A stretch of 64,000 nucleotides of DNA, taken from sequence record PZ179883.1; one strand, written 5' to 3'. This stretch comes from a phage. Of this stretch, positions 1 through 64,000 are shown one piece after another. The notes below the pieces were generated by a model. It ran no database searches. It saw only the letters and a list, made by a program, of their open reading frames with translations, and was not told the DNA's origin. A program made the position numbers and the translations under genes. The number at the start of each line of letters is the position of its first letter. The stretch's first letter is position 1.

Positions 1-417
1 GCGCATGATGTCAGGAATAGCACCTACATCTGGCATTTTCTTATTTCGTTTTTCCGGAGGAAGCTCAGCATTAGTTTGAATTTCGATTATTTTAGACGTA
101 GCATTAAACATCGCCCTTTGCTGAACATATTTTTCTGTTTCTTTTACTAACCAACTGTGGTCTTCTGGAGAATCGGCTAGTTTTGAAATAAGTGTTTTTA
201 CACCAGAATATTCTGTTTCAGTAAATGAACTATTTTCTAATGCAACATTTAACGCATTAATAGATGGAACGCTATGGTACTCATTAACATGAGATTTGAT
301 TAATTTGAATGTATTTTTAGCTGGACCACTTTCAAAATATTCTGAATCCATATATGGCCAAACTTTTGAAAAATAAGCTTGATCAAATATGAGATGAGAA
401 AGAATAATTTCTACCAC
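1..417 (-). CDS. 41: Replicative DNA helicase gp41, N-terminal part; gene runs off the window start; apparent GTG start
   Basis: Minus-strand translation from ~417 reads VVEIILSHLIFDQAYFSKVWPYMDSEYFESGPAKNTF, matching the T4 gp41 N-terminus as I recall it; lies downstream of gene 40 as in T4. Not in the ORF track (partial, non-ATG start). Confidence 0.8.
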   Translation of the reverse strand, partial: MVEIILSHLIFDQAYFSKVWPYMDSEYFESGPAKNTFKLIKSHVNEYHSVPSINALNVALENSSFTETEYSGVKTLISKLADSPEDHSWLVKETEKYVQQRAMFNATSKIIEIQTNAELPPEKRNKKMPDVGAIPDIMR

Positions 418-426
418 ACTTACTCC

Positions 427-789
427 TTAAAAGAATTTAAATTTTTTCTTTGACCTTTTATTAAATGCATCTTGTAGTTGCATTGTAATACATTTTTCTA
501 CATGAGGAGCTAACTCAGCTTTTCTTTCTTGGTCAAGAACAGCAAAGTCCATTACGACTTTTCCATCAACCCAATCTAATTTTGTCACATACACAATGTG
601 TGTAGAACCATCTTCTAGTTTAATGACAATCTCCTGGATAACATTTTCCATGGCAGATTTAATTATCTTAAGAGATTCATTAAAAAGACGTTCTTTTCTT
701 TCTTCTTCCCCCTCCGAAGAGGGGGATTCGTCAATAATTTCTAGATCTAAATCTAAATCATCTTTATTCATTAAATTCTTCCATATCAC
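427..789 (-). CDS. 40: gp40 head vertex assembly chaperone (by synteny)
   Basis: 120 aa ORF between uvsX and 41, the T4 position of gene 40; acidic N-terminus. Confidence 0.6.
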   Translation of the reverse strand: MIWKNLMNKDDLDLDLEIIDESPSSEGEEERKERLFNESLKIIKSAMENVIQEIVIKLEDGSTHIVYVTKLDWVDGKVVMDFAVLDQERKAELAPHVEKCITMQLQDAFNKRSKKKFKFF

Positions 790-1945
790 TTAACTGATCT
801 AGGTCAGTTTCTAAATCAGCAGCTGATTTACTTTTACTTTCTGGGGATTTAAATTTTTCAACCTTTGAGTTAATTAATTCATCAACTTCAGCTTCAACAA
901 TTTCATTACTATCAATAGCGCCTAATTGATAAGCACGTTTAATAGCATCCCGGAATGGTTGATGCTTAAATAAAGGACCCCAAAATGTAGTGCAATTGGT
1001 ATCTTTTGCACGCCAAGATTTTTCTTCGCGAATCATCTCGCCGGTTTCTTCATCAAGAAATTCACGAGCATACCAGCCATTTTTAGGTTTTACTACAAAT
1101 CCTAATTCAAGGGCCATATCTAATAATCCAGAATAAGGATCGATGCCACCATCAAATTTAACATCAATAAAGAATTTACTTTTTTCTTTGACGGTACGAG
1201 ATTTTTCTACATTTAGAACAAATTGATACCCCTGAAGATCAGAACCATCTTTAATCTGACGTTTACCGATAATGAATACAGTATCAGCCGAATACATTAC
1301 GCCTGTACCACCTGTCATCACGGTTTTACTAAACATTTCAATTGTTTCAATTGTATGGTTAACCGCAACACACGGAATGTTTTTAATACTAAAATAAGGA
1401 GTAACAATACGGAATAATGACTTCAGTGATTTAGCACGAGTCATATCTGCCACAGATTTTTCATTCAAGGCATCTTCCGTTTCTTTCTTAGAAGCCATAT
1501 TACCAATTGAGTCGATGAATACAATAACTTTTTCACCGCGCTCAATAGCTTCAAGCTGATTCACCATATCAATTTTCAGCTGTTCAACTGACTGGATTGG
1601 TGTATGAATTACTCGTTCCGGGTCAACTCCCATGGATCGCAAATAAGCTGGAGTGATACCAAATTCGCTATCATAAAATAGACAAACCGCATCAGGATAT
1701 TTGTTCAAATATGCCGCAACCATAGTCAAAGACATATTTGATTTAAAGTGTTTAGAAGGACCTGCGAAAATAGTTAAACCAGACTGCATACCGCCATCAA
1801 TCGCACCGGAAATAGCGATATTAAGCATTGGGATTTTTGTACGGATTACATCCTTTTCATTAAAGAACTTAGATGTAGTCAGTTCAGCAGTCATTTTAGA
1901 AGTGGAAGCTTTAATCAAACGGGATTTTAAATCTGCAATAGACAT
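764..1945 (-). CDS. uvsX: UvsX RecA-like recombinase
   Basis: 393 aa beginning MSIADLKSRLIKASTSKMTAELTTSKFFNEKDV, near-identical to T4 UvsX; RecA fold Walker motifs. Confidence 0.95.
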   Translation of the reverse strand: MSIADLKSRLIKASTSKMTAELTTSKFFNEKDVIRTKIPMLNIAISGAIDGGMQSGLTIFAGPSKHFKSNMSLTMVAAYLNKYPDAVCLFYDSEFGITPAYLRSMGVDPERVIHTPIQSVEQLKIDMVNQLEAIERGEKVIVFIDSIGNMASKKETEDALNEKSVADMTRAKSLKSLFRIVTPYFSIKNIPCVAVNHTIETIEMFSKTVMTGGTGVMYSADTVFIIGKRQIKDGSDLQGYQFVLNVEKSRTVKEKSKFFIDVKFDGGIDPYSGLLDMALELGFVVKPKNGWYAREFLDEETGEMIREEKSWRAKDTNCTTFWGPLFKHQPFRDAIKRAYQLGAIDSNEIVEAEVDELINSKVEKFKSPESKSKSAADLETDLDQLSDMEEFNE

Positions 1946-2022
1946 TCATTTTTTCCATAGGCATCATTATATTTTCCTCACTGGTTAAAGATAGAATAAT
2001 TATAACACAATAAATTTAGGCA

Positions 2023-2865
2023 TTAATCAACTGCTATTGGATGAATAGCATTAAACTTATGAAATGCTTCTGATTTTTCTTTACGCGAAACACACATGCG
2101 AAGAACCTTTAATGGCTCGTCTTCTTCACCCAACGATTTTCGTTTTTCAATATTCGATGTTTTCCAACGAGCTTGCTCTGGAAACTCTCTATTGATTTGC
2201 TCAAGCGCTCTATTATGTTTAGAATTACTACGAATTGAACTACATCCACCGGGAGCGTGTGATTTTCCAGATACAACTAGATATTTGAACAAGGCCAAAT
2301 GCGGATAACCTTGATTAATTAAATTGAGAAATGCATACATATCTTCGCATAAATCAATTTTTCCATACCCAATTTGTTCTGTCGTAAGTTTTCCGAGGTC
2401 ATACCATGTATTCGTGAATCCATATGAGTTTTCACGATAATTACCCCAAGATGAAGTAATTTTAAAAATTGGTAGACGAGCATGACCGTGATAATACCCG
2501 CAATCCATGGCATCTTCAACATATTGAATCAATTCATAGAACTGTTCACGAGTTAATTGATTAATTTTATCTACACGCCGTTTATCGTCTCTCTTTCGTA
2601 TTGAACTCATACGAATAGTAGTATCATCATCAATCATCCAGATTCGTTGACCTGCATACATATCAGTAATTGCTTTACGAGTACCAGCAATTCCATTAAC
2701 ATCATCAGGAATAGTTATAATTTTAGCTCTAGACCCATAAGCGTCATAATAAGCTTTTTCTTCGTGTTTACGTACTACAATATGAGGTTCATAATCAGTT
2801 GGAAACATATCAAGGGCAGAAACTGCCCCTACACGCTGATAACTTGGAATTACGAATTGAATCAT
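2023..2865 (-). CDS. Glycosyltransferase at the beta-gt locus; not T4 beta-gt-like, possibly a T2/T6-type beta-glucosyl-HMC-alpha-glucosyltransferase
   Basis: 280 aa ORF occupying the uvsX-to-42 interval where T4 has beta-gt; sequence does not resemble T4 beta-gt as I recall it. Assignment is by position. Confidence 0.5.
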   Translation of the reverse strand: MIQFVIPSYQRVGAVSALDMFPTDYEPHIVVRKHEEKAYYDAYGSRAKIITIPDDVNGIAGTRKAITDMYAGQRIWMIDDDTTIRMSSIRKRDDKRRVDKINQLTREQFYELIQYVEDAMDCGYYHGHARLPIFKITSSWGNYRENSYGFTNTWYDLGKLTTEQIGYGKIDLCEDMYAFLNLINQGYPHLALFKYLVVSGKSHAPGGCSSIRSNSKHNRALEQINREFPEQARWKTSNIEKRKSLGEEDEPLKVLRMCVSRKEKSEAFHKFNAIHPIAVD

Positions 2866-3503
2866 TTAAGTGCCTTACATTTGTCAAAATGGTATCTTGT
2901 CATATTTGGCCCACGTCCTTTTAGTCCGCAATGCGGACATATTTTTTCTATCAAATTATGAGGTTTTCCTTTACGATTTTTAGACATCGTTTCTTTAATT
3001 ATTTTAGCTTTTTCTACGCCAAAAATTTCTTCATAAGTTTTACCAGAATTTTCCTTGGCTCGATTTATAATTCCATATGCCTGCTCATTTTTACCATACA
3101 TTGGATTACCTTCGCCTTTCATTCTTTTAGAATGATCAGGACGCTTGATTCCACGAAAGGCATTTCCGCACTTATATCTTTCTTCTGGAGATAGTTTTTT
3201 ACCGTACATTCCATTTAATTTGCCTGGAAAACTTCCTCCCCATGCTTCATTCTTTAAATTATATGAATCCGGACAATTAGCAGCATCTAAACAAGTTAAA
3301 ATAATTTCTTCAACCTGTCTAAACATTGGTCCTTCATATAATATTTCTTTATTAAAGGATTTTATTCCATATTTCTTTTTAGCATGTTGCCAAACTACAC
3401 CCGAACCATCATAATTCGGGTTGTGACCATCATGACTTCCTATATACCACTTTTTAGTTTTAGGATGTTTATACTTATAAACATGTGGCACATTTACTTC
3501 CAT
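2862..3503 (-). mobile_element. Free-standing GIY-YIG homing endonuclease with C-terminal zinc-finger region
   Basis: N-terminus VYKYKHPKTKKWYIGS fits the GIY-(10 aa)-YIG motif; repeated NPMYGK-type motifs; CPHC...HFDKC zinc-finger-like C-terminus; 4 nt and 10 nt overlaps with flanking genes. Confidence 0.7.
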
Positions 3504-4234
3504 TTTCCAGTATAATCCTTTTTAGCAATATGAGTCTCACCGGTGTTCCACCAATGGTCAACTAAATAAAACTGATTTTCGTACACATGAAGACTTCCAA
3601 CGTTCCATATAATAGAACCTGCTTTATATTGCCGCGATGGGTCGCCTGCATTCAAATCAGATACTAATTTATCTAGTACGTATTTTTGCCAAGCATAATC
3701 ATTACGATAGCCTGCCCAGCAATCATTGCTTCTCATGCTAACAACCGCATTGACTTTCTTATCACGAATCAGGTACTGTACTGTATTCGTACACATGAAA
3801 TCTGACATACCATCTTTATTGTAGTCAAACTGCATAGATGGACGAGTATAAATCATGATACCACGTCGAGAATCAGGATTTTGACCAAGTTCAGCTAAAC
3901 ACATATCATACTGGGCATAGTTATCTTCTGACCAGATGGCCCAACCATAATTCGAGTTAATTTCGCCTTTAGAAGATGCTACCTGCTGCCAAATCTTTGG
4001 TGTTTCACCTGGAATATCTTTAACAAACAAACTTTGAGACTTATACCATTCAAGTTCACGCTGAATGTATTCATCATTAAGAGCGCCAAAAATAAACGGT
4101 TCATCTGCTACAAATGATGCGCCAATAATTTCAATAGTTTTAACGCCAGTTTTATCAACTACGAAATCTTTTTCTTTTAATGCAAGCCCCAAATGAAGAC
4201 GGATTTCTTCAACTGTCATAGAGTCACTAATCAT
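3494..4234 (-). CDS. 42: dCMP hydroxymethylase gp42
   Basis: 246 aa, same length as T4 gp42; thymidylate-synthase-like fold motifs. Confidence 0.95.
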   Translation of the reverse strand: MISDSMTVEEIRLHLGLALKEKDFVVDKTGVKTIEIIGASFVADEPFIFGALNDEYIQRELEWYKSQSLFVKDIPGETPKIWQQVASSKGEINSNYGWAIWSEDNYAQYDMCLAELGQNPDSRRGIMIYTRPSMQFDYNKDGMSDFMCTNTVQYLIRDKKVNAVVSMRSNDCWAGYRNDYAWQKYVLDKLVSDLNAGDPSRQYKAGSIIWNVGSLHVYENQFYLVDHWWNTGETHIAKKDYTGKWK

Positions 4235-4387
4235 TTAAACCTCAATTGATACATTCATATTTAACTTGTAACAGTAATAAACCCCAACCTAAAATAATAG
4301 TTGGAATCATAAGAGGAACCGTTACACTATAGTATATACTTATTATAATCATCAAGATTAAAAGCAACACTGCTATAATTTTGCTTT

Positions 4388-4639
4388 TCATTCCTTCTCT
4401 CTGATGATAATTACTTGATTTGGCTGTGCAGACTTTTTAGTTTCACCAGCAATTGACCAAATAAATGTAATAAACCAACCAATGATTGACCAGTTAAACA
4501 GTAAAGATGTAAAAAAGATTCCTACTGTCGATTTTGACCCACGCATCAAGGCAATGAACCAAGGAAGCATGTATATAATAATAGCCAACACACCTGAAAC
4601 TAAAACCATAAAAATTGAACCTGCTACTAAAGTTTCCAT
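4388..4639 (-). CDS. imm: Imm superinfection immunity membrane protein
   Basis: 83 aa with two hydrophobic helices; between 42 and 43 as in T4. Confidence 0.7.
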   Translation of the reverse strand: METLVAGSIFMVLVSGVLAIIIYMLPWFIALMRGSKSTVGIFFTSLLFNWSIIGWFITFIWSIAGETKKSAQPNQVIIIREKE

Positions 4640-4646
4640 GTTTTCC

Positions 4647-5027
4647 TCACTTAGTCAAATTTTTTACGCATGAATTATAAGAATTTACTACATACTCAAT
4701 CGGAGCATTTTTACCAGTACGCCATTGATAATTATTAGCCCAATTAGCCCAAAGTTCGGCACAGTAACTTTCAATTTTTTCTTCACGTGTAATCACATCT
4801 GAATTACGATATGCTTGAGCAGATTCATCTGGACGAATAGCTTCGTCAAAATTCGCCTGCATTTGTTCTACTGTCTGTTTTGGAGCTTCTTTATAACACT
4901 TAACATTAGGATTATAAAATTTGCTTGAACAGTTTACAATTTTTCGTACATCAGACTGATTTACTACTGGTCCTTGAGCTACACAGCCAGTAAGACCCAA
5001 TGCAATAACCAAAATAGCGATTTTCAT
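4647..5027 (-). CDS. Predicted lipoprotein (lipobox LTGC)
   Basis: N-terminus MKIAILVIALGLTGC is a classic signal peptide plus lipobox; lies between imm and 43, where I recall no gene in T4. Confidence 0.6.
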   Translation of the reverse strand: MKIAILVIALGLTGCVAQGPVVNQSDVRKIVNCSSKFYNPNVKCYKEAPKQTVEQMQANFDEAIRPDESAQAYRNSDVITREEKIESYCAELWANWANNYQWRTGKNAPIEYVVNSYNSCVKNLTK

Positions 5028-5037
5028 AATAATTTCC

Positions 5038-5274
5038 TCAAATACAAGTAGTAATTACTCCAGTAGTGCTTACACAGGTATTACCTAATTGAACACCCAG
5101 CGTTCCATTAGTATTCATATGAAGATTATCATCAATTTTTGTTGATACTTTACCATTCATGCGAATAACAGTATTAGATTCAATCACATTCTGAGTGTCA
5201 TTTTCAATATCAATAAATGGAACAGCTGCTAATGCAACTAAACACGCTGCTAAACAACCATAAACAATTTTCAT
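5038..5274 (-). CDS. Small secreted protein (about 78 aa) with N-terminal signal peptide
   Basis: Internal start MKIVYGCLAACLVALAAV with GGAG Shine-Dalgarno; the longer ORF-track version (5038..5463) reads through an early promoter and is likely artefactual. Confidence 0.5.
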   Translation of the reverse strand: MKIVYGCLAACLVALAAVPFIDIENDTQNVIESNTVIRMNGKVSTKIDDNLHMNTNGTLGVQLGNTCVSTTGVITTCI

Positions 5275-5304
5275 TTTATTCTCCAAATCCGTATCAGTTG
5301 ATAA

Positions 5305-5360
5305 TTGTATAGTACCACGGAAGAACAGGGATGTAAACCATTTTGTGAAAAAATTTTTAA
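5305..5360 (-). promoter_or_regulatory. T4-type early promoter (TTTACA-N17-TACTAT with A/T-rich UP element)
   Basis: Minus strand -35 at about 5332-5337, -10 at about 5309-5314; upstream of the small secreted-protein gene. Confidence 0.6.
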
Positions 5361-5426
5361 TGAATTCCAGAGGTCCAGAATCATCTATTTTTCCTAAGTA
5401 TAGATTTATATTACTTGTATGAAAAA

Positions 5427-5442
5427 GGGACCCGGAGGTCCC
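5427..5442 (-). terminator. GC-rich tetraloop hairpin followed by a T-run (terminator/RNA stabiliser)
   Basis: gggacc-cgga-ggtccc with T-run on the minus strand; just 3-prime of gene 43. Confidence 0.55.
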
Positions 5443-5455
5443 TAGATTTATTCTA

Positions 5456-8152
5456 TCAGCCAAACAGGAAGTCTAACGAAGCTTTTTCCTCATAGTCCAT
5501 ACCCGCCGATTCACACATACCCGCAAGCGGTTTAACAAACGATTTTTGGAACAAAGTTGAGTAGTCAATCCAAGACAGTACATCAGAACGAATTTCTTTT
5601 GGAAGTTCCGTACCCGATGGCCAAGCAATGCACTTGTCACCAAATGGATTTCCCTCACGTAATGGAAGAACCATTACCTTATTTCCATCCAAAATTGGAG
5701 CTACACCTAAACCGCTAACAGCTCGACGATAAGTTAGCACCCCACGAATGTGGAACGGGCATTTAAATCCTGGCCAACCTTTATCGTCATATTTCGCTAT
5801 ATCGTTCGCAGTTTTTACTTCAGCAATAACTTTATAGTCAAGTTGACGATATTCTTTCTCAAAGTTCTTATAGTATTCTTGGACAGACTCTTCACCTTCC
5901 TGAAGAATGCGACGAATACTTTCTTCGAGAGCTTCTTGTACTGCTTTTGGTGTTGAACTCTGCTGAGTTTCCATACCCATGATTTTTAGATGTGGTTCAG
6001 CAAATCGTTTATCTTCCATATCATAAACGTTCAGAGCATAACGTTTTTTCGCTTTCCAAAATCCACCAACACCCTTTGAACCAAGCGGAGGACAAGAAAT
6101 AGCTTCACGGTCCATATGCATCAGATGCTCGCGGTTATTCATATAATCACATAACTCACGATATGCAACATCAATCATAGGTTCCATCTTTTTCTTACCA
6201 AACTGATTCATGAATTCAACTAAATCATTTTGTTCTTTAAAGCGATCAAGACCTACTTTTTCAATAACTTTATCTACACAAACATATACCGAATCAGTAT
6301 CACCCGCTGCGATGAAATCTTCGCCATTAGTTCCACACACCTTATTCAAGTATTCATTAATTTTACGAGCAATCCACTGAATACCAACTTGACCAAAAAT
6401 TGTGATAGCAGTAGCATTTCGCAAATCATAATAACGGAAATGAATATTACCAAGAGCACCATAAAGACTGTTGATAAGAATTTTACGGTTTAGCTGATTT
6501 GTGTTAGCAAGAGTAGCTGCTTTTTCACATTCTTCAATCAGACTATTAAGAACAGATTCGGTGTAATTCGATAATTCATTTAAGAAATCATCATTGAACT
6601 TAACATATCGTTCAACTTCTGGTTTAGTTGAACAAGACCCTGCACCTTTCATAATAATCTTTTTAATAGCTTCGGCATTCATTTCTTCGGCGAACATTTT
6701 CTTTTTCCAATCTTTACGCTGGAAAAATACTTTAGCGATTTCCTTTGGAATGATACCTTCTTGGTGCTTATCATACATCCATCCATTCGGAGAGCAAGAA
6801 TATTCATCACTTGGCTTAGGAGCTGTTCCTGCGATGTATTCATGAATTGGATGAACTTTGAACTGACCACGAATAGTTTCAGGACTAATGTTAACCTGAC
6901 GAATAATGCTAGGATACAGAGACGTCAAGTCAAAACTCATAATGTATCGACGGGCAATCGCTTTAGGTTCAAACACAAATGCACCTGGAAAACTTTGTTT
7001 AACGTGCGAACCTTGTTGAGGAATAACCTTGTGTTCACCTTTCAATGAGTTAAAAATAATAGCATCCCAAGTTTTAATAGGACTCATTACACCAGAAAAA
7101 GGCATTTTAGCGTAATAAGACATACTTAAAACTAGATCGATAAACCCACGAATTTTATCAATTGCTTGAACTGATTCTACGTCAATGATGTTATAACTAA
7201 TGTATCGTTGATGATTAGTCTCACGAAGTTTATTAATAGGACCGTCGTATGGTAATTTACCTTTTTTGGTTTCATGTTGAGCAACTGATTCCAAAGAGAA
7301 TGATGGCAAATTAGTAAATGCGAATTTTTTGTACAAATCTAAATAATCAAGAATAGATACGCCATCAATAGAATAAATTTCTTTGCTACCGTACATATTT
7401 TGAATTAGTTTAGATTTTACTCGACCGATTGGGGAGAAGCGTTTCATACTGCGTTCGCCCAGAACCATTTTAACGCGATTCATGATATACGGAACGTCAA
7501 ATCCCTCAATATTCCAACCGGTAAAAATAGCAGGTCGTTTCTGTTCCCAGAGATTAATATATTCCATGAGCATATCACGCTCATTATCAAATGGCATATA
7601 AATTACTCGGTCAAGAATTTCTTGAGGAACTTCATCACCACCTTCACAGTCAAGCTTAGCAGCTAACTTTGCATCCCATTTTGATACTGAACCGTACATT
7701 GAATTCAAAAGGTCGAAAACATAAAAACGATCATCAATTGAATCGTAATGAGTGATAGCATCAATTTCATATTCAGCTTTCATTGGGTCAGGAAATTTAT
7801 CACCAGTAACCTCAATGTCACAGTTAGCTACACGAACAAATTTTCGGTCATAAACAATTTCTGAACCATACGTATCACTGATATAAGCGAGTTTAAAATC
7901 GTTCATACCGAGAGCTTCGAGACCGATGTCTTCCATTCGCTTCATCCAATCTCGAGCATCTTTCATTGATGGAAATTTTTGAGGAGCGCAGTTTTTACCG
8001 TAGATGTCTTTGTATTTTGACTCTTCCTTACAATGCCTAAACATAGTTGGAAGATATTCTACTTCACGAGTACGTTCCTTTCCGTTTTCATCAATATAAC
8101 GTTCAACAATATTATTTCCGACTGTTTCGATAGAGATATAAAATTCTTTCAT
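5456..8152 (-). CDS. 43: DNA polymerase gp43 (family B)
   Basis: 898 aa, T4 gp43 length; exonuclease and polymerase motifs (for example DTDS); preceded by the gp43 translational operator hairpin. Confidence 0.97.
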   Translation of the reverse strand: MKEFYISIETVGNNIVERYIDENGKERTREVEYLPTMFRHCKEESKYKDIYGKNCAPQKFPSMKDARDWMKRMEDIGLEALGMNDFKLAYISDTYGSEIVYDRKFVRVANCDIEVTGDKFPDPMKAEYEIDAITHYDSIDDRFYVFDLLNSMYGSVSKWDAKLAAKLDCEGGDEVPQEILDRVIYMPFDNERDMLMEYINLWEQKRPAIFTGWNIEGFDVPYIMNRVKMVLGERSMKRFSPIGRVKSKLIQNMYGSKEIYSIDGVSILDYLDLYKKFAFTNLPSFSLESVAQHETKKGKLPYDGPINKLRETNHQRYISYNIIDVESVQAIDKIRGFIDLVLSMSYYAKMPFSGVMSPIKTWDAIIFNSLKGEHKVIPQQGSHVKQSFPGAFVFEPKAIARRYIMSFDLTSLYPSIIRQVNISPETIRGQFKVHPIHEYIAGTAPKPSDEYSCSPNGWMYDKHQEGIIPKEIAKVFFQRKDWKKKMFAEEMNAEAIKKIIMKGAGSCSTKPEVERYVKFNDDFLNELSNYTESVLNSLIEECEKAATLANTNQLNRKILINSLYGALGNIHFRYYDLRNATAITIFGQVGIQWIARKINEYLNKVCGTNGEDFIAAGDTDSVYVCVDKVIEKVGLDRFKEQNDLVEFMNQFGKKKMEPMIDVAYRELCDYMNNREHLMHMDREAISCPPLGSKGVGGFWKAKKRYALNVYDMEDKRFAEPHLKIMGMETQQSSTPKAVQEALEESIRRILQEGEESVQEYYKNFEKEYRQLDYKVIAEVKTANDIAKYDDKGWPGFKCPFHIRGVLTYRRAVSGLGVAPILDGNKVMVLPLREGNPFGDKCIAWPSGTELPKEIRSDVLSWIDYSTLFQKSFVKPLAGMCESAGMDYEEKASLDFLFG

Positions 8153-8192
8153 AGATATTCCTTAGTTTATAGCCCGAGTTATTAGGCTCTTG
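8153..8192 (-). promoter_or_regulatory. Gene 43 translational operator (autoregulatory gp43-binding hairpin plus Shine-Dalgarno)
   Basis: Minus strand reads GAGCC-UAAUAACU-CGGGCU then AUAAACUAAGGAAUAUCUAUG, the classic T4 gp43 operator hairpin and loop. Confidence 0.85.
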
Positions 8193-8210
8193 ATATATTA
8201 TACTCCAAAT

Positions 8211-8228
8211 AAGGGGCCGAAGCCCCTT
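8211..8228 (-). terminator. C(UUCG)G tetraloop hairpin between regA and 43
   Basis: Minus-strand RNA GGGGC-UUCG-GCCCC. Confidence 0.6.
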
Positions 8229-8230
8229 GC

Positions 8231-8599
8231 TTAATTACCAATCGTATATTTGGGAACGAGTTTCCATTCATGTTTTTGTTTAAAAGAAATAACTCGGAAG
8301 TTATTAGTTAAATCTTTCATAAAAGTTCTTTGACCAGGAACGATTTCAATCAGTCCCCAATCTTCTAACAGCCATGCAATCGAATCACGACGAACTTCAT
8401 CTTCTTCTGTCATTTCAACTTGACGGCCATCCATACGAAGCATTTCTTTAAAATGAACGATATAGTATAGTCCTTTTTTCTGGAGAATATGACAGGATTG
8501 ATACAGAACTTTATCTTTATTATTAGCAATTCCCATGCGAGTCAAGGTTTCTTTAACTTTCAGAAAATCTTCAGGTTTTTTAAGAGTAATTTCAATCAT
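8231..8599 (-). CDS. regA: RegA translational repressor
   Basis: 122 aa, matches T4 RegA length and position upstream of 43. Confidence 0.9.
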   Translation of the reverse strand: MIEITLKKPEDFLKVKETLTRMGIANNKDKVLYQSCHILQKKGLYYIVHFKEMLRMDGRQVEMTEEDEVRRDSIAWLLEDWGLIEIVPGQRTFMKDLTNNFRVISFKQKHEWKLVPKYTIGN

Positions 8600-8600
8600 T

Positions 8601-9164
8601 TTACCATTCCAATGCTAGTTTTTTGAGTTGTTTCTGTTCTTTTACGTTCTTAGTCACTTCTTTCAAAAAATCATCCGTGACTAAACCTTTTAGTTCTTTT
8701 AATACTAAAGGAAGTTTTCCATTTTTAGTAAGAATTGATTTATAGTTAATTGCATCATTTGTATTAACTTGATACCGCTTAGCAAGTAACTTAATAATCA
8801 ATACTTCAGTAGAATCTTCAACCAGTTTTGCCCATTTACCATATCTTTTACCCCGAGGAACAGCAGCCATCAGATAATTAAAATGGGCTTCATCGCTTAA
8901 ACCTGATCCAATTAAATTCATAGCATATACAGCTGGCATGCACTCAGGAAATTGTGATAATGCATTCTCAACCATGTATTTTGAATAATCTTTTTGAGCA
9001 ATAGAGCATTTAGTTTTATTATTGATAGCCCCAATTATTTCAAAAAACTCATTTTCAGCTTTTTCTTTAAAAGAATCAGCAGCAGATTGGACAGCTGTCC
9101 AATCTTTTGAATACCAAGCAACTTGATGCTCGTTTAATTGAATATCATCTTCAAATAAGCTCAT
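8601..9164 (-). CDS. 62: Clamp loader subunit gp62
   Basis: 187 aa, T4 gp62 length; synteny. Confidence 0.9.
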
Positions 9165-9165
9165 A

Positions 9166-10140
9166 TCACTTCCACTGCATTTCGCATGCCAATTGAATGA
9201 AAAGATATGCTAAATGTAATTCAGTATTAGCCGCAATTCCATGATACTGGTTATTTTCACCAACAATTTCATACATACGAATAATACTTTGCGGAGTTAC
9301 GCGTGTATAAATTTCTTCGGCAAGTTTACCTACGAACCACGAATAATCAGCTGCATATTTTGGTGCTAAAGCTCTGAGCTGTTTAACATCTTTATTTTTG
9401 AGAGATTCAAGAACATCATCAATAGCACCACGATCGTTAGTAACCAGTGATAAAATACCAGCATCCAAAACACCTTTAGATGAATAACTATCGAGCTCAC
9501 CAATAGTTTTACGAAAATCAGGAAAATTCTTTTTAACCAAAGCTGCTACAACTTTCATATCAGCTATAGCAATTCCTTCATGCTTACAGATTTCAGTCAA
9601 TCGACGAATCATCTGCTTCATCATTTCAATTTTATCTTCATCGGTCGGTTGACCGAATGTAATAACTCGGCAGCGTGACTGAAGAGGTTTAATAATACCA
9701 TCAATATTGTTAGCAGTAATAATAATACTACAGTTTGAACTATAAGCTTCCATAAAGGAACGAAGATGTCGCTGAGACTCTGCTAGCCCTGAGCGGTCAA
9801 ATTCATCAATAACAATTACTTTTTGACGACCATCAAATGAAGCTGCACTAGCAAAATTAGTCAAAGGACCGCGAACGAAATCAATTTTACAATCTGACCC
9901 ATTCACAAACATCATATCAGCATTTACATCATGACACAATGCTTTCGCTACGGTTGTTTTACCTGTTCCTGGAGAAGGAGAATGAAGAATAATATGTGGA
10001 ATTTTACCTTTACTTGTAATAGATTTAAAGGTTTCTTTATCAAAGGCGGGAAGAATACATTCATCGATAGTAGATGGACGATATTTCTGTTCAAGAATGT
10101 GTTCTTTTTCATTTACAGTAATCATAATTTCCTCATTCAA
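9166..10140 (-). CDS. 44: Clamp loader ATPase gp44
   Basis: 324 aa with Walker [11 protein letters not shown] and Walker B IVIDEFD. Confidence 0.92.
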
Positions 10141-10157
10141 GTTTTAGTGTAAATTAT

Positions 10158-10175
10158 AAAGGGCCGAAGCCCTTT
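10158..10175 (-). terminator. C(UUCG)G tetraloop hairpin between 45 and 44
   Basis: aaagggccgaagcccttt; RNA GGGC-UUCG-GCCC. Confidence 0.6.
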
Positions 10176-10176
10176 A

Positions 10177-10863
10177 TTAAAAGTCGTGGGTAGAATCAGC
10201 TTCAAGAGCTACTACATAATTCGCATGTTCACCTTCAAATTTAGCAGCGCCTTGTTTACCTTTTGCCCAGAGAAGAAGTTTATAATTTCCTGGTTGCATT
10301 TTCATATTTGCCATATTGATAATGAAATTAAATGTATTTTCACCATCATAATCACCAAGAGTCAAAGAATATTTAACACGGGTCAAAGCAGAATCTTCTA
10401 CTTTGTTAAAACCGTTAATTACAATTTTACCTTCTTTTACTGTGATAGCAATTGTATCAATCTGCAGACCGCGAGATACACGCAACAGCTGTTGAAGGTC
10501 TTCAGCTTTAATTTCAGTAACAACAGATGCTACCGGGAATGGAATTGGTTTATTAGGAGCAACTACTGTACTCGGATCGGCTGCTGGCCAAAAAATTGTT
10601 GAACGGGCATCAGCAATTTTAATATTACCATCTTCTGACTGGGAAATTTCTGCATCATCATTAACGAGAGACAGAATACCAAGAAAACCGTTCAAATCGT
10701 AAATCGCTACATCAAAATCAATAGTGTCAGAAATATTTGCTTCCGCATAAGTTGTACCATTAACCGCGCGAGTCATAATAAATTGACCGGATTTAAGCAT
10801 AATACCAGAGTTAATAGTAGCGAAATTTTTAAGCAGAGCAGTAGTATCTTTAGACAGTTTCAT
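10177..10863 (-). CDS. 45: Sliding clamp gp45
   Basis: 228 aa, T4 gp45 length; synteny. Confidence 0.9.
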   Translation of the reverse strand: MKLSKDTTALLKNFATINSGIMLKSGQFIMTRAVNGTTYAEANISDTIDFDVAIYDLNGFLGILSLVNDDAEISQSEDGNIKIADARSTIFWPAADPSTVVAPNKPIPFPVASVVTEIKAEDLQQLLRVSRGLQIDTIAITVKEGKIVINGFNKVEDSALTRVKYSLTLGDYDGENTFNFIINMANMKMQPGNYKLLLWAKGKQGAAKFEGEHANYVVALEADSTHDF

Positions 10864-10919
10864 GTAATTTCCTTCAATTCAAAATGAGATTTAATTTTAT
10901 AACTAATTTAATAAAGCAA

Positions 10920-11309
10920 TTAACGATTAAAATCAGCAGCAATTGTTTCCGCAACAATTTGAGCAGCAACAATTAGACGTTCATCTGCATTACCGCAATA
11001 ATCATCTTCAAGGCGTTCACCGCATGAAGTCATAATAAATTTAGCACCAGCATTTAGAGATTCTGTCGTATGTTTGCGCATTAGTTCAATCCATTTATCA
11101 CTCACTTCACGATCGATAGCTTCATAATACGCATGACGAGCAGGTGCAGATTTAATTTTATTCTGAATAACTTCCATTGCGTTATCAGAAAGAGACAAAA
11201 CCCATGCTCGACGAATTTTATTTTGGTTTTGCGGATTTGATTCAGAACGCACGTGTTTTGGCTGAATATCTTTTACATCAACAGTATAATTCACAGTAAT
11301 TTTAGTCAT
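10920..11309 (-). CDS. rpbA: RNA polymerase binding protein RpbA
   Basis: 129 aa following gene 45 as in T4. Confidence 0.7.
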
Positions 11310-11318
11310 AATACACCT

Positions 11319-11507
11319 TTAGTCATAATAATCAGTAACAGTCCAAGCTTCATTCCTGTTGGACATTATTTTCGTATATTCTGATTTAAATGCATTCTTA
11401 AGCATAGATTCAGTAACTATATGCTCTTCATTAGAAAAATTATTTCTCAGAATATATCGTTTTATTTCAGGAATAGTTAATAAATGCTGTCCAGTTGAAT
11501 ATTCCAT
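11319..11507 (-). CDS. Hypothetical protein (T4 45.2 position)
   Basis: 62 aa ORF between rpbA and 46. Confidence 0.5.
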   Translation of the reverse strand: MEYSTGQHLLTIPEIKRYILRNNFSNEEHIVTESMLKNAFKSEYTKIMSNRNEAWTVTDYYD

Positions 11508-11562
11508 GTTTTTCCTCCATAGAGATTATACTCTAATAAATTAAAGCATAATCTCTTATAAA

Positions 11563-13245
11563 TTAAACCATTACAGTAAATCGACCAACTTTCTTCATTT
11601 GAAGATGCTGACCATATTCTTGCGGGTCATGGTCTTTATGCGAAATTATAAAAACATTAGTGTTTTTCATTGAATTTATAATATTAGCTACACCTTTAAT
11701 ACCTTCGGCATCAAATGACCCATCAAACACTTCATCAAGAATTAATGTACTAATACTAACACCAGATACGATAGAAGCAATATCACGCCAAGTAAATAAA
11801 AGAGCAATATCAATTCGTGCCTTTTCACCTTCACTAAATGAAGCATAACTAAAATCTTCACGACCACGGGATTTAATTGTCTCATTAAATTCTTCATCTA
11901 ATGTAAACACATAATCCGCTTCCATTATTTTAAGATAATGGTTAATCTGCTTATTAAATAATGGAATGTACTTTTTAATAATAGCACCTTTAATACCAGA
12001 ATCTTTGAGCATATCAGTCAAAATTCCTCGGTGGTATTTTTCCATTACTAAATTAGTTTTTGTCTTAACAATTTTATCAAGTTCTTCTTGAAGCAATGCT
12101 ATTTCATCAGCATGGTCAATAAACTCGGATGATGCTTTTTCTATAGCTGCTTTAACTTTTTTAGCTTTATCTACTGTCGTGATTAGAGATTGCTTTTTAT
12201 TGCGAATATCATTTGCCAACGACTGCTGGGTTTTAATATTATCTCGGTATTCATCAACAAGAACTTTTAAATTATCACGATGTGTTGAAAGCTGTTCAAA
12301 CGAATGCGTACATTCAGAAACTTTATCTTTAATTTTAGAAACAACTTTATCACCGGAACTTAATTGTGACAAGCAGGTTGGACATAATCCACCTTCGTGA
12401 TACATATTAATGACTTTATTATACGAGTCAATTTTTGATTTAATTAAAACTGCTTCTTGACCGATTTTATTAAATGCATCAGTCGGGTCTTCATCTAAAA
12501 CAATATTAACTAATCTTTCATTAGCTTCTTCTATTTCCGATTTTAGCGTTCTAGCTTCTTTTGCCAAATCATCATACATATTTTGAAGACGAGTAAGGTT
12601 GTCACCCGTTAATTTTTTCTGGCGTTCAACGTTATCATTATATATTTTAATTTGTTGGATAATACTATCTTTTTTAACGTCAAGCACTTGGTTTTGTGAA
12701 TTTAATTCACGTATTAGTGCTTTATTAAGCTTATCCATTTCAGCTAATGTTCCTACCTCAAGCAGGTCTTCCACAAGCTTTCTTCGCGCAGGGGTCGACA
12801 AACCCATGAAAGGGGTATACCCTGCTGTACCAAGGACAACAATCTGCTTGAAACTGGCATATGACATTCCGATAAGCTGTTCAAATTCTGCTTGGAAATC
12901 TTTACTGCTGGCAGATTCATTAAGACGTGTACCGTTAACGGTGATTTCGAAAACGTTTGGTTTTTGTCCTCTTTTGATATAGTACTTTTTCTCATCATAT
13001 TCCATCCACAGTTCAACTAAAAGTTCTTTCTTATTTGTGCTGTTTATTAATTGGCCTTTCTTTACATCACGAAATGGCTTGCCAAAAAGCCCAAATGTGA
13101 TGGCTTCTAACATAGTAGACTTACCACCGCCATTTCGTCCAGTAATAAGAGTTTTTTGAACCTTATCTAATTGAATGTCAATAGGATTTCCACCTACTGA
13201 CATTATATTTTGATACCTAACTCGGTTTAGTTTAAAATTCTTCAC
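11563..13245 (-). CDS. 46: Recombination endonuclease subunit gp46 (SbcC/Rad50-like ATPase)
   Basis: 560 aa; Walker A GRNGGGKST; long coiled-coil middle; CPTC zinc hook-like motif. Confidence 0.92.
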   Translation of the reverse strand: MKNFKLNRVRYQNIMSVGGNPIDIQLDKVQKTLITGRNGGGKSTMLEAITFGLFGKPFRDVKKGQLINSTNKKELLVELWMEYDEKKYYIKRGQKPNVFEITVNGTRLNESASSKDFQAEFEQLIGMSYASFKQIVVLGTAGYTPFMGLSTPARRKLVEDLLEVGTLAEMDKLNKALIRELNSQNQVLDVKKDSIIQQIKIYNDNVERQKKLTGDNLTRLQNMYDDLAKEARTLKSEIEEANERLVNIVLDEDPTDAFNKIGQEAVLIKSKIDSYNKVINMYHEGGLCPTCLSQLSSGDKVVSKIKDKVSECTHSFEQLSTHRDNLKVLVDEYRDNIKTQQSLANDIRNKKQSLITTVDKAKKVKAAIEKASSEFIDHADEIALLQEELDKIVKTKTNLVMEKYHRGILTDMLKDSGIKGAIIKKYIPLFNKQINHYLKIMEADYVFTLDEEFNETIKSRGREDFSYASFSEGEKARIDIALLFTWRDIASIVSGVSISTLILDEVFDGSFDAEGIKGVANIINSMKNTNVFIISHKDHDPQEYGQHLQMKKVGRFTVMV

Positions 13246-13505
13246 AAAAGATTCCTTTTAATGTATCTTTTAGACCATTCTATCATATCATCATAATCTA
13301 AAAAGTATTCATCAAATTCAGCCATGCAAACAACGCCTTGTGCTGTTTTTGATGTAATATAAATTATTCCAACATATCTAGAATCTTCTTCGGTATAATC
13401 AATGTTTGCTATGAATTCATCATTAATGTCAAATGTCGAAAACTTCACAGTATGCATCCTTAATACAAGATACGGCCATATCTCGCAATGATTTAGGTGT
13501 GTCAT
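13242..13505 (-). CDS. Hypothetical protein (46.1 position); true start probably internal
   Basis: ORF between 46 and 47; overlaps the neighbouring ORF in another frame. Confidence 0.35.
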   Translation of the reverse strand: MTHLNHCEIWPYLVLRMHTVKFSTFDINDEFIANIDYTEEDSRYVGIIYITSKTAQGVVCMAEFDEYFLDYDDMIEWSKRYIKRNLL

Positions 13506-13692
13506 TATCTAAAATGTTGAAGTTAAAAGATACAGCCCAGTCAGTGCAGACCGTAACCTTTTTAATACAATTATCTTCAACCTTTAGCGGTTCAAACCAA
13601 TATTCAATAATTTCTTTATGCCCAATATCATCTTTTACTTCGCATTCAAAATGCTGACTCATCATAACATTTTTAAATTCATCAAAAGTCAT
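13429..13692 (-). CDS. Hypothetical protein (46.2 position)
   Basis: 87 aa ORF; stop overlaps the gene 47 start. Confidence 0.4.
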   Translation of the reverse strand: MTFDEFKNVMMSQHFECEVKDDIGHKEIIEYWFEPLKVEDNCIKKVTVCTDWAVSFNFNILDNDTPKSLRDMAVSCIKDAYCEVFDI

Positions 13693-14708
13693 TGTGTTGC
13701 CTCTACATATAACTGATTTGCATATTGAATAAGTGCTTCGCGATCAGAATCAGTGATGTCTGGAATTGCATTAATGTATTCTTCCATCAACGTCTGAAGA
13801 GATTGAACTTCCACTTCTTCGTTATCATCTGATTCGACAGAGTTATCAATCTTTGACACAACTCGTAATGAATGCACAACTTTTTCTAGTTCAGATTCGA
13901 ACTTCGTTAGATTTTTGTCTACCTCAGTTACTATAACACGTACTGATAGATTTGTAAAATCTTTATAGTCAATTTTTCCCTTAAATGGATATTGAATTCG
14001 ACGATGCCAGGTAGTGTTGTTTGGAATAAATTCCATTCGTTCTGTTTCTGTATCAAACATCCAGAATCCACGAGGGTCATTCTCGTCACCTGCAGTTAGT
14101 GTCCATGGTGTCCCAATATATCTGACGTTAGCAGCCTCAGAGATAGTATGGAAGTGACCAGACCACACCTCTTTATAAGTCTTAAGGAAATCAGGTTCAA
14201 GACCGTGAGATTTCATTCCTTTATAAAAATAAAATCCATTCAGCTCCCAGTGACCGACACAAAAAGAAGCAGATGAAGTTTTGATGTGTTCAAGAATTTC
14301 ACCAGTATTTTCTTCACACATCCAAGGAATTAAATCAATCAAGCATCCGTCAAAATCTACTGTAGTAGGCTTATCATATACTTTAACATTAGGATATTTA
14401 GCCAAAAGCTCAGTAGAAGCATTTGGATGCATTACATTTTTATAGTGGAGATCGTGATTTCCTACAATAGTATGTAATGTGATTCCAACGTCATCAAGCA
14501 TTTGAACTATTTCACGAGCAAACTCCATAGTTTTATGCGTGATTGCTTTTCGCACATCAAAAATATCACCATATTGAATCCATGTAGTAATTCCATTTTT
14601 CTTAGAATATTCTATCGCTTGTTTAATTCCATCAATTTGAATACCGCGAATCCATTCATCATCAGCTTTAACGCCTAAATGCCAATCACCTAAATTTAAA
14701 ATTTTCAT
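13689..14708 (-). CDS. 47: Recombination nuclease subunit gp47 (Mre11-like phosphoesterase)
   Basis: 339 aa; calcineurin-like phosphoesterase motifs (DWH, GNHD). Confidence 0.92.
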   Translation of the reverse strand: MKILNLGDWHLGVKADDEWIRGIQIDGIKQAIEYSKKNGITTWIQYGDIFDVRKAITHKTMEFAREIVQMLDDVGITLHTIVGNHDLHYKNVMHPNASTELLAKYPNVKVYDKPTTVDFDGCLIDLIPWMCEENTGEILEHIKTSSASFCVGHWELNGFYFYKGMKSHGLEPDFLKTYKEVWSGHFHTISEAANVRYIGTPWTLTAGDENDPRGFWMFDTETERMEFIPNNTTWHRRIQYPFKGKIDYKDFTNLSVRVIVTEVDKNLTKFESELEKVVHSLRVVSKIDNSVESDDNEEVEVQSLQTLMEEYINAIPDITDSDREALIQYANQLYVEATQ

Positions 14709-14868
14709 ATATCAAGAACCGTCGTTGAAATGCAAAATAAAATTATTGAAATAAATCCATCTGGAGTACTAAAGAACCCAATCCAACACGCTCTGGTGAA
14801 CAAATAAAACGCTAGAAAAAGTATCACATATCCAAGAAATATCATTATATCAAACTCCGTATAAAGCT

Positions 14869-14887
14869 AAAGGGCCGAAGCCCTTTA
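14869..14887 (-). terminator. C(UUCG)G tetraloop hairpin at the 3-prime end of a-gt
   Basis: Same aaagggccgaagcccttt unit. Confidence 0.6.
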
Positions 14888-16087
14888 TTTTGTAATAATG
14901 TCAAACTGTTCTTTAAAGCAGAAGCTTGAATCTTGGTGCTGATACAAAAATTCATAAGCTTTTTCACGTTCGCGGTCATAAAGAGCTCGGTCAGATGACA
15001 GTTCTTTAATACGTTCAAATGTTGATTCCATGTCATTTTCATCAAACCAAACGATACCGCTATCATGAGAAATTAATGGAGTATTATCAACACGGAATTT
15101 TAAATTTTCGCCCGTAGATTTCCAAAATACCGGAATTGTTCCACATGCACCAAGCTCGAGATGAGTGTATTCTAAAGAACGCTGTAGATATTTTTTGTCC
15201 AACTTACTCAGCTGATAACCAAATCCGGATTTACTCATGCGTTCAAGCATTTCGCTATTTACATAACGGTCAAGAATTTGCGTTGGCAAATTAGGAGCAA
15301 TTTTAATTTGGTCTACTTGATGAAGACGATAATACTCGTATGGAATTCCTTTTTCTTTAATAGGAATGAACGCTGGAGAACGTTCCAGACCTTCCATAAT
15401 AGTACTTAGTCCTGCAGGTTTAAGATGTTTTTCATGAAAATCAAACATCTGATAAAAGCCTTTCCATGTAGTCGTACGACCAATCCAACGGTTGATATTC
15501 ATGTTAATTTCAGAAACATCTTTCCAGTAGGTTGACCGAACCTTCGCAATATCCATAGGAGGCTGAAAGTTATATACGGTCGGCGCTTCTTCAATATCAT
15601 CAAACAGAGAAACTGTTTCTGGATACCATTCTTTCATCAAAACTTTATTAAAGTCACCATTATCAGAATGGCTAAAAATAACATCAGCTCGACGAACAGT
15701 TTCTTCTAATCCCAAATTTCGGCGCAAAGAAAGAGAAGAATGGTCATGTTGATAAACTACAACACGAACCGAAGGTTTAATGTTATCAATAATTTTTTTA
15801 TAGTTATTAATAGTGTCTTCTTCAACCGAAGTAGCAGGAACTGAATTGATAATTAGAATATCACAATCATTTACCAGCTTAAGTGTTTTATCGTATTCTT
15901 TTGCCAATAAAACCGGAATTGAAAATGATTTATAATCATGCGCACAATTACGAGTAAATGATTTATCTTTAGCATAAACCAAAGTTACTTCATGACCATT
16001 TTTAATAAACCAATCACGCTGCTCAAGAGAAAATTTAGTTACACCGCAACCTTCAAGACCTCGAGCCATAAAAATACATACTTTCAT
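14885..16087 (-). CDS. agt: HMC alpha-glucosyltransferase
   Basis: 400 aa beginning M.VCIFMARGLEGCGVTKFSLEQRDWFIKNGHEVTLVYAKDKSF, near-identical to T4 a-gt as I recall it. Confidence 0.95.
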   Translation of the reverse strand: MKVCIFMARGLEGCGVTKFSLEQRDWFIKNGHEVTLVYAKDKSFTRNCAHDYKSFSIPVLLAKEYDKTLKLVNDCDILIINSVPATSVEEDTINNYKKIIDNIKPSVRVVVYQHDHSSLSLRRNLGLEETVRRADVIFSHSDNGDFNKVLMKEWYPETVSLFDDIEEAPTVYNFQPPMDIAKVRSTYWKDVSEINMNINRWIGRTTTWKGFYQMFDFHEKHLKPAGLSTIMEGLERSPAFIPIKEKGIPYEYYRLHQVDQIKIAPNLPTQILDRYVNSEMLERMSKSGFGYQLSKLDKKYLQRSLEYTHLELGACGTIPVFWKSTGENLKFRVDNTPLISHDSGIVWFDENDMESTFERIKELSSDRALYDREREKAYEFLYQHQDSSFCFKEQFDIITK

Positions 16088-16140
16088 TTAATATCCTCTT
16101 TGTTTTGGTTTATTTTACCAAAAATTTATAAAGCAATATA

Positions 16141-16154
16141 GGAGCCGAAGCTCC
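16141..16154 (-). terminator. UUCG tetraloop hairpin upstream of a-gt
   Basis: ggagccgaagctcc. Confidence 0.5.
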
Positions 16155-16330
16155 TATCCACATAATACGCCATACAGAGGCTCGTTAGAACTTTTAAATT
16201 TTATGCGCTTATATTTTATAGTTCCTTCTGCTTTAGCTTTATCATGAGACTCTTTAAAGCGTCTCATCATTTCCTCTTTAGAGGAACGAATTTTATTATA
16301 ATCTATTTCAGAAGTCTGGGTGTTCATCTT

Positions 16331-16537
16331 TCATAGTTGCCACCATTTTTTGACTTGATAGGAATCAACCCACACTTTCATATTAGGGTCTGCTCTTACA
16401 ATAGGAGGATTAACTTCTTTAATTGAACTATCATGGTATTCTTTTTCAGAAATTTTCACACAAAGATGACCATTTAAAGATTCAGTAAATCCTGCATTAA
16501 TTTTAAGACGCTTGAATTTTACGTGTGTAAGCATCAA
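16331..16537 (-). CDS. Hypothetical small protein
   Basis: 68 aa ORF between a-gt and 55. Confidence 0.35.
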   Translation of the reverse strand: MMLTHVKFKRLKINAGFTESLNGHLCVKISEKEYHDSSIKEVNPPIVRADPNMKVWVDSYQVKKWWQL

Positions 16538-16820
16538 TCATATCCTCAATCTGCGATCTAGTAGTCTTCCAAAGAATACTGATGAGTTCATCGTTATATG
16601 GCTGTTTCAGAATATCCCGACTTTTCTTGATAGCATATTCGTATTGAGCAAAATTATTGTTTTCAGCTGCGATCTGAGCGTGCTTATAAAGACGATTCAG
16701 TTCGCGTTTGTTTTTAGACAATAACTTATTTGCTTTTCTTTCTGCTTCAAGACGGTTCTTTTCTTCAATAGAAGAAATAAGCTTTTCCACTTCATCATTA
16801 ATTTCGGGTTTATCAGTCAT
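16503..16820 (-). CDS. Hypothetical coiled-coil protein
   Basis: 105 aa, charged, helical. Confidence 0.4.
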   Translation of the reverse strand: MTDKPEINDEVEKLISSIEEKNRLEAERKANKLLSKNKRELNRLYKHAQIAAENNNFAQYEYAIKKSRDILKQPYNDELISILWKTTRSQIEDMIDAYTRKIQAS

Positions 16821-16821
16821 A

Positions 16822-17040
16822 TTATTTCTCTAATATAAAATAAAAATCATCATCTGTTAAATGATACCGATAGTTTAATTCTACACCATTAGATTTAAAA
16901 GCGGTATCATACGGATTTTCTGGGTCAATATCAATGTCAAGAGCTAAAACTTCCCTGAGATACATTTTAAGTAAATAGGGAATAGCTTCAACTTCAGGTA
17001 TTTCTTCCAAGAATCCGGAGAGGTTAATCGTTAGCCTCAT
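16822..17040 (-). CDS. Hypothetical small acidic protein
   Basis: 72 aa ORF immediately upstream of gene 55. Confidence 0.4.
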
Positions 17041-17587
17041 ATAAAAAATCCAAACTAGGAGAATCGTCTACAACACTTTTCTTTTCAGCCCCCGGTGTTC
17101 TATAGGTTGATTCTTCGTAATGCGTCATTTTATCGTAGATGTCTTGAATAAAAGTTTCATCTACTAACGCAACCATATCGTCGTCACGACTGTCATAGAC
17201 ATTGTGAACGAAGTAACTATATTTCTTTGCAACTTCCTTACGTTCTTTTTTAATACGTTGGACGAATGCATTAAAACAAGCTTGAGTTATATATGCATGC
17301 GGGTTTTTATATTTCGTTTCATCAAAATTATGAAGCCCCTTAATAGAAGCTTCTATACCATCTGCAATCATTTCTTGTTTCCAGGATTGGGTGTATCCTG
17401 AAAAGTTGAAACGTTTAGATAAGCCTTCTGCAATAAGCATAATGGCTAATCCGATGGTATCATTCTGACGAACTACTTTATTTGGGTCTTTATTATTTGC
17501 TAATTCTGTTTTCCAATCAATAATAGCTTGTAAAAGCTCTTTATTGTTTACGTAATTATATTTAGGCTTAGTTTCTGACATTTTCAC
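17024..17587 (-). CDS. 55: Late sigma factor gp55
   Basis: 187 aa, T4 gp55 length and position. Confidence 0.9.
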
Positions 17588-17659
17588 CTCTTAGCTCAAT
17601 TCATAGATCTATTATATCATAATATTTGAAGATCTATCTTAAAGCATAGAGGATATCAG

Positions 17660-17929
17660 TTATCTAAGTAAACAGTATGCTTGGAACACTTTCTCCATCA
17701 TCTTTTTAAATTCATGAATATCTATGTAATGACTAGTTAAATCAGCATGATATAAAAAGTCTAAAAACTTTTCATGTGTGCTAACATATTCACTTTCATT
17801 TAATTCAGAAACATGGCTTTCCCAATATCCAACACCAGTCTTATTTGGGAAAAATGAAATTTTCATATATTGGTCAACATAGAAAATTCCATAATTTTCA
17901 ATAGTAATAGAAATATTAATAAATTTCAT
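17660..17929 (-). CDS. Hypothetical protein (55.x region)
   Basis: 89 aa ORF. Confidence 0.4.
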   Translation of the reverse strand: MKFINISITIENYGIFYVDQYMKISFFPNKTGVGYWESHVSELNESEYVSTHEKFLDFLYHADLTSHYIDIHEFKKMMEKVFQAYCLLR

Positions 17930-18141
17930 ACATTCATCAACTTAGCCGCTTCAAGAGCTGCATCTAGTGAATCAAATTGGTCAACGTATTCAATCAATTC
18001 GCCATAATTAGCGTATAACCACCATTGGCTAAATTCATACTCAAGGATGAATCCATTTCCTTCAATTTGAGTTAAACCAATGCCATTTGTATTTACTTCA
18101 TATCCAGCAAGACGCAAATCGTTAATAAGAGCTTCGTTCAT
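17926..18141 (-). CDS. Hypothetical acidic protein
   Basis: 71 aa ORF, 4 nt overlap with downstream ORF. Confidence 0.4.
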   Translation of the reverse strand: MNEALINDLRLAGYEVNTNGIGLTQIEGNGFILEYEFSQWWLYANYGELIEYVDQFDSLDAALEAAKLMNV

Positions 18142-18143
18142 AA

Positions 18144-18470
18144 TTATACCTTAGTAATTTTCAGGTCTGCAAATTTTTTCTTACGTTGATTTTTCATGCG
18201 ACGAATAGTTTTATCGGAAATTTCATGCTTTTGATAAGCTTTAGATTCTACACCAAAAGCTTTAACATCAAATTCTGACAAGATATATTGAACCAACAAT
18301 TCACGGACAGTATTGCGTCCAATCTTCTGATCATTCTGTTTCATCGTCTGATGAAGCTCTTTTTCCCATTTATCCAAAATTTGAGGAGTTACAATATCGC
18401 CTTTTTCTAGCAAAGAAACTACTTTATCATATGCGTAAGAATTGATGGCGTTTTTAATTTGAATAGTCAT
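18144..18470 (-). CDS. Hypothetical basic protein
   Basis: 108 aa ORF. Confidence 0.4.
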   Translation of the reverse strand: MTIQIKNAINSYAYDKVVSLLEKGDIVTPQILDKWEKELHQTMKQNDQKIGRNTVRELLVQYILSEFDVKAFGVESKAYQKHEISDKTIRRMKNQRKKKFADLKITKV

Positions 18471-18507
18471 ACATTATCCTCAATTACGTTAAAATTTTAT
18501 TATCCAA

Positions 18508-18524
18508 AAAGGGCCGAAGCCCTT
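18508..18524 (-). terminator. C(UUCG)G tetraloop hairpin
   Basis: aaagggccgaagccctt. Confidence 0.55.
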
Positions 18525-18723
18525 AGCTAAACTTTTTGGCACCCTTCCAGCCTTCGTACATCATTGCGACTGACAATGACAAAGCTCCTTCACATGCTGC
18601 ATACTTATTATTCCAGAACCAATTTAGAAAAACTTCATCCTCAATACCATTGTGTTTCATGTTCTGGAAAAATTTGGCGCGTTCTTCAGCAATTCGCTGC
18701 GATAATTTAGATTCAGGATTCAT
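18523..18723 (-). CDS. Hypothetical protein
   Basis: 66 aa ORF downstream of a UUCG hairpin. Confidence 0.35.
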   Translation of the reverse strand: MNPESKLSQRIAEERAKFFQNMKHNGIEDEVFLNWFWNNKYAACEGALSLSVAMMYEGWKGAKKFS

Positions 18724-18939
18724 TTAAATTTCCCAATTACCATTTTCATCAATAAATTTAATCCAGTCATTTACTGACCACTTAGTTGTATCGCCTTTTG
18801 GAGTAGCATTTAAAGTATATAGCCCTTGCTTAAAAAGCATTCGTTTGATATTCATATTTTCCTCAGCTGTAACGATAGCACTCGTTTGATTTACGTTTAG
18901 CAACTCGTTGAGAAATATTATAATCAAAATCATCATCAA
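18724..18939 (-). CDS. Hypothetical protein
   Basis: 71 aa ORF. Confidence 0.35.
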   Translation of the reverse strand: MMMILIIIFLNELLNVNQTSAIVTAEENMNIKRMLFKQGLYTLNATPKGDTTKWSVNDWIKFIDENGNWEI

Positions 18940-19156
18940 TGTAAACTGATTTTTTCAACTTTCTTACTTCACTACGCAATTGACGATTTAGCTCATCTTT
19001 AACTTCTGAATCAATGCCTTTCATTCTACGCCATTTATCTGAGCGAAAAATGTTTTCAACCATATCTTTATGACTTACACCATCAGGAGCTTTACGCTTT
19101 CCGAAATAGTCATAATCACGAACTTTCAAGTCTTTACGACGATACGTTTTACCCAT
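18863..19156 (-). CDS. Hypothetical basic protein (start adjusted to internal Met)
   Basis: ORF-track ORF 18863..19201; internal MGKTYRRKDLK start avoids a long overlap. Confidence 0.35.
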   Translation of the reverse strand: MGKTYRRKDLKVRDYDYFGKRKAPDGVSHKDMVENIFRSDKWRRMKGIDSEVKDELNRQLRSEVRKLKKSVYIDDDFDYNISQRVAKRKSNECYRYS

Positions 19157-19331
19157 GGAGTTTAATTTCCTTAGCAACTGAACTAAATACAGCACGATCA
19201 CAAATCATCTGTTTATGTAACTTGAGTATAAGATAATAAACTTCAAAACCGTTTACATAAGTAACACGAACAACATTACCATTAATAAAATAATATTGTC
19301 CCTTTTTAATCTCTTTATCAACCACAACCAT
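19149..19331 (-). CDS. Hypothetical small protein, first gene after an early promoter
   Basis: 60 aa ORF directly downstream of a TTTACA-N17-TATTAT promoter. Confidence 0.4.
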   Translation of the reverse strand: MVVVDKEIKKGQYYFINGNVVRVTYVNGFEVYYLILKLHKQMICDRAVFSSVAKEIKLHG

Positions 19332-19350
19332 ATCAAATCCTCAAAGGCAA

Positions 19351-19405
19351 TTCATATGTTAATAATACCACAGTTTGAACTTGTTGTAAACAACTTTGTG
19401 AAAAT
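19351..19405 (-). promoter_or_regulatory. T4-type early promoter
   Basis: TTTACA (19378-19383) N17 TATTAT (19355-19360), UP element TTTTCACAAAG. Confidence 0.6.
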
Positions 19406-19488
19406 TATTTTAGGGAATGATAAGAAGTGAATGATAGTTAGAATGGTAATATACAGAATGTGAGAAAGAAAGGCCCAGAGGGCCCATC

Positions 19489-19797
19489 TTAGTCTTCTAT
19501 GATATCTCTATCATATCCAAGTGAAATGAGAGTTTCTTTGAAATGTTTAATGTTCTTTTGTCTAGAATCATTAATGAAAATGACTGGATAACGAATGTTA
19601 AGAGATGTGAATCCAGCGCGTTTAGCAAGAGATACAATCAGTGGACGATCATACTCAATCTTACCGTTATTTGTAAGAACTTTATAGAAAGTAAAAGGAG
19701 CATTGAGCTCCTTTAGAAGTTTTGTAACTGATTGACATCCAGGACAACGACCTACTTCATCTGGAATTCCATAGACTTCAATCTTATTTTGTTTCAC
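19489..19797 (-). CDS. nrdH: Glutaredoxin-like protein NrdH
   Basis: 102 aa with CPGC redox motif; adjacent to nrdG and nrdD. Confidence 0.85.
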   Translation of the reverse strand: MKQNKIEVYGIPDEVGRCPGCQSVTKLLKELNAPFTFYKVLTNNGKIEYDRPLIVSLAKRAGFTSLNIRYPVIFINDSRQKNIKHFKETLISLGYDRDIIED

Positions 19798-19799
19798 AA

Positions 19800-20036
19800 C
19801 TATTCCTTACTGAGAGCAGCATTCAGCTTATTAGTAATTTTATCCAGACGCTCATTGAACTCACTAGAAGATAGTCCTTTTTCTGGAGAAATCAAACTAA
19901 TCACGAAAAATATAGCAATAAAAGGAATAAGGAAAATAGCTCCAACTGCCATAAACAAAAAGAATGTTACGGTTGTAAGAAAATCAGCTAAACCTTTACG
20001 AAATTTATACATATTTACCCTTAATTGATTAACCAA
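19800..20036 (-). CDS. Small membrane protein
   Basis: 78 aa with one long hydrophobic segment. Confidence 0.4.
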   Translation of the reverse strand: MVNQLRVNMYKFRKGLADFLTTVTFFLFMAVGAIFLIPFIAIFFVISLISPEKGLSSSEFNERLDKITNKLNAALSKE

Positions 20037-20126
20037 GCATTGATAAGCACTAAACTATATTGCGAATAAAATTCTGGACCAAAATGAAAAATCATATCAT
20101 TTATAGTGTCCATAATATAATTCAAT

Positions 20127-20597
20127 TTAATCATGTTTCCACACCCCATCGGTATTTGACCAAAGTCGCTGATTATCTGATCCTCGCCACAGCTTTTTGG
20201 TCGGAAGATTTTTCTCATACTTCCCATCAATAATAACATCAACATATTTAAGCATTTCTAGTTGTTTAATATCTTCAAATTTATATCCTGTCCACAACCA
20301 AATGCTTTTATTGGGATAAAGATTTTTTACTGTTTGAACAATGCAATGAACAACATCTCGGTTATCAGGATAGAGAGGGTCTCCTCCAGTTATAGTTAAT
20401 CCTTCTATATAATCATTATTCAAACATTCAATTAATTGTTCTAGTGTTTCACCAGTGAATGGAACGCCATTTCTAGCATTCCATGTTGATTTATTATAAC
20501 AACCTTCGCATTTATGCAAACAACCTGTAACGAAAAGAACGACCCTGCATCCAGGGCCATTCACAAAATCGCAGGGATAAAATCTATCGTAATTCAT
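20127..20597 (-). CDS. nrdG: Anaerobic ribonucleotide reductase activase NrdG (radical SAM)
   Basis: 156 aa; cysteine cluster GCLHKCEGC; overlaps nrdD stop. Confidence 0.9.
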   Translation of the reverse strand: MNYDRFYPCDFVNGPGCRVVLFVTGCLHKCEGCYNKSTWNARNGVPFTGETLEQLIECLNNDYIEGLTITGGDPLYPDNRDVVHCIVQTVKNLYPNKSIWLWTGYKFEDIKQLEMLKYVDVIIDGKYEKNLPTKKLWRGSDNQRLWSNTDGVWKHD

Positions 20598-22411
20598 TGG
20601 TGTTTAACCCTATGCATGATTTCTTTATTTTTGCCAAGATTAAATCCACGTTCATTCGGATTTCCCAAATAACCACAAGTTCTTCTTATTGTGTTCATCT
20701 TTTTAGGATCAGTTTCTCCACAAATAGAACAAACAAATCCGTTTTCAGTAGGAGTCATTTCATGGGTACTTCCACATGTAAAACATTTATCTACTGGCAT
20801 ATTAACACCAAAATAATCTAAATGTTGTGCAGCATAATCCCATACAGCCTCAAGACCCTTTAGGTTATTTTTCATATCAGGAAGTTCAACATAAGAAATG
20901 TGACCACCTGTCGCAATGAAATGATATGGGGCTTCGCGAGAAATCTTTTCAAATGGAGTAATATTTTCTTCTACTGAAACGTGGAAACTGTTAGTATACC
21001 AGCCTTTATCGGTAACATCTTTTACACTTCCATATTTTTCGGTATCAAGTTTACAGAAGCGATAGCACAGGTTTTCAGCAGGAGTAGAATACAAACTAAA
21101 AGCAAATCCAGTTCTTTCAGTCCACTGCTTAAGACGAGCATTCATTTTAGTTAAAATTTCTTGTCCAATATCACGACCGACAAGAATATTCAATTCGTGA
21201 ATACCGATGTATCCTAGGGACACTGAACTTCTACCGTTTTTAAATAACTCAATTATATCGTCATCAGGTTTAAGACGAACCCCGAATGCACCTTCTTGGT
21301 AAAGAATAGGAGCAACAGTCGCTTTAACTCCTTTTAAGGAACTAATTCTACACATCAATGCTTCAAAACATAAATCCATTCGTTCATTGAACAATTCAGT
21401 AAATTTCTGTTCATTGAACTGTGTTCCAATATAAGAATCTAACGCAATACGAGGAAGATTCAGTGTTACAACGCCAAGATTATTACGTCCATCAAGAATT
21501 TCATTACCAGTCGAATCTTTCCATACACTTAAGAAACTGCGGCAACCCATTGGAGAAACAGGAATAGATGAACCTGTGATAGCTTTATTGTTCTTAGCCG
21601 AAATGATGTCAGGATACATTCTTTTACTTGCACACTCTAGAGCAAGCTGCTTAATATCATAGTTCGGATCGTCTTTATAAAGATTAACACCTTCTTCAAC
21701 GAACATAACAAGCTTAGGGAAAATAGGAGTTATCCCATCACGACCAAGACCTTTAATACGATTTTTCAGAATTGCTTTCTGAATCATTCGTTCAGTCCAG
21801 TCAGTTCCCGTACCAAATGTAATTGTTACAAAAGGCGTTTGTCCGTTTGAACTAAAGAGAGTGTTTACTTCATATTCATAAGCTTGAAATGCATCGTATA
21901 CGTCTTTTTCTGTTTTAGATTGAGCATAATTCAACGCATCAGCGATTTGCCATTTTTCTGCATCCTCAATATGTTTTGCATAGGTGCGTTTAACATAAGG
22001 AGAAAGTACTTTATCTACATTCGCAAAAGTCGTTCCGCCGTATTGATGGGAAGCAACCTGTGCAGTAATTTGTGCCATAATTGCAGTAGCAACGCCAATT
22101 GATTTAGGAGTTTCAATCTGTGCATTACCGAGCTTAAACCCGTTCTCAAGCATTCCTTTTAAATCTACTAAACAGCAATTAGTAAATGGAAGAGCAGGGG
22201 AATAATCAATATCATGGAAATGAATAATTCCGCTTTCATGCGCTTTCATAATAAAAGACGGGACCATATTTTTGGCAATGTGTTTAGACACAATACCAGC
22301 CATAAGGTCCCGTTGAGTTGGAAAAACACGAGAATCTTTATTAGCATTCTCGTTTAAAAGGTCTTTATTAGTTTTATGAATCAATCCTTCAATTTCTTTT
22401 TCAATTGTCAT
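20594..22411 (-). CDS. nrdD: Anaerobic ribonucleoside-triphosphate reductase NrdD, uninterrupted
   Basis: 605 aa continuous ORF; C-terminal glycyl radical region and zinc-ribbon cysteines; no intron-like interruption. Confidence 0.95.
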   Translation of the reverse strand: MTIEKEIEGLIHKTNKDLLNENANKDSRVFPTQRDLMAGIVSKHIAKNMVPSFIMKAHESGIIHFHDIDYSPALPFTNCCLVDLKGMLENGFKLGNAQIETPKSIGVATAIMAQITAQVASHQYGGTTFANVDKVLSPYVKRTYAKHIEDAEKWQIADALNYAQSKTEKDVYDAFQAYEYEVNTLFSSNGQTPFVTITFGTGTDWTERMIQKAILKNRIKGLGRDGITPIFPKLVMFVEEGVNLYKDDPNYDIKQLALECASKRMYPDIISAKNNKAITGSSIPVSPMGCRSFLSVWKDSTGNEILDGRNNLGVVTLNLPRIALDSYIGTQFNEQKFTELFNERMDLCFEALMCRISSLKGVKATVAPILYQEGAFGVRLKPDDDIIELFKNGRSSVSLGYIGIHELNILVGRDIGQEILTKMNARLKQWTERTGFAFSLYSTPAENLCYRFCKLDTEKYGSVKDVTDKGWYTNSFHVSVEENITPFEKISREAPYHFIATGGHISYVELPDMKNNLKGLEAVWDYAAQHLDYFGVNMPVDKCFTCGSTHEMTPTENGFVCSICGETDPKKMNTIRRTCGYLGNPNERGFNLGKNKEIMHRVKHQ

Positions 22412-22881
22412 TTTAAACTCTTTCTAAGCTGCTTCTTAAATGAAGCTATTAACTGTGTTTTGGTGTCAGATTCATTATATTCAAATCCTCTTTGAAGCAT
22501 CTCGGCCATCATTTCCTCTTTTCCTAAACGAGAAAATTCCTTTGATTTATCTCCAACAAAGTTAGGGTGAATATTGTTTTGGGTGTAATCGGATTTTAAA
22601 TAAGTAAGTAAATTTTCTAACCATTCAAGATAATCAACACCTTGTCCCTTTAAGCCAGAACGATTAAATTTATGTTTCATTTGACCTTCTGCGGCATTGC
22701 AGAGATTACAAAGCAATCCACGTACCTTTCCTGCTTTTGGTCCATTTAATTCATGGTCATGATCAAGATGATTAGCTTGAACATCAGGATTTAGTTCTCG
22801 TTGGCAAATTAAACATTTACCGTTTTGTGCATCATAAAATTTCTGTTTTTCTTCTTTATATAATTTGCCAGTCAATAACAT
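22408..22881 (-). CDS. 49: Endonuclease VII (Holliday junction resolvase) gp49
   Basis: 157 aa, T4 endo VII length; zinc-binding cysteines and H-N-H-like core. Confidence 0.9.
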   Translation of the reverse strand: MLLTGKLYKEEKQKFYDAQNGKCLICQRELNPDVQANHLDHDHELNGPKAGKVRGLLCNLCNAAEGQMKHKFNRSGLKGQGVDYLEWLENLLTYLKSDYTQNNIHPNFVGDKSKEFSRLGKEEMMAEMLQRGFEYNESDTKTQLIASFKKQLRKSLK

Positions 22882-22921
22882 AATAAAACCCTTACCTTAA
22901 ATAGATAAGGGTATTTATTAT

Positions 22922-22977
22922 TTTTAAGTATTGTAAAACATTCGATGCAATCGTTTATACTGTCGAATCATCTTTTT
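22922..22977. repeat. Direct repeat copy 1 (about 52 bp) encoding a shared C-terminal tail
   Basis: aagtattgtaaaacattcgatgcaatcgtttatactgtcgaatcatc is about 88 percent identical to the copy at 23139-23190. Confidence 0.6.
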
Positions 22978-23100
22978 AGTAGGACGAGAATAGGTTCCTA
23001 CGCAAGTGGTCATATGAGGGTCCGTAGAATGTCCTTTAATAAAAAGTTTCCAAACCTTACCGCCATTTAACTTTTCAGTATAAACCAATTCGGTTTTCAT
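22924..23100 (-). CDS. Small ORF (58 aa) sharing its C-terminal 14 residues with pin
   Basis: Hand-translated as MKTELVYTEKLNGG...MIRQYKRLHRMFYNT; absent from the ORF track (below 60 aa). Confidence 0.3.
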   Translation of the reverse strand: MKTELVYTEKLNGGKVWKLFIKGHSTDPHMTTCVGTYSRPTKKMIRQYKRLHRMFYNT

Positions 23101-23113
23101 TAAAATGTCCTGT

Positions 23114-23218
23114 CAGAAAAAGAATTTTGAGTTTTTTCAAGTATTATAAAACATTTGATGCAATCGCTTATATTGCCGAATCTTTTGGTCAGAAAAAGAA
23201 ATTTGAGTTTCAAGCCAT
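23114..23218. repeat. Direct repeat copy 2 plus partial tandem re-duplication (cagaaaaagaa-tttgagttt motif twice)
   Basis: Second copy covers the pin 3-prime end; the motif cagaaaaagaattttgagttt recurs at about 23114 and 23188. Confidence 0.55.
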
Positions 23219-23640
23219 TCAATGTACTCTGCGGCAGCTTGCATCAGGTTACCTTCATAGCCATCGTTATTTTCTTGCGCAGCTAATTTAGCTAATGCGT
23301 ATGAAATACGTTCACCTTGAAAAGAGGCTTCAGGCTTCTGAACATCTTGGCTAGTTCTCTCTACAACTTCTTCAATTTCGCCATTTTCGACTGATTCAGT
23401 ATTCCACAAGCACCAATACGTAATTGGCTTATCGTAGATGTTAATAATCTTTCCGTCGGAAAGTTCAATTTCAATAATTCCAGTATCAGGTTCTATATCA
23501 TCTTCACATTCTTTTGCAAGTTCACGAACTTTAAAGACAGTACCTGCACTAAGTTCCGGCCAGTAATTACACAGCCCTATATCAACACGATTAATTCTAA
23601 ACCACTTATCTACTGTAATCATGTCCCATCTCCATATCAA
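23137..23640 (-). CDS. pin: Pin-like protein (protease inhibitor position)
   Basis: 167 aa ORF following gene 49 as in T4; assignment by synteny only. Confidence 0.5.
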   Translation of the reverse strand: MIWRWDMITVDKWFRINRVDIGLCNYWPELSAGTVFKVRELAKECEDDIEPDTGIIEIELSDGKIINIYDKPITYWCLWNTESVENGEIEEVVERTSQDVQKPEASFQGERISYALAKLAAQENNDGYEGNLMQAAAEYIEWLETQISFSDQKIRQYKRLHQMFYNT

Positions 23641-23744
23641 TTAAGTCATTTATCGTTGGTTCATTATATACTGTTTCTTCATCAGTGTAAACCGGTTCTT
23701 CCGGCTCTGGCTCTACAGTTTCCCATCTAGCCGCCCACCAAGGT

Positions 23745-23954
23745 TTAACCCCGAAGCTTATTAAGTTCTTCATAATCAATCCAGGATTCTAATCCTGATG
23801 GCAAATCAGATTCAATTTCCCAAAGAAGTTCTTCAATTTTCTGAAGACGATCTAATTCTTCGGCTGGAATAGTAACCATTGACGGAGTTCTTGATACACT
23901 AATATCGTAAATCATATTTACCCCAGTTTGACCATGCAATCGCCATATTTCCAT
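23745..23954 (-). CDS. Hypothetical acidic protein
   Basis: 69 aa ORF. Confidence 0.35.
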   Translation of the reverse strand: MEIWRLHGQTGVNMIYDISVSRTPSMVTIPAEELDRLQKIEELLWEIESDLPSGLESWIDYEELNKLRG

Positions 23955-24133
23955 TTAGAAATAGACTTTTCACCATTAGAATAATAAACTTCGAGTTTAG
24001 CACGATTATTTTTAATTTGAATAACCTTGGCTGTCATCAAAGTTCCATACCCGTAATAAACTGCGACTTCATCACCTACATATACCGCGCTTCCGCGGTA
24101 GTCATGGATATAATCAGTTCCTTCGAGCATCAT
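23918..24133 (-). CDS. Hypothetical protein
   Basis: 71 aa ORF overlapping nrdC stop. Confidence 0.4.
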   Translation of the reverse strand: MMLEGTDYIHDYRGSAVYVGDEVAVYYGYGTLMTAKVIQIKNNRAKLEVYYSNGEKSISKWKYGDCMVKLG

Positions 24134-24393
24134 TTAAAATATTCTCGCAGTTGGTCAAATCCACCAATATGACTTCCATCAGGAGCAAATACCTGGGGCA
24201 TTGTCAAGCCGATTTGAGTATCACGACCTAGTTTAGTCAGAAGCTCAGCAATTTTCTCATCATCAAAAACACCTTTTTCCGGCATAATGTTGATAAATTC
24301 AAACGGCTGTTTCTTCACGGTCAAAAGACGTTTTGCATTATCGCAATACACACATTTATGAATGTTGCTATCATAACCATATACTTTAAACAT
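24130..24393 (-). CDS. nrdC: Thioredoxin/glutaredoxin NrdC
   Basis: 87 aa with CVYC active site, matching T4 NrdC as I recall it. Confidence 0.88.
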   Translation of the reverse strand: MFKVYGYDSNIHKCVYCDNAKRLLTVKKQPFEFINIMPEKGVFDDEKIAELLTKLGRDTQIGLTMPQVFAPDGSHIGGFDQLREYFK

Positions 24394-24394
24394 A

Positions 24395-24685
24395 TTATTC
24401 CTTAATTCCTAGTACTTGTTTAAAAATCTCGTCATAATCAAGACTTTGGCCCGTTTGTTCTTTATGTTTGTATATAATATCACTTACTTCTGATAGCATA
24501 TTTTTATATGAACGAGTTAAAGCAGATTTAAGCACGCTATATCTATCAGGAAATTTACCATGTTCATTATAATAAGCTATTGCTAATTCACGGACTGCCT
24601 TTTCAGCAGTCTCCATATATTCTTTACGCTTGGTCATTTTCTTCTCGGTTAAATCGGTGTTTGCAATGACGACATTTATATTCAA
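24395..24685 (-). CDS. Hypothetical protein
   Basis: 96 aa ORF. Confidence 0.4.
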
Positions 24686-24941
24686 GCTCTGGTTTACGCC
24701 AGTTAATCAATTGGACCTGTTCAGTACCACATTTTGGGCAGTTCGGAACATTCTTAGAAGCCCTTTCGCGGCGTTCAACCATAACCATAATGGCATCCCA
24801 AGCAGGAGGTTTAAAGTCTAGATCGTCACAGCCATGAATCTTTCCACGCATTTCTAAATCGTCTTCTTCACCAGCCATAATAATTTTAATTAGACTGGAA
24901 TTACTTGAAGCTGCAATATCTTCTAATAAGCGCTTTTTCAT
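24624..24941 (-). CDS. Zinc-ribbon protein
   Basis: 105 aa; CPKC...CRHC four-cysteine ribbon. Confidence 0.45.
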
Positions 24942-25867
24942 TTCAATACCTCAATAGCATTACGTAAACCATTTGCTTTGGCGGTTAAAGCCTTAAGAAC
25001 TTTAGTATGCTCTTCAATCTGTTTTTCAACTTCAATTAAGCGTGTATTAAGATATTCGCGTTCTTCACTCAGGTTATCAATCTTTTCTACTTTAGGTTCT
25101 TTTACAACTGGCTTATATGTATTAGGGTTCTTCAGTTTAATTAGAATGCGTGAACTGTACAGCATTGAACCATTATCTTCGGTTTCGTCATACATTTCCA
25201 CTACGTCCATCATCTCCACCATCGTGCAGAGTTTATAAGACAACGAACGAATAGTTTTGTTGTGCTTATTAATTTCTCTAGCTGTCATGGTGCCGAGATT
25301 ACGTGAGTAATAATAAGGAACCTGGATATTAATTAATACTGATGAACCACCTGGCTTGTGTGTTACTTCATCAGCAATAACCCAGTCCTTAACATGAACT
25401 GTATTTGTACGGTCATCGCCCGCGGTAAATAGTTTACGAGCATGCTTAAAAAGCATATTCACTTGGTCATTGAATTGACAAGCGAATTTATCAGCAAATT
25501 TAGTTTCAGGAATGGTAGATAACCAATCAGCCAAATGGGTCTTTTTAACATCGTTAACAATAGTAAATTCAACCAAATCGGTTATAGATGTCGCAGATTT
25601 AATGAAGCTCGGCTTCATAAAGTTTTTAATGTTATCACTAGCTACAGTAGAAGATAACAGACGAGAACGTTTAAACCATTGAAGCAAATTGCCTAACGAA
25701 TGAGAATAAGCGTTTTGAGTATCTTTACAGATATGATTTTCCTGGCTAACATATTGAAGGAAATCACGAAGAATATTATTAATTACTGCTCTGTGCCCGA
25801 TCTGATAATTACGATGTTTAGTAATAAGACTGTCAAAATAATCAATATAATGTTTACGAGTTTTCAT
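24938..25867 (-). CDS. Coiled-coil-tailed paralog A (unknown function)
   Basis: 309 aa; C-terminal 45 residues are a heptad coiled coil. Confidence 0.5.
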   Translation of the reverse strand: MKTRKHYIDYFDSLITKHRNYQIGHRAVINNILRDFLQYVSQENHICKDTQNAYSHSLGNLLQWFKRSRLLSSTVASDNIKNFMKPSFIKSATSITDLVEFTIVNDVKKTHLADWLSTIPETKFADKFACQFNDQVNMLFKHARKLFTAGDDRTNTVHVKDWVIADEVTHKPGGSSVLINIQVPYYYSRNLGTMTAREINKHNKTIRSLSYKLCTMVEMMDVVEMYDETEDNGSMLYSSRILIKLKNPNTYKPVVKEPKVEKIDNLSEEREYLNTRLIEVEKQIEEHTKVLKALTAKANGLRNAIEVLK

Positions 25868-25919
25868 GTTCTTCTCACTTAGTTAATGATTTATACTCCG
25901 AGCCATCCTTGGCTTTAAA

Positions 25920-26921
25920 TTACTTAATTAACTGTAAAGCTTGTTCAAGACGATCCAGGCGATTAACAGATTCTTCCCAAATCCTTTTAGCCTGTTCATA
26001 TTCTTTCTGCGCTTTATTAGAAATTTCTAGAGCTTCTTTATAAGCTTTTTCTAATGCAATAACTTCTGGACGAATTTCTACCGATTCAGGTGAATCATCA
26101 AGATTATCCATTAGTTCCTCAAGGGTAGTTTCTTCTTTAGGAGTATTCACAATTTCTTCGCATTTTTGTTGGTAAATTTCTTTATCAGTAGGTGAGTACG
26201 CACACTTTACTTCACGAAGACTAACTACAATTTTGTATCCTTCCCAACCGCACACATTCTTAAAAGGATAAGTATGAATATTTTCGACTGTTTCCATACA
26301 AAGTAGTGCAGTCTCTAATTGACGAGTTATATCACTAGCAATTGAGAAAAATTTATTAATGTTCTTTTGATTAGCTTCTGGTGTAAAAAATTCATAATTC
26401 ACAAAAATAGCTGCTTTATTTTTATCAAGCTCATATTCTTTTATGATAATCATATCAGAAGCCCAAGGATGAATTTGACGATAATCACCATAGCATAATT
26501 TAGAAGCTGATTTTAGAATTTGCTTTTTGAAAAGTCTGAAATTACTAATCCAACGACGAGTAAAAATATTCTCAGGGTCTTCTTTATTATTAAGATGATA
26601 AGAATTAACATCACCGAACCAATTATATCCTACTACATCTTTGGTTCGTTTAATTTCTTTCCCAAAATTACCAAGAATATCCTGATTAACTAAATATGAA
26701 AGAAGACGAGAACCTTTAAAGGTTTCCTTAATATCACCTTTATCTTCGCGACTAGAAATTTTATGAACTTCATGAATAAATTTGCTGGAAGAAACAATGC
26801 TTACATCAATATTATTGAGCCATTGATTGATAATGGAAATCACGCTATTCTGACTAGACACAGGTTTAACTTTATCATCAATAACGCTGTTGAATGATTT
26901 GATATATTCATTACGAGTCAT
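25920..26921 (-). CDS. Coiled-coil-tailed paralog B
   Basis: 333 aa; shares an FRxxxKQILKSASKL-type segment with paralog C; coiled-coil tail; own early promoter. Confidence 0.5.
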   Translation of the reverse strand: MTRNEYIKSFNSVIDDKVKPVSSQNSVISIINQWLNNIDVSIVSSSKFIHEVHKISSREDKGDIKETFKGSRLLSYLVNQDILGNFGKEIKRTKDVVGYNWFGDVNSYHLNNKEDPENIFTRRWISNFRLFKKQILKSASKLCYGDYRQIHPWASDMIIIKEYELDKNKAAIFVNYEFFTPEANQKNINKFFSIASDITRQLETALLCMETVENIHTYPFKNVCGWEGYKIVVSLREVKCAYSPTDKEIYQQKCEEIVNTPKEETTLEELMDNLDDSPESVEIRPEVIALEKAYKEALEISNKAQKEYEQAKRIWEESVNRLDRLEQALQLIK

Positions 26922-26944
26922 ATTAATCTCCTCAGTAGAAAGTA

Positions 26945-26985
26945 AGAATATTATACCACATCCCTGTGGTAAAGTAAACTAGTTC
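26945..26985 (-). promoter_or_regulatory. Early promoter upstream of paralog B
   Basis: TTTACT N17 TATAAT on the minus strand. Confidence 0.5.
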
Positions 26986-28001
26986 AGTGCATTTAGTGCA
27001 TTGTTCAGTTTAGAACGTTGCTTCGTGAGATTTTTGACTTTTTCTTGAGCTTTTTCTAGCATCTTTTCAGCTTCTAGCACTTCATTAGTTGCTTTAACGA
27101 GTTCATCATCTACTGCCTTGATAGACTTCTCAATCGCATCTGCATGCCATTTTTCAACAGGTTTAAGACTCGGATTTTCAATAGGAAGAAAATTCACTTT
27201 ATTGAATTTCCATGCATCTTTATTACCTGAACTATACATCCAAAATTTAGGATCGTTTGATGAGTAATTGGATAAATTTAAGTTATCTTGCACTTCCTGC
27301 TTTTTCTCTTGTGTGACTTCGTCCTTTCTCAAAAAATCGTATTTAAATGAAACGATCATATCAAGTTCATATGTTGTTGTATGTTCCCAATTTCGCTCAA
27401 AACGAGGTAAAATCTTAGATTGAACAGCAGCAACAACATCCATATACTTAAATGCTTCTGTTAACTGCGATTTAAGGCATTCACAAATTGAAAGAGAATT
27501 TTTTGTATTAGGTTTAAAGCTAATTCGTGCAGTTCTATTATTTTCTTTTAATGGTCTTACTTCCATCTGAAGAGTATAACCATCAAATTTCAGATTCTTT
27601 AAGTTAATATCAGAACCTTTTAATCGACTAGCCGTCGACAAAATTTGCTTTAATTGTCTACGGAACAGAGCAATAAATCTCCATTCAATACGATAATGAT
27701 TTGGATTGAAAAATCCAGATGATAAATCGACCTTACTTTGACCAACGCCTTGAACAAATAGAGGATTTTTATAATCAATAGTTTTACAGAAATCGGTGAG
27801 CTGTTCACGAGCAGTCATTTGTGTAATATACCCTGCTTTACTAAAATTACGCACCCATTCACTGCTATTCGTATACTTAAAGTGATGAATAACACGATTA
27901 ACTTTATCAGGGTCTAAATTATTTTCACACAAAAATGTCATAACATCACGAGTATAGCTGGCATTACGAACCATATCTTCAATTTGAGAACGAGTTTTCA
28001 T
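26979..28001 (-). CDS. Coiled-coil-tailed paralog C
   Basis: 340 aa; similar architecture; coiled-coil tail. Confidence 0.5.
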   Translation of the reverse strand: MKTRSQIEDMVRNASYTRDVMTFLCENNLDPDKVNRVIHHFKYTNSSEWVRNFSKAGYITQMTAREQLTDFCKTIDYKNPLFVQGVGQSKVDLSSGFFNPNHYRIEWRFIALFRRQLKQILSTASRLKGSDINLKNLKFDGYTLQMEVRPLKENNRTARISFKPNTKNSLSICECLKSQLTEAFKYMDVVAAVQSKILPRFERNWEHTTTYELDMIVSFKYDFLRKDEVTQEKKQEVQDNLNLSNYSSNDPKFWMYSSGNKDAWKFNKVNFLPIENPSLKPVEKWHADAIEKSIKAVDDELVKATNEVLEAEKMLEKAQEKVKNLTKQRSKLNNALNALN

Positions 28002-28009
28002 GGTGTTCC

Positions 28010-28897
28010 TTAAGATTTAAGTAAATCAACGATTTTAATTAATTTTTCACGCTCAGATTTAGCTTTACTACTCAATCCAGATAGTCTGAAAATTTCATCA
28101 TCATATTGCTGAATAGAAATATTTAGCTCTTCAATCTGCTTATTAAAATAAGCAATTTGTTCAGAATGTTTTTCATTACTGCGAACTGGTACAGGTTTTG
28201 TAGGTAATTTAGTTGAACTGGATTCATCTGGGCGATAAATTAAAATACAACTTGAACCGATAGGGCATTTTGCACCAGATGAATATTCTAATGTTCCAGC
28301 TTCTTTTAAAACTTCAAAAGCTAAACAGAGATGATGCCCCATATTAACATAATCTGTAGAGCGAGCTCTGATGTAATAATCATCTCCACGAGTACTAAAT
28401 TTAAAGCATTTAAGGTCTTCTGTATTATTGGTCTTAAAAATCATTTGTTTATCTAGACCTTTAGCTAATCGAGCGCCTAATGCTAATAATCGTCGTTGAT
28501 TTTCCCACAAATCCGCTATCATTTGGTCAAATGATAATTTCGGCATTAGTCGACCATAAAGGTCATATCCTTTATTATAATTGCGAAGGATTTCACTCGC
28601 ATTAATACGAGACAACGCTCCAATTTTATTAAGGGCTTTCATGATGCGATTAGATAAACCCATTCCAGATCCGTTTGTTCGTTGCAAATGTTTATCTAAT
28701 CCAAACCCAATATCAACTTTAAATTTATCTAAAATTTCAGCATGAACATCTCTGTCAATAACATTCAAATCCAAAGTTGGGTTAAATCTATGAAAAAATT
28801 TATCTGGCTCTCCACGACGAAGTACAGTCCATTCATTTAATTTTTTATTAACTAAAGATTTAATTACTGCATTGACATTATTAATTACTACTGACAT
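28010..28897 (-). CDS. Coiled-coil-tailed paralog D
   Basis: 295 aa; RRLLALGARLAKG segment parallels B/C; coiled-coil tail. Confidence 0.5.
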   Translation of the reverse strand: MSVVINNVNAVIKSLVNKKLNEWTVLRRGEPDKFFHRFNPTLDLNVIDRDVHAEILDKFKVDIGFGLDKHLQRTNGSGMGLSNRIMKALNKIGALSRINASEILRNYNKGYDLYGRLMPKLSFDQMIADLWENQRRLLALGARLAKGLDKQMIFKTNNTEDLKCFKFSTRGDDYYIRARSTDYVNMGHHLCLAFEVLKEAGTLEYSSGAKCPIGSSCILIYRPDESSSTKLPTKPVPVRSNEKHSEQIAYFNKQIEELNISIQQYDDEIFRLSGLSSKAKSEREKLIKIVDLLKS

Positions 28898-28908
28898 ATT
28901 TTTCTCAC

Positions 28909-29313
28909 TTAATTTTCAATTTTACTAAATACACAGAATATGATGGAAAAGACTATATAAGCACCGCATACAGATTGAACTAATACCATTCCAAAGAACC
29001 AAACAATATTATCAAACAATGTCTGTTTTACGTCGAAAGGACGTAAACTTACAGTAATATTATCACCTTTTTCTATTGAAGAATACATCTCTGGGGAAAT
29101 ATATTCACTAAATCTATAACCGTCTTTGAGTTCATATACAGCAATAAACGATAAACTAGACCCCTTTCCTTGAGTTCCTGTAATAGTATTAACTACAGTA
29201 ACATCATAATCTTTATAATGCATATAATCATTAATAGCATAATAACCATATGCAACTACTACACATAAACAACATATCAATAAATTCAATCTTTTAATTA
29301 TCAACTGTTTCAT
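28909..29313 (-). CDS. Membrane protein (two transmembrane helices)
   Basis: 134 aa with hydrophobic N- and C-terminal segments. Confidence 0.45.
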   Translation of the reverse strand: MKQLIIKRLNLLICCLCVVVAYGYYAINDYMHYKDYDVTVVNTITGTQGKGSSLSFIAVYELKDGYRFSEYISPEMYSSIEKGDNITVSLRPFDVKQTLFDNIVWFFGMVLVQSVCGAYIVFSIIFCVFSKIEN

Positions 29314-29368
29314 AATAATCTCAATTAAAAGGGCTTAGAACCATTATACCATCCTTGGTATAAAGCGG

Positions 29369-29896
29369 TTATGCGAGTACCGTCTTTAACCGTTCTTCAA
29401 ACTTCCGAAGAGTATTTTGGCGTTCAGCTCTTTGCTTTTTGTAAGTTTCAATACGCTCTGAAATGAGAGAGTATCGTTCATTTACTGATTCTTTCATAAA
29501 ATCAGGAATTTCACGAGAAGCTTTAATCTCGTCAAATTTATCAATAACAGCTTGCTCTTCAGCAATTAAGTTATCATACATTAAAATATCTTTCTTGATG
29601 AACTCAATATCTTCTTGAGTTACACGAGACATTTTAGATGCTTTATCCTTTTTGTACTGTTCGTTAGTATCACGAGACCAGTGTAATGTACGATTTTTAT
29701 TCGTATTCTTGTAAATTTCTACAATACCGATCTCATCAATAATAACGATCCAATTCCAACGGGATTTGTAAATTTGTCCTCCATCAACAGTGATTTCACC
29801 TCCGATTGAGATGTCGTTAAAGAACTTGCTTTGCGCTTCAGATTTAAATTTGCCATCGTTGTAATTTACCAAGTTGAAAATATCTTTAGCGTTCAT
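29369..29896 (-). CDS. Hypothetical protein with C-terminal coiled coil
   Basis: 175 aa; first ORF after an early promoter. Confidence 0.45.
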   Translation of the reverse strand: MNAKDIFNLVNYNDGKFKSEAQSKFFNDISIGGEITVDGGQIYKSRWNWIVIIDEIGIVEIYKNTNKNRTLHWSRDTNEQYKKDKASKMSRVTQEDIEFIKKDILMYDNLIAEEQAVIDKFDEIKASREIPDFMKESVNERYSLISERIETYKKQRAERQNTLRKFEERLKTVLA

Positions 29897-29920
29897 TTTC
29901 TGTTCCTCCGTAGTTGATAG

Positions 29921-29960
29921 TTGTATAGTACCACAGAGGAACAGTCTTGTAAACCACTAA
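29921..29960 (-). promoter_or_regulatory. T4-type early promoter
   Basis: TTTACA N17 TACTAT; same core as the 5305 copy. Confidence 0.6.
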
Positions 29961-30271
29961 AAGAAACTTCTTTCACAATTTTTTCCACTGAACCATGCGC
30001 TTACTGCTTTCTTAGTCTCAGGAGCAGTGTTATCCATAAACCATTCAAAGGCAGCCTTTTTATGATTCTGGAGGGCTTCTCGGGCTTTAATCTGCTCACG
30101 GTCTATTAACACTAACATATGAGCCTTTCTTGTCACCATGGGCTTCTTATGATTTTTTGAATACTCCCAGTCATTTGTCCATCGCATTGTCGTTGCGAAT
30201 TGAAATACAGCTTCTTTAATCTTAGTTTCGTAAATTTCACGAGCCTTTGAGTATAACATCATTACCTCCAT
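29957..30271 (-). CDS. Hypothetical basic protein
   Basis: 104 aa ORF. Confidence 0.35.
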   Translation of the reverse strand: MEVMMLYSKAREIYETKIKEAVFQFATTMRWTNDWEYSKNHKKPMVTRKAHMLVLIDREQIKAREALQNHKKAAFEWFMDNTAPETKKAVSAWFSGKNCERSFF

Positions 30272-30361
30272 TCACCAGTTTAATTCTAGTCATCTTTTTG
30301 ATGGCAGTCCATATAATCTATTTCTGAACTGCCTTTTTGTCTTAGAAGGCCTCTTATGAAT

Positions 30362-31348
30362 TTATTTCAGAAGAGTAACCTCAGCGATTTCTTGCCAACC
30401 GTTTTTGTCGGTCATAATAAAGTCAGCAAGATAAAGAGCAGTACGCAGTGAAACATTGCGTAAACGATTAACATTGACTTTCATCCATGATAATGCTTTA
30501 TAAGTTTCTTCATCAGAAAGACCGCGCTTTTGCATCATGTCAGTTGAAAGAATAACATCTTCAACCCTGACCATAATTTCTTCATTAGTGTGAACACCCA
30601 AATCCAAATAAACTGAGCGGGACACCAATGCTTGTAAGTGTGGGGCAAGTTTAGTACCACGGTCTAATTCGCGGTCAATGTCAACGTTTGTGATAAAAAC
30701 AATCGTTCCTTTAAATTCAAACTCACGGTCAATGCCTTTTTCTTCTAAGTAAGAAGATGCAGTGCTCCAGCAGACTTTACGGGTCTCTCCAGTGTCCAGA
30801 GCAGCTTTTAGAAGATTAAGAATGTCCATATCAGAGAAAACATCCACATCATCAATCAAAAGGACGGAATTCTCTTCACGATTATTCCAAAGCTGTTCAT
30901 AAAGACCAATACCAGAGATTTTACCATTAATGCTTTTATATTCAATGTATCCATTATCATTTGCTTTATTTAAAGCTTTATCTAAAGAATACGTTTTACC
31001 AATACCTGCTGCGCCAGAGATAATTAATGAACGAATATTTCCATTAATAATACCGTTCGTCATCATTCCCATAACATTAAATCTTTTATTAATGCGGGTT
31101 TTCATATCTTCATATGATTCTTTAACTTCTTCAACTTTTACACCATCATATGAAATATCTGATTTGTAAACCCAAACACCGCGACGTTTACCGTCAATTT
31201 CAACAAAAACTTTACCATCTCCTTGTGCATCTACCGGAGCATTATCTGGGAACCATTCACCTAAGAGCTCAAAAGTTCCAGAGATTTCTTTACCGAAGTA
31301 GATACCCTTATTGATAGTTACAGTTTTCATTTTATTCTCCAATTTCAC
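30362..31348 (-). CDS. AAA+ family ATPase with about 110 aa N-terminal extension
   Basis: Walker A GAAGIGKT, Walker B LLIDDVD, sensor-1-like ITNV; own early promoter. Confidence 0.6.
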   Translation of the reverse strand: MKLENKMKTVTINKGIYFGKEISGTFELLGEWFPDNAPVDAQGDGKVFVEIDGKRRGVWVYKSDISYDGVKVEEVKESYEDMKTRINKRFNVMGMMTNGIINGNIRSLIISGAAGIGKTYSLDKALNKANDNGYIEYKSINGKISGIGLYEQLWNNREENSVLLIDDVDVFSDMDILNLLKAALDTGETRKVCWSTASSYLEEKGIDREFEFKGTIVFITNVDIDRELDRGTKLAPHLQALVSRSVYLDLGVHTNEEIMVRVEDVILSTDMMQKRGLSDEETYKALSWMKVNVNRLRNVSLRTALYLADFIMTDKNGWQEIAEVTLLK

Positions 31349-31362
31349 ATTTGTTTTGATAG

Positions 31363-31400
31363 GGTAATAGTATCACACTACTACCCTGCTGTAAACAATT
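31363..31400 (-). promoter_or_regulatory. T4-type early promoter upstream of the AAA+ ATPase
   Basis: TTTACA N17 TACTAT; core gatagggtaatagtatcac shared with the copies near 51030 and 51330. Confidence 0.6.
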
Positions 31401-31663
31401 TATTTTAATGTTTGCCAAATTTTTACTGCTTCGCGACGAGATACTTCTACAGCTCCAAGTTCTACAGCTTTTTGGCGTCGCCGAGCGTGTAAGTCATAAT
31501 GTTTAATGCGTTTATCTTGAAACCAAGAACGTTTCATTCCTATTGCTTCTGCCATTTCGTGAAGCTCTTCAATATCTCCATCAGTGAACATATGACAATT
31601 TTTAGTTGGATGACCGCGAAGTTTCCATCCATGATTCATTAAAACATCTACGTAAACTGTCAT
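31400..31663 (-). CDS. Hypothetical protein
   Basis: 87 aa ORF with conserved-looking HMFTDG and HYDL segments. Confidence 0.4.
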   Translation of the reverse strand: MTVYVDVLMNHGWKLRGHPTKNCHMFTDGDIEELHEMAEAIGMKRSWFQDKRIKHYDLHARRRQKAVELGAVEVSRREAVKIWQTLK

Positions 31664-31809
31664 TGATTCTTCTCCAAATAAGTTTCGATAATTTTCTGAG
31701 CGAGATAAACTGCATTATCTTCAGTTGCATCTTCTAAGAAACTTTCAAAACACTCTGAAATTTCTTCTGTGTCAATCAACTTTTTTACTTCAATTGGTGT
31801 AATTTTCAT
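31660..31809 (-). CDS. Small hypothetical protein (start adjusted)
   Basis: ORF-track version 31660..31878 reads through an early promoter; internal MKITPIEVKK start gives about 49 aa. Confidence 0.3.
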   Translation of the reverse strand: MKITPIEVKKLIDTEEISECFESFLEDATEDNAVYLAQKIIETYLEKNQ

Positions 31810-31842
31810 TTTGTTTTTCCGTTTAAGTGTTTGTTTTGATAG

Positions 31843-31900
31843 TTGTATAGTACCATAAAGCTTTATGCTTGTAAACAATTTTGTGAAAAATTTTTGAAAT
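31843..31900 (-). promoter_or_regulatory. T4-type early promoter preceded by a UUCG terminator hairpin
   Basis: TTTACA N17 TACTAT with TTTTTCACAAAA UP element; hairpin at 31907-31924. Confidence 0.6.
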
Positions 31901-31906
31901 AAAAAA

Positions 31907-31924
31907 GGGAGCCCGAAGGCTCCC
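31907..31924 (-). terminator. UUCG hairpin terminator directly downstream of the nucleotidyltransferase gene
   Basis: gggagcc-cgaa-ggctccc with A-run (T-run on minus strand). Confidence 0.6.
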
Positions 31925-31926
31925 TA

Positions 31927-32940
31927 TCATTTATAATAACTTCGGTGGTTTTCAAGATAAACCCTCTCAAGGAAGTCATCCCAAAAACCCATGTCTACTT
32001 TTTGCTGCATACCGTTCTTAGAAGCTTCAGTAGATGCTGCTTCTACTTGATCGACCACATCTTCCAAAAACTCTTGAACCGTTTTAAATGGATGTTTACC
32101 CAACTTCACGTCGAGAATAAATGGAGCATCTTGGAGTGGATAAACCAAGTCACCAGTTTTGTAAATTTCCAATAGTTGAAGTCCACCACGACAAGCATGG
32201 CTCAGAGCTTTCCAGTCAATGCCTTCGTTGGCTTCGGCCTTACGAGCACGTTCACCGTATTCAGCATCTAATTTGTTCAGTGACTGCTTAAGCTCAATAA
32301 GAGAAAGAGTTGTCTGATATTTACGACCCAACACAGTGTAGAACGTTTGTGGGCCTGTTTTCTCATGATTATGGAACACCCATTCACAGAATTCGTTTTC
32401 TGGAAGACGATGCTTAATATCTTCAACTTTAGTACGACGCTGCTTAATGGAACCGTCTTCTTGGTAATCAACCCATTGCTCAGGGATTTGATTAACTACT
32501 TTCAATACATCACGTAATGCTGCCAAACGAGAACCCTTGACACCGTATTTAGAAGCTTGCTTACGGACATATCCTAAATATGATTTCATGTTAGTCGTAT
32601 AAAAACGAGAACGGTTGTCTTGAATAAACTTCCACACATCAGGCAAATCAGATTTAACCACTAACTCAGGTGGAGTGTGAAGCATATCTAACGCTACAGT
32701 TTCACCATCTGCTGCTAATTTAAAGAAATATTTAAGACTATACAATTCGTGGTCAATATCATCTTTAGTGTTTTTAGATGATGTGTTGTTAGTGTTTTTA
32801 CTCATATGCTCTTTAACATTTCCGATAAGAATATCACGAGCAGGAGGAACAAAGATTTCTTTAAAATCTACATCAGATTCTGGGGTAGAAGTTCCATAAA
32901 GATGACTACCAAAATAGCTTTTCATTACTGTTTTCATCAT
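31927..32940 (-). CDS. Pol-beta superfamily nucleotidyltransferase with helical C-terminal domain
   Basis: N-terminal GSHLYGTSTPESDVDFK fits the GS-x(9-13)-D-x-D nucleotidyltransferase motif; 337 aa; start overlaps upstream membrane-protein stop by 4 nt. Confidence 0.6.
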   Translation of the reverse strand: MMKTVMKSYFGSHLYGTSTPESDVDFKEIFVPPARDILIGNVKEHMSKNTNNTSSKNTKDDIDHELYSLKYFFKLAADGETVALDMLHTPPELVVKSDLPDVWKFIQDNRSRFYTTNMKSYLGYVRKQASKYGVKGSRLAALRDVLKVVNQIPEQWVDYQEDGSIKQRRTKVEDIKHRLPENEFCEWVFHNHEKTGPQTFYTVLGRKYQTTLSLIELKQSLNKLDAEYGERARKAEANEGIDWKALSHACRGGLQLLEIYKTGDLVYPLQDAPFILDVKLGKHPFKTVQEFLEDVVDQVEAASTEASKNGMQQKVDMGFWDDFLERVYLENHRSYYK

Positions 32941-33398
32941 TCAGCCTTATATTCAATAACAGGACATACTTTAGCTTTACGAGCTTTTAAAAATTCAACG
33001 ATAATCGATTTCTTGGGTTGAATAGGAGGTAAACCTTTATACGCCCTATCAATATTTTCTACGTGTAAAGCATAATCCTTTTTCCATTTATAATCTTTAT
33101 ATTTTTCACGCAGTTGTGCAGGAATAACAAATGAACCGATAATAAGTAAAACAAGCAAAATGGCAAGTATAAATGCTGATGGAATAAGAGTCCATAAACT
33201 ACCAAAAATAAGCCATTTCTGTATGATTTCTGCGCAGATGATAGTTAGACCTACGAGTATAGTACATCCGAAAAAAGAAACGAAAAATGTAGGGATAACA
33301 ATAGACCAAAAGTATGCGCACAGCGTCTTAGGTCGTTGCCATTCATCGTTAAACAATTTGAATAATTTATAGTGCCAAGAGTTTTCATTAATAATCAT
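32937..33398 (-). CDS. Polytopic membrane protein (3-4 transmembrane helices)
   Basis: 153 aa; long hydrophobic stretches; basic C-terminal tail. Confidence 0.5.
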   Translation of the reverse strand: MIINENSWHYKLFKLFNDEWQRPKTLCAYFWSIVIPTFFVSFFGCTILVGLTIICAEIIQKWLIFGSLWTLIPSAFILAILLVLLIIGSFVIPAQLREKYKDYKWKKDYALHVENIDRAYKGLPPIQPKKSIIVEFLKARKAKVCPVIEYKAE

Positions 33399-33400
33399 AA

Positions 33401-33922
33401 TTATCCTTTCATTGAAGGTGTAACAGTTGTTAAATACTTAATCATAGCTTCAGCTTCTGATTTTGATAATGAAATTTCTTCATTGTTTTGACGAATAGAA
33501 ATAAAATCCGGATGACGGTCACCACCGGCTTTTAAAACACACATATAAGTATCAGTTTCATCTTCAATATTTGAAATGATTGAAGCAGTTCCACACGAAT
33601 GTGGTTTTTGATAAATCAATACAGCTTTTCTTCCACCATTTGACTGTTCATAAACTTTTAATACATCAAACAAATCACTTCTTTTATCAATAGCTAAAAT
33701 GTTGTTTTCATCTTCAATGTTAAATCCTTCGGATACTTCATAAAGTGTCACCCATAAATCACCTATATCGATAGTAGCATTTTCCTTTCCATGACTTTCA
33801 AGAGCATGACAAATTTTCTTGATTTCGTCATAACTCATTTTAATAATATCATCTCCTTGACTAAGAAAGATGTCATTTTTAAATTCAACACGAATTAAAC
33901 CGCTTCCACTTGAAATAAACAT
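33401..33922 (-). CDS. Hypothetical protein, paralog 2 of a tandem pair
   Basis: 173 aa; C-terminus EAEAMIKYLTTVTPSMKG resembles the tail of the upstream ORF. Confidence 0.45.
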   Translation of the reverse strand: MFISSGSGLIRVEFKNDIFLSQGDDIIKMSYDEIKKICHALESHGKENATIDIGDLWVTLYEVSEGFNIEDENNILAIDKRSDLFDVLKVYEQSNGGRKAVLIYQKPHSCGTASIISNIEDETDTYMCVLKAGGDRHPDFISIRQNNEEISLSKSEAEAMIKYLTTVTPSMKG

Positions 33923-33928
33923 ATTTCC

Positions 33929-34486
33929 TCACTTTGAAATCATAGTTGGAATGACAGAATCAAGATAAGTCTTTAACGCAATAGCTTCGTCTTTGGTAAA
34001 TGTGACAATATGTGATCGAAAATCGTCAATTTGGCGAATAGTTAAGACATCTCCCTCTTCATAACATTTTGATACATTTAAAAGAGTTTCATCATTCTGA
34101 TTGCAAGCGTTAGTAATAATAGCATTGCAATTTTTGAGCCATTTTAAACTATGTTTTCTTTCATTAGAATAATAAAAATATTTAATCTTATCTATAAAAC
34201 TATCCCAATGGATAACTGATAAACACATTGACTCACTTTTAATATTAAATCCTGGGCATGAAGAATAAAAATGAATTTTGTGCTCATCATTGATGCTTAC
34301 TATTTTATCAGTATAAGGATATTCAATTTGGGTTAAATGAATGATTTCACTAGGCGTAAAATATAGCATATCGTCTTCTTGTGTCAAACGATACATATTA
34401 TTTACTTTTTCTATAGCTAATTCACCAAAAAGCGGACTAACTTCTAATACTAATCGTTTCATATTGATTCTCTTCGACTCACCCAC
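33929..34486 (-). CDS. Hypothetical protein, paralog 1 of a tandem pair
   Basis: 185 aa; C-terminus EAIALKTYLDSVIPTMISK. Confidence 0.45.
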   Translation of the reverse strand: MGESKRINMKRLVLEVSPLFGELAIEKVNNMYRLTQEDDMLYFTPSEIIHLTQIEYPYTDKIVSINDEHKIHFYSSCPGFNIKSESMCLSVIHWDSFIDKIKYFYYSNERKHSLKWLKNCNAIITNACNQNDETLLNVSKCYEEGDVLTIRQIDDFRSHIVTFTKDEAIALKTYLDSVIPTMISK

Positions 34487-34488
34487 AA

Positions 34489-34593
34489 TTACATACTCCT
34501 TTGAATAATATCAATAATGTTGTTCACCAGATTATAAGTAAACATTGGATAATTATATTGAATCATCACATACACAACAAACAAAACTTTCAT
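34489..34593 (-). CDS. Tiny hydrophobic peptide ORF (34 aa) at the head of the operon
   Basis: Hand-called: AAGGAG Shine-Dalgarno 7 nt upstream of ATG; MKVLFVVYVMIQYNYPMF...; not in ORF track. Confidence 0.25.
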   Translation of the reverse strand: MKVLFVVYVMIQYNYPMFTYNLVNNIIDIIQRSM

Positions 34594-34610
34594 TCTCTTC
34601 TCCTTGGCAG

Positions 34611-34642
34611 TTGACAAGATTACTATATCATAATCTTGTCAA
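34611..34642. promoter_or_regulatory. Perfect 12 bp inverted repeat with 8 nt spacer (candidate operator or structured element)
   Basis: ttgacaagatta-ctatatca-taatcttgtcaa; each arm contains TTGACA; lies directly upstream of the tiny-peptide ORF. Confidence 0.45.
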
Positions 34643-34816
34643 CTTGTAAACCATTAAATGACGTTTTCAATAAAATTCTGAAGCTTTGTGTGAGCATCAA
34701 CCATAATTTTCATTTCTTCCTTTGCGAAAGCTGTACCTCTTTCCCGAGCAGAATACTCATAGTCAGAAACTGCATTAGCATATTCTTCAATTAGCTTCAT
34801 TAAAAACATTTGCTTT

Positions 34817-35047
34817 TCAGTTTTCATTATTCCACCTAATCATTTCAAGATATTGAACTAACTTAGCTTTGGATTTATCCAAATCCTTTTTAGCTGCTTC
34901 TATACCGTCGTATGAATATCCTTCACAGTGCTCAACTGCCAATTGATATGAATCTATTTCAATATCACGTGCTAATTTAATGATTTTTTCAAACTGTTCA
35001 CGTGTTAGCATACTAAACTCTCGTATTATGATCAATAATTTCATCAA
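34817..35047 (-). CDS. Hypothetical protein
   Basis: 76 aa ORF. Confidence 0.35.
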   Translation of the reverse strand: MMKLLIIIREFSMLTREQFEKIIKLARDIEIDSYQLAVEHCEGYSYDGIEAAKKDLDKSKAKLVQYLEMIRWNNEN

Positions 35048-35231
35048 GAAACATATCTAACGCTTCTACAGCATTATCAACTTTAGCTTCAAATTCTTCA
35101 ATACCTGATAAGGCAAAGTTAATGCGTTCCTCATCTGCTTTGCGAATTAAAGCTATCAATTCCTTAATTTTATCCGCTTGTTCAATGCTAGTCATTATTC
35201 CACCACATATGAAAGAGAGAATATTGCACAC
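35013..35231 (-). CDS. Hypothetical acidic protein
   Basis: 72 aa ORF. Confidence 0.35.
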
Positions 35232-35383
35232 GCCATATGAGTTGCAACTTCATCACACATATCATAACGTTTCTTAAGAAGTTCTACAAGTTCTTCACTA
35301 GTGACTTCATCCATGTCGACGAAAAAATCACCATTAATGATGACGTAGATATTTCCTTCTTGATTGAGTGCTTCAATTTTCAT
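35195..35383 (-). CDS. Hypothetical acidic protein (start adjusted to internal Met with GGAG)
   Basis: ORF-track 35195..35428 extends towards an early promoter; [10 protein letters not shown] start has a Shine-Dalgarno. Confidence 0.35.
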
Positions 35384-35407
35384 GATGTTCTCCTCTTTAT
35401 CCGATAG

Positions 35408-35460
35408 TTGTATAGTATCACAGCTCAAATGGAAAGTAAACCGGTAAAATGAAAAAAGTC
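35408..35460 (-). promoter_or_regulatory. T4-type early promoter
   Basis: TTTACT N17 TACTAT; UUCG hairpin immediately upstream. Confidence 0.55.
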
Positions 35461-35473
35461 TCCCGAAGGAGAC
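35458..35473 (-). terminator. UUCG hairpin terminator
   Basis: gtctcc-cgaa-ggagac with flanking A-run. Confidence 0.55.
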
Positions 35474-35478
35474 TAATG

Positions 35479-35865
35479 TTATTCGAGGGAAAGAAGATAC
35501 TTACTTTGGTAAAACATTCCAGTAATATCATCTATCGTGCTTTGAATGGCTGGAGGCATTTCTTTGTAAATGCTGTTAGATTGGTCTAGTATACGATCAA
35601 TCATTTTAATTGTGTCGGTAGGAAGTTTACTGGCATCTGGAATAGAAGGCGTGTATTTTCTACCAGAATACCCCAAATATTGCTCACCAAATTTATCAAT
35701 CAAATCTGGCAACTCAGAGAAAATAAAATCGTATGCTTTGTGTCTAGCATAACTTTTAGTTTCAAAATGCGCAGAATGAAAATAAGCTTGTGCAGCCATT
35801 AATAAACCTAAGTATTCATCTGCCTTTGAAGGTTTTCCACTTTGTGAAAAGTCGCTGAATTTCAT
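35479..35865 (-). CDS. Hypothetical protein (T4 rI.-1 position)
   Basis: 128 aa ORF immediately upstream of rI. Confidence 0.45.
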
Positions 35866-36155
35866 TCAGTCTCCAATTTAATGTTCATAATTCTAGCGTA
35901 TGATTGTGCCATCTCCGCGCCTCGCTCTATACATTCAAAATCGGAAGAGCACGGGTCATTTTTATAAGTCGTTCGCATAAAACTATAGAACTGTTCAGAT
36001 GATTCTACGCTTTTATTTTCAAAAAGCATATAAACGTGTCTAATACCAGATTCCATAAATTTATCAAAATGAGGATCGACATTCGCTTCAATTGGTGGAG
36101 ATAAAGCAAACGCTAATCCTAGCATGGCAAATAGTGCCGTTGCTTTTAAGGCCAT
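35862..36155 (-). CDS. rI: Lysis inhibition regulator RI
   Basis: 97 aa with N-terminal signal-anchor, matching T4 RI as I recall it. Confidence 0.85.
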   Translation of the reverse strand: MALKATALFAMLGLAFALSPPIEANVDPHFDKFMESGIRHVYMLFENKSVESSEQFYSFMRTTYKNDPCSSDFECIERGAEMAQSYARIMNIKLETE

Positions 36156-36167
36156 AAAGGCCTCCTA

Positions 36168-36380
36168 TCATTTTTGTCCTGTATTTACTTTATGCCGATG
36201 CACGGCCTTAACTTTATCAAGGTATTTTTCAAAATTTCGCAATCTAGTATAGTCTGCCGGAGATTGGTTGAGTGATACTTCTCGACGCAAAGCTGAAATG
36301 ATATTTCCAACTTCCCTACGAATTTCATCTAATTGAAGAACAGTAAGATTGCGAAGTTGCTTTTCAGTTAATTGTAGCAT
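36168..36380 (-). CDS. Hypothetical protein (rI.1 position)
   Basis: 70 aa ORF between rI and tk. Confidence 0.45.
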
Positions 36381-36422
36381 ATATACCCCTTTAGTTAGAT
36401 AAACCTATTTATAACTTTTGCA

Positions 36423-37004
36423 CTAACCGAGCTTTTTAGTTAATTCGTTCCAATGTTTTCTACACAAAGAAACATAAATTTCATCACCAATACAGATTTG
36501 ATTACCTTCTTTAACTGGTGTTCCATCTTCCATTAATCGAGCTGTCATAATAGCTTTTTTACCACAATGACAAACTGCCTTTAGTTCAATAAGTTTATCT
36601 GCAATCGCCAAAAGTTCTTTAGAACCTTCAAATAATTTTCCAGCGAAATCAGTCCTTAGCCCATAAGCCATAACAGGAACATTATATGTATCAACAATTC
36701 GACTTAATTGATGCACCTGTTCAGTTTTTAAAAACTGAGCTTCATCTACAAATACACAATGAATATCTTTTTGTGCTTCAGCCCATTTATAGAACTCAAA
36801 AATATCCATATCATCCGTAATAATATTCGCTTCCTGCTTAATTCCAATGCGAGAAACGACTTCACAGACAGAATCGCGAGTATCAATAGCAGGCTTAAGA
36901 ACTAATACACCCATTCCGCGTTCTTTATAATTATGTGCAGCAGTCAAAAGAGAAGCAGATTTTCCAGCATTCATTGCTGCGTAAGTAAAAATTAAACTCG
37001 CCAT
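36423..37004 (-). CDS. tk: Thymidine kinase
   Basis: 193 aa; P-loop AAMNAGKS and zinc-binding cysteines. Confidence 0.95.
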   Translation of the reverse strand: MASLIFTYAAMNAGKSASLLTAAHNYKERGMGVLVLKPAIDTRDSVCEVVSRIGIKQEANIITDDMDIFEFYKWAEAQKDIHCVFVDEAQFLKTEQVHQLSRIVDTYNVPVMAYGLRTDFAGKLFEGSKELLAIADKLIELKAVCHCGKKAIMTARLMEDGTPVKEGNQICIGDEIYVSLCRKHWNELTKKLG

Positions 37005-37013
37005 ATCACCTTC

Positions 37014-37199
37014 TTAAAGCATATTCACATAAGCTATTAATTCGTTTTCTTTCTTATCAAACCGATCAGCAAATTCTTCTTGCTGTTCGGGAGATAGCGG
37101 GCCGTATTCATCATAAAAGGTGTTTGCTTCTGTATGCTCATCTAGAAGTTCATGGATAAGCTCAAACAATTTATCTTTTTGTTCTTTACTCAGACTCAT
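37014..37199 (-). CDS. Hypothetical acidic protein (tk.1 position)
   Basis: 61 aa ORF. Confidence 0.4.
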   Translation of the reverse strand: MSLSKEQKDKLFELIHELLDEHTEANTFYDEYGPLSPEQQEEFADRFDKKENELIAYVNML

Positions 37200-37365
37200 A
37201 TATTAATTTCCAGGAGTTTTAAAATAATTCGCTTTTGCTTAAATATTTCCATAGTTAAATGACCAGTATCTTTTTGACCGATTCCAATGGCAAAACCTTT
37301 ATTGACAGCGAGTTCAATTAAATTATCAAGCTCACGTAACACTTCATACTGTAACTCAAAACTAT

Positions 37366-37578
37366 TCATTTCGGTTTACCTTCTTTAACGAAATCTGGAT
37401 AAGGATAAAATCCCGAATAAAATCCTTCACCTTTATGATTGATGCATCCTTTATTAGAACAATAGCACCAATAATCGAAATCACAAGCCATTTCATCGTT
37501 GCATAAAGCAAAAACAACTGGCCATTTACACTTTTCACAATGGGCATTTTTAAGAATACTAGTTTGGCTCATAACCAT
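37366..37578 (-). CDS. Small cysteine-rich protein (likely zinc binding)
   Basis: 70 aa with 9 cysteines. Confidence 0.4.
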   Translation of the reverse strand: MVMSQTSILKNAHCEKCKWPVVFALCNDEMACDFDYWCYCSNKGCINHKGEGFYSGFYPYPDFVKEGKPK

Positions 37579-37796
37579 GTAACCTTTAAGCAGTATTCTT
37601 CTACATGCTGTTTACGACCTTTCTTATCAATAAAGGTATATTCAACGAATGTTCCAATGTAGTCTTTATCTACATCATGCGGACTATTAATTGGACATTT
37701 AGTACGGCAAATGCGTTCCCATTGACGAATAATTACTGCCTTATTCTTTGGGTCATATGGATGTGGATAATGTATATTCATAATAACGGTTCCCAA
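37569..37796 (-). CDS. Hypothetical protein
   Basis: 75 aa ORF. Confidence 0.4.
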   Translation of the reverse strand: MGTVIMNIHYPHPYDPKNKAVIIRQWERICRTKCPINSPHDVDKDYIGTFVEYTFIDKKGRKQHVEEYCLKVTWL

Positions 37797-38245
37797 TCAA
37801 CAATCACAATTTCTAATTTAGAGGAATATGTATCTAAAATCCCCTCAATAATATCCCAGTTCCCTTTACCTATGCCTGCACCAATCCTAGGCATATAGAT
37901 TGTAGGTTTAATCAGTTTATTTTCACCAAACTCATTTAATTCTAACATACAATTCATTAAAGCGGAATACTCAAAATTTGGCCCTGGTTGAAATTGAGTA
38001 TAAAGGTTGAAGCAATACGCTTTATGAGTCCTAAAGTATTTTTCATAGACTGAGTAAGAACCGAGTTTAGTTACATCACCCCATTCAGTCTGTAATTTAT
38101 CAGCTTCCAAAATTTTAGGGAAAGCTTTGGTTAATTGACCCGCTACGCCTGAACCCATAGTATGAAAACAATTGCATCCATGCGCAATATTTTTACCTTC
38201 AGCGAAAAGGGCGACAATATCGCCCTTGATATATTTTACAATCAT
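37778..38245 (-). CDS. Macro domain protein (ADP-ribose binding/processing)
   Basis: 155 aa; HGCNCFHTMGSGVAGQL is the macro-domain glycine-rich loop; family call is from motif recall. Confidence 0.6.
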   Translation of the reverse strand: MIVKYIKGDIVALFAEGKNIAHGCNCFHTMGSGVAGQLTKAFPKILEADKLQTEWGDVTKLGSYSVYEKYFRTHKAYCFNLYTQFQPGPNFEYSALMNCMLELNEFGENKLIKPTIYMPRIGAGIGKGNWDIIEGILDTYSSKLEIVIVDWEPLL

Positions 38246-38589
38246 CTAGTACTCAATCCTCGATTATAAGAATCTACCAAACGGTCAACCATTGAATGAC
38301 AAGCGGCTTTATCTTTCTCCTCCGCAACTGAACATTCTAAGGTATTCCACTTTTTAGCATATCGTTTTAATAATGTATCGTTTTTGTATCTGCTTGATTT
38401 ATCTCTTTCTCCGTCTTTATATGCATATATTAATTTCTGCGCAAATTCAGCTTGGCATGCTTTATTTTTCCCACAATAATCTGCCGCAGTGCGATTTACA
38501 TATTCTCTAATTTCAGTATATGATGTATCTGCTGACGCAGAAGCAGAAAATGAAATTAATCCTATACATAAAACCAAAATTTTAGTCAT
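38242..38589 (-). CDS. vs: Secreted protein at the vs position
   Basis: 115 aa with signal peptide; synteny only. Confidence 0.45.
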   Translation of the reverse strand: MTKILVLCIGLISFSASASADTSYTEIREYVNRTAADYCGKNKACQAEFAQKLIYAYKDGERDKSSRYKNDTLLKRYAKKWNTLECSVAEEKDKAACHSMVDRLVDSYNRGLSTR

Positions 38590-39127
38590 TTACTATTTCC
38601 AAAAGTTTATTATTTTTAAGGTAATTAGCCTTTTCTAGGACTTCAGAAGCATATTTAGAACCAGCTTTAACATTCCATCCCGAATTATAAGAGGATATTG
38701 CTTTTCTTATATCGCCCTTATGTATATTTAACCAATAAGAAAGTTCAATGTACGCCCAGGAAGCTGAATTGGATCGTTTATTCAACATTCTTTTTATTTC
38801 AGCATCGGTCATATTATAACCAAGTTCCTTAACTCTTGCTCGCATAGTAGGCAAATAATTTTGGAACATTCCATAAGCGTGATGCTTTGGTTTAGATTTT
38901 AAATTAACTCCGCCAGAGCTTTCTTGCCATAAAATAGCAGCCATTATATGACCTAATCCGCTCTTGTGGATATTTTTGTGTGTTTTATATTTTCCATCCT
39001 TAGAAAATTGTTCCCCGAATTGATACGCGTAACGCATGTTATCGAGTTGGACATTACTGAAAGTATGCTCGGAGCTATGTGCCATCATTGAAATGGCCAA
39101 TAGACCAGCGAGTAGTGCTTTTCTCAT
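38582..39127 (-). CDS. Secreted lytic-transglycosylase-like protein (vs.1 position)
   Basis: 181 aa; signal peptide; QESSGG motif typical of SLT-type catalytic glutamate. Confidence 0.55.
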   Translation of the reverse strand: MRKALLAGLLAISMMAHSSEHTFSNVQLDNMRYAYQFGEQFSKDGKYKTHKNIHKSGLGHIMAAILWQESSGGVNLKSKPKHHAYGMFQNYLPTMRARVKELGYNMTDAEIKRMLNKRSNSASWAYIELSYWLNIHKGDIRKAISSYNSGWNVKAGSKYASEVLEKANYLKNNKLLEIVND

Positions 39128-39134
39128 GCTTACC

Positions 39135-39596
39135 TCATTGAGTTTTAATTACTGCTTTAGAAGCCTTTCCTGGTAAACGACGACTGTTGATAATTGCCAT
39201 CCTACATTGAAGTGACGGGTCTTTGAACTTCGCGTTAGGTTTACAAACTGTAAATCCAAGCCAAAGATTTCCATCTGTGATTTCTAAACGTCCAGGACGA
39301 TATTCAACCCCATCAATAAAATCCTCGTCAATGTCAGGACGCGGAGGCATACTCAGGAATTCATTAACTTCTAAAACATGGTCTTTTATTTTATGGAATA
39401 ATTCAAAAACATATGTCTCATCAATCTCCCGTTGAATTGCACGATCAAGAAGATGCTGAGAATATTTTAGATGAAACGATGAGACCCCTGCTGCTTTTGA
39501 TGCCTCACGAATCTCATTGTTAATTTGACGAAACTCCGACTCAAAGTGACGACGAAGCTTATTTCGACGGATAAAAACTTCTGTATTGATAGTCAT
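39135..39596 (-). CDS. regB: RegB site-specific endoribonuclease
   Basis: 153 aa, T4 RegB length and position. Confidence 0.88.
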   Translation of the reverse strand: MTINTEVFIRRNKLRRHFESEFRQINNEIREASKAAGVSSFHLKYSQHLLDRAIQREIDETYVFELFHKIKDHVLEVNEFLSMPPRPDIDEDFIDGVEYRPGRLEITDGNLWLGFTVCKPNAKFKDPSLQCRMAIINSRRLPGKASKAVIKTQ

Positions 39597-39619
39597 GTTA
39601 TTCTCCTCTTAACTGATAG

Positions 39620-39656
39620 AAAAATTATACCACAGTCAAGAGGAAAAGTAAACAGT
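39620..39656 (-). promoter_or_regulatory. Early promoter upstream of regB
   Basis: TTTACT N17 TATAAT on the minus strand. Confidence 0.5.
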
Positions 39657-39934
39657 TATTCTTTAAATCTAATCAATTTATTCATAGACTTTGAAACTTC
39701 TGCACGAACCTCATGTAGATTTTTGAGCTGTTCAAGACGCTGCTCATAGTAAGCAATTTCATCTTCTTCGAGACAGTCCTGTGAATCTTCTTTAAGATAA
39801 CGTGCATAGTCCTGGAAAGCGTTACGAACTACTTCCTGGAAGTCATCAAGACTTTGAATTTTCTTAGGAGCAACAGATACACGACGAGGGGCAGTATAAT
39901 ACTCATAACCAAACCCTGCGCTTAATTGAGCCAT
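39656..39934 (-). CDS. Small protein at the vs.3 position (start adjusted, TAATG coupling)
   Basis: 92 aa from [13 protein letters not shown]; upstream gene stop overlaps this start. Confidence 0.45.
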
Positions 39935-40200
39935 TAGTATTTTTCCTCTGGTTGGAACACTGCGCGACAAGCCCACATACTGGCTTCTTTGAGTTTCATT
40001 TTAGCAATAGTTAACTGATCGAGGCTTTCGGCGTAATTCTTCGCGAGTTCATCATCTTCACAGCTATCAAATGCTTCCCAGAATTCATCATATAAAGCAT
40101 CAAAGATAAGCCCTAAACGAACTTCAGCATCTTTGATAGCATTCACTTTACTGATTTTATCGTCAGTATGTGGTTTATAACCTTTAATGTCTTCAATCAT
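39934..40200 (-). CDS. Small acidic protein at the vs.4 position (T4 Vs.4 is the anti-CBASS sponge Acb2); orthology unverified
   Basis: 88 aa; second of six ORFs between regB and denV, matching the T4 vs.3-vs.8 count. Confidence 0.35.
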
Positions 40201-40414
40201 ATTTTACTTCCTCACCTGTTCCCAAATCATATTCAACTAAACGAATAGGTTCATGAATGCCATATCCTTGAACAGAAATTTCTGTCGTAGGATAAATTCC
40301 ATTAATATCACCCATGTTCCACGCTTCATTAAATTGCTGTTCGCCTGAATTACTAAACCACTCGGCGAAAGCATTTAGCACATCTTCAGAACCTTCAATA
40401 ATTATCTTTGCCAT
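40193..40414 (-). CDS. Hypothetical protein (vs.5 position)
   Basis: 73 aa ORF. Confidence 0.4.
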   Translation of the reverse strand: MAKIIIEGSEDVLNAFAEWFSNSGEQQFNEAWNMGDINGIYPTTEISVQGYGIHEPIRLVEYDLGTGEEVKYD

Positions 40415-40788
40415 TACAAACTCTCAGTAAAGGTACGAGCGATAACGTCGCGCTGCTGTTCCGGAGTCAGAGAGTTAAAGCGAACTGCATAACCGGATAC
40501 ACGGATGGTCAGCTGCGGATATTTTTCCGGATGCTTAACTGCATCTTCCAGAGTTTCGCGACGCAGAACGTTAACGTTCAGGTGTTGACCACCTTCAATT
40601 TTAACTGTAGGTTGTGTTTCAATTTCAATTTCACGGGCATGCAAACCATAGAAAATTTCTGGGTCTACAAAAGAGTCCTCTTTAAAAGTTTTAGAGACAA
40701 TAATTCGTGCTTGAATACCATCTTCAAAATAAATAGTACCTTTATGCGTGCCTTCAAGAATTTGATATGCTTTCATATAACCTCTCAA
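40414..40788 (-). CDS. Autonomous glycyl radical cofactor (GrcA/YfiD-like)
   Basis: 124 aa ending [25 protein letters not shown], the glycyl-radical signature; T4 is known to encode a YfiD homologue. Confidence 0.75.
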
Positions 40789-41114
40789 TTAGAAAATAAA
40801 TTTATCCAAGATTGCTCTTTAATTAAAAATGGCTCAGAATCATATGCCATTAAACTTTGGGTGATTAGTCCTTTAAAAGGTCCATCAATAAATTCCATGG
40901 CAAAATATGGAATTTTATTCATTAATCTTGCATTAGGAGCAGTGCACAAAACTCTGCATCCTTTGAATACGCCTTTTTGTAATTTGTATTGCTTAGGATA
41001 AAATTCGCTCAAGGCGTTGTTATTTGCCAAAATTTCAAAATGATTCACCAATTTATTTTTAATAGTTTTTGGCGAAAAATAAAGATATTCGAAAAGTTGC
41101 GTGTCTGTCATCAT
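40785..41114 (-). CDS. Hypothetical protein (vs.7 position; start adjusted to ATGA overlap)
   Basis: Internal [10 protein letters not shown] start overlaps the upstream gene stop. Confidence 0.4.
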
Positions 41115-41698
41115 TGCATTCCGATTATGAAAAACTGTGGACGAGTAATACCACCAATGCAGCATTTACTATTGCAACAGTGGTGCACAGTTTCAATATG
41201 AATATCGTAAATTTTATCCATATCAGGAGATTTAACAGGCTCATCGATTATATACAAAATCCGCGAAAGCGATAAACCTCTGAACTTGCTTCCTTTATTA
41301 CCGATAAAACTACGGATAGAATCGGTAAATAAGCGGAATCGAATATCATCGCTAGAATAACGAGAAAACTCTTTTTTAATGTGGCCCGCAGAAATTTTAG
41401 CGTAAGCTGAAGTATTAGAAAGAACAATAACTGTTCCACCATCATACAGCCAATTAGCAGCGAAGTTAGTCACAGCAGTTGATTTACCAGATTGACGCCC
41501 ACCATCTAGTCGAAGTGTACAATACTGTTTAAGTAAGTCTTCAAATGGCGGGATATATTCGTTTTTACAAATTTCTTCTACTCTAGCATCAGAATGGTGT
41601 GTAAAAGCATTCATCAGGGATAGATAAGGACCAGTTAAAAATGTTCTCATTTTATTCTCTCTAAATTTGGGCCATTCCATGGCGCATGAATTGTCCAT
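41111..41698 (-). CDS. Small P-loop NTPase (vs.8 position)
   Basis: Walker A GGRQSGKST and Walker B ILYIIDEP; 195 aa. Confidence 0.5.
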   Translation of the reverse strand: MDNSCAMEWPKFRENKMRTFLTGPYLSLMNAFTHHSDARVEEICKNEYIPPFEDLLKQYCTLRLDGGRQSGKSTAVTNFAANWLYDGGTVIVLSNTSAYAKISAGHIKKEFSRYSSDDIRFRLFTDSIRSFIGNKGSKFRGLSLSRILYIIDEPVKSPDMDKIYDIHIETVHHCCNSKCCIGGITRPQFFIIGMQ

Positions 41699-41795
41699 TT
41701 CTGTATTTACCCATTACCGCACTTGGGCTCGACCTTATTACAGGTTGGCGGGAATCCCTCACAGAATCATGAGGTCCAGGTTATTCCCATGTTAT

Positions 41796-42212
41796 TTAAA
41801 TGTAAATATTTTTGCCGTAATACTTATACCAGTGTGGCTTCATTAAAATTTTTTCATCGAGTCGTTGTTGACTCAACTTAATAGCTGATTTGCATGGATT
41901 ATAATCATTTTTCCATTCTACTGGAATATCGCTGATGTCAGGAACTTCAGTATCTTTTATACTGAACCCGCGTTTTAAGCATTCCGTTATAATGTCCGAT
42001 TGACGCTTTCGCAAAAATTCTAACTTATCGTAAAAGAAAGTAACATGACCAGAACCTAAAATAAATTTAGAAGATATTTTAAAATCTTTAACGCGCTTAC
42101 CATTTGCCACATGTTTACGAACTATACCAAAAACACGTGGCAATTCACGATACTCAGCCATAAGATGTTGGTCGGTCAGTTCAGAAACAAGTGTTAAATT
42201 GATACGAGTCAT
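41796..42212 (-). CDS. denV: Endonuclease V (pyrimidine dimer DNA glycosylase)
   Basis: [12 protein letters not shown]...YRELPRVFG matches T4 endo V; start set at the T4-equivalent Met (ORF track gives 42224). Confidence 0.92.
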
Positions 42213-42235
42213 AATTTCCTCCAAGTAGTTGATGA

Positions 42236-42270
42236 ATGTATAGTATCAAAGTCCTTGGAGGAAGTAAACA

Positions 42271-42272
<2 letters not shown>
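42236..42272 (-). promoter_or_regulatory. Early promoter upstream of denV
   Basis: TTTACT N18 TACTAT; its position supports the denV start at MTRINL. Confidence 0.5.
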
Positions 42273-43073
<801 letters not shown>

Positions 43074-43529
43074 TTAAAAGAGGCTGTTCATTATTCGGTA
43101 AAGTGAAGGGCCCATCACATATTGCCACTGAGTACGAGGAATAAGGGCAAAAGCATCCATCTCTGGAATCATAACACCATCTTTATTTTCAAAATAAGAC
43201 TCGCAATGGCAATTTCTAAACATCTCATGCTCTACTGGAATCGTATAATAAAATAACTGTAAGTCTTTATTACTAGAATATTTAAATACACCTAGGTCTT
43301 CTAGAAGGTCTGGATTATAATTGCTAAAACCAGTCTCTTCTAAACATTCTCTTCGTGCTGCATCTAGTGCGTTTAAATCAGAATTTTCTACACGGCCTTT
43401 TGGAATATCCCAGCGATGTGCCATCATTCCAGGCTTACGAGAACCAGTAACCCGTCCCATGAATAAATCTTTATCTTCTGTCATAAAGATAATACCAGCT
43501 GATAATGTTTTCATTTTAATTTCCTGCAT
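43074..43529 (-). CDS. nudE: Nudix hydrolase NudE
   Basis: 151 aa; Nudix box GRVENSDLNALDAARRECLEETG; position after e. Confidence 0.85.
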   Translation of the reverse strand: MQEIKMKTLSAGIIFMTEDKDLFMGRVTGSRKPGMMAHRWDIPKGRVENSDLNALDAARRECLEETGFSNYNPDLLEDLGVFKYSSNKDLQLFYYTIPVEHEMFRNCHCESYFENKDGVMIPEMDAFALIPRTQWQYVMGPSLYRIMNSLF

Positions 43530-43999
43530 TCAATGATAAAGTTATTTAAATTTTGAGTATATTTCTTTTCATCAAAAATCTTTTGTTGTCTGCGTAGCCG
43601 CCATGGCATTTCGATGAACACACACCATATTCCTGATAGTATTGCTGCTGTCAAAATATTAACAAGTATGATTAAAAGAATCCAATCTCCCGTTCTGCCT
43701 ACTGGACTTTCTCCAAAGAAGCAAAATACAAATGATGTCACAGGAAAACTAATAATGTACCACAGAATCATAATTTTATCTGTGAACCAATCAGCGTTCG
43801 TTAATTTAGCGCGACCATTATGAATACATACGAATTTATCATCTGTTGCAGTAGATGGCTTAACTGGTTGATATCCCATTCTAAACTCCCTAATCAGCAA
43901 ATTTTTCATATCTTCGGAACAGCCATTCCAGTCAACTCTATCAACTGGAATGCCATCATCCCCATCATCTAAATCATACCAGCGAGTTTTTAAAATCAT
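43511..43999 (-). CDS. Membrane protein, member of a 3-gene tandem family
   Basis: 162 aa; transmembrane segments; C-terminus FIIECRKLK. Confidence 0.4.
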   Translation of the reverse strand: MILKTRWYDLDDGDDGIPVDRVDWNGCSEDMKNLLIREFRMGYQPVKPSTATDDKFVCIHNGRAKLTNADWFTDKIMILWYIISFPVTSFVFCFFGESPVGRTGDWILLIILVNILTAAILSGIWCVFIEMPWRLRRQQKIFDEKKYTQNLNNFIIECRKLK

Positions 44000-44358
44000 C
44001 TGATTTTCCTACAATCACTCACAAACTCTTTCATTGATTCATTTTCAATATAAGACATGTAGCTATTATATTCTTTTAATTGTATTTTGTAATCCTTTTT
44101 TCTTTGCCAATTTATTTTAAAATTATCATAATGAAAATATAGAATGATACAAAAGAATGAAAATAATGAAATAATTTTAGTATAGCGAAGTTCACTCCAA
44201 ACTTCTATTATATTTACTGTGCCATCGATGTTTAAAATAAGACAGTCAATTAACAATCCAAAAAGACTACCCGCAAGAGCTGCAGCCAACGCCACAGCAA
44301 AAATTAAAAATGACTCAGGAAGCGAATATTTGACTTTATTTAGTTTTGGCTTTTGCAT
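43996..44358 (-). CDS. Membrane protein, tandem family member
   Basis: 120 aa; C-terminus EFVSDCRKIR. Confidence 0.4.
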   Translation of the reverse strand: MQKPKLNKVKYSLPESFLIFAVALAAALAGSLFGLLIDCLILNIDGTVNIIEVWSELRYTKIISLFSFFCIILYFHYDNFKINWQRKKDYKIQLKEYNSYMSYIENESMKEFVSDCRKIR

Positions 44359-44753
44359 CGTGATTCCTTAACAAATTTCATAATTTCATCAAATTCATAC
44401 GCAGCAAGTTTAAGCTGATATTCCTTTTTAATCTTTTTACACTGTGCTTTCCAATCACGTACACGTTTACGATAATGTCTTCCTTGATACCAGTATCCTA
44501 CCCAATTTACAGGTACTAATAAAAGTGGAACTATTAATGGAAGAATTAGCATTAACACAAGTATTTCGCCAGAATCAATATCAGTCATAACATCTAAAAC
44601 ACCTCCAATAATCAATAGAATTACAAATGATATGAGTATAACAGGACCTATTAACACATCAGTAGAAATTATCTGACGCTTTGGTTCATACTTCACAGGT
44701 TTACTTGGAAGGTATAGTGATGGTTTTGACATATTCTCTACATTCCTTAACAA
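44340..44753 (-). CDS. Membrane protein, tandem family member
   Basis: 137 aa; C-terminus MKFVKESRCKSQN. Confidence 0.4.
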   Translation of the reverse strand: MLRNVENMSKPSLYLPSKPVKYEPKRQIISTDVLIGPVILISFVILLIIGGVLDVMTDIDSGEILVLMLILPLIVPLLLVPVNWVGYWYQGRHYRKRVRDWKAQCKKIKKEYQLKLAAYEFDEIMKFVKESRCKSQN

Positions 44754-45309
44754 ATTTTTCTAGTAATAAATCACTTTCAAAATTGGGATTTTCTACAAAT
44801 TTATCAAAAAGATCATCAACAATAGTTAAGATATTCTTTTTACTAAGAATACGTTTATTTTCATGCTTCGTTTCAGAATCAACTATAAGAGTAAAGAAAT
44901 ATTTCTTGCCCTGAAATTTTACAGTAGTATCAATATAAAATAAATTTGACTTTTGTAAATTACGTTTAAACCATGCGTCACTTAAACTATAAATGCCAAG
45001 ATAATCATAATCGTCGTTTAAATAACAAACTGTCCATTCAGGAGAAATGAAATCAGTAAATTCAACATCAAAATCACATGTCAATGAATGAATTGATTCA
45101 ATACTGTTAATAAGTATTCCAGGACGTATTAAGGACTTTTTACCTCTATAAAATCTTCCAGAAAGACTTTCGTCAGTTTCATACGAAGACCCCCAATAGT
45201 AATTACGCCCTTCTGCCATACGTTTAAGAGCATTTAGTAATTGGTCTGGAACATCAACATGTCTTTGGAACTCTTCAAACATTGAATTGAAATCATTTTG
45301 CATTCTCAT
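44701..45309 (-). CDS. Hypothetical protein
   Basis: 202 aa ORF. Confidence 0.4.
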   Translation of the reverse strand: MRMQNDFNSMFEEFQRHVDVPDQLLNALKRMAEGRNYYWGSSYETDESLSGRFYRGKKSLIRPGILINSIESIHSLTCDFDVEFTDFISPEWTVCYLNDDYDYLGIYSLSDAWFKRNLQKSNLFYIDTTVKFQGKKYFFTLIVDSETKHENKRILSKKNILTIVDDLFDKFVENPNFESDLLLEKFVKECREYVKTITIPSK

Positions 45310-45328
45310 TCCTATTTACTCCAAGTAT

Positions 45329-45346
45329 AAGGGGCCGAAGCCCCTT
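45329..45346 (-). terminator. C(UUCG)G tetraloop hairpin
   Basis: aaggggccgaagcccctt. Confidence 0.55.
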
Positions 45347-45350
45347 ATCA

Positions 45351-45944
45351 TTATTTCAGAGAATTAATGTATTCCTGAACATCAGCAGAGGTAGTTTCAA
45401 CCCCAGAAATATTACCGTTAAAGGTTTCAACTCGAGCAAGGGTATCTTCAATATCAACCTTAGTCAGTGCTGCAATTTCAACTACATCATCGGCAGTACT
45501 AATTCCAAGGGCATTTGCTGCACGAGTTTCACGGATATATTCCAATTTAACCGCAAGTTCTTGACGAGCATCATCTAACTCAACTACTTTCTTGGCGATT
45601 TCAATTCGCATTTCAGCATAACCGTCAGCCTTAGTAGTCAACTGCTCAGCTGTTCGACGATATAGTAAACCGAGTTTAGCATGCATTGTTACATCTTGGC
45701 CTTCGGAAAGAAGTTTACGAATTTCACGCTCTTTTGATTCGGCCTGTCGATTCTTTTCGATAACAAGTTCACGAATACGTTTTTCTTCGTTAATAGATTT
45801 AACAGAAGCAGTTTTTAGATCTTTAATTTTATCAAGTAGTTTTGCTGCTGCAGCAGTATACTGTTCTTCGACAGATAGATTTTTAGCCATAGCAGAACCA
45901 AGTTTAGTGCGAATAAACTCAACAATTTTCTTCAGTGTGTTCAT
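45351..45944 (-). CDS. Coiled-coil protein, possibly PspA/IM30-like
   Basis: 197 aa, almost entirely helical heptads; general resemblance to PspA; weak. Confidence 0.3.
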
Positions 45945-46045
45945 AGTATTTCCTTAGGTTAATTGAGATTTAAAATCCGTAGGAGTATAATACTCTATCG
46001 TCAAATTATAGGCTCATAATATCTCAATCATGAGCCTGCGTAAAC

Positions 46046-46309
46046 TTATTTCATATTATTGAAATATTCTTCTGCGATTTCGTCGTTATCATGGTAAACT
46101 TTAGAAGACAGTTTAACATAACCTTCTGCTGTGAACATATTAATCACAACTTTTACAGTATACCACTGACCGTCTTCATTACCCATTACTGCGTAAGTTT
46201 CAAACATCGGATGGTCAGGACCGATGACTTTAATATCATTCACTGTACGACCGAAATCTTCTGAAACGCATTTCATAAAGAAGTTGAACAGTTCGCCGTA
46301 ATTATCCAT
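46046..46309 (-). CDS. Hypothetical protein (start adjusted; ORF-track N-terminus overlaps an early promoter)
   Basis: Internal MDNYGELFNFF start with GGAG; about 87 aa. Confidence 0.4.
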   Translation of the reverse strand: MDNYGELFNFFMKCVSEDFGRTVNDIKVIGPDHPMFETYAVMGNEDGQWYTVKVVINMFTAEGYVKLSSKVYHDNDEIAEEYFNNMK

Positions 46310-46348
46310 TTCATTCTCCAAGTTGTTTTCTGTATCAGTAGTTGATAG

Positions 46349-46405
46349 TTGTATAGTACCATGGAAGAACAGAGATGTAAACAGTTTTGTGAAAAAATTT
46401 TTAGG
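46349..46405 (-). promoter_or_regulatory. T4-type early promoter
   Basis: TTTACA N17 TACTAT; near-identical to the 5305 copy including the UP element. Confidence 0.6.
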
Positions 46406-46538
46406 GAATTCTAGGGCAGGGATGGGCAATTAAAGGATAGGATAATATATTATAAAGGGTATAAACTAAATGATGCCTAGAGAGGTCCAGAAAGGCCTAG
46501 ATACCAAAAAGCCCTATCATTTAGATAGGGATTTAAAA

Positions 46539-47102
46539 TTATTTACCTAGTTTACTTATTATAGCTTCTGCAGCAGCTTTTAGCTTAGATGCAGTGTTAA
46601 TACGATTTTTAATTTCAGTATACGCATCGCCAAGAACATCAAGGCTATCAGAATAAACACTTACACTATTGCGTTCGCTATTTGAAATAGAACCTTTAGT
46701 TTTGCGGTCAAAATCGGTGTACACGTCTTGAAGATCGCGGGCTGCCTTCTTTGCATCATCCAATGCATCAAGAGCTTTATTCAAAGCATTAACGTATTTT
46801 TTAGTGTCGAACATATTCTTAGAAATTTTAACAGGTGCGCGTTCAGGAGTAGCTAACACAGATTTAGGAACCTGAGCGCCAGATGCCAATTTCTTAGAAA
46901 TTTTGAAAAATGCTTTATTGAATTTATTTTCTTGACTCATTGTAAAAGAACTATTATCGATGTTGTACATTTCAATAGCTTTAGCTTTCCACTTAAGAAA
47001 ATCGCCGCGGTCTTTTGGGTCCAATTGGAAGAATACTTTAGTAAGATCTGCTTCAGATGGTAATTTTGCTGCTTCGGTTAAAAATTCGGCATAGGTTTTC
47101 AT
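46539..47102 (-). CDS. Internal protein with capsid-targeting leader (possibly IPIII-like)
   Basis: Begins MKTYAEFLTEA; 187 aa, close to T4 IPIII size. Confidence 0.55.
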   Translation of the reverse strand: MKTYAEFLTEAAKLPSEADLTKVFFQLDPKDRGDFLKWKAKAIEMYNIDNSSFTMSQENKFNKAFFKISKKLASGAQVPKSVLATPERAPVKISKNMFDTKKYVNALNKALDALDDAKKAARDLQDVYTDFDRKTKGSISNSERNSVSVYSDSLDVLGDAYTEIKNRINTASKLKAAAEAIISKLGK

Positions 47103-47191
47103 TTAAAATCCTTGAAATAATTTATCGGTTGGTTATTAATTATTTATTACTTTGTTACTATCCGTAACAGCGTTATCCGAGTGATTCAAAC

Positions 47192-47222
47192 TAAAAAGCC
47201 CCAACCTTTCGGTCGGGGCTAA
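47192..47222 (-). terminator. Rho-independent terminator with GNRA loop, copy 1
   Basis: Minus strand AGCCCCGACC-GAAA-GGTTGGGGCTTTTT downstream of the internal-protein gene. Confidence 0.7.
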
Positions 47223-47227
47223 GAATG

Positions 47228-47701
47228 TCATTTGATTTGTTTAGCAGACCAAATGCGGTCTTTAATAATTTTTTGGATGTCTTCAACATACTCAAGAGAG
47301 TGAACATGTGGATTATCTTTGAAACTATAAGCACGGGCTAACTTTTGGCCTTCGGTTTTGATTACTAAAAGCTCTTTAAGGATAGCTTCATATTTAGCGA
47401 TAATTCCTTTAACGATATTTTTTTCTTGTGCCGCTTTAGGATCTGCTTTAGGAGCAGGTTTACCCGAAGCCTTTGCAAAAGCAGCGCCAGTAGCAACTAA
47501 ACTTTTCCAGGCCATACTAACTGCATTTCCCGTAAATCCTTCCGCTTTCATGTCGCGTGCAAACTGGAATCGCGATTCATCAGAAGCATCTTTATAGGAA
47601 TATTTACCCGCGGCAATGGCAGCTTTTGCAACAGCTTGAATTTCGGTGCTAGATGCTTCATTTAACACCGCTTCATTTAAAAATTGAGTATATGATTTCA
47701 T
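47228..47701 (-). CDS. Internal protein with capsid-targeting leader (start adjusted)
   Basis: Internal start MKSYTQFLNEA; ORF-track N-terminal extension reads through a terminator hairpin; late promoter TATAAATA upstream. Confidence 0.5.
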   Translation of the reverse strand: MKSYTQFLNEAVLNEASSTEIQAVAKAAIAAGKYSYKDASDESRFQFARDMKAEGFTGNAVSMAWKSLVATGAAFAKASGKPAPKADPKAAQEKNIVKGIIAKYEAILKELLVIKTEGQKLARAYSFKDNPHVHSLEYVEDIQKIIKDRIWSAKQIK

Positions 47702-47739
47702 CTTATTTCCTGTTTTAATTTGTAGATTTAATATACTAA

Positions 47740-47747
47740 TATTTATA
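47740..47747 (-). promoter_or_regulatory. Late promoter (TATAAATA) upstream of an internal-protein gene
   Basis: Plus-strand tatttata about 35 nt upstream of the MKSYTQFLNEA start. Confidence 0.55.
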
Positions 47748-47750
47748 CCA

Positions 47751-47781
47751 AAAAGCCCCAACCTTTCGGTCGGGGCTAAGC
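47751..47781 (-). terminator. Rho-independent terminator, identical copy 2
   Basis: Same 31 bp sequence, downstream of the stable RNA/tRNA region. Confidence 0.7.
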
Positions 47782-47825
47782 CTTGCGGCAACCTTGTCGG
47801 GGTTCCACCTGCTAAGGCAAGTGTT

Positions 47826-48083
47826 TGTACGAAACGCCGGGATTCGAACCCGGTTATTAAGTAGTTGACGCTACTCAATATTTTTAAAAGGCCATATCTC
47901 GACCATATCCGAACGTTCCGTCAAAAACGCTACTCGGCTTACGGCAAAGATATTTCCTCGAATCGATAATTCGGTGCGCCGTTTCTGCTGTGATAGTAAA
48001 GAGCCAGAACACAGTAAAACTGTGGGAGGAAACTATACTCCAGGGAACATCAGTCCGACGACTTACCGGTAGCGACCCGGTTT
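47826..48083 (-). ncRNA. Putative stable small RNA region with a tRNA-like 3-prime module
   Basis: Minus strand has a canonical T-arm (CCGGG-TTCGAAT-CCCGG) and a 5 bp stem/7 nt loop, but no matching 5-prime acceptor strand; boundaries uncertain. Confidence 0.3.
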
Positions 48084-48084
48084 C

Positions 48085-48435
48085 TTAATATTCTTTTAAA
48101 GAATCAATATATTCACGGCGTTTACGCCACAAATCAATTGCTTCATACGCGGATTCAGCATTTCGAATTAGCCGGCATTTATGTAAAGACTTATGATTTT
48201 GATATTGTGTAGATAACGGAATTGTATCTAAAAGGTCTTTACGATCAAAATATTCGTAACCATCTAAACCAAATGAACGATTTTTGAGAAATTGCCAATG
48301 ACCATATTCGTTTTCGACATAAACATAATCTGCATGCTGATAAAGCAAATTAATTACACGTTCAGAAATAACAGTATCATTATGATTAAAATAGAATGTT
48401 AAATCATGAACTACTAAATAAACATTACCTTTCAT
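48085..48435 (-). CDS. Hypothetical protein embedded in the tRNA/stable RNA region
   Basis: 116 aa ORF between the tRNA-Arg gene and the stable RNA region. Confidence 0.4.
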   Translation of the reverse strand: MKGNVYLVVHDLTFYFNHNDTVISERVINLLYQHADYVYVENEYGHWQFLKNRSFGLDGYEYFDRKDLLDTIPLSTQYQNHKSLHKCRLIRNAESAYEAIDLWRKRREYIDSLKEY

Positions 48436-48451
48436 ATTTTCCTCACTTAAT

Positions 48452-48527
48452 TGGTCGAGGCAGTAGGGATCGAACCTACGACCTAGGACTTAGAAGGTCC
48501 TTGCTCTTCCTTCTGAGCTATGCCCCG
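48452..48527 (-). tRNA. tRNA-Arg (anticodon UCU), CCA encoded
   Basis: Hand-folded cloverleaf: acceptor CGGGGCA, anticodon loop CUUCUAA, T-arm GTAGG-TTCGATC-CCTAC. Confidence 0.8.
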
Positions 48528-48530
48528 TAA

Positions 48531-48612
48531 TTGGGGTGACCGATGGGAGTCGAACCCATGACTACGAGAATCACAATCACAATCTCGAGTTCTACCAACT
48601 GAACTACGGCCA
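48531..48612 (-). tRNA. Atypical tRNA-like gene: His-type (GUG) with a 6 nt tandem duplication giving a 13 nt anticodon loop; possible pseudogene
   Basis: Canonical acceptor, D- and T-arms and C73 discriminator; anticodon stem CGAGA/TCTCG encloses TTGTGATTGTGAT instead of 7 nt. Confidence 0.5.
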
Positions 48613-48727
48613 CATTAATACCTACTCCAACAATCAAGATGTCTTCACACGAAATTAAGAGAAGAGTGATCAGTTCAACCCCTATAATCGCGTCAAGTAG
48701 ATATTAATGTGACAGTTGTCACAAATT

Positions 48728-48802
48728 TGGCGGACGTGATAGGATTCGAACCTATAACCAATCGCTTAACAGGCGATCGCTCTGCCATTGAGCTACACAT
48801 CC
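48728..48802 (-). tRNA. tRNA-Asn (anticodon GUU), CCA encoded
   Basis: Hand-folded: anticodon stem ATCGC/GCGAT, loop CUGUUAA, T-arm ATAGG-TTCGAAT-CCTAT. Confidence 0.75.
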
Positions 48803-48806
48803 AAAT

Positions 48807-48894
48807 TGGTGGGGAGTGGTGGAGTCGAACCACCCGAGTCGCAATGACAATGGATTTACAGTCCACACCGCTACCTCTACGGGATAACTCCCCA
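48807..48894 (-). tRNA. tRNA-Tyr (anticodon GUA), class II with long variable arm
   Basis: 88 nt; anticodon loop CUGUAAA; T-arm GGTGG-TTCGACT-CCACC. Confidence 0.75.
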
Positions 48895-48902
48895 AATTAA
48901 TT

Positions 48903-48977
48903 TGGTGGCCCTGGGTGGAATTGAACCACCATCTGGCGATTATGAGTCGCTTGCTTGAACCTTCCAGCTACAGGGCC
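48903..48977 (-). tRNA. tRNA with CAU anticodon (Ile2/lysidine-type or elongator Met)
   Basis: Anticodon loop CUCAUAA; T-arm GGTGG-TTCAATT-CCACC; T4 tRNA-Ile equivalent by position. Confidence 0.7.
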
Positions 48978-48978
48978 T

Positions 48979-49054
48979 TGGTGCTGATTGACGGAATCGA
49001 ACCGCCGACCTTCTCATTACAAGTGAGTTGCTCTACCTACTGAGCTAAATCAGC
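48979..49054 (-). tRNA. tRNA-Thr (anticodon UGU)
   Basis: Anticodon loop CUUGUAA; acceptor GCTGATT/AATCAGC; CCA encoded. Confidence 0.8.
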
Positions 49055-49059
49055 AAAAC

Positions 49060-49149
49060 TGGCGGAGGCGATAGGATTTGAACCTATGAGTCGCCGGAGC
49101 GACTGCCGGTTTTCAAGACCGGTGCATTAAACCACTCTGCCACGCCTCC
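49060..49149 (-). tRNA. tRNA-Ser (anticodon UGA), class II
   Basis: 90 nt; anticodon stem CCGGT/ACCGG, loop CUUGAAA; long variable arm. Confidence 0.8.
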
Positions 49150-49151
49150 AG

Positions 49152-49225
49152 TCTCCGTGGCAGGATTTGAACCTACGACATTCTGCTCCCAAAGCAGACG
49201 CTCTACCAAACTGAGCTACACGGAG
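49152..49225 (-). tRNA. tRNA-Pro (anticodon UGG), 3-prime CCA not encoded
   Basis: Anticodon loop UUUGGGA; abuts tRNA-Ser, like the T4 Pro-Ser dimeric precursor. Confidence 0.8.
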
Positions 49226-49235
49226 TAAATTAAAT

Positions 49236-49309
<74 letters not shown>

Positions 49310-49314
49310 AAATT

Positions 49315-49401
49315 TGGTGCGAGAAGTGGGACTCGAACCCACAAGGAAATCATTCCGCAGCATTTTAAGTGCTGTGCCTTTACCAATTTGACCATTCTCG
49401 C
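49315..49401 (-). tRNA. tRNA-Leu (anticodon UAA), class II
   Basis: 87 nt; anticodon loop CUUAAAA; T-arm GTGGG-TTCGAGT-CCCAC; CCA encoded. Confidence 0.8.
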
Positions 49402-49407
49402 TCTATA

Positions 49408-50040
49408 TTATTTATTACGTGAAAAAGATTGTTCTATCAATTCTGGACACTTTCGTTCTATCCATTTTCTAGCTTTTTGTGGGCTTATACCTATTATTTT
49501 AGCAGCTTTACTAACCCATCCAAATTTAGAATAATCGATTTTAACTAATTCTTCGTAAATTTCATCAGTTAAAATCTTTTCATTAATATTTACCAGTAAA
49601 TGATATAATTTATTATCATTAGCAATTTTAATGAATCTTTTATAGTTTCCGCCTTTACTTAAACCTAATGAAGTAATTGCAGATGATATAGTAGCCGAAT
49701 TTAATAATGCGTTTAAAATTTCTTCATCACTAACATTATAACGCTTTTTATTATTTTTAATATTTTTACCAGCAAAAGTATCAGTTTGCGAATGGCAATT
49801 TGGACATAATAATCTTAAATTTGATTTAAGATGATTTTTGTTATTTCCATCAATATGGTCTAATTGCAGAACAATATGCTTATTTTGCCATTTTGAAATT
49901 TTACAAATTGCACACTCATATGGAAAAATATTTTCTTTTATTATTTTGTCTTTCAGCTTTCCTGTACTAAAATTTGGATGTTTTCCTTCAAAAATTTCAG
50001 CTAATTTAGTATCCATAATATAATTCCCAATTATTAACAA
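49408..50040 (-). mobile_element. HNH homing endonuclease
   Basis: 210 aa; LQLDHIDGNNKNHLKSNLRLLCPNCHSQTD is an HNH motif with zinc-binding cysteines; helix-turn-helix-like C-terminus; ends 6 nt from tRNA-Leu. Confidence 0.7.
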
Positions 50041-50126
50041 AGGCTCTCTAACAAGAACCCTTGATGATAGAGGGTATTAATCAGTGCGATATGAGTTAAT
50101 AATAACAAATAATTCTTAAAGCATAT

Positions 50127-50414
50127 TTACCATTTATAATAATACATATTTACGATGCATTCAAGACCCAAAGGATTCTTGAAAATATCATATTCAAGAG
50201 GACCTTTTTCTGTTTCAATAAAGAAATCAAAATTTACTGTATTAAATTTACGTTCTTCCTTCACTAATTTAACTTGAGAAGATGAACGGTCAATGTAAAC
50301 CTTTTCAACTTCAAAACATGTTAAAATGCCATAATCATCAATCAAAGCTTTAGCCGCGTCTTGATCATATTTATATCCATTTTCAATGGATGATACTTTC
50401 GCATAAAGAATCAT
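50127..50414 (-). CDS. Hypothetical protein
   Basis: 95 aa ORF. Confidence 0.4.
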   Translation of the reverse strand: MILYAKVSSIENGYKYDQDAAKALIDDYGILTCFEVEKVYIDRSSSQVKLVKEERKFNTVNFDFFIETEKGPLEYDIFKNPLGLECIVNMYYYKW

Positions 50415-50416
50415 TA

Positions 50417-50815
50417 TCAGCCTTCATCAACAATAGTGTGAGTATTAGCATTTACGATTTGCCACCAATCAAAGCGATTAGAATCCATCGGTTTGTTTTC
50501 ATTTTCTTTGATAATGTCACGGAGTTCATCTTCAGAGAATGCTTTAGCAATTAAATCGGTATACCCACCACGGGGATAATAATTATCACCTGCAAACAAA
50601 AGGAAATTTACCTTCCCGGAAGCAACATATGCTTCCTTAGGATACTTGTTTCCTGCGTGGTCAACCACTTCAATATAACGGTAAGGAATATCGGTTCTTT
50701 CAACCCATTGCCATGCCGCCGCAGGGGAATCGAAAGCATCTACACCTAAACGATTATCTTCATCTTTAGACGGATTATTTTCGTAATCCGCATATACATA
50801 ATATTCAACGTTCAT
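50417..50815 (-). CDS. Hypothetical acidic protein
   Basis: 132 aa ORF. Confidence 0.4.
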   Translation of the reverse strand: MNVEYYVYADYENNPSKDEDNRLGVDAFDSPAAAWQWVERTDIPYRYIEVVDHAGNKYPKEAYVASGKVNFLLFAGDNYYPRGGYTDLIAKAFSEDELRDIIKENENKPMDSNRFDWWQIVNANTHTIVDEG

Positions 50816-51000
50816 TATTCACCTTTAGAAATTTTATCCATAACAATAGCAATTAAACCAATTAAAAATGCTACTACAAGTGAAAACACATTTTCTGCTG
50901 TAGTCAATAATCCACATATAAATCCAACAAACATTGAAAAACTAAAAGCGGAAGCAGAAATTGCAATAGCAACATTTCGAATTAATTCACAACGTTTCAT
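50815..51000 (-). CDS. Small membrane protein
   Basis: 61 aa with two hydrophobic helices; own early promoter upstream. Confidence 0.4.
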   Translation of the reverse strand: MKRCELIRNVAIAISASAFSFSMFVGFICGLLTTAENVFSLVVAFLIGLIAIVMDKISKGE

Positions 51001-51024
51001 TTTATTCTCCTCAGTAGTAGATAG

Positions 51025-51060
51025 GGTAATAGTATCACTACCCTATCTAAAAGTAAACTT
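51025..51060 (-). promoter_or_regulatory. T4-type early promoter
   Basis: TTTACT N17 TACTAT; upstream of the small membrane protein. Confidence 0.55.
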
Positions 51061-51292
51061 ATTTTTTACGAAAAATTGATTTATTTTCTGCTGCCCATTT
51101 TTCAATAACTGCAGCAGGACCAGTAACAACAATTTTATCACCGTAATCTTCTGCGGCGAGTTGACCGAAATTATCTAATGCATCACGAAGAACTCCATGA
51201 GGCATTTCACCCATTTTATCTTTCTTGCCAGTGTAAATAAACTCAACTTTTACATCAGCAGTTTCAGCAATAAATTCTTGGTAAGTTTTCAT
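51059..51292 (-). CDS. Internal protein at the IPI locus, divergent from T4 IPI
   Basis: Internal start MKTYQEFIAE (exact T4 leader) followed by sequence unlike T4 IPI as I recall it; adjacent to 57B as ipI is in T4. Confidence 0.6.
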   Translation of the reverse strand: MKTYQEFIAETADVKVEFIYTGKKDKMGEMPHGVLRDALDNFGQLAAEDYGDKIVVTGPAAVIEKWAAENKSIFRKK

Positions 51293-51322
51293 TTTGATTT
51301 CCATTTGGTTTTGTTTTGATAG

Positions 51323-51368
51323 GGTAATAGTATCACAACTAAAACCCTATGTAAACAACTTTGTGAAA

Positions 51369-51370
<2 letters not shown>
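51323..51370 (-). promoter_or_regulatory. T4-type early promoter upstream of the IPI-locus gene
   Basis: TTTACA N17 TACTAT. Confidence 0.6.
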
Positions 51371-52053
<683 letters not shown>

Positions 52054-52054
<1 letters not shown>

Positions 52055-52779
52055 TATAGTACCTTTAGTGTATTTTTAATTTTAGAAAAAAGTTCTTCAA
52101 GAGAACCATCGTTTGTAATTACTAAATCGCCATCACGAATTGGCAATCCAGCTTCTGTAATATGTGTATCATTGGATTTTTGACCAGGACGAACTACATG
52201 AATTACTGTAGCACCCATCGCCCTAGCCGCATCCATTTCATGATCTTGACGGGTATCAGGAACGATATAATAATCATAACCTGAGTTAAATTTATCAAGA
52301 TAATCTAAAGCAAATAATTTTACCCAATACATGCGGTCGAAGTTATTAACAATCAAATCCGTACCTAGGGCTTGCATCAGACGACGGACTGACCATTGAT
52401 CTTCAATATTATTTATAACGTCAATAATCTTGTTACATGCTACGGAATCAACTGATTCTTGTCCTTCGTCCTCAAAAACAAACACATCTTTAATTGGGCT
52501 TTTACCATTAAGATAGCAAAATGCTTGTTCCATAATCGTGATTACTTCTAATTTAGTCAGATTTAAATTAGTCTCACGATCATAGTCAATTCCTTCAAAC
52601 TCTTTACGAGTTAAGCAAGGATAGTCGGTGTTTGCTGCAAATACACCCCATGCATAAGCCAATGCATCCTTAATAGGACCAGCAAGTTGATATTTAACTG
52701 CAGAATAATTATTCATGATAAAATCTGCAGTAGTATCTTTTCCACTACGCTTTACACCACTTAAAAAGATTAGTTTCAT
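52054..52779 (-). CDS. 1: dNMP kinase gp1
   Basis: 241 aa; P-loop GVKRSGKDT; T4 gp1 length. Confidence 0.93.
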
Positions 52780-52828
52780 ATGTTTCTCCTCAAATTTAGT
52801 TAAGATTATAACACATGAAACTGAAGCA

Positions 52829-53359
52829 TTAAACTTCTGCTATAATTTTGCCATCTTTTTCTACTTGAAAATACGTATAAGGAATCGTTGCTGTACATAC
52901 TAAAGCTGGGTCTGAATCTTCCGTGTAGCTAAATTCTACTTCAGACAGGTCAGAAACCCAAGGCTTATAAAAATTTATTGACATCACGATTTCAGTTTTA
53001 CTATTATCTAAAATGTAAAGCGTAATGTACTCAGGACCTGTTTTTTGGGCAGTATTTTCGCCTGTAAGATAGTTACTAGTTCCTAGCATCCATTCATACA
53101 TTCCTATCCACGACTTAAGCTCTTCATCAACTATAAATCTCACGATGAGTGGATCGTACTCAAATGTAACACCTGGACGTTGTGCTCGGCCTAGTCCAAA
53201 CGGCCCAGTCACGGTATCAGTAACAGGTATTCTAATTCCTGGAATAGGAACTGACTGAGCATTTAAAGTAAAAGCAGATGTAGTATTACTATGTGGTATT
53301 GATACTACAAAGTTAGTTGTATTTGCTTGGTTAAAAATTTGTTGCAGAGCTTGCGACAT
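52829..53359 (-). CDS. 3: Tail completion / sheath stabiliser gp3 (start adjusted)
   Basis: Internal Met gives 176 aa (T4 gp3 length); ORF track gives 52829..53440. Confidence 0.8.
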   Translation of the reverse strand: MSQALQQIFNQANTTNFVVSIPHSNTTSAFTLNAQSVPIPGIRIPVTDTVTGPFGLGRAQRPGVTFEYDPLIVRFIVDEELKSWIGMYEWMLGTSNYLTGENTAQKTGPEYITLYILDNSKTEIVMSINFYKPWVSDLSEVEFSYTEDSDPALVCTATIPYTYFQVEKDGKIIAEV

Positions 53360-53465
53360 ATATTCCTCATAATGCTTTATAACTGTTGGTGGTATAATGG
53401 GTCTAAGTCCCTTCCATTCAATTCCATTTAGAACAAACAACAGAAAAGAATGGAAGATAATAGAA

Positions 53466-54290
53466 TTAAATATTTGACCAGACTTTGTTTGCAGAGAAAC
53501 GTTTTCCTTTTGAAACGAACTGCTGAAGTGGCATCAATACAACGTTCGCCCAGTCTTTCGGGGCGATTTCAACAAGGCTACCCATAATATTACCAGGTAT
53601 ATATGCCTTAATCATTTGGTCTGCACCCCTAAATCCTTTCACTTGACTCCAATCAATTTTTAATTTCGTTTTATTAGTAATAGTAGGTGTATTTGAATAT
53701 TGCTTTAAAAGCTCTTCTAGAAACTGTTGACGAGCTTTAGGTGGAATATAGTGCAAGTTCAATCCGTACATTAAATTATGCTTACCTAAACCAAGGTAAA
53801 TTATCAAAGGAAATTTATCCCAGTAAGGAAGAGTTTCCTTGTGTTTAGCATCATAAGCAAAAGCATATATTCGTCCCGGCTGCGGGCGAACAACCTTATG
53901 TCCTTTTACTTGCTTAATAGTTTCAGCAAACCACTTTCTGGTTTTATTATTAATTGCTGCGCCTTCATTACGAATTTTATCGCGCAATGTTTGTCTGAAT
54001 GAATTTATCATAAGCAGTTGTCTTTCTTGCTTATTGAGTTTATTCATTGGTTTTGATTCAAGCTTTTGAATCTTTTCAGCCGTTTTAATTCCTGAAGCAT
54101 ATTTTGACATTGCTGAAGTAAACGTAGAGTATTTGATTCCTCTTTCTTCAGCAAATTGCTTTCCTGTCATTCCTTTTGCTTTGGCCTTTTTGTATTCAAG
54201 ACCTATCTGAATCCATTTCTTTTCGTTTAATGATTGCTTAACCTTTGGAACTTGGGGAATGCTTTCATTAATTATTTGAAAAATAGCCAT
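53466..54290 (-). CDS. 2: DNA end protector gp2
   Basis: 274 aa, T4 gp2 length and position. Confidence 0.88.
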
Positions 54291-54742
54291 TATGCCCCCT
54301 TAAAGCCAAGAGCTCGTAATCCATCTTCTGTTAGAATTCTAAATTTTATTCCACGCTTTTCAGCTAAAGATTGTGCTGCTTTCCATTTGTCGGTATTAAC
54401 AGAATATGTATAAATTTCATTCATAAATCTTTTCTTCGCTGCGGTTGTTAGATGTGCTGGTTTAACTGGTGGTTGTGTTTCTTTTTTAGGTTTTATTTCA
54501 ATAAAAAATTCTTGTCCAGAAGAATCTTTCATCCAAATATCCATGAAGTATCTACGTTTTTTCCCTTCTGCATTACAAAAATAAGGAATTACTGCTGTTT
54601 CACTACCCCATGCAATAATTTCTGGATTTTTATCTAACCATTCAAAAAAGAATTTTTCCCAATTTGATCTATACGTAATTTTTTTAGGGTCACCTCTATA
54701 CTTTGATATATTTTTAGGAACCCATTTTCCAGAATATGCCAT
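54290..54742 (-). CDS. 4: Head completion protein gp4
   Basis: 150 aa, T4 gp4 length; divergent from gene 53. Confidence 0.88.
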
Positions 54743-54753
54743 TGGATTCTCCT

Positions 54754-54761
54754 TATAAATA
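54754..54761 (+). promoter_or_regulatory. Late promoter (TATAAATA) for gene 53
   Basis: tataaata about 30 nt upstream of the gene 53 ATG, followed by GGAGGG. Confidence 0.7.
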
Positions 54762-54768
54762 GATAATA

Positions 54769-54776
54769 TATTTATA
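54769..54776 (-). promoter_or_regulatory. Late promoter (TATAAATA) for genes 4-2-3, divergent from the gene 53 promoter
   Basis: Minus-strand TATAAATA about 20 nt upstream of the gene 4 ATG with AGGAG Shine-Dalgarno. Confidence 0.6.
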
Positions 54777-54789
54777 AACAGGAGGGCCC

Positions 54790-55380
54790 ATGCTCTTTAC
54801 ATTTTTTGATCCGATTGAATATGCGGCCAAAACGGTGAATAAAAACGCGCCGACTATTCCTATGACAGATATTTTTAGAAACTATAAAGACTATTTTAAA
54901 CGCGCTCTTGCGGGATACCGCTTACGTACTTATTATATCAAAGGTTCACCACGCCCGGAAGAATTAGCAAATACTATATATGGAAATCCACAGTTGTATT
55001 GGGTTTTATTGATGTGTAATGATAATTATGACCCGTATTATGGATGGATTACTTCACAAGAAGCAGCTTATCAAGCATCTATACAAAAATACAAAAATGT
55101 AGGTGGAGACCAAATAGTATATCATGTGAATGAGAACGGTGAAAAATTTTATAATTTAATATCATACGATGATAATCCATATGTTTGGTATGATAAAGGT
55201 GATAAAGCTAGAAAATATCCTCAATATGAAGGAGCACTTGCTGCTGTTAATACGTATGAAGATGCTGTTATTGAAAATGAAAAACTTCGTCAAATAAAAA
55301 TAATAGCAAAATCAGACATCAATTCATTTATGAACGACCTTATACGTATAATGGAGAAATCTTATGGAAATGATAAGTAA
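54790..55380 (+). CDS. 53: Baseplate wedge protein gp53
   Basis: 196 aa; late promoter TATAAATA about 30 nt upstream. Confidence 0.9.
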   Translation: MLFTFFDPIEYAAKTVNKNAPTIPMTDIFRNYKDYFKRALAGYRLRTYYIKGSPRPEELANTIYGNPQLYWVLLMCNDNYDPYYGWITSQEAAYQASIQKYKNVGGDQIVYHVNENGEKFYNLISYDDNPYVWYDKGDKARKYPQYEGALAAVNTYEDAVIENEKLRQIKIIAKSDINSFMNDLIRIMEKSYGNDK

Positions 55381-57091
55381 TAACCTTAATTGGTTTGTTG
55401 GTGTTGTTGAAGATAGAATGGACCCATTAAAATTAGGTCGTGTTCGTGTTCGTGTAGTTGGTCTGCATCCACCTCAAAGAGCACAAGGCGATGTAATGGG
55501 TATTCCAACTGAAAAATTACCATGGATGTCAGTTATTCAACCTATAACTTCTGCAGCAATGTCTGGAATTGGAGGTTCTGTTACTGGACCGGTAGAAGGA
55601 ACTAGAGTTTATGGTCATTTTTTAGACAAATGGAAAACTAACGGAATTGTCCTTGGCACGTATGGTGGAATAGTTCGCGAAAAACCGAATAGACTTGAAG
55701 GATTTTCTGACCCAACTGGGCAATATCCTAGACGTTTAGGAAATGATACTAACGTATTAAACCAAGGCGGAGAAGTAGGATATGATTCCTCTTCTAACGT
55801 TATTCAAGATAGTAACTTAGACACTGCAATAAATCCCGATGATAGACCACTATCAGAGATTCCAACCGATGATAATCCAAATATGTCAATGGCTGAAATG
55901 CTTCGCCGTGATGAAGGATTAAGACTAAAAGTTTATTGGGATACCGAAGGATATCCGACAATTGGTATTGGTCATCTTATCATGAAGCAACCAGTTCGTG
56001 ATATGGCTCAAATTAATAAAGTTTTATCAAAACAAGTTGGTCGTGAAATTACTGGAAACCCAGGTTCTATTACAATGGAAGAAGCGGTAGCTTTATTTGA
56101 ACGTGATTTGGCTGATATGCAACGTGACATTAAATCACATTCTAAAGTTGGCCCAGTTTGGAAAGCAGTTAATCGTTCTCGTCAAATGGCATTAGAAAAT
56201 ATGGCATTTCAGATGGGTGTCGGCGGTGTAGCTAAATTTAACACAATGTTAACTGCTATGTTAGCCGGAGATTGGGAAAAAGCATATAAAGCTGGTCGTG
56301 ATTCATTGTGGTATCAACAAACAAAAGGCCGTGCATCCCGTGTTACCATGATTATTCTTACAGGTAATTTGGAATCATACGGTATTGAAGTGAAAACACC
56401 GGCTAGGTCTTTGTCAGCAATGGCTGCTGCTGTAACAAAGTCTTCTGATCCAGCTGACCCTCCTATTCCGAATGATTCGAGAATTTTATTTAAAGAACCT
56501 GTTTCTTCATATAAAGGTGAATATCCGTATGTTCACACAATGGAAACTGAAAGCGGTCATATTCAGGAATTTGACGATACCCCGGGACAAGAACGATACA
56601 GATTAGTCCATCCGACTGGAACATATGAGGAAGTATCACCGTCAGGAAGAAGAACAAGAAAAACTGTTGATAATTTGTATGATATAACAAATGCTGATGG
56701 TAATTTTTTGGTAGCTGGCGATAAAAAGACTAATGTCGGTGGATCAGAAATTTATTACAACATGGATAATCGTCTTCACCAAATAGATGGAAGCAATACG
56801 ATATTTGTGCGTGGCGATGAAACTAAGACAGTTGAAGGTAATGGAACTATCCTAGTCAAAGGTAATGTTACTATTGTAGTTGAAGGTAATGCTGACATTA
56901 CAGTTAAAGGAGATGCTACTACTTTAGTTGAAGGAAATCAGACTAATACAGTAAATGGAAATCTTTCTTGGAAAGTTGCTGGGACAGTTGATTGGGACGT
57001 TGGTGGTGATTGGACAGAAAAAATGGCATCTATGAGTTCTATTTCATCTGGTCAATACACAATTGATGGATCGAGGATTGACATTGGCTAA
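55364..57091 (+). CDS. 5: Baseplate hub / tail lysozyme gp5
   Basis: 575 aa beginning MEMISNNLNWFVGVVED; internal lysozyme domain resembling gene e; C-terminal VxGxxxxx beta-helix repeats. Confidence 0.96.
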   Translation: MEMISNNLNWFVGVVEDRMDPLKLGRVRVRVVGLHPPQRAQGDVMGIPTEKLPWMSVIQPITSAAMSGIGGSVTGPVEGTRVYGHFLDKWKTNGIVLGTYGGIVREKPNRLEGFSDPTGQYPRRLGNDTNVLNQGGEVGYDSSSNVIQDSNLDTAINPDDRPLSEIPTDDNPNMSMAEMLRRDEGLRLKVYWDTEGYPTIGIGHLIMKQPVRDMAQINKVLSKQVGREITGNPGSITMEEAVALFERDLADMQRDIKSHSKVGPVWKAVNRSRQMALENMAFQMGVGGVAKFNTMLTAMLAGDWEKAYKAGRDSLWYQQTKGRASRVTMIILTGNLESYGIEVKTPARSLSAMAAAVTKSSDPADPPIPNDSRILFKEPVSSYKGEYPYVHTMETESGHIQEFDDTPGQERYRLVHPTGTYEEVSPSGRRTRKTVDNLYDITNADGNFLVAGDKKTNVGGSEIYYNMDNRLHQIDGSNTIFVRGDETKTVEGNGTILVKGNVTIVVEGNADITVKGDATTLVEGNQTNTVNGNLSWKVAGTVDWDVGGDWTEKMASMSSISSGQYTIDGSRIDIG

Positions 57092-57620
57092 TATACTTCC
57101 AATGAGCGCTGATTTAGGAGAATCCATGGAAGGTTCTTCTATCGACGTCACCTTTACCGCTCAATTAGAAACAGGTGAAACGTTAGTATCTATAAATATA
57201 ACTAGTTACGAAGAAACTCCTGGGGTTTTAGTAGAAGAAAATCGTTTATATGGAACGTATGAATCTGTATTTGGATTTGGAAATGATGCGTTGAAATATC
57301 GTTTAGATAATGAATTTAAAACCGCTGCTTCATGGGAAGACCTTCCAACTGATTCTAATACTCAGTTATATTTATGGAAAGCTCCTCAAAACCTTCAGAA
57401 GACATTCACTTACGAAGTAACATTAATATATGACTACCAAGAACAAGGTGAATCTGGAGGTTCTGGCAGTAATTCTAGGTCATCTTCTGATACTACTGAA
57501 CCAACGAATCCTCCAGCTCCAATAAGAAAAACTCTTGTTAAAAATTACACAAAAACTATAGTTGGAAATTGGAGTCGTTGGGCTAATAAATTGAGAAGCT
57601 ATGTGTATGAGAGGCCATAA
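57063..57620 (+). CDS. Hypothetical protein (5.1 position)
   Basis: 185 aa ORF between 5 and 5.4; start may be internal. Confidence 0.5.
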
Positions 57621-57914
57621 ATGTCAGGATTAAGTTATGATAAGTGTGTTACTGCCGGCCATGAAGCATGGCCTCCAACGGTTGTGAATGCTACACAAAG
57701 TAAAGTATTCACCGGAGGAATTGCTGTTCTTGTAGCAGGCGATCCAATTACAGAACATACAGAAATTAAAAAGCCATATGAAACACATGGCGGAGTGACA
57801 CAACCTAGAACTTCTAAGGTATATGTCACTGGAAAGAAAGCTGTTCAAATGGCTGATCCAATATCATGCGGTGATACTGTGGCTCAGGCATCATCTAAAG
57901 TATTCATTAAATAG
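57621..57914 (+). CDS. 5.4: gp5.4 PAAR-type spike tip protein
   Basis: 97 aa, T4 gp5.4 length. Confidence 0.8.
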
Positions 57915-57922
57915 GATTTAAA

Positions 57923-59905
57923 ATGGCAAATACCCCTGTAAATTATCAATTAACAAGAACAGCAAATGCTATTCCCGAGATATTCGTCGGGGGTACGTTT
58001 GCTGAAATAAAACAAAACCTCATTGAATGGCTTAATGGCCAAAATGAATTTTTGGATTATGATTTTGAAGGCTCAAGATTAAACGTTCTGTGTGACCTTT
58101 TGGCTTATAATACGCTGTACATTCAGCAGTTTGGTAATGCTGCTGTGTATGAAAGCTTTATGCGTACTGCTAACTTACGTAGTTCAGTAGTTCAAGCGGC
58201 ACAAGATAATGGATATTTACCTACTTCAAAATCAGCTGCTCAAACTGAAATTATGCTAACTTGTACAGACGCATTGAATAGAAATTACATTACTATTCCT
58301 CGTGGTACTCGCTTTTTAGCATATGCAAAAGATACTTCAGTTAATCCTTACAACTTTGTATCTACTGAAGATGTTATTGCTATTCGTGATAAAAATAACC
58401 AATATTTTCCACGTTTAAAATTGGCCCAGGGACGTATAGTAAGAACTGAAATCATTTATGATAAATTAACACCTATTATCATTTATGACAAAAATATTGA
58501 TAGAAACCAGGTTAAACTATATGTTGATGGAGCAGAATGGATTAACTGGACAAGAAAGTCAATGGTTCATGCTGGTTCTACATCAACAATTTACTACATG
58601 CGTGAAACTATTGATGGAAATACTGAGTTTTATTTTGGTGAAGGCGAGATTTCTGTTAATGCGGCAGAAGGAGCATTGACTGCTAATTATATTGGAGGTC
58701 TTAAACCTACCCAGAACTCTACGATTGTTATTGAGTACATCAGTACTAACGGTGCAGATGCGAATGGTGCAGTCGGATTTTCATACGCAGATACATTAAC
58801 AAATATAACTGTCATCAATATTAATGAAAACCCAAACGATGACCCAGATTTTGTTGGGGCAGATGGCGGCGGCGATCCAGAAGATATTGAACGTATTCGC
58901 GAATTGGGTACTATTAAACGCGAAACCCAGCAACGCTGCGTAACTGCGACTGACTATGATACATTCGTTTCAGAGAGATTTGGTTCTATTATTCAAGCCG
59001 TTCAGACTTTCACTGATTCTACTAAACCTGGTTATGCATTTATTGCTGCTAAACCTAAATCAGGATTGTATTTAACTACTGTGCAGCGTGAAGATATTAA
59101 AAATTATCTCAAAGATTATAATTTAGCTCCTATTACGCCATCAATTATTTCTCCTAATTATCTTTTTGTTAAGACTAATTTAAAAGTCACATATGCTTTA
59201 AATAAGCTGCAAGAATCAGAACAGTGGCTAGAAGGTCAAATAATTGATAAAATTGATCGTTATTATACCGAAGATGTAGAAATTTTTAACTCATCTTTCG
59301 CTAAATCTAAGATGTTGACATATGTAGATGATGCAGATCATTCTATCATTGGCTCATCCGCGACAATTCAAATGGTACGTGAAGTACAAAACTTCTATAA
59401 AACGCCTGAAGCGGGTATTAAATACAATAATCAAATAAAAGATCGTTCTATGGAATCTAATACGTTTTCATTTAATTCTGGACGAAAAGTTGTAAATCCT
59501 GATACTGGTTTAGAAGAAGATGTATTATATGACGTTCGTATAGTATCAACAGACCGAGATTCTAAAGGAATTGGCAAAGTTATTATTGGTCCATTTGCTT
59601 CTGGCGATGTTACAGAAAATAAAAACATTCGTCCATACACGGGCAACGATTTTAATAAATTAGCAAATTCTAGTGGACGCGACAAATACTATGTTATCGG
59701 TGAAATAAATTATCCAGCTGATATGATTTATTGGAATATCGCTAAAATTAATTTAACATCCGATAAATTTGAGGTTCAGACTATTGAACTATATTCTGAC
59801 CCAATAGACGATGTTATTTTCACACGTGATGGTTCACTGATTGTATTTGAAAATGATTTACGCCCGCAATACTTAACTATCGATTTGGAGCCTATATCAC
59901 AATGA
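57923..59905 (+). CDS. 6: Baseplate wedge protein gp6
   Basis: 660 aa, T4 gp6 length. Confidence 0.93.
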   Translation: MANTPVNYQLTRTANAIPEIFVGGTFAEIKQNLIEWLNGQNEFLDYDFEGSRLNVLCDLLAYNTLYIQQFGNAAVYESFMRTANLRSSVVQAAQDNGYLPTSKSAAQTEIMLTCTDALNRNYITIPRGTRFLAYAKDTSVNPYNFVSTEDVIAIRDKNNQYFPRLKLAQGRIVRTEIIYDKLTPIIIYDKNIDRNQVKLYVDGAEWINWTRKSMVHAGSTSTIYYMRETIDGNTEFYFGEGEISVNAAEGALTANYIGGLKPTQNSTIVIEYISTNGADANGAVGFSYADTLTNITVININENPNDDPDFVGADGGGDPEDIERIRELGTIKRETQQRCVTATDYDTFVSERFGSIIQAVQTFTDSTKPGYAFIAAKPKSGLYLTTVQREDIKNYLKDYNLAPITPSIISPNYLFVKTNLKVTYALNKLQESEQWLEGQIIDKIDRYYTEDVEIFNSSFAKSKMLTYVDDADHSIIGSSATIQMVREVQNFYKTPEAGIKYNNQIKDRSMESNTFSFNSGRKVVNPDTGLEEDVLYDVRIVSTDRDSKGIGKVIIGPFASGDVTENKNIRPYTGNDFNKLANSSGRDKYYVIGEINYPADMIYWNIAKINLTSDKFEVQTIELYSDPIDDVIFTRDGSLIVFENDLRPQYLTIDLEPISQ

Positions 59906-62900
59906 CAGTAAAAGCACCTTCAGTCACTAGTCTCAGAATTTCCAAGTTATCCGCAAATCAGGTGCAAGTACGCTGGGATGACGTTGGTGCTAATTTCTAC
60001 TATTTTGTAGAAATCGCTGAGACAAAAACAAACTCGGGGGAAAATCTCCCGAGCAATCAATACCGATGGATTAACTTAGGATATACTGCAAATAACAGCT
60101 TCTTTTTTGATAATGCTAATCCATTGACATCGTACATTATTAGAGTAGCTACAGCTGCACAGGATTTTGAGCAGTCTGATTGGATTTATACCGAAGAGTT
60201 TGAAACTTTTGCTACAAACGCTTATACATTTCAAAACATGATTGAAATGCAATTAGCTAATAAATTCATTCAGGAAAAATTTACTCTTAATAATTCTGAC
60301 TATGTTAATTTTAATAATGATACTATAATGGCTGCATTGATGAATGAATCATTCCAATTCAGCCCATCATATGCTGATGTTTCATCAATAAGTAATTTTA
60401 TTATTGGTGAAAATGAGTATCATGAAATACAGGGTTCTATTCAGCAAGTATGTAAGGATATTAACCGAGTTTATTTGATGGAATCAGAAGGGATTCTATA
60501 CCTTTTTGAGCGTTATCAACCTGTAGTTAAAGTATCCAATGATAAAGGACAAACTTGGAAAGCTGTAAAGCTCTTCAATGACCGCGTAGGATATCCTTTG
60601 TCTAAGACAGTATATTACCAATCTGCGAACACAACATACGTTCTAGGATACGACAAGATTTTCTATGGCCGCAAATCGACTGATGTTAGATGGTCAGCTG
60701 ACGATGTCAGATTTAGTTCTCAGGATATAACATTTGCTAAACTTGGAGATCAACTTCATTTGGGATTTGATGTTGAAATATTTGGTACTTATGCTACATT
60801 ACCAGCGAATGTATACCGCATTGCAGAAGCTATTACTTGCACCGATGATTACATTTATGTTGCCGCCAGAGACAAAGTTAGATACATAAAAACAAGCAAT
60901 GCACCCATAGATTCTGATCCATTATCTCCAACATATTCGGAAAGGCTTTTTGAACCTGATACAATGACTATAACCGGAAATCCTAAAGCAGTATGCTATA
61001 AAATGGATTCTATCGGTGATAAAGTTTTTGCTCTTATTATTGGTGAAGTTGAAACATTAAATGCTAATCCTAGAACATCAAAAATAATTGATTCTGCTGA
61101 TAAAGGAATATATGTTTTAAATCATGACACAAAAACATGGAAAAGAGTTTTTGGCAACACTGAAGAAGAAAGAAGACGTATTCAACCAGGGTATGCGAAT
61201 ATGTCAACTGATGGTAAATTAGTTTCTCTATCATCGAGCAATTTTAAATTTTTAAGTGATAATGTTGTTAATGACCCTGAAACTGCAGTAAAATATCAGT
61301 TAATCGGTGCTGTTAAATATGAATTTCCTCGTGAATGGTTAGCTGATAAGCATTATCATATGATGGCATTTATAGCAGATGAAAAGTCTGATTGGGAAAC
61401 TTTTACTCCTCAGCCGATGAAATACTATGCAGAACCATTCTTTAACTGGTCTAAAAAATCTAACACACGTTGTTGGATAAACAACTCTAATAGGGCTGTG
61501 GTAGTTTATGCAGATTTAAAATATACTAAAGTTATTGAAAATTTTCCAGAAACATCGCCAGATAGATTAGTTCATGAATACTGGGATGACGGCGATTGCA
61601 CTATAGTAATGCCAAACGTTAAATTCACGGGATTTAAAAAATATGCGTCTGGGATGCTTTTTTATAAATCCTCTGGTGAAATAATTTCTTATTATGATTT
61701 TAACTATCGAGTGAGAGACACGGTTGAAATAATTTGGAAGCCAACTGGAATATTTTTAAAAGCATTTTTACAAAACCAAGAGCATGAAACCCCTTGGTCG
61801 CCTGAAGAAGAGCGTGGATTAGCTGACCCTGATTTAAGACCATTGATTGGCACAATGATGCCTGATTCTTATTTGTTACAGGATTCGAATTTTGAGGCAT
61901 TTTGCGAAGCATATATTCAGTATCTTTCTGATGGATATGGAACCCAGTATAATAATTTACGAAATTTAATTCGTAACAAATATCCACGAGAAGAGCATGC
62001 ATGGGAATATTTGTGGTCAGAGATATATAAAAGAAACATTTATTTAAATGCTGACAAACGTGATGCTGTTGCAAGATTTTTTGAATCACGTAGCTATGAT
62101 TTTTATTCTACTAAAGGAATTGAAGCATCATACAAATTTCTTTTTAAAGTTCTTTATAATGAAGAAGTTGAAATTGAAATTGAATCTGGTGCTGGTACTG
62201 AATACGATATAATCGTTCAATCTGATTCTTTAACTGAAGATTTGGTAGGACAAACGATTTATACAGCCACAGGAAGATGTAATGTTACTTATATAGAAAG
62301 AAGTTATTCTAATGGTAAATTGCAATGGACCGTAACTATTCATAATCTTTTGGGAAGATTAATTGCTGGTCAAGAAGTTAAAGCAGAAAGACTTCCGAGT
62401 TTTGAAGGCGAAATTATTCGTGGTGTTAAAGGAAAGGATTTGCTTCAAAATAATATAGACTATATTAATAGAAGCCGATCATATTATGTAATGAAAATTA
62501 AATCCAATTTACCTTCTTCTCGCTGGAAATCTGACGTTATTCGTTTTGTTCATCCAGTAGGATTTGGATTTATAGCAATTACCCTTTTAACGATGTTTAT
62601 TAATGTTGGTTTAACTCTTAAACACACAGAGACTATAATTAATAAATACAAAAACTACAAATGGGATTCTGGATTGCCTACTGAATATGCTGATAGAGTA
62701 GCTAAATTAACTCCAACTGGCGAAATTGAACATGATTCAGTGACAGGAGAAGCAATTTATGAACCTGGCCCAATGGCTGGTGTAAAATATCCTCTTCCTG
62801 ATGACTATAATGCTGAAAATAGTAATTCAATATTTCAAGGTCAATTGCCTTCTGAACGACGCAAGTTAATGAGTCCTCTATTTGACGCATCTGGAACAAC

Positions 62901-63000
62901 ATTTGCACAGTTTAGGGATTTAGTTAATAAACGTCTAAAAGATAATATAGGAAATCCAAGAGACCCTGAAAATCCAACACAGGTTAAAATAGATGAATGA
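59902..63000 (+). CDS. 7: Baseplate wedge protein gp7
   Basis: 1032 aa, T4 gp7 length. Confidence 0.93.
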   Translation: MTVKAPSVTSLRISKLSANQVQVRWDDVGANFYYFVEIAETKTNSGENLPSNQYRWINLGYTANNSFFFDNANPLTSYIIRVATAAQDFEQSDWIYTEEFETFATNAYTFQNMIEMQLANKFIQEKFTLNNSDYVNFNNDTIMAALMNESFQFSPSYADVSSISNFIIGENEYHEIQGSIQQVCKDINRVYLMESEGILYLFERYQPVVKVSNDKGQTWKAVKLFNDRVGYPLSKTVYYQSANTTYVLGYDKIFYGRKSTDVRWSADDVRFSSQDITFAKLGDQLHLGFDVEIFGTYATLPANVYRIAEAITCTDDYIYVAARDKVRYIKTSNAPIDSDPLSPTYSERLFEPDTMTITGNPKAVCYKMDSIGDKVFALIIGEVETLNANPRTSKIIDSADKGIYVLNHDTKTWKRVFGNTEEERRRIQPGYANMSTDGKLVSLSSSNFKFLSDNVVNDPETAVKYQLIGAVKYEFPREWLADKHYHMMAFIADEKSDWETFTPQPMKYYAEPFFNWSKKSNTRCWINNSNRAVVVYADLKYTKVIENFPETSPDRLVHEYWDDGDCTIVMPNVKFTGFKKYASGMLFYKSSGEIISYYDFNYRVRDTVEIIWKPTGIFLKAFLQNQEHETPWSPEEERGLADPDLRPLIGTMMPDSYLLQDSNFEAFCEAYIQYLSDGYGTQYNNLRNLIRNKYPREEHAWEYLWSEIYKRNIYLNADKRDAVARFFESRSYDFYSTKGIEASYKFLFKVLYNEEVEIEIESGAGTEYDIIVQSDSLTEDLVGQTIYTATGRCNVTYIERSYSNGKLQWTVTIHNLLGRLIAGQEVKAERLPSFEGEIIRGVKGKDLLQNNIDYINRSRSYYVMKIKSNLPSSRWKSDVIRFVHPVGFGFIAITLLTMFINVGLTLKHTETIINKYKNYKWDSGLPTEYADRVAKLTPTGEIEHDSVTGEAIYEPGPMAGVKYPLPDDYNAENSNSIFQGQLPSERRKLMSPLFDASGTTFAQFRDLVNKRLKDNIGNPRDPENPTQVKIDE

Positions 63001-63997
63001 TTCAAGTGTTATCTATCGTGCGATAGTTACTTCAAAATTTAGAACAGAAAAAATGTTGAATTTTTATAATTCAATTGGGAGTGGTCCGGATAAAAACACT
63101 ATCTTTATCACATTTGGAAGATCAGAACCGTGGTCATCAAATGAAAATGAGGTGGGCTTTGCTCCACCTTATCCAACTGATTCTGTATTGGGTGTAACTG
63201 ACATGTGGACTCATATGATGGGAACCGTAAAGGTTCTTCCATCTATGCTTGATGCGGTTATTCCTCGTAGAGATTGGGGAGATACTAGATATCCGGATCC
63301 ATACACATTTAGAATTAACGATATTGTAGTATGTAACTCAGCTCCTTACAATGCTACTGAATCAGGCGCAGGATGGCTAGTATATCGTTGTTTAGATGTT
63401 CCTGACACAGGAACATGCTCAATAACATCTTTGACTGACAAGGATGAATGTATTAAGTTAGGTGGAAAATGGACTCCTTCTGTTAGGTCAATGACTCCTC
63501 CTGAAGGTCGAGGAGACGCGGAAGGAACAATCGAACCTGGAGACGGATATGTTTGGGAATATCTTTTTGAGATTCCGCCTGATGTATCTATAAATAGATG
63601 CACAAATGAATATATCGTAGTTCCTTGGCCTGAGGAATTAAAAGAAGACCCAACTAGATGGGGGTATGAAGATAATCTCACTTGGCAACAAGATGATTTT
63701 GGATTAATTTACCGTGTTAAGGCAAATACTATCCGTTTTAAAGCATATTTAGATTCAGTTTATTTTCCTGATGCTGCATTGCCAGGAAATAAAGGATTTA
63801 GACAAATATCGATAATCACGAATCCTCTTGAAGCTAAAGTTCATCCAAATGACCCAAACGTTAAAGCTGAAAAGGATTACTATGATCCGGAAGATTTAAT
63901 GAGGCATTCGGGCGAAATGATTTATATGGAAAATAGGCCACCTATTATCATGGCAATGGATCAAACAGAAGAAATCAATATTCTGTTTACATTTTAA
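62993..63997 (+). CDS. 8: Baseplate wedge protein gp8
   Basis: 334 aa, T4 gp8 length. Confidence 0.9.
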   Translation: MNDSSVIYRAIVTSKFRTEKMLNFYNSIGSGPDKNTIFITFGRSEPWSSNENEVGFAPPYPTDSVLGVTDMWTHMMGTVKVLPSMLDAVIPRRDWGDTRYPDPYTFRINDIVVCNSAPYNATESGAGWLVYRCLDVPDTGTCSITSLTDKDECIKLGGKWTPSVRSMTPPEGRGDAEGTIEPGDGYVWEYLFEIPPDVSINRCTNEYIVVPWPEELKEDPTRWGYEDNLTWQQDDFGLIYRVKANTIRFKAYLDSVYFPDAALPGNKGFRQISIITNPLEAKVHPNDPNVKAEKDYYDPEDLMRHSGEMIYMENRPPIIMAMDQTEEINILFTF

Positions 63998-64000
63998 ATT

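Follow-up and report, generated by a model that had tools for sequence, protein, structure and literature searches.

The hallmark of T4-type Seg endonucleases is site-specific cutting of both strands of the endonuclease-less allele, leaving 2-nt 3′ overhangs. I-TevI, encoded in the td intron, is modular, joining a catalytic domain to DNA-binding modules that include a zinc finger of the Cys4 type in the linker before the helix-turn-helix. Among the free-standing enzymes, SegA occupies the uvsX/beta-gt junction and cleaves uvsX, and SegG and SegF are encoded next to genes 32 and 56, respectively, in both cases an essential conserved gene whose flanking allele is co-inherited. SegF and SegG exemplify intronless homing with co-conversion and localized marker exclusion. 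In such homing the cut is expected inside the adjoining gene, at a distance from the insertion of tens to hundreds of bp (PMC2988022).

Here we describe a similar arrangement at the junction of gene 42 and the glycosyltransferase gene gt, in a 64,000-nucleotide stretch of phage DNA (record PZ179883.1; the window). The reading we favor, and hold to be probable, is that the intervening gene, referred to as seg, encodes a modular Seg-type endonuclease that cleaves gene 42 in its common (class I) form and spreads together with a divergent (class II) gene 42 3′ end. A literature search found no characterized endonuclease at the gene 42 locus, and the searchable literature yielded no cleavage or cross data for the seg protein. 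Cleavage sites and biased inheritance are experimental for SegF and SegG, whereas for seg they are deduced solely from population and comparative data. The genes concerned are as follows.

2023-2865, minus strand: gt, beta-glucosyl-HMC-alpha-glucosyltransferase, 280 aa (Pfam TAGT PF20691, E = 8e-10; PHROG 842, E = 1.5e-87)
2862-3503, minus strand: seg-like ORF, 213 aa, ATG start; free-standing Seg-type GIY-YIG homing endonuclease gene
3494-4234, minus strand: gene 42, dCMP hydroxymethylase, 246 aa (Pfam Thymidylat_synt, E = 1.5e-14; PHROG 160); presumed target gene of seg

The ORF listing and the sequence bear out the first-pass annotation, which had wedged a 213-aa ORF between gene 42 and the glycosyltransferase gene with overlaps of 10 and 4 nt. 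The gene is free-standing and shares the orientation of both neighbors. Gene 42 ends in GGA AAA TGG AAG TAA with the seg ATG inside (ATGGAAGTAA, 3494-3503), and the seg stop and gt start share ATGA (2862-2865), so that the last codons of seg contain both the ATG of gt and its Shine-Dalgarno sequence (AAGG). In relatives, the dCMP hydroxymethylase gene is annotated as gene 42. For seg itself, neither an exact T4 late box (TATAAATA) nor a full middle-promoter pattern was found, the single loose MotA-box-like match being ATTGCTAAA at 3529. Sigma-70-like sites show no excess over shuffled sequence, and RNA at its start folds no more stably than shuffles (z = 0.43). An own promoter or regulatory hairpin was rejected on these negative scans. 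Like SegF and SegG, which are likewise described as promoter-less cassettes, seg appears to be a cassette without a promoter, probably co-transcribed with gene 42, its translation probably weak and coupled to the gene 42 stop codon.

In searches with the single seg sequence, GIY-YIG gave no Pfam match at E < 0.1, NUMOD3 (PF07460) remained sub-threshold (18 bits against the Pfam cut-off of 20.4), and phmmer against PDB sequences returned only a spurious ABC-transporter match. Both a profile of the family and a model of the structure were needed. Seventy homologues were recovered down to an E-value limit of 1e-3, the best reaching 1e-143 and 58 falling below 1e-30, which takes seg far beyond chance. 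The domain call rests on PHROG 314 (“homing endonuclease”), which matches seg with E = 2e-31, on the family profile, which matches I-TevI (1LN0) over residues 5-95 with E = 0.0013, on Pfam hits among 42 family members, counted at E ≤ 1 (NUMOD3 in 41, best E = 4.5e-10; SegE_GIY-YIG, PF19835, in 24; GIY-YIG in 12), and on a fold search. The AlphaFold model (pLDDT 87; 92-98 over residues 11-80) has strands at residues 7-12 and 19-24, the GIY and YIG motifs, and its top three Foldseek matches in the PDB are to I-TevI (1MK0/1LN0; target TM-score 0.63-0.67, r.m.s.d. ~3 Å, probability 1.0), the best being 1MK0 (TM-score 0.67), with a Foldseek E-value of only 1.3e-3. Sequence comparison and the predicted structure support the assignment of seg as a GIY-YIG nuclease with an I-TevI-like alpha/beta catalytic fold, divided as follows.

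3228-3503, minus strand: N-terminal GIY-YIG catalytic domain, residues 1-92, with Y9, Y20, E65 and N82; the alpha1 Arg helix is absent
3084-3224, minus strand: linker/DNA-binding region, residues 94-140, with two NxMYGK (NUMOD3-like) motifs
2874-2948, minus strand: C-terminal CCHC zinc knuckle (C189, C192, H205, C209), presumed to bind DNA

The motifs read from the sequence in the first-pass annotation are all present. Its GIY-(10)-YIG module consists of H7-V8-Y9, 10 residues and Y20-I21-G22, with a degenerate GIY triplet (family consensus GYVY) and, in the family profile alignment, the Tyr-to-Tyr spacing of I-TevI Y6/Y17; in 42 homologues Y20 and G22 never vary and Y9 hardly does. The repeated NPMYGK-like motifs amount to two clear NxMYGK copies, N97-GMYGK and N133-PMYGK, of which N97, G98, M99, G101, N133, P134 and G137 are nearly invariant in the same set. 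The C-terminal zinc finger is C189-x2-C192-x12-H205-x3-C209, modeled as a beta-hairpin followed by a helix, and all four ligands, together with G198, N200, M201, R203 and F206, are invariant in the 42 sequences. Unlike the I-TevI finger, this CCHC knuckle lies at the extreme C terminus, and no helix-turn-helix was detected. It was found in none of T4 SegA-E in the parts compared.

I-TevI is the best structural and profile match, with its Tyr/Tyr/Glu/Asn aligned. E65 aligns with I-TevI E75, is nearly invariant in the 42 homologues and is conserved in T4 SegA-E; Y81-N82 aligns with Y89-N90, and the Asn is nearly invariant in the family and invariant in an alignment of seg, the T4 Seg proteins and I-TevI. 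Overall, Y9, Y20, E65 and N82 are invariant or nearly so in homologues down to 31% identity. Of the catalytic Arg, Glu and Asn on which the first-pass annotation had let its assignment depend, the Glu and Asn are present and the canonical Arg is absent. I-TevI carries R27 on helix alpha1, and its segment K26-L35 falls in a stretch of 10 residues that the family profile lacks; the AlphaFold model of seg has a loop and no helix at residues 25-35, where none of the 42 homologues shows a conserved Arg or Lys. R62, three residues before E65 and also found in SegA, was considered as a relocated catalytic Arg and dropped, being unconserved in SegB-E. The identical gap occurs in T4 SegA, SegB, SegC, SegD and SegE, and SegA, B, C and E are given as active endonucleases (Table 1 of a 2010 review, PMC2988022), so the missing Arg is a trait of the Seg type and no sign of decay.

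Every position of the Seg-type signature (YIGxH...Y.GSG.....A.KKYG...F.K.IL ... E ... YN.K.GG) is common to seg and T4 SegA-E, with which seg shares 32-39% identity over ~100 aligned residues. Comparison with the Seg and I-TevI families, which the annotation had proposed, places seg as an uncharacterized member of the well-known T4 Seg type and not as a new kind of enzyme. The resemblance to SegA comprises the Seg-type catalytic domain with its Y.GSG...KKYG signature, the lack of the alpha1 Arg helix, the NUMOD3-like repeats that follow and a free-standing gene in the orientation of its neighbors, one gene away on the T-even map (32% identity over 167 residues aligned by BLASTP; 37% over the N-terminal ~100 in the multiple alignment). 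The two nevertheless differ in site and in target, uvsX for SegA and presumably gene 42 for seg, and in the CCHC C terminus, and they are not orthologues; the carriers Manna and 215Ecol030PP have both. No orthology to any named T4 seg gene was found, as the loci differ and similarity with the T4 proteins is partial; the best T4 tblastn match is segC, 35% identical over the N-terminal 138 residues only. Many GenBank records label seg “hypothetical protein” or misname it after T4 genes (SegD, segC-like).

By megablast, seg is carried by 78 Tequatrovirus records of the 508-546 with matching flanks, ~15% of T2/T6-like phages, at 98% identity or more and at an identical site throughout. The ORF is therefore far from universal among relatives and behaves as the free-standing insert between conserved genes that had been proposed: non-carriers, including T2, have a precise empty site, 632 bp shorter, at which the gene 42 stop overlaps the gt start (ATGA). 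TAAATG stands at both insert ends because of the stop/start overlaps, and a target-site duplication was rejected as there is no clean duplication. BYEP02, considered as a natural partial deletion, was also rejected: it is a short assembly with a 77-bp chimeric duplication of carrier and non-carrier sequence, probably a misassembly. Diversity within seg is 0.007-0.012, 3-5-fold below that of the flanks, in carriers from Japan, Viet Nam, Germany, Poland, the USA and China.

To one side of the insert the picture changes. Divergence was scanned from gene 43 to uvsX in 8 carriers and 11 non-carriers. Outside 3503-3760 the two groups differ from each other as much as their own members do (~0.03-0.05), inside it the divergence between them reaches 0.19, and all 21 fixed differences fall at 3503-3641. 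Carriers and non-carriers are genetically mixed except for the final ~250 bp of gene 42, a pattern new here. The linked DNA lies on the gene 42 side only, with no seg-linked tract in gt in this sample. The tract and its difference clusters are given below.

3503-3746, minus strand: seg-linked class II allele of the gene 42 3′ end, ~19% diverged from the allele of seg-less phages; moves with seg
3707-3733, minus strand: cluster A, NDVVFGF (empty site) to NDCWAGY (carrier); candidate recognition/cleavage site
3629-3641, minus strand: cluster B, DST to DPS; Tequatrovirus-specific and no discriminator across genera
3572-3584, minus strand: cluster C, HVYSRHF to HVYENQF; lies 70-80 bp from the seg ATG and is likewise a candidate recognition/cleavage site

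The Tequatrovirus carrier gene 42 is a mosaic, with a T2-like backbone and class II patches only at clusters A, B and C and in the tail. Recombination within the tract therefore does occur, yet the patches stay with seg. Two phages are partial-conversion recombinants: T4_ev151 has the class II tract without seg, and pSe_SNUABM_01 is class II at cluster A only.

The same association is found in a second genus. Among 157 Klebsiella Jiaodavirus records, 13 have a seg of 70% identity, with the empty site again seen in non-carriers; gene 42 of carriers and non-carriers is 93-100% identical over the first 480 nt and 62-80% identical over the last 250 nt, and the motifs are CWAGY/QNQ in carriers against VVFGY/(E/S)RH in non-carriers. 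In both genera, seg is linked exclusively to the divergent gene 42 3′ end. The Klebsiella phages Hyena_ER38 and Merci have a homing endonuclease at the identical junction, again overlapping the gene 42 stop and gt start, but it is a 176-aa member of the unrelated HNH family and accompanies a class I allele. The pairing of seg with class II recurs in a Yersinia phage and in metagenomic T4-like contigs, and wherever seg is at least 53% identical the adjoining gene 42 is class II (MHG19, Roth78 and loci L015-18, 21, 32, 33, 103 and 105). A universal rule pairing seg with class II only was abandoned, as it fails for two members of 44-46% identity (P0049, P0055), which stand beside class I-like genes. 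All family members examined lie directly 3′ of a thymidylate-synthase-fold gene, with a variable gene downstream. Across genera, clusters A and C are the only two spots that consistently separate class I from class II.

These observations can be accommodated by intronless homing with co-conversion. When a carrier and a seg-less relative infect one cell, the seg enzyme would cut the class I gene 42 allele somewhere in its final ~250 bp, the likeliest places being those that encode NDVVFGF or HVY(S/E)RHF; the break would be repaired with the carrier genome as source, and repair would copy the cleavage-resistant class II 3′ end, usually with the adjacent seg, into the recipient. Nuclease activity, target position and drive are what we infer, and the target is localized no more finely than to clusters A to C. 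The low cassette diversity, T4_ev151 and pSe_SNUABM_01 are compatible with preferential inheritance and co-conversion. As T-even phages recombine freely, shuffled flanks alone are no proof of homing, and a linkage spanning 140-250 bp of DNA that has diverged by 19% could endure even in the absence of selection. Marker exclusion at the 42/gt junction, which the first-pass annotation had raised, is a reasonable prediction.

On a rival, passive account, ordinary recombination with a distant phage brought seg, along with the gene 42 3′ end, a single time into Tequatrovirus (and Jiaodavirus), and the two persist as a block only since 19-35% divergence suppresses internal crossovers; seg would be inactive or aimed at something else, and class I/II an old co-adapted polymorphism of the enzyme core. 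Class II motifs do occur without seg in many lineages (L019, L020, L022-25, L028-29, L053-65), and the two classes may therefore be a structural polymorphism of long standing in the enzyme; co-variation of clusters A and C extends over the whole superfamily, as expected of residues in mutual contact, and the distant family members beside class I-like genes fit as well. However, the mosaic carrier allele reveals recombination inside the very tract whose patches nonetheless remain with seg, the low diversity of the cassette relative to its flanks suggests recent spread, and the seg/class II association arose in two genera. The ORF is, moreover, intact in 9 of 9 carriers examined, with 15 synonymous and 6 non-synonymous variants, and is under purifying selection between lineages (dN/dS 0.1-0.45, with two exceptions of 0.61 and 0.67, both involving the most distant member). 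We regard the passive account as unlikely.

The same intactness, with its excess of synonymous variants, tells against a decaying enzyme that has lost catalysis and survives only as the source of the gt ribosome-binding site and start context. Such a remnant would explain the missing alpha1 Arg, the gt start signals within the last seg codons, the truncated derivatives reduced to the C-terminal ~35-57 codons (L069-71, L087) and the frameshifted copies (in at least 3 records, and in Roth78 too). But the Arg helix is equally missing from the Seg enzymes listed as active, the catalytic Tyr, Glu and Asn residues are kept across the 42 homologues, and empty-site phages express gt through the gene 42/gt ATGA overlap, so seg is dispensable for gt; we consider this explanation quite improbable. 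Still harder to credit is a domesticated nuclease that helps the phage, for example by excluding competitors or cutting a host or parasite target. It has precedents in SegB, which promotes anti-defense gene amplification (PMC13096335), and in a chimeric nuclease that gives ICP1 immunity against a parasite (PMC8263062), but no locus-specific support here; seg is present in only 8-15% of genomes, and its strict coupling to one gene's 3′ end in unrelated genomes is the pattern expected for homing and not for a host-directed function.

A broader and more tentative proposal, which we would put at somewhat below even odds, is that a cross-genus Seg family maintains two alternative alleles for the C-terminal third of dCMP hydroxymethylase, with homing conflict recoding conserved motifs. 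If so, seg carries a cleavage-immune version of core motifs (VVFGF to CWAGY, SRH to ENQ/QNQ), conflict with a homing endonuclease diversifies otherwise conserved stretches of this essential enzyme across several phage genera, and the resistant seg-less recombinants and the zinc-finger-end stubs are later stages of one cycle.

Which segments of T-even genomes are exchanged during co-infection is shaped by free-standing homing endonucleases. To these, seg adds an uncharacterized Seg enzyme, presumably directed at gene 42, which encodes the enzyme that makes hydroxymethyl-dCMP. The locus is an unusually clean natural experiment, with one endonuclease and immune-allele cassette in two genera and natural recombinants that bracket the likely target, so that mapping of the cleavage site is straightforward. 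The locus also allows the tolerance of a thymidylate-synthase-fold core to amino-acid change to be gauged under pressure from a selfish element. In phage-therapy cocktails that mix carriers and non-carriers, biased inheritance around gene 42 would be expected.

The window comes from a T2/T6-like Tequatrovirus whose closest match is vB_EcoM_C2-3 (99.1% identity over 1900-4400), and the locus reads on the minus strand in the order gene 43, small ORFs, gene 42, the Seg-type endonuclease ORF (seg), the glycosyltransferase gene (gt) and uvsX:

5456-8152, minus strand, gene 43
between gene 43 and gene 42, minus strand, four small ORFs including imm.1 and imm
3494-4234, minus strand, gene 42, with Thymidylat_synt (Pfam) and PHROG 160 matches
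2862-3503, minus strand, seg, 213 aa
2023-2865, minus strand, gt, a 280-aa glycosyltransferase with TAGT (Pfam) and PHROG 842 'beta-glucosyl-HMC-alpha-glucosyltransferase' matches
764-1945, minus strand, uvsX

Gene 42 and gt are securely identified. Both overlaps claimed for seg in the first-pass annotation are visible when the sequence is read directly: the gene 42 stop lies within ATGGAAGTAA in the 10-nt overlap with gene 42, and the seg stop and gt start form ATGA in the 4-nt overlap downstream. Elsewhere, window 5061-5360, between gene 43 and imm.1, is hypervariable in carriers and non-carriers of seg alike (nucleotide diversity up to 0.2 vs ~0.03 in the flanks), and an ORF of 141 aa that starts with TTG (5038-5463) lies here. 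At minus-strand 2811-2831, within the first 55 nt of the gt coding region, carriers and non-carriers share a GC-rich hairpin, TAGGGGCAG-TTT-CTGCCCTTG, followed by no more than a T-poor tail; the fPS-2 record annotates a terminator (label g041c) in the gene 42-gt region.

Seg DNA is found in 78 phage records, each at 98% identity or more and every one at the gene 42/gt site, whereas the flanking DNA matches 508-546 records, so that the ORF is not shared by all relatives, in keeping with the inserted gene first proposed. The locus spans 1561 bp in carriers vs 929 bp in non-carriers. In T2 and in Salmonella phage pSe_SNUABM_01, which lack the insert, the gene 42 stop and gt start overlap as AAATGA, which puts the insert at 632 bp and makes the empty site a precise one. 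The order in T4 differs (42, beta-gt, segA, uvsX). The ORF is intact in all nine carriers fetched, among which 15 synonymous and 6 non-synonymous variants occur, and at least three seg records show an apparent frameshift. GenBank calls the gene 'homing endonuclease' in a few records and SegD, segC-like or hypothetical in others, and a literature search for a description of it found no paper. The adjacent gt/uvsX junction is polymorphic too, which accounts for the high carrier diversity across window ~1260-2060: carriers Manna (L092:5943-6608) and 215Ecol030PP (L093:5943-6608) have a 666-bp segA-like gene there, and in SYGD1 (L088:6016-7711) and pSe_SNUABM_01 (L002:2884-3929) uvsX is shortened to 930 bp and followed by a 723-bp gene, annotated 'hypothetical protein' and 'putative endonuclease', respectively. 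In the window uvsX is intact and segA is absent.

The motifs noted at first pass, a GIY-(10)-YIG module, NPMYGK-like repeats and a C-terminal zinc finger, are all present, as HVY-(10 residues)-YIG, the NUMOD3-like N97-GMYGK and N133-PMYGK, and the zinc knuckle C189-x2-C192-x12-H205-x3-C209. Pfam on the single sequence gave no GIY-YIG domain and only a sub-threshold NUMOD3 match, and therefore more sensitive tests were needed for domain assignment. Along its whole length the protein matches PHROG 314 'homing endonuclease' (E=2e-31), and a database search returned 70 homologues. Among the 42 aligned, Y20, G22, G33, G46 and the four zinc ligands are invariant, and Y9, Y31, E65 and N82 nearly so; scanned singly against Pfam at E<=1, these members match NUMOD3 (41/42), SegE_GIY-YIG (24/42) and GIY-YIG (12/42). 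The suggested profile search did link the family to I-TevI, the 42-sequence profile matching its catalytic domain (1LN0) over residues 5-95 with E=0.0013 and pairing Y9/Y6, Y20/Y17, E65/E75 and N82/N90. The best three PDB matches of the AlphaFold model (pLDDT 87) are I-TevI structures 1MK0/1LN0, with a target TM-score of 0.63-0.67 and probability 1.0.

Of the catalytic Arg, Glu and Asn on which the first-pass annotation had let the assignment depend, Glu and Asn are present, but the counterpart of I-TevI R27 is absent. The helix bearing R27 falls within a 10-residue insertion in I-TevI relative to the family profile, and the AlphaFold model has a loop at its position. Alignment of the N-terminal ~100 residues with SegA, SegB, SegC, SegD and SegE from the T4 record and with I-TevI reveals the same gap in all five T4 proteins, which also share the signature YIGxH...Y.GSG...KKYG with seg. 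Because SegA, B, C and E are listed as active in a 2010 review (Table 1, PMC2988022), the missing helix is a Seg-type property and not a sign of decay. R62, three residues before E65, was considered as a substitute and rejected, as it is not conserved in SegB-E. Seg is not orthologous to any of the T4 seg genes compared: identity (32-39%) is confined to the N-terminal domain, and the C-termini are different. It is a free-standing GIY-YIG homing endonuclease gene of the Seg type, at a locus that is unoccupied in T4.

We aligned ~9 kb from gene 43 to gene 41 for 8 carriers and 11 non-carriers. Over nearly all of it, between-group divergence equals within-group diversity (about 0.03-0.05), carrier and non-carrier backgrounds being thoroughly mixed. 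Only at 3503-3760, the last ~250 bp of gene 42, do the groups stand apart, with a divergence of 0.19 and a within-carrier diversity of 0.02 (0.007-0.012 inside seg). All 21 fixed differences fall at 3503-3641, and the gt side of seg shows no linked tract in the same comparison. The carrier differences are clustered and alter amino acids in conserved motifs of gp42, the gene 42 product:

Gene 42 differences, non-carrier to carrier
Cluster A, 3707-3733, NDVVFGF to NDCWAGY
Cluster B, 3629-3641, DST to DPS
Cluster C, 3572-3584, HVYSRHF to HVYENQF
Gene 42 tail, DYNGEWK to DYTGKWK

Between clusters the carrier allele (class II, as opposed to the common class I) is ordinary Tequatrovirus sequence and is thus a mosaic retaining foreign patches. 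Two recombinants lack seg: pSe_SNUABM_01 (L002:1227-1967) has cluster A alone, and Escherichia phage T4_ev151 (L099:2027-2767) has clusters A-C and a T2-type junction, with the crossover at 3526-3536. From the counts, about five records without seg appear to have the whole class II tract and about four a part of it. In Escherichia phage BYEP02 (L003:1780-1960; a short record, 154.7 kb) a 77-bp tandem duplication, copy 1 of carrier type and copy 2 of T2 type, frameshifts gene 42; the probable cause is misassembly from a mixed population of phages.

Jiaodavirus is an independent repeat of this pattern. There seg occurs in 13 of 157 records, the empty site is again precise, and carrier and non-carrier genes 42 are 93-100% identical for 480 nt and 62-80% over the last 250 nt, with CWAGY/QNQ in carriers vs VVFGY/(E/S)RH in non-carriers. 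Homologues with 58-71% identity directly follow gene 42 in several non-Tequatrovirus phages, upstream of a T4-type beta-gt in Yersinia phage MHG19 and of a different transferase in Klebsiella phages Roth78, KPN6 and Mexia, and also in seven metagenomic T4-like contigs; more distant members (44-56% identity), from four genomic contexts unrelated to one another, lie 6-52 bp downstream of a PF00303 gene too. Among the gp42 tails surveyed at 98 loci, seg of at least 53% identity was always accompanied by xWAGY plus (E/D/Q)(N/R/K)Q and never occurred with VVFG(F/Y) plus (E/S)RH, a rule broken by the two most distant members checked, P0049 and P0055. Across genera, the nucleotides consistently separating the classes lie only in clusters A and C. 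Across loci L001-L114, the C-terminal motifs at gp42 residues ~172-176 and ~219-221 divide the dCMP hydroxymethylases of T4-like phages into two classes, VVFG(F/Y)+(E/S)RH and xWAGY+xxQ; the two motifs co-vary superfamily-wide, with pSe_SNUABM_01 and L026 as rare mixed types.

An HNH-type homing endonuclease of 176 aa occupies the identical gene 42/gt junction in Klebsiella phage Hyena_ER38 (L113:1040-1570) and in phage Merci (H294), and the junction is thus a hotspot for two unrelated nuclease families; in some Jiaodavirus the HNH gene overlaps both neighbours and goes with class I gene 42. Three IMG/VR T4-like contigs (L069:3689-3892, L070, L071) have, directly after gene 42, a ~57-aa mini-ORF with its own ATG that comprises the last NUMOD3-like repeat and CCHC zinc knuckle of the family, the nuclease domain being lost; it might be a remnant of decay or bind DNA as a protein in its own right. 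In the partial genome of Klebsiella phage vB_KpnM_GF (L087:1864-2600) a ~632-bp deletion begins at gene 42 nt 631, immediately ahead of the GSLHVY codons, and ends near seg codon 180, truncating gene 42 and leaving the zinc-knuckle end of seg; it may reflect genuine illegitimate repair where the cut is presumed to fall, or a fault in the assembly. The related Roth78 (L085) has a frameshift in seg.

These data are compatible with intronless homing by seg, as described for SegF, SegG and MobE (PMC2988022), which we consider the most likely reading. The enzyme would cut the common allele of gene 42 at a point between tens of bp and a couple of hundred bp away from seg, and repair off the carrier genome would copy the resistant allele and usually seg too; conversion tracts that stop short would leave resistant recombinants without seg. 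Between-lineage dN/dS, rough since dS is saturated, is mostly 0.1-0.45 (0.61 and 0.67 in two comparisons with the most distant member) and argues that the protein has been kept functional. A search for seg promoters found no exact late box, no full MotA-type middle promoter and no excess of sigma-70 sites, and RNA structure at the seg start was unremarkable; read-through from gene 42 is the probable route of expression, and a weak Shine-Dalgarno sequence, together with the overlapping gene 42 stop, suggests that seg is translated at a low level and by coupling.

Given how readily T-even phages recombine, shuffled flanks do not in themselves prove drive. Seg might instead be a passive passenger in a linked block, and both gp42 motif classes do occur without seg in many lineages, yet we judge this improbable. 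Clusters A and C presumably lie on neighbouring strands of the thymidylate synthase fold, and therefore their co-variation may in part reflect co-adaptation within the protein and not immunity. Retention of seg as an inactive remnant for the sake of gt expression is unlikely, given its conserved catalytic residues and the expression of gt in empty-site phages.

For homing by seg, the natural recombinants T4_ev151 and pSe_SNUABM_01 bracket the presumed target between them and offer ready-made substrates for mapping it. Seg-type endonucleases are a known kind to which seg adds a further member; what is modestly new, and a useful observation, is the cassette structure and its recurrence in a second genus.

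Follow-up and report, generated by a model that had tools for sequence, protein, structure and literature searches.

The DNA analysed here is a stretch of 64,000 nucleotides from phage sequence record PZ179883.1 (hereafter the window), and it belongs to the genome of a Tequatrovirus (T-even phage). Hundreds of T4-like phages of Escherichia, Shigella, and Yersinia align at approximately 97% with the first 25 kb. The minus-strand genes run in the order gp40, uvsX, a 280-aa ORF, a 213-aa ORF, gene 42, genes of the imm region, and gene 43 (Table 1). The 280-aa ORF is full length, starts with ATG, and has uvsX on one side and gene 42 on the other. An initial annotation of this DNA had placed an ORF of that length in the uvsX-to-42 interval, and we confirm it; the 213-aa ORF in the same interval had not been mentioned.

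Table 1. Genes of the window that are discussed in the text.
Feature	Position	Strand	Basis or remark
uvsX recombinase, downstream flank of the cassette	764..1945	-	ORF; DNA similarity to T4
ba-gt/TAGT, beta-glucosyl-HMC-alpha-glucosyltransferase (very probable), 280 aa	2023..2865	-	GT-A fold; DDD at residues 79-81
Seg-like GIY-YIG homing endonuclease, 213 aa	2862..3503	-	PHROG 314; similarity to T4 SegA
Gene 42, dCMP hydroxymethylase, supplies hmC	3494..4234	-	Pfam Thymidylat_synt; annotation of relatives; DNA similarity to T4
Gene 43	5456..8152	-	Gene-order listing
a-gt, DNA alpha-glucosyltransferase, 400 aa, T2-type allele	14885..16087	-	Pfam AGT PF11440, E 2.4e-236

The 280-aa ORF very probably encodes a T2/T6-type beta-glucosyl-HMC-alpha-glucosyltransferase (known as ba-gt, g-gt, or TAGT), an enzyme that extends alpha-glucosyl-hmC to gentiobiosyl-hmC. 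Over its full length it matches PHROG 842, annotated with this function, at 1.5e-87. The Pfam TAGT profile (PF20691) aligns residues 3-207 with profile positions 2-205 of 205 and scores 39.4 bits, above the curated gathering cutoff of 27.5. Of its 280 residues, 271 are identical to the T2 enzyme (97%) and 269 to that of T6, both of them characterised genetically and biochemically, while the TAGT of phage Geo (vB_Eco_Geo, OZ034685.1) differs at only two positions (278/280, 99.3%). The initial annotation had proposed an enzyme of the T2/T6 type, and these matches bear the proposal out. In T2, T6, Geo, Solly, EL, BGP, CP, Some, and EH2 the gene likewise lies in the uvsX-to-42 interval, and the window, with a-gt elsewhere in the genome, has the same arrangement. 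The chemistry of this enzyme, including transfer of glucose in beta-1,6 linkage onto alpha-glucosyl-hmC, and the consequences of that chemistry would be those reported for its near-identical orthologues.

The TAGT of the window resembles those of T2 and T6 in its length of 280 aa, its position between gene 42 and uvsX, its DDD motif, its GT-A class, and its a-gt partner. It differs from them (96-97% identity) by six linked substitutions, by E33K, a substitution private to the window at a variable column, and by the homing endonuclease gene that adjoins it upstream. The Geo TAGT agrees with that of the window in haplotype and synteny.

Conservation was read from an alignment of ten homologues with identities down to 31%. 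R11 and the D79-D80-D81 triplet are invariant across all ten, as is a further set of residues, and P251 is nearly invariant. The TAGT of the window retains every invariant column, R11 and DDD among them, and has P251. The triplet comes after a hydrophobic strand (RIWMIDDD), as a GT-A DXD motif, which binds metal and nucleotide sugar, would. The same alignment gave an AlphaFold2 model of moderate quality (mean pLDDT 69, pTM 0.71), with two loops of low confidence at residues 126-151 and 194-210 (pLDDT below 50). In the model the protein folds as one Rossmann-like domain, which matches GT-A glycosyltransferases. The model supports the fold class rather than the detail of the active site. A sequence search of the PDB for a solved relative returned none at an E-value of 1 or better.

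In T4 the slot between uvsX and gene 42 is occupied by b-gt (beta-gt; PF09198, CAZy GT63), whose product has the GT-B fold (PMC13216743) and likewise uses UDP-glucose to glucosylate hmC DNA. The two enzymes are unrelated in sequence and fold, and they differ in acceptor: T4 beta-gt uses bare hmC and yields mono-beta-glucosyl-hmC, whereas TAGT extends alpha-glucosyl-hmC. The location of the ORF in this slot is the one feature of the window that would suit a diverged T4-type beta-glucosyltransferase, placing a single beta-glucose straight onto hmC, and a few database records do call TAGT a 'beta-glucosyltransferase' (for example those of SH7, KX828711, and Sf21, MF327007). However, BLASTP of the ORF against T4 beta-gt (351 aa) found nothing (best E 3.9), a tblastn search of the entire 64-kb window with T4 beta-gt likewise gave no match (best E 5.0), and PF09198 gave no match to the ORF at an E-value of 0.1 or better. 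Furthermore, the predicted single-domain GT-A fold is not the two-domain GT-B fold of the T4 enzyme, and phages with TAGT gave no detectable beta-glucosyl-hmC (PMC13390438). The DNA between the two flanks is also unrelated to that of T4. The T4 genes 41, 40, and uvsX align with window positions 1-1933 at 90% identity, the similarity stops at position 1933, and the T4 gene 42, imm, and imm.1 region aligns with positions 3502-5027 at 93%; in between, the T4 segment carrying segA and b-gt (1931 bp) has nothing in common with positions 1934-3501 of the window, so that the difference is one of a clean cassette. A diverged T4 beta-gt was rejected on the two negative searches and the different fold, and we regard it as extremely improbable; the initial annotation's view that the ORF is unlike T4 beta-gt was right.

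The 213-aa ORF that shares the interval with TAGT has a PHROG 314 match ('homing endonuclease', 2.3e-31) and 32% identity to T4 SegA (E 4e-9). It overlaps both its neighbours, the start of TAGT by the sequence ATGA and, on the other side, the end of gene 42. This gene is absent from T2, T6, Geo, and Solly, in which the gene 42 stop codon directly overlaps the TAGT start. At 95% identity or more it is present in only 78 phage records, compared with about 475 that carry TAGT at 90% or more. The Seg-like gene is an optional mobile insertion and stands outside the glucosylation pathway. In T4, segA is located on the uvsX side of beta-gt, whereas the Seg-like gene of the window is located between gene 42 and TAGT; thus a homing endonuclease gene can adjoin the glucosyltransferase cassette in either of its versions.

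We searched a phage collection by tblastn and found TAGT in 689 records, of which 475 have it at an identity of at least 90%. The matches are mostly annotated as beta-glucosyl-HMC-alpha-glucosyltransferase and always adjoin gene 42. In contrast, only 29 records have T4-type beta-gt at that level of identity. A 2026 survey likewise found that the pair of alpha-GT and beta-GT is nearly unique to T4, that the usual pair is either one of these with TAGT, and that very few phages have all three types together (PMC13216743). TAGT is therefore the majority state of T-even coliphages and T4 the exception. Textbook knowledge, recently re-examined, covers the TAGT gene and its product as well as their role in the T-even arms race. 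Since TAGT in place of beta-gt is the usual arrangement, the finding is ordinary though correct, and the initial annotation had overrated how unusual this locus is. Databases sometimes give TAGT and beta-gt, although unrelated, each other's names; in addition to the mislabelled SH7 and Sf21 records, the T4-type b-gt of RB55 (KM607002) is labelled 'beta-glucosyl-HMC-alpha-glucosyl-transferase'.

In the pathway proposed for this phage, gp42 would make hm-dCMP, which would be incorporated into DNA during replication. After replication the alpha-glucosyltransferase would place alpha-glucose on hmC in the DNA, which would form the acceptor for TAGT. TAGT, as a DXD-motif GT-A enzyme using UDP-glucose, would then add a beta-1,6-linked glucose to the alpha-glucose to give gentiobiosyl-hmC. 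With gp42, alpha-GT, and TAGT as its enzymes, the phage DNA should therefore contain bare hmC, alpha-glucosyl-hmC, and gentiobiosyl-hmC side by side, and no beta-glucosyl-hmC; a beta-gt in the remainder of the genome, beyond the 64 kb searched, is improbable, as very few phages in the 2026 survey have all three glucosyltransferase types (PMC13216743). A mixture of this composition has been reported in relatives: HPLC/MS of Geo, EL, and BGP DNA gave hmC, alpha-glucosyl-hmC, and gentiobiosyl-hmC in a ratio of about 1:2:2, without beta-glucosyl-hmC, and the second glucose in the Durham Tequatrovirus phages was attributed by the authors to TAGT (PMC13390438). Measurements on phages with a TAGT 99.3% identical to that of the window have thus already shown the non-T4 glucosylation pattern that the initial annotation anticipated. 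In T6, deletion of ba-gt leaves alpha-glucosyl-hmC alone, and the Brig1 glycosylase can then degrade the DNA in vitro (PMC11078745); similarly, the BapA glucosidase acts on the DNA of a T6 delta-g-gt mutant (bioRxiv 10.64898/2026.02.25.707755).

The PF20691 family is broad, and many phages have solitary TAGT homologues without a-gt or b-gt, which may act directly on hmC (PMC13216743). An enzyme of this family could in principle use another sugar or acceptor than the T2/T6 enzyme, for example by acting on hmC itself. For the window we give such a change of specificity next to no weight, because its TAGT is 96-99% identical to those of T2, T6, and Geo, has the same synteny, and has an a-gt partner.

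The a-gt gene of the window is intact, as had been stated previously, but it is not near-identical to that of T4, as had also been stated. Its product is identical to that of T4 at 364 of 400 positions (91%), compared with 396/400 for T2 and 398/400 for Solly. The same allele, at 396-398/400, is shared by T2, Solly, and EH2, whereas T4, T6, and Geo have another; the a-gt of Geo is 395/400 identical to that of T4 and represents this T4/T6-type allele.

TAGT is also found as two haplotypes, which are set apart by six linked residues. The first (I89/K95/R97/I101/S202/H203) is present in the window and in Geo, EL, and BGP, the phages measured at about 1:2:2, or approximately 40% gentiobiosyl-hmC (PMC13390438). 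The second (M89/R95/C97/V101/A202/Q203) is present in Solly, CP, Some, EH2, T6, and T2; in the first four of these approximately one third of the cytosines are hmC and two thirds (about 67%) gentiobiosyl-hmC (PMC13390438). The published gentiobiosyl-hmC values for T6 and T2 are approximately 72% and 5% (PMC11078745; PMC13390438). TAGT haplotype and a-gt allele vary together across the Durham phages that were checked. Geo combines Geo-type TAGT with the T4/T6-type a-gt, whereas the window combines Geo-type TAGT with the T2/Solly-type a-gt, a combination present in no measured phage whose alleles were compared. Perhaps, and we offer this only tentatively, the TAGT haplotype tracks the ratio of mono- to di-glucosylation (approximately 40% versus 67-72% gentiobiosyl-hmC) and the window is a natural recombinant of TAGT and a-gt alleles. 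The association is drawn from seven Durham phages and T6 and is confounded by phylogeny; the Durham phages QOTSP, NR1, and TB37 lie outside the allele comparison. The allele pair of the window is a small natural experiment on how the mono- to di-glucosyl ratio is controlled.

Both T6 records carry a probable lesion in TAGT, and the lesions differ. In MH550421 (locus L003, 2138-2980, minus strand) codon 10 has changed from CAG to TAG (amber), and the gene is annotated from M20. In AP018814 (locus L016, 1135-1974, minus strand) an in-frame loss of one Asp reduces the invariant DDD to DD. These independent lesions could be mutations of laboratory stocks or sequencing errors. T6 was consequently rejected as a clean reference sequence for high gentiobiosylation and was used for haplotype assignment only.

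The presence of TAGT does not fix the level of modification, since orthologues that are 96-97% identical differ as widely as those of T2 and T6. The enzyme of the window might work at a low level, as in T2, leaving a T2-like phage whose DNA is mostly mono-alpha-glucosylated with bare hmC; its 97% identity to the orthologue of T2, a phage with little gentiobiosyl-hmC, and the T2-type a-gt allele of the window (396/400) are in keeping with this. However, the T2 TAGT has the substitutions R11H and P251S, whereas the window keeps R11 and P251. In addition, Solly and EH2 have the T2-type a-gt allele, yet about two thirds of their cytosines are gentiobiosylated (PMC13390438), and the phages with the TAGT haplotype of the window measure approximately 40%. 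We consider T2-like low activity unlikely. Of the two T2 substitutions, R11H falls at an invariant column and P251S at a nearly invariant one; both are shared by two independent records (PV958097 and AP018813), and they are a candidate explanation of the low gentiobiosylation of T2 relative to T6.

With Geo-type TAGT and T2-type a-gt together, the mono- to di-glucosyl ratio of the window cannot be read directly from its measured relatives. Given its mixed alleles and its freedom from the T2 and T6 lesions, we infer from those relatives that gentiobiosyl-hmC would be substantial, in the range of about 40% to 67% of cytosines, which the sequence narrows no further.

The glucosylation pattern predicted here differs from that of T4 in its sensitivity to sugar-specific defences. 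In published cases gentiobiosyl-hmC resists both the Brig1 glycosylase in vitro and the BapA glucosidase. The share of bare hmC would be sensitive to McrBC-type and Brig3-type defences, the alpha-glucosyl-hmC share to Brig1, and the gentiobiosyl-hmC share to GmrSD-type and BrxU-type enzymes. For predictions of its encounters with host defences, the phage of PZ179883.1 should thus be treated as T2/T6-like rather than T4-like.

Follow-up and report, generated by a model that had tools for sequence, protein, structure and literature searches.

The early imm operon of a Tequatrovirus and a plausible exclusion role for its lipoprotein Imm.1

The analysed window, a stretch of 64,000 nucleotides from sequence record PZ179883.1, belongs to a Tequatrovirus (T4-like phage). 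Its interval between gene 43 (DNA polymerase) and gene 42 (dCMP hydroxymethylase) is occupied by one early operon on the minus strand with four small envelope-targeted ORFs, arranged in the order gene 43 terminator, early promoter, ORF78, imm.1, imm, 42.1, and gene 42. The features are as follows.

5422..5443, minus strand: intrinsic terminator of gene 43, AGGGACC-TCCG-GGTCCCT then TTTTT, the stem-loop half of a PeSL-type cassette
5309..5358, minus strand: T4-type early promoter, consisting of an A/T-rich upstream element, GTTTACA, a 17-nt spacer, and TGGTACTAT
5038..5274, minus strand: ORF78, a 78-aa precursor with a type I signal peptide (phrog_4189, E 4.5e-27)
4647..5027, minus strand: imm.1, a 126-aa lipoprotein precursor starting MKIAILVIALGLTGC, with lipobox LTGC and Cys15
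4388..4639, minus strand: imm, an 83-aa inner-membrane superinfection immunity protein (PF14373)
4242..4391, minus strand: 42.1 (UniProt Y02C type), a 49-aa peptide with two hydrophobic segments (phrog_3610)
4342..4367, minus strand: T4 middle-promoter-like sequence for gene 42, TGCTT ... TATAAT, inside the 42.1 ORF

The four ORFs are serially coupled, with each stop codon lying within or overlapping the ribosome-binding site or start of the next gene (TGAGG..ATG or ATGA). In T4-type phages the ribosome-binding site of imm overlaps the imm.1 stop codon, and the stop codon of imm and the ATG of 42.1 overlap within an ATGA. Together these genes make up the early "imm operon" of T-even phages, which runs on into gene 42. 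All four genes are already catalogued and annotated, and a function is known for Imm only. According to a crude gene call of the window, a strongly hydrophobic segment is present in 14 of 108 ORFs, and the sole run of four such ORFs is the imm cluster; the chance of such a run is roughly 0.03 (0.13^4 multiplied by ~105 positions).

An earlier note on this DNA had described a cluster of small secreted or membrane proteins around imm at 4261-5274. All the ORFs that it described are present on the minus strand, and the cluster stands, although it starts at 4242 and not at 4261. The predicted envelope targeting was to be given up if no signal peptide or lipobox was predicted, or if the homologs were cytoplasmic proteins of known function. 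Neither is the case, since the lipobox, the signal peptide, and the hydrophobic segments are present and conserved among homologs, none of which is a cytoplasmic protein of known function.

Regarding transcription, the early promoter TTTACA-N17-TACTAT is found at 5338..5309, upstream of ORF78. The same strand of the window carries at least 7 other T4-type early-promoter sequences (GTTTAC[A/T] spaced before a TA[CT][AT]AT −10 box), three of which have almost exactly the flanks of the operon promoter. ORF78 had been credited with an early promoter of its own; the promoter is indeed located upstream of it, but not for its exclusive use, since T4 has the same promoter and Shine-Dalgarno sequence directly on imm.1, and it therefore belongs to the whole operon. 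The gene 43 terminator is kept in every phage compared. As for the middle-promoter-like sequence, the record of phage SA21RB has a middle-promoter annotation at the orthologous site.

The signal-peptide protein of roughly 78 aa proved to be exactly 78 aa long. To be counted as type I, a signal peptide had to begin with a charged region, continue into a hydrophobic core, and carry small residues at −3/−1 (AxA); by this rule-based reading, ORF78 has a Sec-type signal peptide consisting of M-K, then IVYGCLAACLVALA, and A14-L-A16 before A17. The signal sequence is MKIVYGCLAACLVALA, followed by AVPF, with the predicted cleavage between A16 and A17. It is conserved among homologs, and its hydrophobic core tolerates 7-aa in-frame duplications. 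The mature protein (~62 aa) is beta-rich with the conserved C-terminus LGVQLGNTCVSTTGVITTCI, and its AlphaFold2 model is poor (pLDDT 53). Two other readings of this ORF were rejected. Taken as a lipoprotein, it would have LAAC with Cys11; homologs of 59-63% identity, however, have Val in place of Cys7 and Ser in place of Cys11, so that these cysteines are not conserved. The alternative 141-aa ORF initiated at TTG (5038..5463) would extend across both the promoter and the terminator into the end of gene 43, whereas conservation starts only from the ATG at 5274. One variant of ORF78 is labelled 'Lipoprotein' in UniRef.

ORF78 is present in 326 phage records. It is absent from T4, an unrelated ORF takes its place in T2, and its homolog in dhabil-type phages is found at a different locus. 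ORF78 is an accessory, mobile, interchangeable cassette, and its distribution does not support a link to imm; its product would be a Sec-secreted periplasmic peptide, and the gene would be exchangeable cargo standing by chance in the slot between promoter and imm.1.

As for 42.1, a possible hydrophobic ORF of about 30 aa had been suggested between gene 42 and imm. The ORF is there, but with a length of 49 aa, and in distant phages conservation is confined to its ~30 C-terminal residues. It matches phrog_3610 over its full length (E 5.7e-26); the homolog in Serratia phage LC53, recorded as Pfam PF26865 (Phage_T4_Y02C), matches residues 20-49 with 57% identity. The gene is intact in T4 but unannotated in RefSeq, and is annotated as 42.1 in RB32 and T4T. 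Since 42.1 stays downstream of gene 43 in phages without imm there, gene order does not support a link to imm; 42.1 would be a conserved membrane peptide of the locus, predicted to form a small hairpin in the inner membrane and present independently of imm.

It is highly improbable that ORF78, 42.1, or both are not genes but frames that happen to stay open because other signals, for example the middle promoter, overlap them. Both are short, the missing RefSeq annotation and the promoter-like site within 42.1 fit such a reading, and their dN/dS values (0.30 for 42.1 and 0.36 for ORF78) exceed those of the neighbours. These values are, however, still below 1, and each ORF has a Shine-Dalgarno sequence with an ATG as well as a PHROG family. 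Moreover, the 42.1 protein is kept at 47-60% identity in other genera despite different neighbour genes, and the ORF78 frame at 59-63% identity at another genome location.

Imm itself is assigned to Imm_superinfect PF14373 (E 8e-16, 58.2 bits against a cut-off of 27.9) and to phrog_1039, and is 100% identical to the Imm of many Tequatroviruses. A 2026 preprint reports that Imm binds the tape-measure protein gp29 and thereby prevents the genome from entering, and that Imm expressed from a plasmid is alone sufficient to exclude T4 (bioRxiv 10.64898/2026.03.06.709160). Imm homologs also occur in non-T4 phages with genomes of ~40-50 kb.

The predicted lipoprotein of 126 aa with lipobox LTGC was found exactly as claimed. 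The lipoprotein criterion was a positive N-terminal region, a hydrophobic region, and [LVI][ASTVI][GAS]C with the Cys no further than ~40 residues from the N-terminus; Imm.1 reads MK-IAILVIALG-LTGC with Cys15, as a precursor processed by Lgt and LspA should. The +2 residue is Val, and sorting to the outer membrane is therefore predicted according to the +2 rule; four further Cys are located at 33, 44, 89, and 120. Within the family, the +2 residue is never Asp, Cys pairs are conserved, and the lipobox is kept in all nine aligned members and in 23 of 25 inspected cluster representatives (27 family clusters in all). An ordinary signal peptide replaces it in two members, which places the Imm.1 domain in the periplasm.

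Imm.1 matches Pfam PF17578 (DUF5481) over profile positions 1-103 of 103 (E 2e-69, 230.8 bits with a cut-off of 27) and phrog_1754 (E 1.1e-41), and has 96.8% amino-acid identity to Imm.1 of T4 (NP_049661). It is 95-99% identical across ~500 Tequatrovirus records. Purifying selection on imm.1 is very strong and on a par with that on the DNA polymerase (dN/dS 0.039; imm has 0.049 and the C-terminal part of gene 43 has 0.026). The word-indexed protein search gave 3 Imm.1 clusters, IMG/VR 5 loci, and the exhaustive profile search 27 clusters, none of which pointed beyond the phage family. One family fragment is labelled Xanthomonas campestris; the rest of that library carries no names. The AlphaFold2 model is poor (pLDDT 59), with confidence only for a C-terminal helical hairpin, and Foldseek against BFVD and PDB as well as a profile search of PDB sequences returned family members or noise only, so that no mechanism can be read from the structure. 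Rfam, PADLOC, and NCBIfam gave nothing meaningful. In the literature searched, no paper mentions "DUF5481", and no exclusion experiments on Imm.1, ORF78, or 42.1 were found. Misleading labels ("immunity", "iduronate sulfatase") are spreading in databases.

T4 imm.1 is early both at the RNA level and at the protein level (PMC9697503 supplement). It was scored "Not Fit" by CRISPRi-ART and non-essential by HIDEN-SEQ, with insertions in 31 of 31 sites. As is true of imm, imm.1 is dispensable in the laboratory. These observations bear on the suggestion that Imm.1 is an o-spanin, i.e. an outer-membrane component of lysis, which can scarcely be credited even though a small lipoprotein with a predicted outer-membrane destination would suit that role. 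Its expression is early rather than late, plaques form without it, and no i-spanin partner is embedded in it or adjacent to it. Furthermore, T4 has its own spanin pair, pseT.3/pseT.2, and in LC53 an Rz1-type lipoprotein is annotated as a gene of its own at another place in the genome.

Regarding linkage, phrog_1754 lipoproteins adjoin imm in three gene arrangements and at least 7 genera. The order 43 - lipoprotein - imm - 42 is found in Tequatrovirus, S16, Jiaodavirus, PS2, and two metagenomic contigs, whereas IME08 and SP18 have the inverted order, imm and then the lipoprotein. The third arrangement, dmd - lipoprotein - imm - spackle, belongs to JK45-type phages, in which the gene 43 side keeps only 42.1; it is a joint relocation of the lipoprotein and imm to a place next to spackle. 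Among the three neighbours of Imm, comparison of these genomes thus points to an evolutionary tie for Imm.1 only, and an exclusion role appears plausible for Imm.1 only. Its linkage to imm, the very strong purifying selection, and its early expression in T4 speak for such a role, genuinely though indirectly.

Gene order is, however, broadly conserved among T4-like phages, and part of the lipoprotein-imm adjacency may therefore be inherited rather than selected. That adjacency reflects nothing but inheritance, with Imm.1 being an envelope protein whose job is unrelated to Imm (for example, stabilising or remodelling the outer membrane or peptidoglycan, countering an envelope-based host defence, or tuning lysis), is a quite possible alternative. 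LC53 carries the lipoprotein directly after gene 43, together with 42.1 and spackle, and the Imm profile detected no Imm in 142 of its 172 kb (positive controls E 1e-26 to 1e-40), so the lipoprotein can apparently work without Imm; in EcS1 it follows gene 43 in the same arrangement. BLASTP between Imm.1 and the LC53-type lipoprotein detected similarity in the signal peptide only, and family membership of the latter is for this reason taken from the PHROG profile. The sufficiency of plasmid-borne Imm and its occurrence in non-T4 phages, where it is known from Imm matches alone, point the same way. Inherited order alone, on the other hand, does not easily account for a pair that stays adjacent through two independent rearrangements (the JK45-type relocation and the IME08/SP18 inversion), nor for the overlap of the imm.1 stop codon with the imm ribosome-binding site.

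The earlier note had also named receptor masking as a candidate activity of the envelope-targeted neighbours of Imm. Llp and Cor are phage exclusion lipoproteins that inactivate FhuA; they are small, early or lysogenic, and predicted to be in the outer membrane. The early, phage-encoded Imm.1 shares this class and predicted location, and it or ORF78 could mask a phage receptor from the periplasmic side as do Llp of T5 and Cor of T1-like and phi80-like phages. This is very unlikely. T2 uses FadL and OmpF as receptors and T4 uses OmpC and LPS, yet their Imm.1 proteins are identical at 122 of 125 positions, which disfavours masking by Imm.1, as does its near-invariance across Tequatrovirus records: a protein that does not vary with receptor usage is unlikely to have the receptor as its target. 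In PHROGs, Imm.1 has no match to Cor (phrog_1119) at E <= 0.1, and its relative in PS2 matched Cor by the signal peptide alone (residues 1-40, E 8e-4).

The locus as a whole is best explained as an imm operon in which Imm.1 would be an early accessory periplasmic factor allied with Imm, an explanation put forward tentatively and with somewhat less than even confidence. Imm.1 is predicted to face the periplasm, anchored in the outer membrane's inner leaflet and carrying disulfide bonds, with Imm in the inner membrane. Imm.1 would probably act on some conserved component of the T-even injection apparatus as this arrives, or else on the envelope where injection takes place, and not on a receptor, and it might form either a third exclusion arm beside Imm and Spackle or an arm protecting the envelope of the infected cell. 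The more specific version, according to which the phrog_1754 family is a third, unrecognised T-even exclusion arm whose lipoprotein captures or blocks conserved injection machinery between the membranes, is rather unlikely. Its candidate targets would be the tube tip, the gp5-gp27 hub, and the periplasm-exposed part of the tape-measure protein, and its action would add to the inhibition of lysozyme by Spackle and to the block that Imm places on the inner-membrane pore.

Exclusion of secondary phage by T4 is a classic system in which two proteins have been characterised: Spackle, which acts on tail lysozyme, and Imm, now reported to bind the tape-measure protein. A conserved and strongly constrained early lipoprotein beside imm would be the obvious candidate for a step between the two membranes, and is cheap to test. 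Whichever way it falls, a result would assign a function to a gene carried by hundreds of T-even phages that are therapeutic candidates, correct the database labels, and help in designing phage cocktails, since close relatives exclude each other.

In comparison with known systems, the spacer between gene 43 and ORF78 is built like the PeSL cassettes (early promoter plus stem-loop) that accompany ORF shuffling in T4-type phages (PMC2839356, PMC4122927). Its stem-loop is followed by TTTACA-N17-TACTAT, fitting the PST/T4 PeSL promoter consensus TTTACW-N17-TAYWAT (PMC4122927), with variable ORFs alongside, and gene content just downstream varies among close relatives. Unlike in those cassettes, the junction at which ORF78 is gained or lost lies outside the PeSL, in the stereotyped translation-initiation sequence ATGAAAAT with which both ORF78 and imm.1 start, and the slot is a clean natural example of cassette exchange at translation-initiation microhomology. 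As for 42.1, the 49-aa ORF is the same gene as T4 42.1 / Y02C (PF26865, phrog_3610), being 96% identical to the T4 reading frame; in RB69-like phages, Winklervirus, and Kagamiyamavirus its homolog follows an arabinose-5-phosphate isomerase gene, not imm.

Imm.1 is the ortholog of T4 Imm.1 (NP_049661, UniProt P18057; DUF5481, phrog_1754), both being encoded directly upstream of imm. The window protein differs by an extra C-terminal Lys (a 1-nt indel) and three private substitutions, and in the window ORF78 stands as an extra ORF between promoter and imm.1. Spackle (Sp, gene 61.3), a small disulfide-bonded protein of the periplasm, is made early and targets the gp5 lysozyme of the incoming virion, and in JK45-type phages its gene directly follows the lipoprotein-imm pair; in contrast to Imm.1, it is soluble and comes from an unrelated family. 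Finally, Imm.1 shares with T5 Llp and Cor the character of a small, phage-encoded, predicted outer-membrane lipoprotein and may be their functional analog, although in the comparison, which was made with Cor only, no sequence relationship extends beyond the signal peptide.

The window comes from a T4-like phage, a Tequatrovirus, and its 1.3-kb imm interval matches 524 phage records at 90–97% identity, with Escherichia phage A6-6 on top (97.3%). The genes of interest are all on the minus strand.

Features of the imm interval
gene 43 (DNA polymerase), end at 5456, minus strand
5443..5422, minus strand, hairpin and T-run after gene 43
5338..5309, minus strand, early promoter TTTACA-N17-TACTAT, A/T-rich element upstream
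5038..5274, minus strand, ORF78 (78 aa)
4647..5027, minus strand, imm.1 (126 aa)
4388..4639, minus strand, imm (83 aa)
4367..4342, minus strand, middle-promoter-like site for gene 42, inside 42.1
4242..4391, minus strand, 42.1 (49 aa)
3494..4234, minus strand, gene 42 (dCMP hydroxymethylase)

There is no doubt about the anatomy of the four ORFs, all of which were catalogued previously. The T4 reference record has the order 43, imm.1 (125 aa), imm, 42; the 49-aa 42.1 frame is unbroken in T4 yet unannotated there, its name being given in the RB32 and T4T records, and T4 lacks a counterpart of ORF78. The 126-aa lipoprotein with lipobox LTGC described in an earlier note is indeed Imm.1, while the hydrophobic ORF placed between 42 and imm exists but has 49 rather than about 30 aa. 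According to a crude gene call, 14 of the 108 window ORFs have a hydrophobic segment of this sort, and only the imm cluster has four in a row, by chance an approximately 3% event.

Beyond gene 42, a homing-endonuclease-like ORF of 213 aa (2862-3503, minus strand) precedes the beta-glucosyl-HMC-alpha-glucosyltransferase gene (2023-2865). It has a weak, sub-threshold NUMOD3 match, relatives annotated as GIY-YIG or homing endonuclease, and only 91 phage records carry it; at this position it is missing from SA21RB and Shfl2, and T4 has a different gene, b-gt.

Because of the terminator, the early promoter, and the coupled junctions, the four ORFs form one early polycistronic unit continuing into gene 42. 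Each has a Shine-Dalgarno sequence and ATG, at 3 junctions the upstream stop codon falls within the following ribosome-binding site (TGAGG...ATG), and the 42.1 start overlaps the imm stop codon (ATGA). The promoter agrees with TTTACW-N17-TAYWAT, the consensus reported for PST/T4 cassettes that combine an early promoter with a stem-loop (PMC4122927). As for the middle-promoter-like site, its ortholog in phage SA21RB is annotated as a middle promoter. Rfam gave zero family matches across the region. By sequence pattern (GTTTAC[A/T] ... TA[CT][AT]AT), the window minus strand has at least 7 other T4-type early-promoter-like sequences (46382, 39653, 31876, 29954, 26979, 23692, and 19391). Those at 46382, 31876, and 29954 share long near-identical flanks with the imm-operon promoter (e.g., ...ttttcacaaaa, downstream ...acaactatca) and are possible recombination substrates.

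ORF78 is a mobile cassette, and its place beside imm.1 is thus incidental. It occurs in 326 records (protein identity 77–97%) vs approximately 500 with T4-type Imm.1. In a spacer alignment, the identical terminator, promoter, and Shine-Dalgarno are joined straight to the imm.1 ATG in T4 and in one metagenomic relative, so the promoter does not serve ORF78 alone. The signal peptide proposed for this protein stands as a prediction. The gain/loss junction lies within an 8-nt identity, ATGAAAAT, which opens both ORF78 and imm.1. The T2 slot (L036:849-1100) is occupied by an unrelated ORF of 83 aa that lacks a signal peptide. In dhabil-type phages the homolog is found elsewhere, in a variable region close to the lysozyme, nudix, and denV genes, and the same sequences of the initiation region flank it there (TGGAGAATAAAATGAAA ... 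TGAGGAAA.TATTATGAA); together with the empty T4 locus, this leaves the suggested tie of ORF78 to Imm and exclusion unsupported. The slot between promoter and imm.1 (5028-5285), empty in T4 (L003), is a cassette hot-spot. In Shigella phage CT01, imm.1, ORF78, and promoter are scrambled into a chimera (L018, 1309-2146: imm.1 5' end joined to mid-ORF78, a second promoter 3'-part copy, then full imm.1), which looks like a recombination product between repeated initiation regions.

The ORF78 N-terminus, MKIVYGCLAACLVALA|AVPF, combines a charged start with a hydrophobic core and an A-L-A site; the mature protein is about 62 residues long, and its C-terminus is the highly conserved LGVQLGNTCVSTTGVITTCI. 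Its LAAC motif resembles a lipobox, but a lipoprotein is rejected, since homologs at 59–63% identity have Val and Ser for Cys7 and Cys11. In several variants the hydrophobic core contains in-frame duplications of 7 residues which, with the unkept cysteines, point to a cleavable signal peptide of the ordinary kind or, at most, to an anchor at the N-terminus. The corresponding 21-nt tandem duplications (CLVALAA-type repeats) were seen in homologs L013, L005, P0006, P0010, and P0014, with variants of 85–89 aa. The AlphaFold2 model (pLDDT 53) has a signal helix, then short strands.

Similarly, 42.1 is conserved yet not tied to imm. It has two hydrophobic stretches with a proline-containing turn between them, a conserved tail KYEC(I/F)N, and homologs in 762 records. 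Those of Mosigvirus, Winklervirus, and Kagamiyamavirus (47–60% identity across residues 20–49) lie downstream of gene 43, where they follow and overlap an arabinose-5-phosphate isomerase gene, and imm is not nearby in these loci; the homolog of Serratia phage LC53 (Winklervirus) carries Pfam PF26865 Phage_T4_Y02C. Conversely, in S16 and Boboto imm is followed directly by 42, without 42.1, and the link to imm that had been proposed is unsupported here too. Neither ORF78 nor 42.1 thus has a demonstrated link to imm.

Imm.1 begins with MKIAILVIALGLTGC, its lipobox cysteine being Cys15, and has Val at +2. Under the Asp(+2) retention rule for E. coli lipoproteins, transfer to the outer membrane is predicted. 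The 4 further cysteines (33, 44, 89, and 120) would suit a periplasmic, disulfide-bonded protein. Nei-Gojobori dN/dS across 12–15 Tequatrovirus loci is 0.026 for the C-terminal part of gene 43, 0.039 for imm.1, 0.049 for imm, 0.08 for gene 42, 0.30 for 42.1, and 0.36 for ORF78; constraint on Imm.1 equals that on the replication enzymes. T4 imm.1 is classed as early for both RNA and protein (PMC9697503 supplement), and the phage can do without it under laboratory conditions: its CRISPRi-ART score is "Not Fit" (PMC11879866 supplement), and HIDEN-SEQ, with hits at 31 of 31 insertion sites, finds it non-essential, as is imm (10.1101/2025.11.20.689424 supplement). Strong constraint without laboratory phenotype is typical of competition or defence genes, which does not in itself identify the function.

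The Imm.1 AlphaFold2 model from the family alignment (pLDDT 59, pTM 0.55) reaches moderate confidence only in a C-terminal helical hairpin (81–104 and 110–125). Searches of BFVD and PDB with Foldseek, and of PDB sequences with a profile, returned family members or noise only, and neither this model nor that of ORF78 suggests a mechanism. The RefSeq name of T4 imm.1 is 'iduronate sulfatase', and the labels 'immunity' and 'superinfection immunity protein' appear in many records; Pfam and NCBIfam searches support neither label. A 1-nt indel vs T4 at 4640-4660, around the imm.1 stop and imm upstream region (TTTGACCTAAG in T4, TTTGACTAAG in the window), adds one C-terminal Lys to Imm.1 and introduces a stop into the 94-aa alternative Imm frame, the version used for cryo-EM in a 2026 preprint (bioRxiv 10.64898/2026.03.06.709160). 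The extension thus lacks conservation, an argument for the 83-aa start.

Imm.1 matches Pfam DUF5481 (E 2e-69) and phrog_1754 (E 1e-41); the T4 type is found in approximately 500 records (identity 90–99%), and a second type, 32% identical, in 155 more. When ORFs flanking imm in other genera were translated, every case yielded a lipoprotein with L[TAVS]GC and a full-length match to phrog_1754 (E 1e-15 to 1e-52). This phage lipoprotein family tends to adjoin imm, the pair being kept in three arrangements: 43 - lipoprotein - imm - 42 in Tequatrovirus, S16 (Gelderlandvirus), Boboto (Jiaodavirus), PS2 (Muldoonvirus), and two metagenomic contigs; 43 - imm - (42.1) - lipoprotein in IME08 (Dhakavirus) and SP18 (Gaprivervirus); and dmd - lipoprotein - imm - spackle in JK45-type phages, far from gene 43, where only 42.1 stays. 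In the latter (L009 2495-3530) lipoprotein, imm, and spackle, which together are all the known or suspected exclusion genes, form a contiguous trio between dmd and the primase region. The lipobox and the equivalents of C89 and C120 are common to 9 of 9 aligned members. When 1.84 billion representatives were searched exhaustively with a profile, only 27 family clusters emerged, nearly all with a lipobox and none with Asp at +2; an ordinary signal peptide replaces the lipobox in two members, from which the working domain is placed on the periplasmic side.

The lipoprotein, however, is not an obligate partner of Imm. LC53 has 43 - lipoprotein - arabinose-5-P isomerase - 42.1, with spackle also present, and a profile search of 142 of its 172 kb, all early regions included, found no Imm (E 1e-26 to 1e-40 for controls); locally, EcS1 is arranged in the same way. 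Plasmid-expressed Imm alone suffices to exclude T4, and Imm is reported to bind the tape-measure protein gp29, with Imm.1 unmentioned (bioRxiv 10.64898/2026.03.06.709160). Lipoprotein-imm adjacency may partly be mere inherited gene order, and an envelope role of Imm.1 unrelated to Imm is only slightly less probable than our tentative reading. That reading, held at somewhat below even confidence, is that Imm.1 has a role allied with exclusion or with protection of the envelope.

The proposal that envelope-targeted neighbours of Imm act in exclusion thus survives only for Imm.1, where it is a reasonable hypothesis; imm.1 is present in hundreds of T-even phages, and the question on it is now sharpened and cheap to address. 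As for receptor masking, also proposed earlier, Tequatroviruses including T2 and T4 use different outer-membrane receptors, and a receptor-specific mask would be expected to vary with them. Imm.1, in contrast, is nearly invariant (122/125 identical between T2 and T4, 121/126 between T2 and the window, and 95–99% across Tequatroviruses), which makes masking very improbable. Past the signal peptide Imm.1 has no homology to Cor, and if it does act in exclusion, it more likely targets some conserved component of the injection apparatus or envelope than a receptor.

Follow-up and report, generated by a model that had tools for sequence, protein, structure and literature searches.

A probable composite pin-to-gene-49 allele in a Tequatrovirus and the probable origin of the PinA C-terminal tail from a neighbouring DUF7279 gene

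The region between pin and gene 49 in the window (the whole 64-kb stretch of phage DNA analysed here) belongs to a Tequatrovirus genome and is 98-99% identical to RB32-type phages. All of its genes lie on the minus strand, in the order nrdD (20594-22411), gene 49, an ORF of 58 amino acids, pin and 49.1. Gene 49 (22408..22881, minus strand), the downstream neighbour of pin and the 58-aa ORF, encodes endonuclease VII (157 aa), is annotated as such in RB32 and T4, and shares 97.5% nucleotide identity with T4 gene 49. Upstream of it, a terminator-like hairpin (22888-22912, minus strand; -18.1 kcal/mol, z -4.46 by RNA folding) pairs the ribosome-binding region AAGGUAAGGG and is adjoined by a late-promoter-like TAATAAATA at 22913-22921 (minus strand). 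We take this block (22888..22921) to be the regulatory hairpin and late promoter of gene 49 known from T4. It is present in the four Tequatrovirus alleles described below (A, B, C and D) and in Mosigvirus, and the stretch running from ACTT(G/A)AAAATAATAAATACCC through the hairpin to the ATG of gene 49 is untouched by every allele and deletion endpoint. Rfam gave two sub-threshold matches over the hairpin (26.5 and 21.6 bits, the gathering score being 50), which we rejected. A search for sigma-70-like sites between pin and the small gene found none, the gene-49 hairpin being the sole hairpin.

The pin gene (23137..23622, minus strand) encodes 161 amino acids from an ATG at 23622, the ORF list extending it to a TTG at 23640. 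Its product matches PF10465 (Inhibitor_I24) over residues 4-141 (157.9 bits, cutoff 27) and phrog_2167 over residues 1-146 (E 9e-65), and codons 1-146 are 94.7% identical to T4 pin at the nucleotide level. T4 PinA (PF10465 Inhibitor_I24, MEROPS I24, UniProt P07068) binds and inhibits the Lon protease of E. coli (PMC8835725); as its orthologue, the window pin product is a putative Lon inhibitor. Like the window protein, T4 PinA has 161 residues, and its tail is the same bar 2-3 residues. Residues 147-161 of the window protein fall outside both PinA profiles, PF10465 and phrog_2167, and match positions 44-58 of phrog_3272, the family of the neighbouring 58-aa ORF.

That ORF (22924..23100, minus strand) is a member of the DUF7279 (PF23945)/phrog_3272 family, matching PF23945 over residues 7-56 (62.7 bits, cutoff 24.5) and the 59-position phrog_3272 profile over residues 1-58 (E 3e-34). 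An earlier note made from the sequence had described it as unlisted, but public records do annotate it: it is 100% identical to RB32ORF078c, which carries the remark 'similar to RB69ORF087c, JS98orf087clike, pin', and RB32ORF078c, RB69ORF087c and JS98 orf087c all belong to the same DUF7279/phrog_3272 family. Four Tevenvirinae genera (Tequatro-, Mosig-, Dhaka- and Gaprivervirus) have a homologue on the upstream side of gene 49, and Mosigvirus has a second DUF7279 paralogue upstream of pin. The Mosig-, Dhaka- and Gaprivervirus proteins have 56-59 residues, are encoded directly upstream of gene 49 and end in RPTKKMIRQ(Y/F)KR(L/F)HR.FYN. An AGGA Shine-Dalgarno sequence is found at 23108-23111, 7 nt ahead of the ATG, so that the ORF has both a ribosome-binding site and relatives, the two features whose lack the earlier note had said would count against its proposal. 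The dN/dS ratio is 0.07-0.20 in all informative pairs, including those between genera, and the small gene is evidently a real gene evolving under purifying selection. Its protein is basic (pI 10.2, against 4.45 for pin), and AF2 predicts a beta-beta-beta-alpha fold of three strands followed by a C-terminal helix at residues 42-56, with moderate confidence (the best of five models reaches a pLDDT of 81.7, the others 52-63; the tail helix has about 80). The tail is the best conserved part of the family and contains the majority of the invariant positions of the alignment (R39, P40, T41, K42, I45, R46, K49, R50, H52, R53 and F55). No informative structural or family relatives of DUF7279 were found, and a literature search returned no paper mentioning it. 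A profile search of 1.8 billion representatives gave 9 matches, among them long multi-stretch proteins (P0014, P0017-19) that were set aside because a Pfam scan suggests low-complexity noise, and IMG/VR scans, with 6 loci each, added little. The family is essentially limited to T-even-type phages.

The small gene and pin end in the same way, the former in KKMIRQYKRLHRMFYNT and the latter in DQKIRQYKRLHQMFYNT, each directly before its stop codon. A repeat search aligned 22907-22969 with 23120-23182 (63 nt, 81% identity, spacing 213 nt). The coding core of this repeat, R, consists of 15 codons and a stop and is identical at 41 of 48 nt between R_A (22924..22971, minus strand), which comprises small-gene codons 44-58 (MIRQYKRLHRMFYNT) with a TAA stop and would be the native copy, and R_B (23137..23184, minus strand), which comprises the last 15 pin codons (KIRQYKRLHQMFYNT) with a TGA stop and would be the captured copy. 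The repeat and the identical ending, both reported in the earlier note, are confirmed: R is unique in the 64 kb, its identity in self-comparison is not below 70%, and 13 of 14 residues agree over the stretch that the note had quoted. Two details of the repeat were considered and dismissed. The window QK-IRQ is not a 3-nt deletion relative to KKMIRQ, since RB32 and T4 show an ATG to AAG change of equal length; and five silent differences between R_A and R_B are no proof of selection on both copies, as they may predate allele C in small-gene lineages.

A second motif, AACTCAAAWTTCTTTTTCTGAC, occurs at 23112-23133 (X1) and 23188-23209 (X2) and nowhere else in the window. X2, in full 23188..23211 (minus strand), covers the pin codons ETQISFSD, which an alignment of PinA homologues marks as the true end of the PinA family domain. 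X1, in full 23112-23135, is held within a segment (23100..23135, minus strand) that reads, in another frame, KTQNSFSDRTF followed by a stop, as part of a 40-aa ORF ending in EKTQNSFSDRTF. The end of this segment overlaps the small-gene ATG as TAATG, just as in allele A, whose pins end in ETQ(I/N)SFSDRAF with the same overlap, and X1 with its 3' flank AACTCAAAATTCTTTTTCTGACAGGACATTTTAATG corresponds to the old pin 3' end of that allele (AACTCAAA(T/A)TTCTTTTTCTGACCGAGCGTTTTAATG). The second motif is best read as a relic of the original pin 3' end, contained within one 76-nt unit. The earlier note was right that it is real and present at two sites, but its tandem re-duplication is not what we see: the copies are 76 nt apart, on either side of R_B, and Tandem Repeats Finder detects no array among the R and X repeats. 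The overall pattern, X-R-X-body-R, with R copies 213 nt and X copies 76 nt apart, is best described as two different alleles in series rather than a head-to-tail array.

Four alleles of the interval still segregate within the one genus. Allele A (HMD-9, IME340, JLBYU31, ESh34 and loci L009-L012) has a 148-aa pin ending in WLETQ(I/N)SFSDRAF, with the TAATG overlap with the small gene. Allele B (T4, T2, T6, BF15, REP3 and loci L014-L017) has a 161-aa pin, and T4 is collinear with A except for 137 missing nucleotides, with the junction GACCGA/ATGATT. Allele C (the window, RB32, SG1 and locus L013) is arranged as X2-R_B-TGA-X1-small gene-R_A and amounts to A plus 76 nt. In allele D (KRT47, JoYop, IME339 and loci L033-L035), pin again has 148 codons and ends in RAF, and the small gene is cleanly deleted (168-169 nt) at AAT / TTTTA.AAT, leaving the junction GCGTTTTAAT/ACTTGAAAATAATAAATA. 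Between the WLET codons and the ATG of gene 49 there are 262-264 nt in A, 125-126 nt in B, 339 nt in C and 93-94 nt in D. We counted 252 records of B and 114 of C, a record being scored when it covered 80% or more of the junction query specific to the allele; the figures for A (about 73) and D (about 69) were inferred from the coverage and identity classes of one query rather than from record-by-record inspection. About 142 Tequatrovirus records, together with all other genera, have a PinA without the tail, and about 321 Tequatrovirus records have no DUF7279.

The excess of allele C over A is placed at 23112..23187 (76 nt, minus strand), in a register made ambiguous by the 24-nt X repeat, and its excess over T4 at 22924..23136 (213-214 nt, minus strand), in a register made ambiguous by R. 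In the corresponding alignment, the T4 pin tail continues directly into the sequence downstream of R_A, and gene 49 begins 41 nt after pin. T4 has the fused gene only; the window additionally keeps an intact DUF7279 gene and the relic of the old pin end. The join specific to C, ACTTGAAAA/AACTCAAAA, lies inside an A-run, and CTTGAAA is common to ACTTGAAAAT, after the tail, and to GGCTTGAAACT, in the pin codons W-L-E-T. The fusion junction itself reads CGA ATG in T4, CAA ATG in RB32 and CAA AAG in the window, L013 and SG1, and the derived states CAA ATG and CAA AAG are also found in B. Every B allele examined has TGA-AAATAATAAATA after the tail, as in A; the R_A copy of C has TAA.

Other rearrangements have struck the same locus. 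In a Mosigvirus-like metagenome contig (L025, protein P0047), pin reads YLERR/FHRDFYNVY to its stop, the final 9 codons of the downstream DUF7279 gene having been joined to it at a microhomology of 6 nt (ACGTTT); this fusion is independent of the Tequatrovirus one. Two further metagenome contigs (L026 and L027, protein P0046) have a whole upstream paralogue fused in frame to the pin N-terminus and the downstream paralogue deleted, and phage ST0 is pin-less and carries a hybrid of two DUF7279 paralogues. UPWr_E4 has a perfect 695-nt tandem duplication that starts within R_B and stops close to the end of gene 49.

The distribution of the tail indicates the direction of copying. Mosigvirus PinA ends without it in AAAEYIEYLERRLS (YLERRLS) before the stop, and Dhakavirus and Gaprivervirus have a 57-aa mini-PinA, also without it, that ends in LEAQLR(F/Y)SDE(V/A)F (LRFSDEVF in Dhakavirus, LRYSDEAF in Gaprivervirus); in these same three genera the small gene carries the tail. 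A collection of 5.8 billion proteins contained 33 PinA relatives at E<=0.001, and among the 27 that were aligned the 15-residue tail was confined to the 161-aa class, whose members share at least 89% identity with the window pin. The 148-aa and 136-144-aa classes lack it, and P0047, the separate fusion, has only 9 tail residues. The small gene is by all appearances the donor and pin the recipient, because the tail belongs to the small-gene family and accompanies it in other genera while the PinA domain ends before it. The partial duplication proposed in the earlier note thus survives in so far as a duplication exists and the shared C-terminus reflects common DNA descent; its direction and mechanism do not, and the comparison of the gene 49-pin interval with T4 and relatives does recover the small ORF in relatives but with the direction of copying reversed. 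A literature search found no discussion of the origin of the PinA C-terminus, and the view of the T4 PinA C-terminus as a fragment of a lost neighbour gene is an apparently unreported point.

Taken together, the region is probably a composite allele of the pin-to-gene-49 interval that was made by illegitimate and unequal recombination. The ancestral state would be that displayed by allele A, in which the 148-aa pin ends in WLETQISFSDRAF, its stop overlapping the start of the DUF7279 gene (TAATG), and the 58-aa gene has its own C-terminal helix, RPTKKMIRQYKRLHRMFYNT. A 137-nt deletion, whose product is displayed by allele B, would have taken out the final two codons of pin together with small-gene codons 1-43 and thereby joined pin residue 147 to the final 15 small-gene codons, giving the 161-aa PinA of T4, T2 and T6; this deletion is in frame because the pin and small-gene frames are offset by 2 nt. 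Allele C would have followed, in an order that we infer, by an unequal crossover in the A-rich tract after the stop of the fused pin (ACTTGAAAA), joining it to AACTCAAA within the pin WLETQ codons of an allele-A genome and so placing the fused pin end ahead of an intact unit of old pin end plus small gene. The resulting X2-R_B-stop-X1(relic)-small gene-R_A arrangement would exceed A by 76 nt and T4 by 213-214 nt, and its small gene would be translationally uncoupled from pin, using the AGGA within the relic. Homologous recombination could in principle delete between the two X copies to yield an A-like allele (76 nt), or between the two R copies to yield a T4-like allele (213 nt). At the junction of the 137-nt deletion, today's sequences show no microhomology, and the C junction has three A's more than would be left by a clean crossover within the 7-mer CTTGAAA.

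Other explanations of the locus fare less well. An origin of the repeat in faulty assembly, or in mere coincidence between AT-rich sequences, is barely conceivable: the region is indeed AT-rich, and nothing more speaks for it, but 41 positions agree along the best 47-nt diagonal, whereas 60 mononucleotide shuffles of the surrounding 1.2 kb never gave more than 29, R_A and R_B are the sole matches to a degenerate 43-nt pattern in the 64 kb (0 expected, from 100 shuffles), and the same junction recurs in 114 independent phage records. The earlier note had suggested that a recent local duplication of the pin 3' end downstream created a new small ORF mimicking the pin C-terminus, and two adjacent ORFs that share a terminal peptide encoded by an 85%-identical DNA repeat are what such an event would leave. 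We consider this highly improbable, for the small ORF is no mimic but a full-length, conserved DUF7279 member under purifying selection, its tail is part of the family model, ORF and tail occur together in three other genera where PinA is tail-less, and in allele A it is the small gene, not pin, that bears the tail. The order of events is a finer question. We favour the formation of B from A by deletion followed by that of C through unequal crossover between B and A, because each step makes one novel junction and both parents are abundant today, because T4, with the CGA of pin and the ATG of the small gene, has the junction nearest to both parents and C has only derived states, and because B keeps the A-type TGA-downstream sequence and the R_A of C has TAA. 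This order was drawn from a handful of sequences per allele rather than from a phylogeny of all roughly 500 records. A single fusion event is indicated because all pin tails share a Q in place of the family-invariant R53. The same direction of copying would also be compatible with C arising first, from A, either by tandem duplication of X-body-R with subsequent loss of the first body or through a double template switch, and with B then arising from C by homologous recombination between R_B and R_A. Such recombination would delete exactly 213 nt to leave a T4-like allele, tandem duplications seem to occur here (the perfect 695 nt of UPWr_E4), and B and C share tail polymorphisms (QM/QK, H/N), which otherwise call for repeated interconversion or for recombination no more than 20-45 nt away from the indel. 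We nevertheless hold this sequence of events, taken as a whole, to be unlikely: it requires one extra event, no A-duplication intermediate was seen, and the C alleles show derived junction states only. Moreover, all B alleles examined combine a pin-type Q codon with TGA and an A-type downstream sequence, in contrast to the CGA and TAA of the present R_A of C, and the crossover would have to land in the 4 nt after the stop.

A separate matter is whether the tail does anything for pin. The pin tails have accumulated 5 nonsynonymous changes against 1 synonymous (R53Q in all, R46Q in T4, M44K, H52N in most B alleles and Y56F in REP3), and small-gene tails within Tequatrovirus 0 against 3, plus the TGA/TAA difference. 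The constraint differs with a Fisher p of 0.048, or 0.024 if the stop-codon change is counted; the relaxation on pin tails rests on six substitutions (p about 0.02-0.05). R46, H52 and R53, invariant in the DUF7279 alignment, are all replaced in pin tails; no truncated or frameshifted pin tails were seen. We infer from these few substitutions that pin carries the tail as a passenger, owing to where the deletion happened to end, and not as a selected mimic, although a mild function is possible. This reading is favoured because pins lacking the tail persist in other genera as well as in alleles A and D, and because the tail has lost invariant residues. Conversely, the shared tail could be a functional module selected in both proteins, for instance a Lon-binding C-terminal peptide, with the DUF7279 protein and PinA both acting on Lon. 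PinA and DUF7279 have been fused three times independently (in Tequatrovirus B/C, in L025, and as a whole-protein N-terminal fusion in L026/L027), and four genera have the two genes side by side. Regulation of Lon by short, transferable C-terminal peptides is known from LarA and HspQ (PMC10665427), and the RLHRMFYN of the tail loosely resembles KIHSNLYH, the end of the SulA degron Sul20, whose sequence and the role of its Y19/H20 have been described (PMC8087443). However, this resemblance is not above chance, with ungapped BLOSUM62 scores of 17-18 that 7% of 171 window ORF C-termini equal or surpass. The replacement of invariant residues, the 142 Tequatrovirus records and other genera with tail-less PinA and the 321 Tequatrovirus records lacking any DUF7279 likewise argue against such a module, and overlapping stop and start codons make fusions mutationally easy. 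The AF2 model of pin (mean pLDDT 65), which places the tail as a helix at a pLDDT below 50, is uninformative on tail packing and lends the module no support. Selection of the tail in both proteins seems improbable to us, and it is with equal reserve that we mention the DUF7279 C-terminal helix as a conceivable Lon-interacting module through which the small basic protein and PinA would act together on Lon. If that were true, the repeated PinA-DUF7279 fusions would reflect selection for tethering PinA to Lon and not mutational accident. SulA Sul20, LarA and HspQ resemble pin in presenting a short basic/aromatic C-terminal peptide on a Lon-interacting protein, with a loose [KR][IL]Hxx[LF]Y likeness to the Sul20 end; unlike Sul20, the tail ends in YNT rather than YH and is predicted to be helical and integral to the fold of the small protein.

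T4 PinA is the reference phage Lon inhibitor and a reagent in Lon biochemistry. Its last 15 residues would be foreign, a fragment of a neighbour gene that T4 has lost, and PinA family models would stop short of the T4 C-terminus because of this. Natural PinA variants occur with and without the tail, which offers those working on Lon a natural deletion series as well as a ready boundary of the domain, near residue 146. For phage genomics, the locus would provide an example of an in-frame deletion across overlapping genes which, with unequal recombination, gives rise to chimeric and composite alleles.

The feature is a known kind of event, remodelling by recombination at short repeats, and involves no new mechanism or element. 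In T4-type mobile ORF cassettes, an early promoter and stem-loop repeats flank the inserted ORF; such promoter/stem-loop borders are absent around the small gene, where the flanking repeats are coding sequence. T-even phages undergo deletions and duplications at short or absent homology, and T4-like genomes have plastic regions. The present locus is similar in that its deletion endpoints lie at microhomologies of 0-6 nt, its C junction falls in an A-run and several alleles coexist in one genus. Unlike T-even deletions in general, the old deletion-fusion that would have left the tail on PinA runs in frame across two overlapping genes, and its product would be a chimeric protein, the reference T4 PinA.

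Fusions between PinA, the Lon inhibitor, and DUF7279 proteins also occur outside the window. In the Mosigvirus-like contig L025 (Logan SRR20302901), positions 1501-1926 encode a PinA with a DUF7279 tail (protein P0047), in which YLERR is followed by FHRDFYNVY and the stop codon. This fusion is independent and arose by deletion at a 6-nt microhomology, ACGTTT. Another form, protein P0046, is encoded at 1501-2076 of the ENA metagenome contigs L026 and L027, where the N-terminus of PinA is joined in frame to the upstream DUF7279 paralogue. This 191-aa fusion protein was found in two separate samples; in both contigs the downstream paralogue is missing and the gene 49 leader directly follows the pin stop codon.

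The Mosigvirus Escherichia phage ST0 carries no pin gene and a single DUF7279 gene (L005 1201-1371), an apparent hybrid of the upstream-paralogue body and the FYNVY end of the downstream paralogue. The hybrid appearance of this gene, together with the absence of pin, suggests that pin was lost via recombination between the tails of the two paralogues. In E. coli O157 typing phage 3 (L004 1201-1379), a frameshift divides the DUF7279 gene into two short annotated ORFs, reflecting either a sequencing error or a pseudogene. Escherichia phage UPWr_E4 (L032, PP418987.1 7700-10400) contains a 695-nt tandem duplication with 100% identical copies (locus coordinates ~560-2009), which starts within the pin tail (..GCATCAAATG) and extends almost to the 3' end of gene 49. 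Its products are two identical small genes, an intact gene 49 and a truncated, fused gene 49 (..YNESRIKCFTILEKTQNSFSDRTF*); the duplication is either an assembly artefact or a very recent event.

In the ORF listing, pin of the window is extended to a TTG at 23640 on the minus strand (167 aa; region 23606-23640). Homologues and annotations place the start at the ATG at 23622 (-), giving 161 aa and an overlap with the end of 49.1. Within gene 49.1, ~40 nt upstream of this ATG, the sequence at 23663-23691 (-) strongly matches a sigma-70-like promoter (TTTACA-17-TATAAT, 11/12). Elsewhere, the 180-aa "protease inhibitor" annotated in Shigella phage ESh15 (L006 1244-1786) takes its start from an upstream region in the wrong frame; the locus actually consists of two genes, one for a 56-aa DUF7279 protein and, after it, one for a PinA of 137 aa.

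In Gaprivervirus VR26 (L007 759-932) and Dhakavirus dhabil (L008 1028-1201), PinA is cut down to 57 aa (phrog_9092), matching residues 103-146 of the window pin and equivalent to T4 PinA's C-terminal helical portion alone. The window nrdD (20594-22411, -) is an uninterrupted 605-aa ORF, whereas T4 nrdD is interrupted by a group I intron and I-TevII. The RB32 annotation likewise places no mobC between nrdD and nrdG. Upstream of 49.1, where T4 carries 49.2/49.3, the window (~23745-23915, -) and RB32-type annotation (L002 1686-1856) have the 56-aa gene RB32ORF081c, labelled "antitoxin from a toxin-antitoxin system" in RB32-type records; this part of the cluster is thus also allele-variable.
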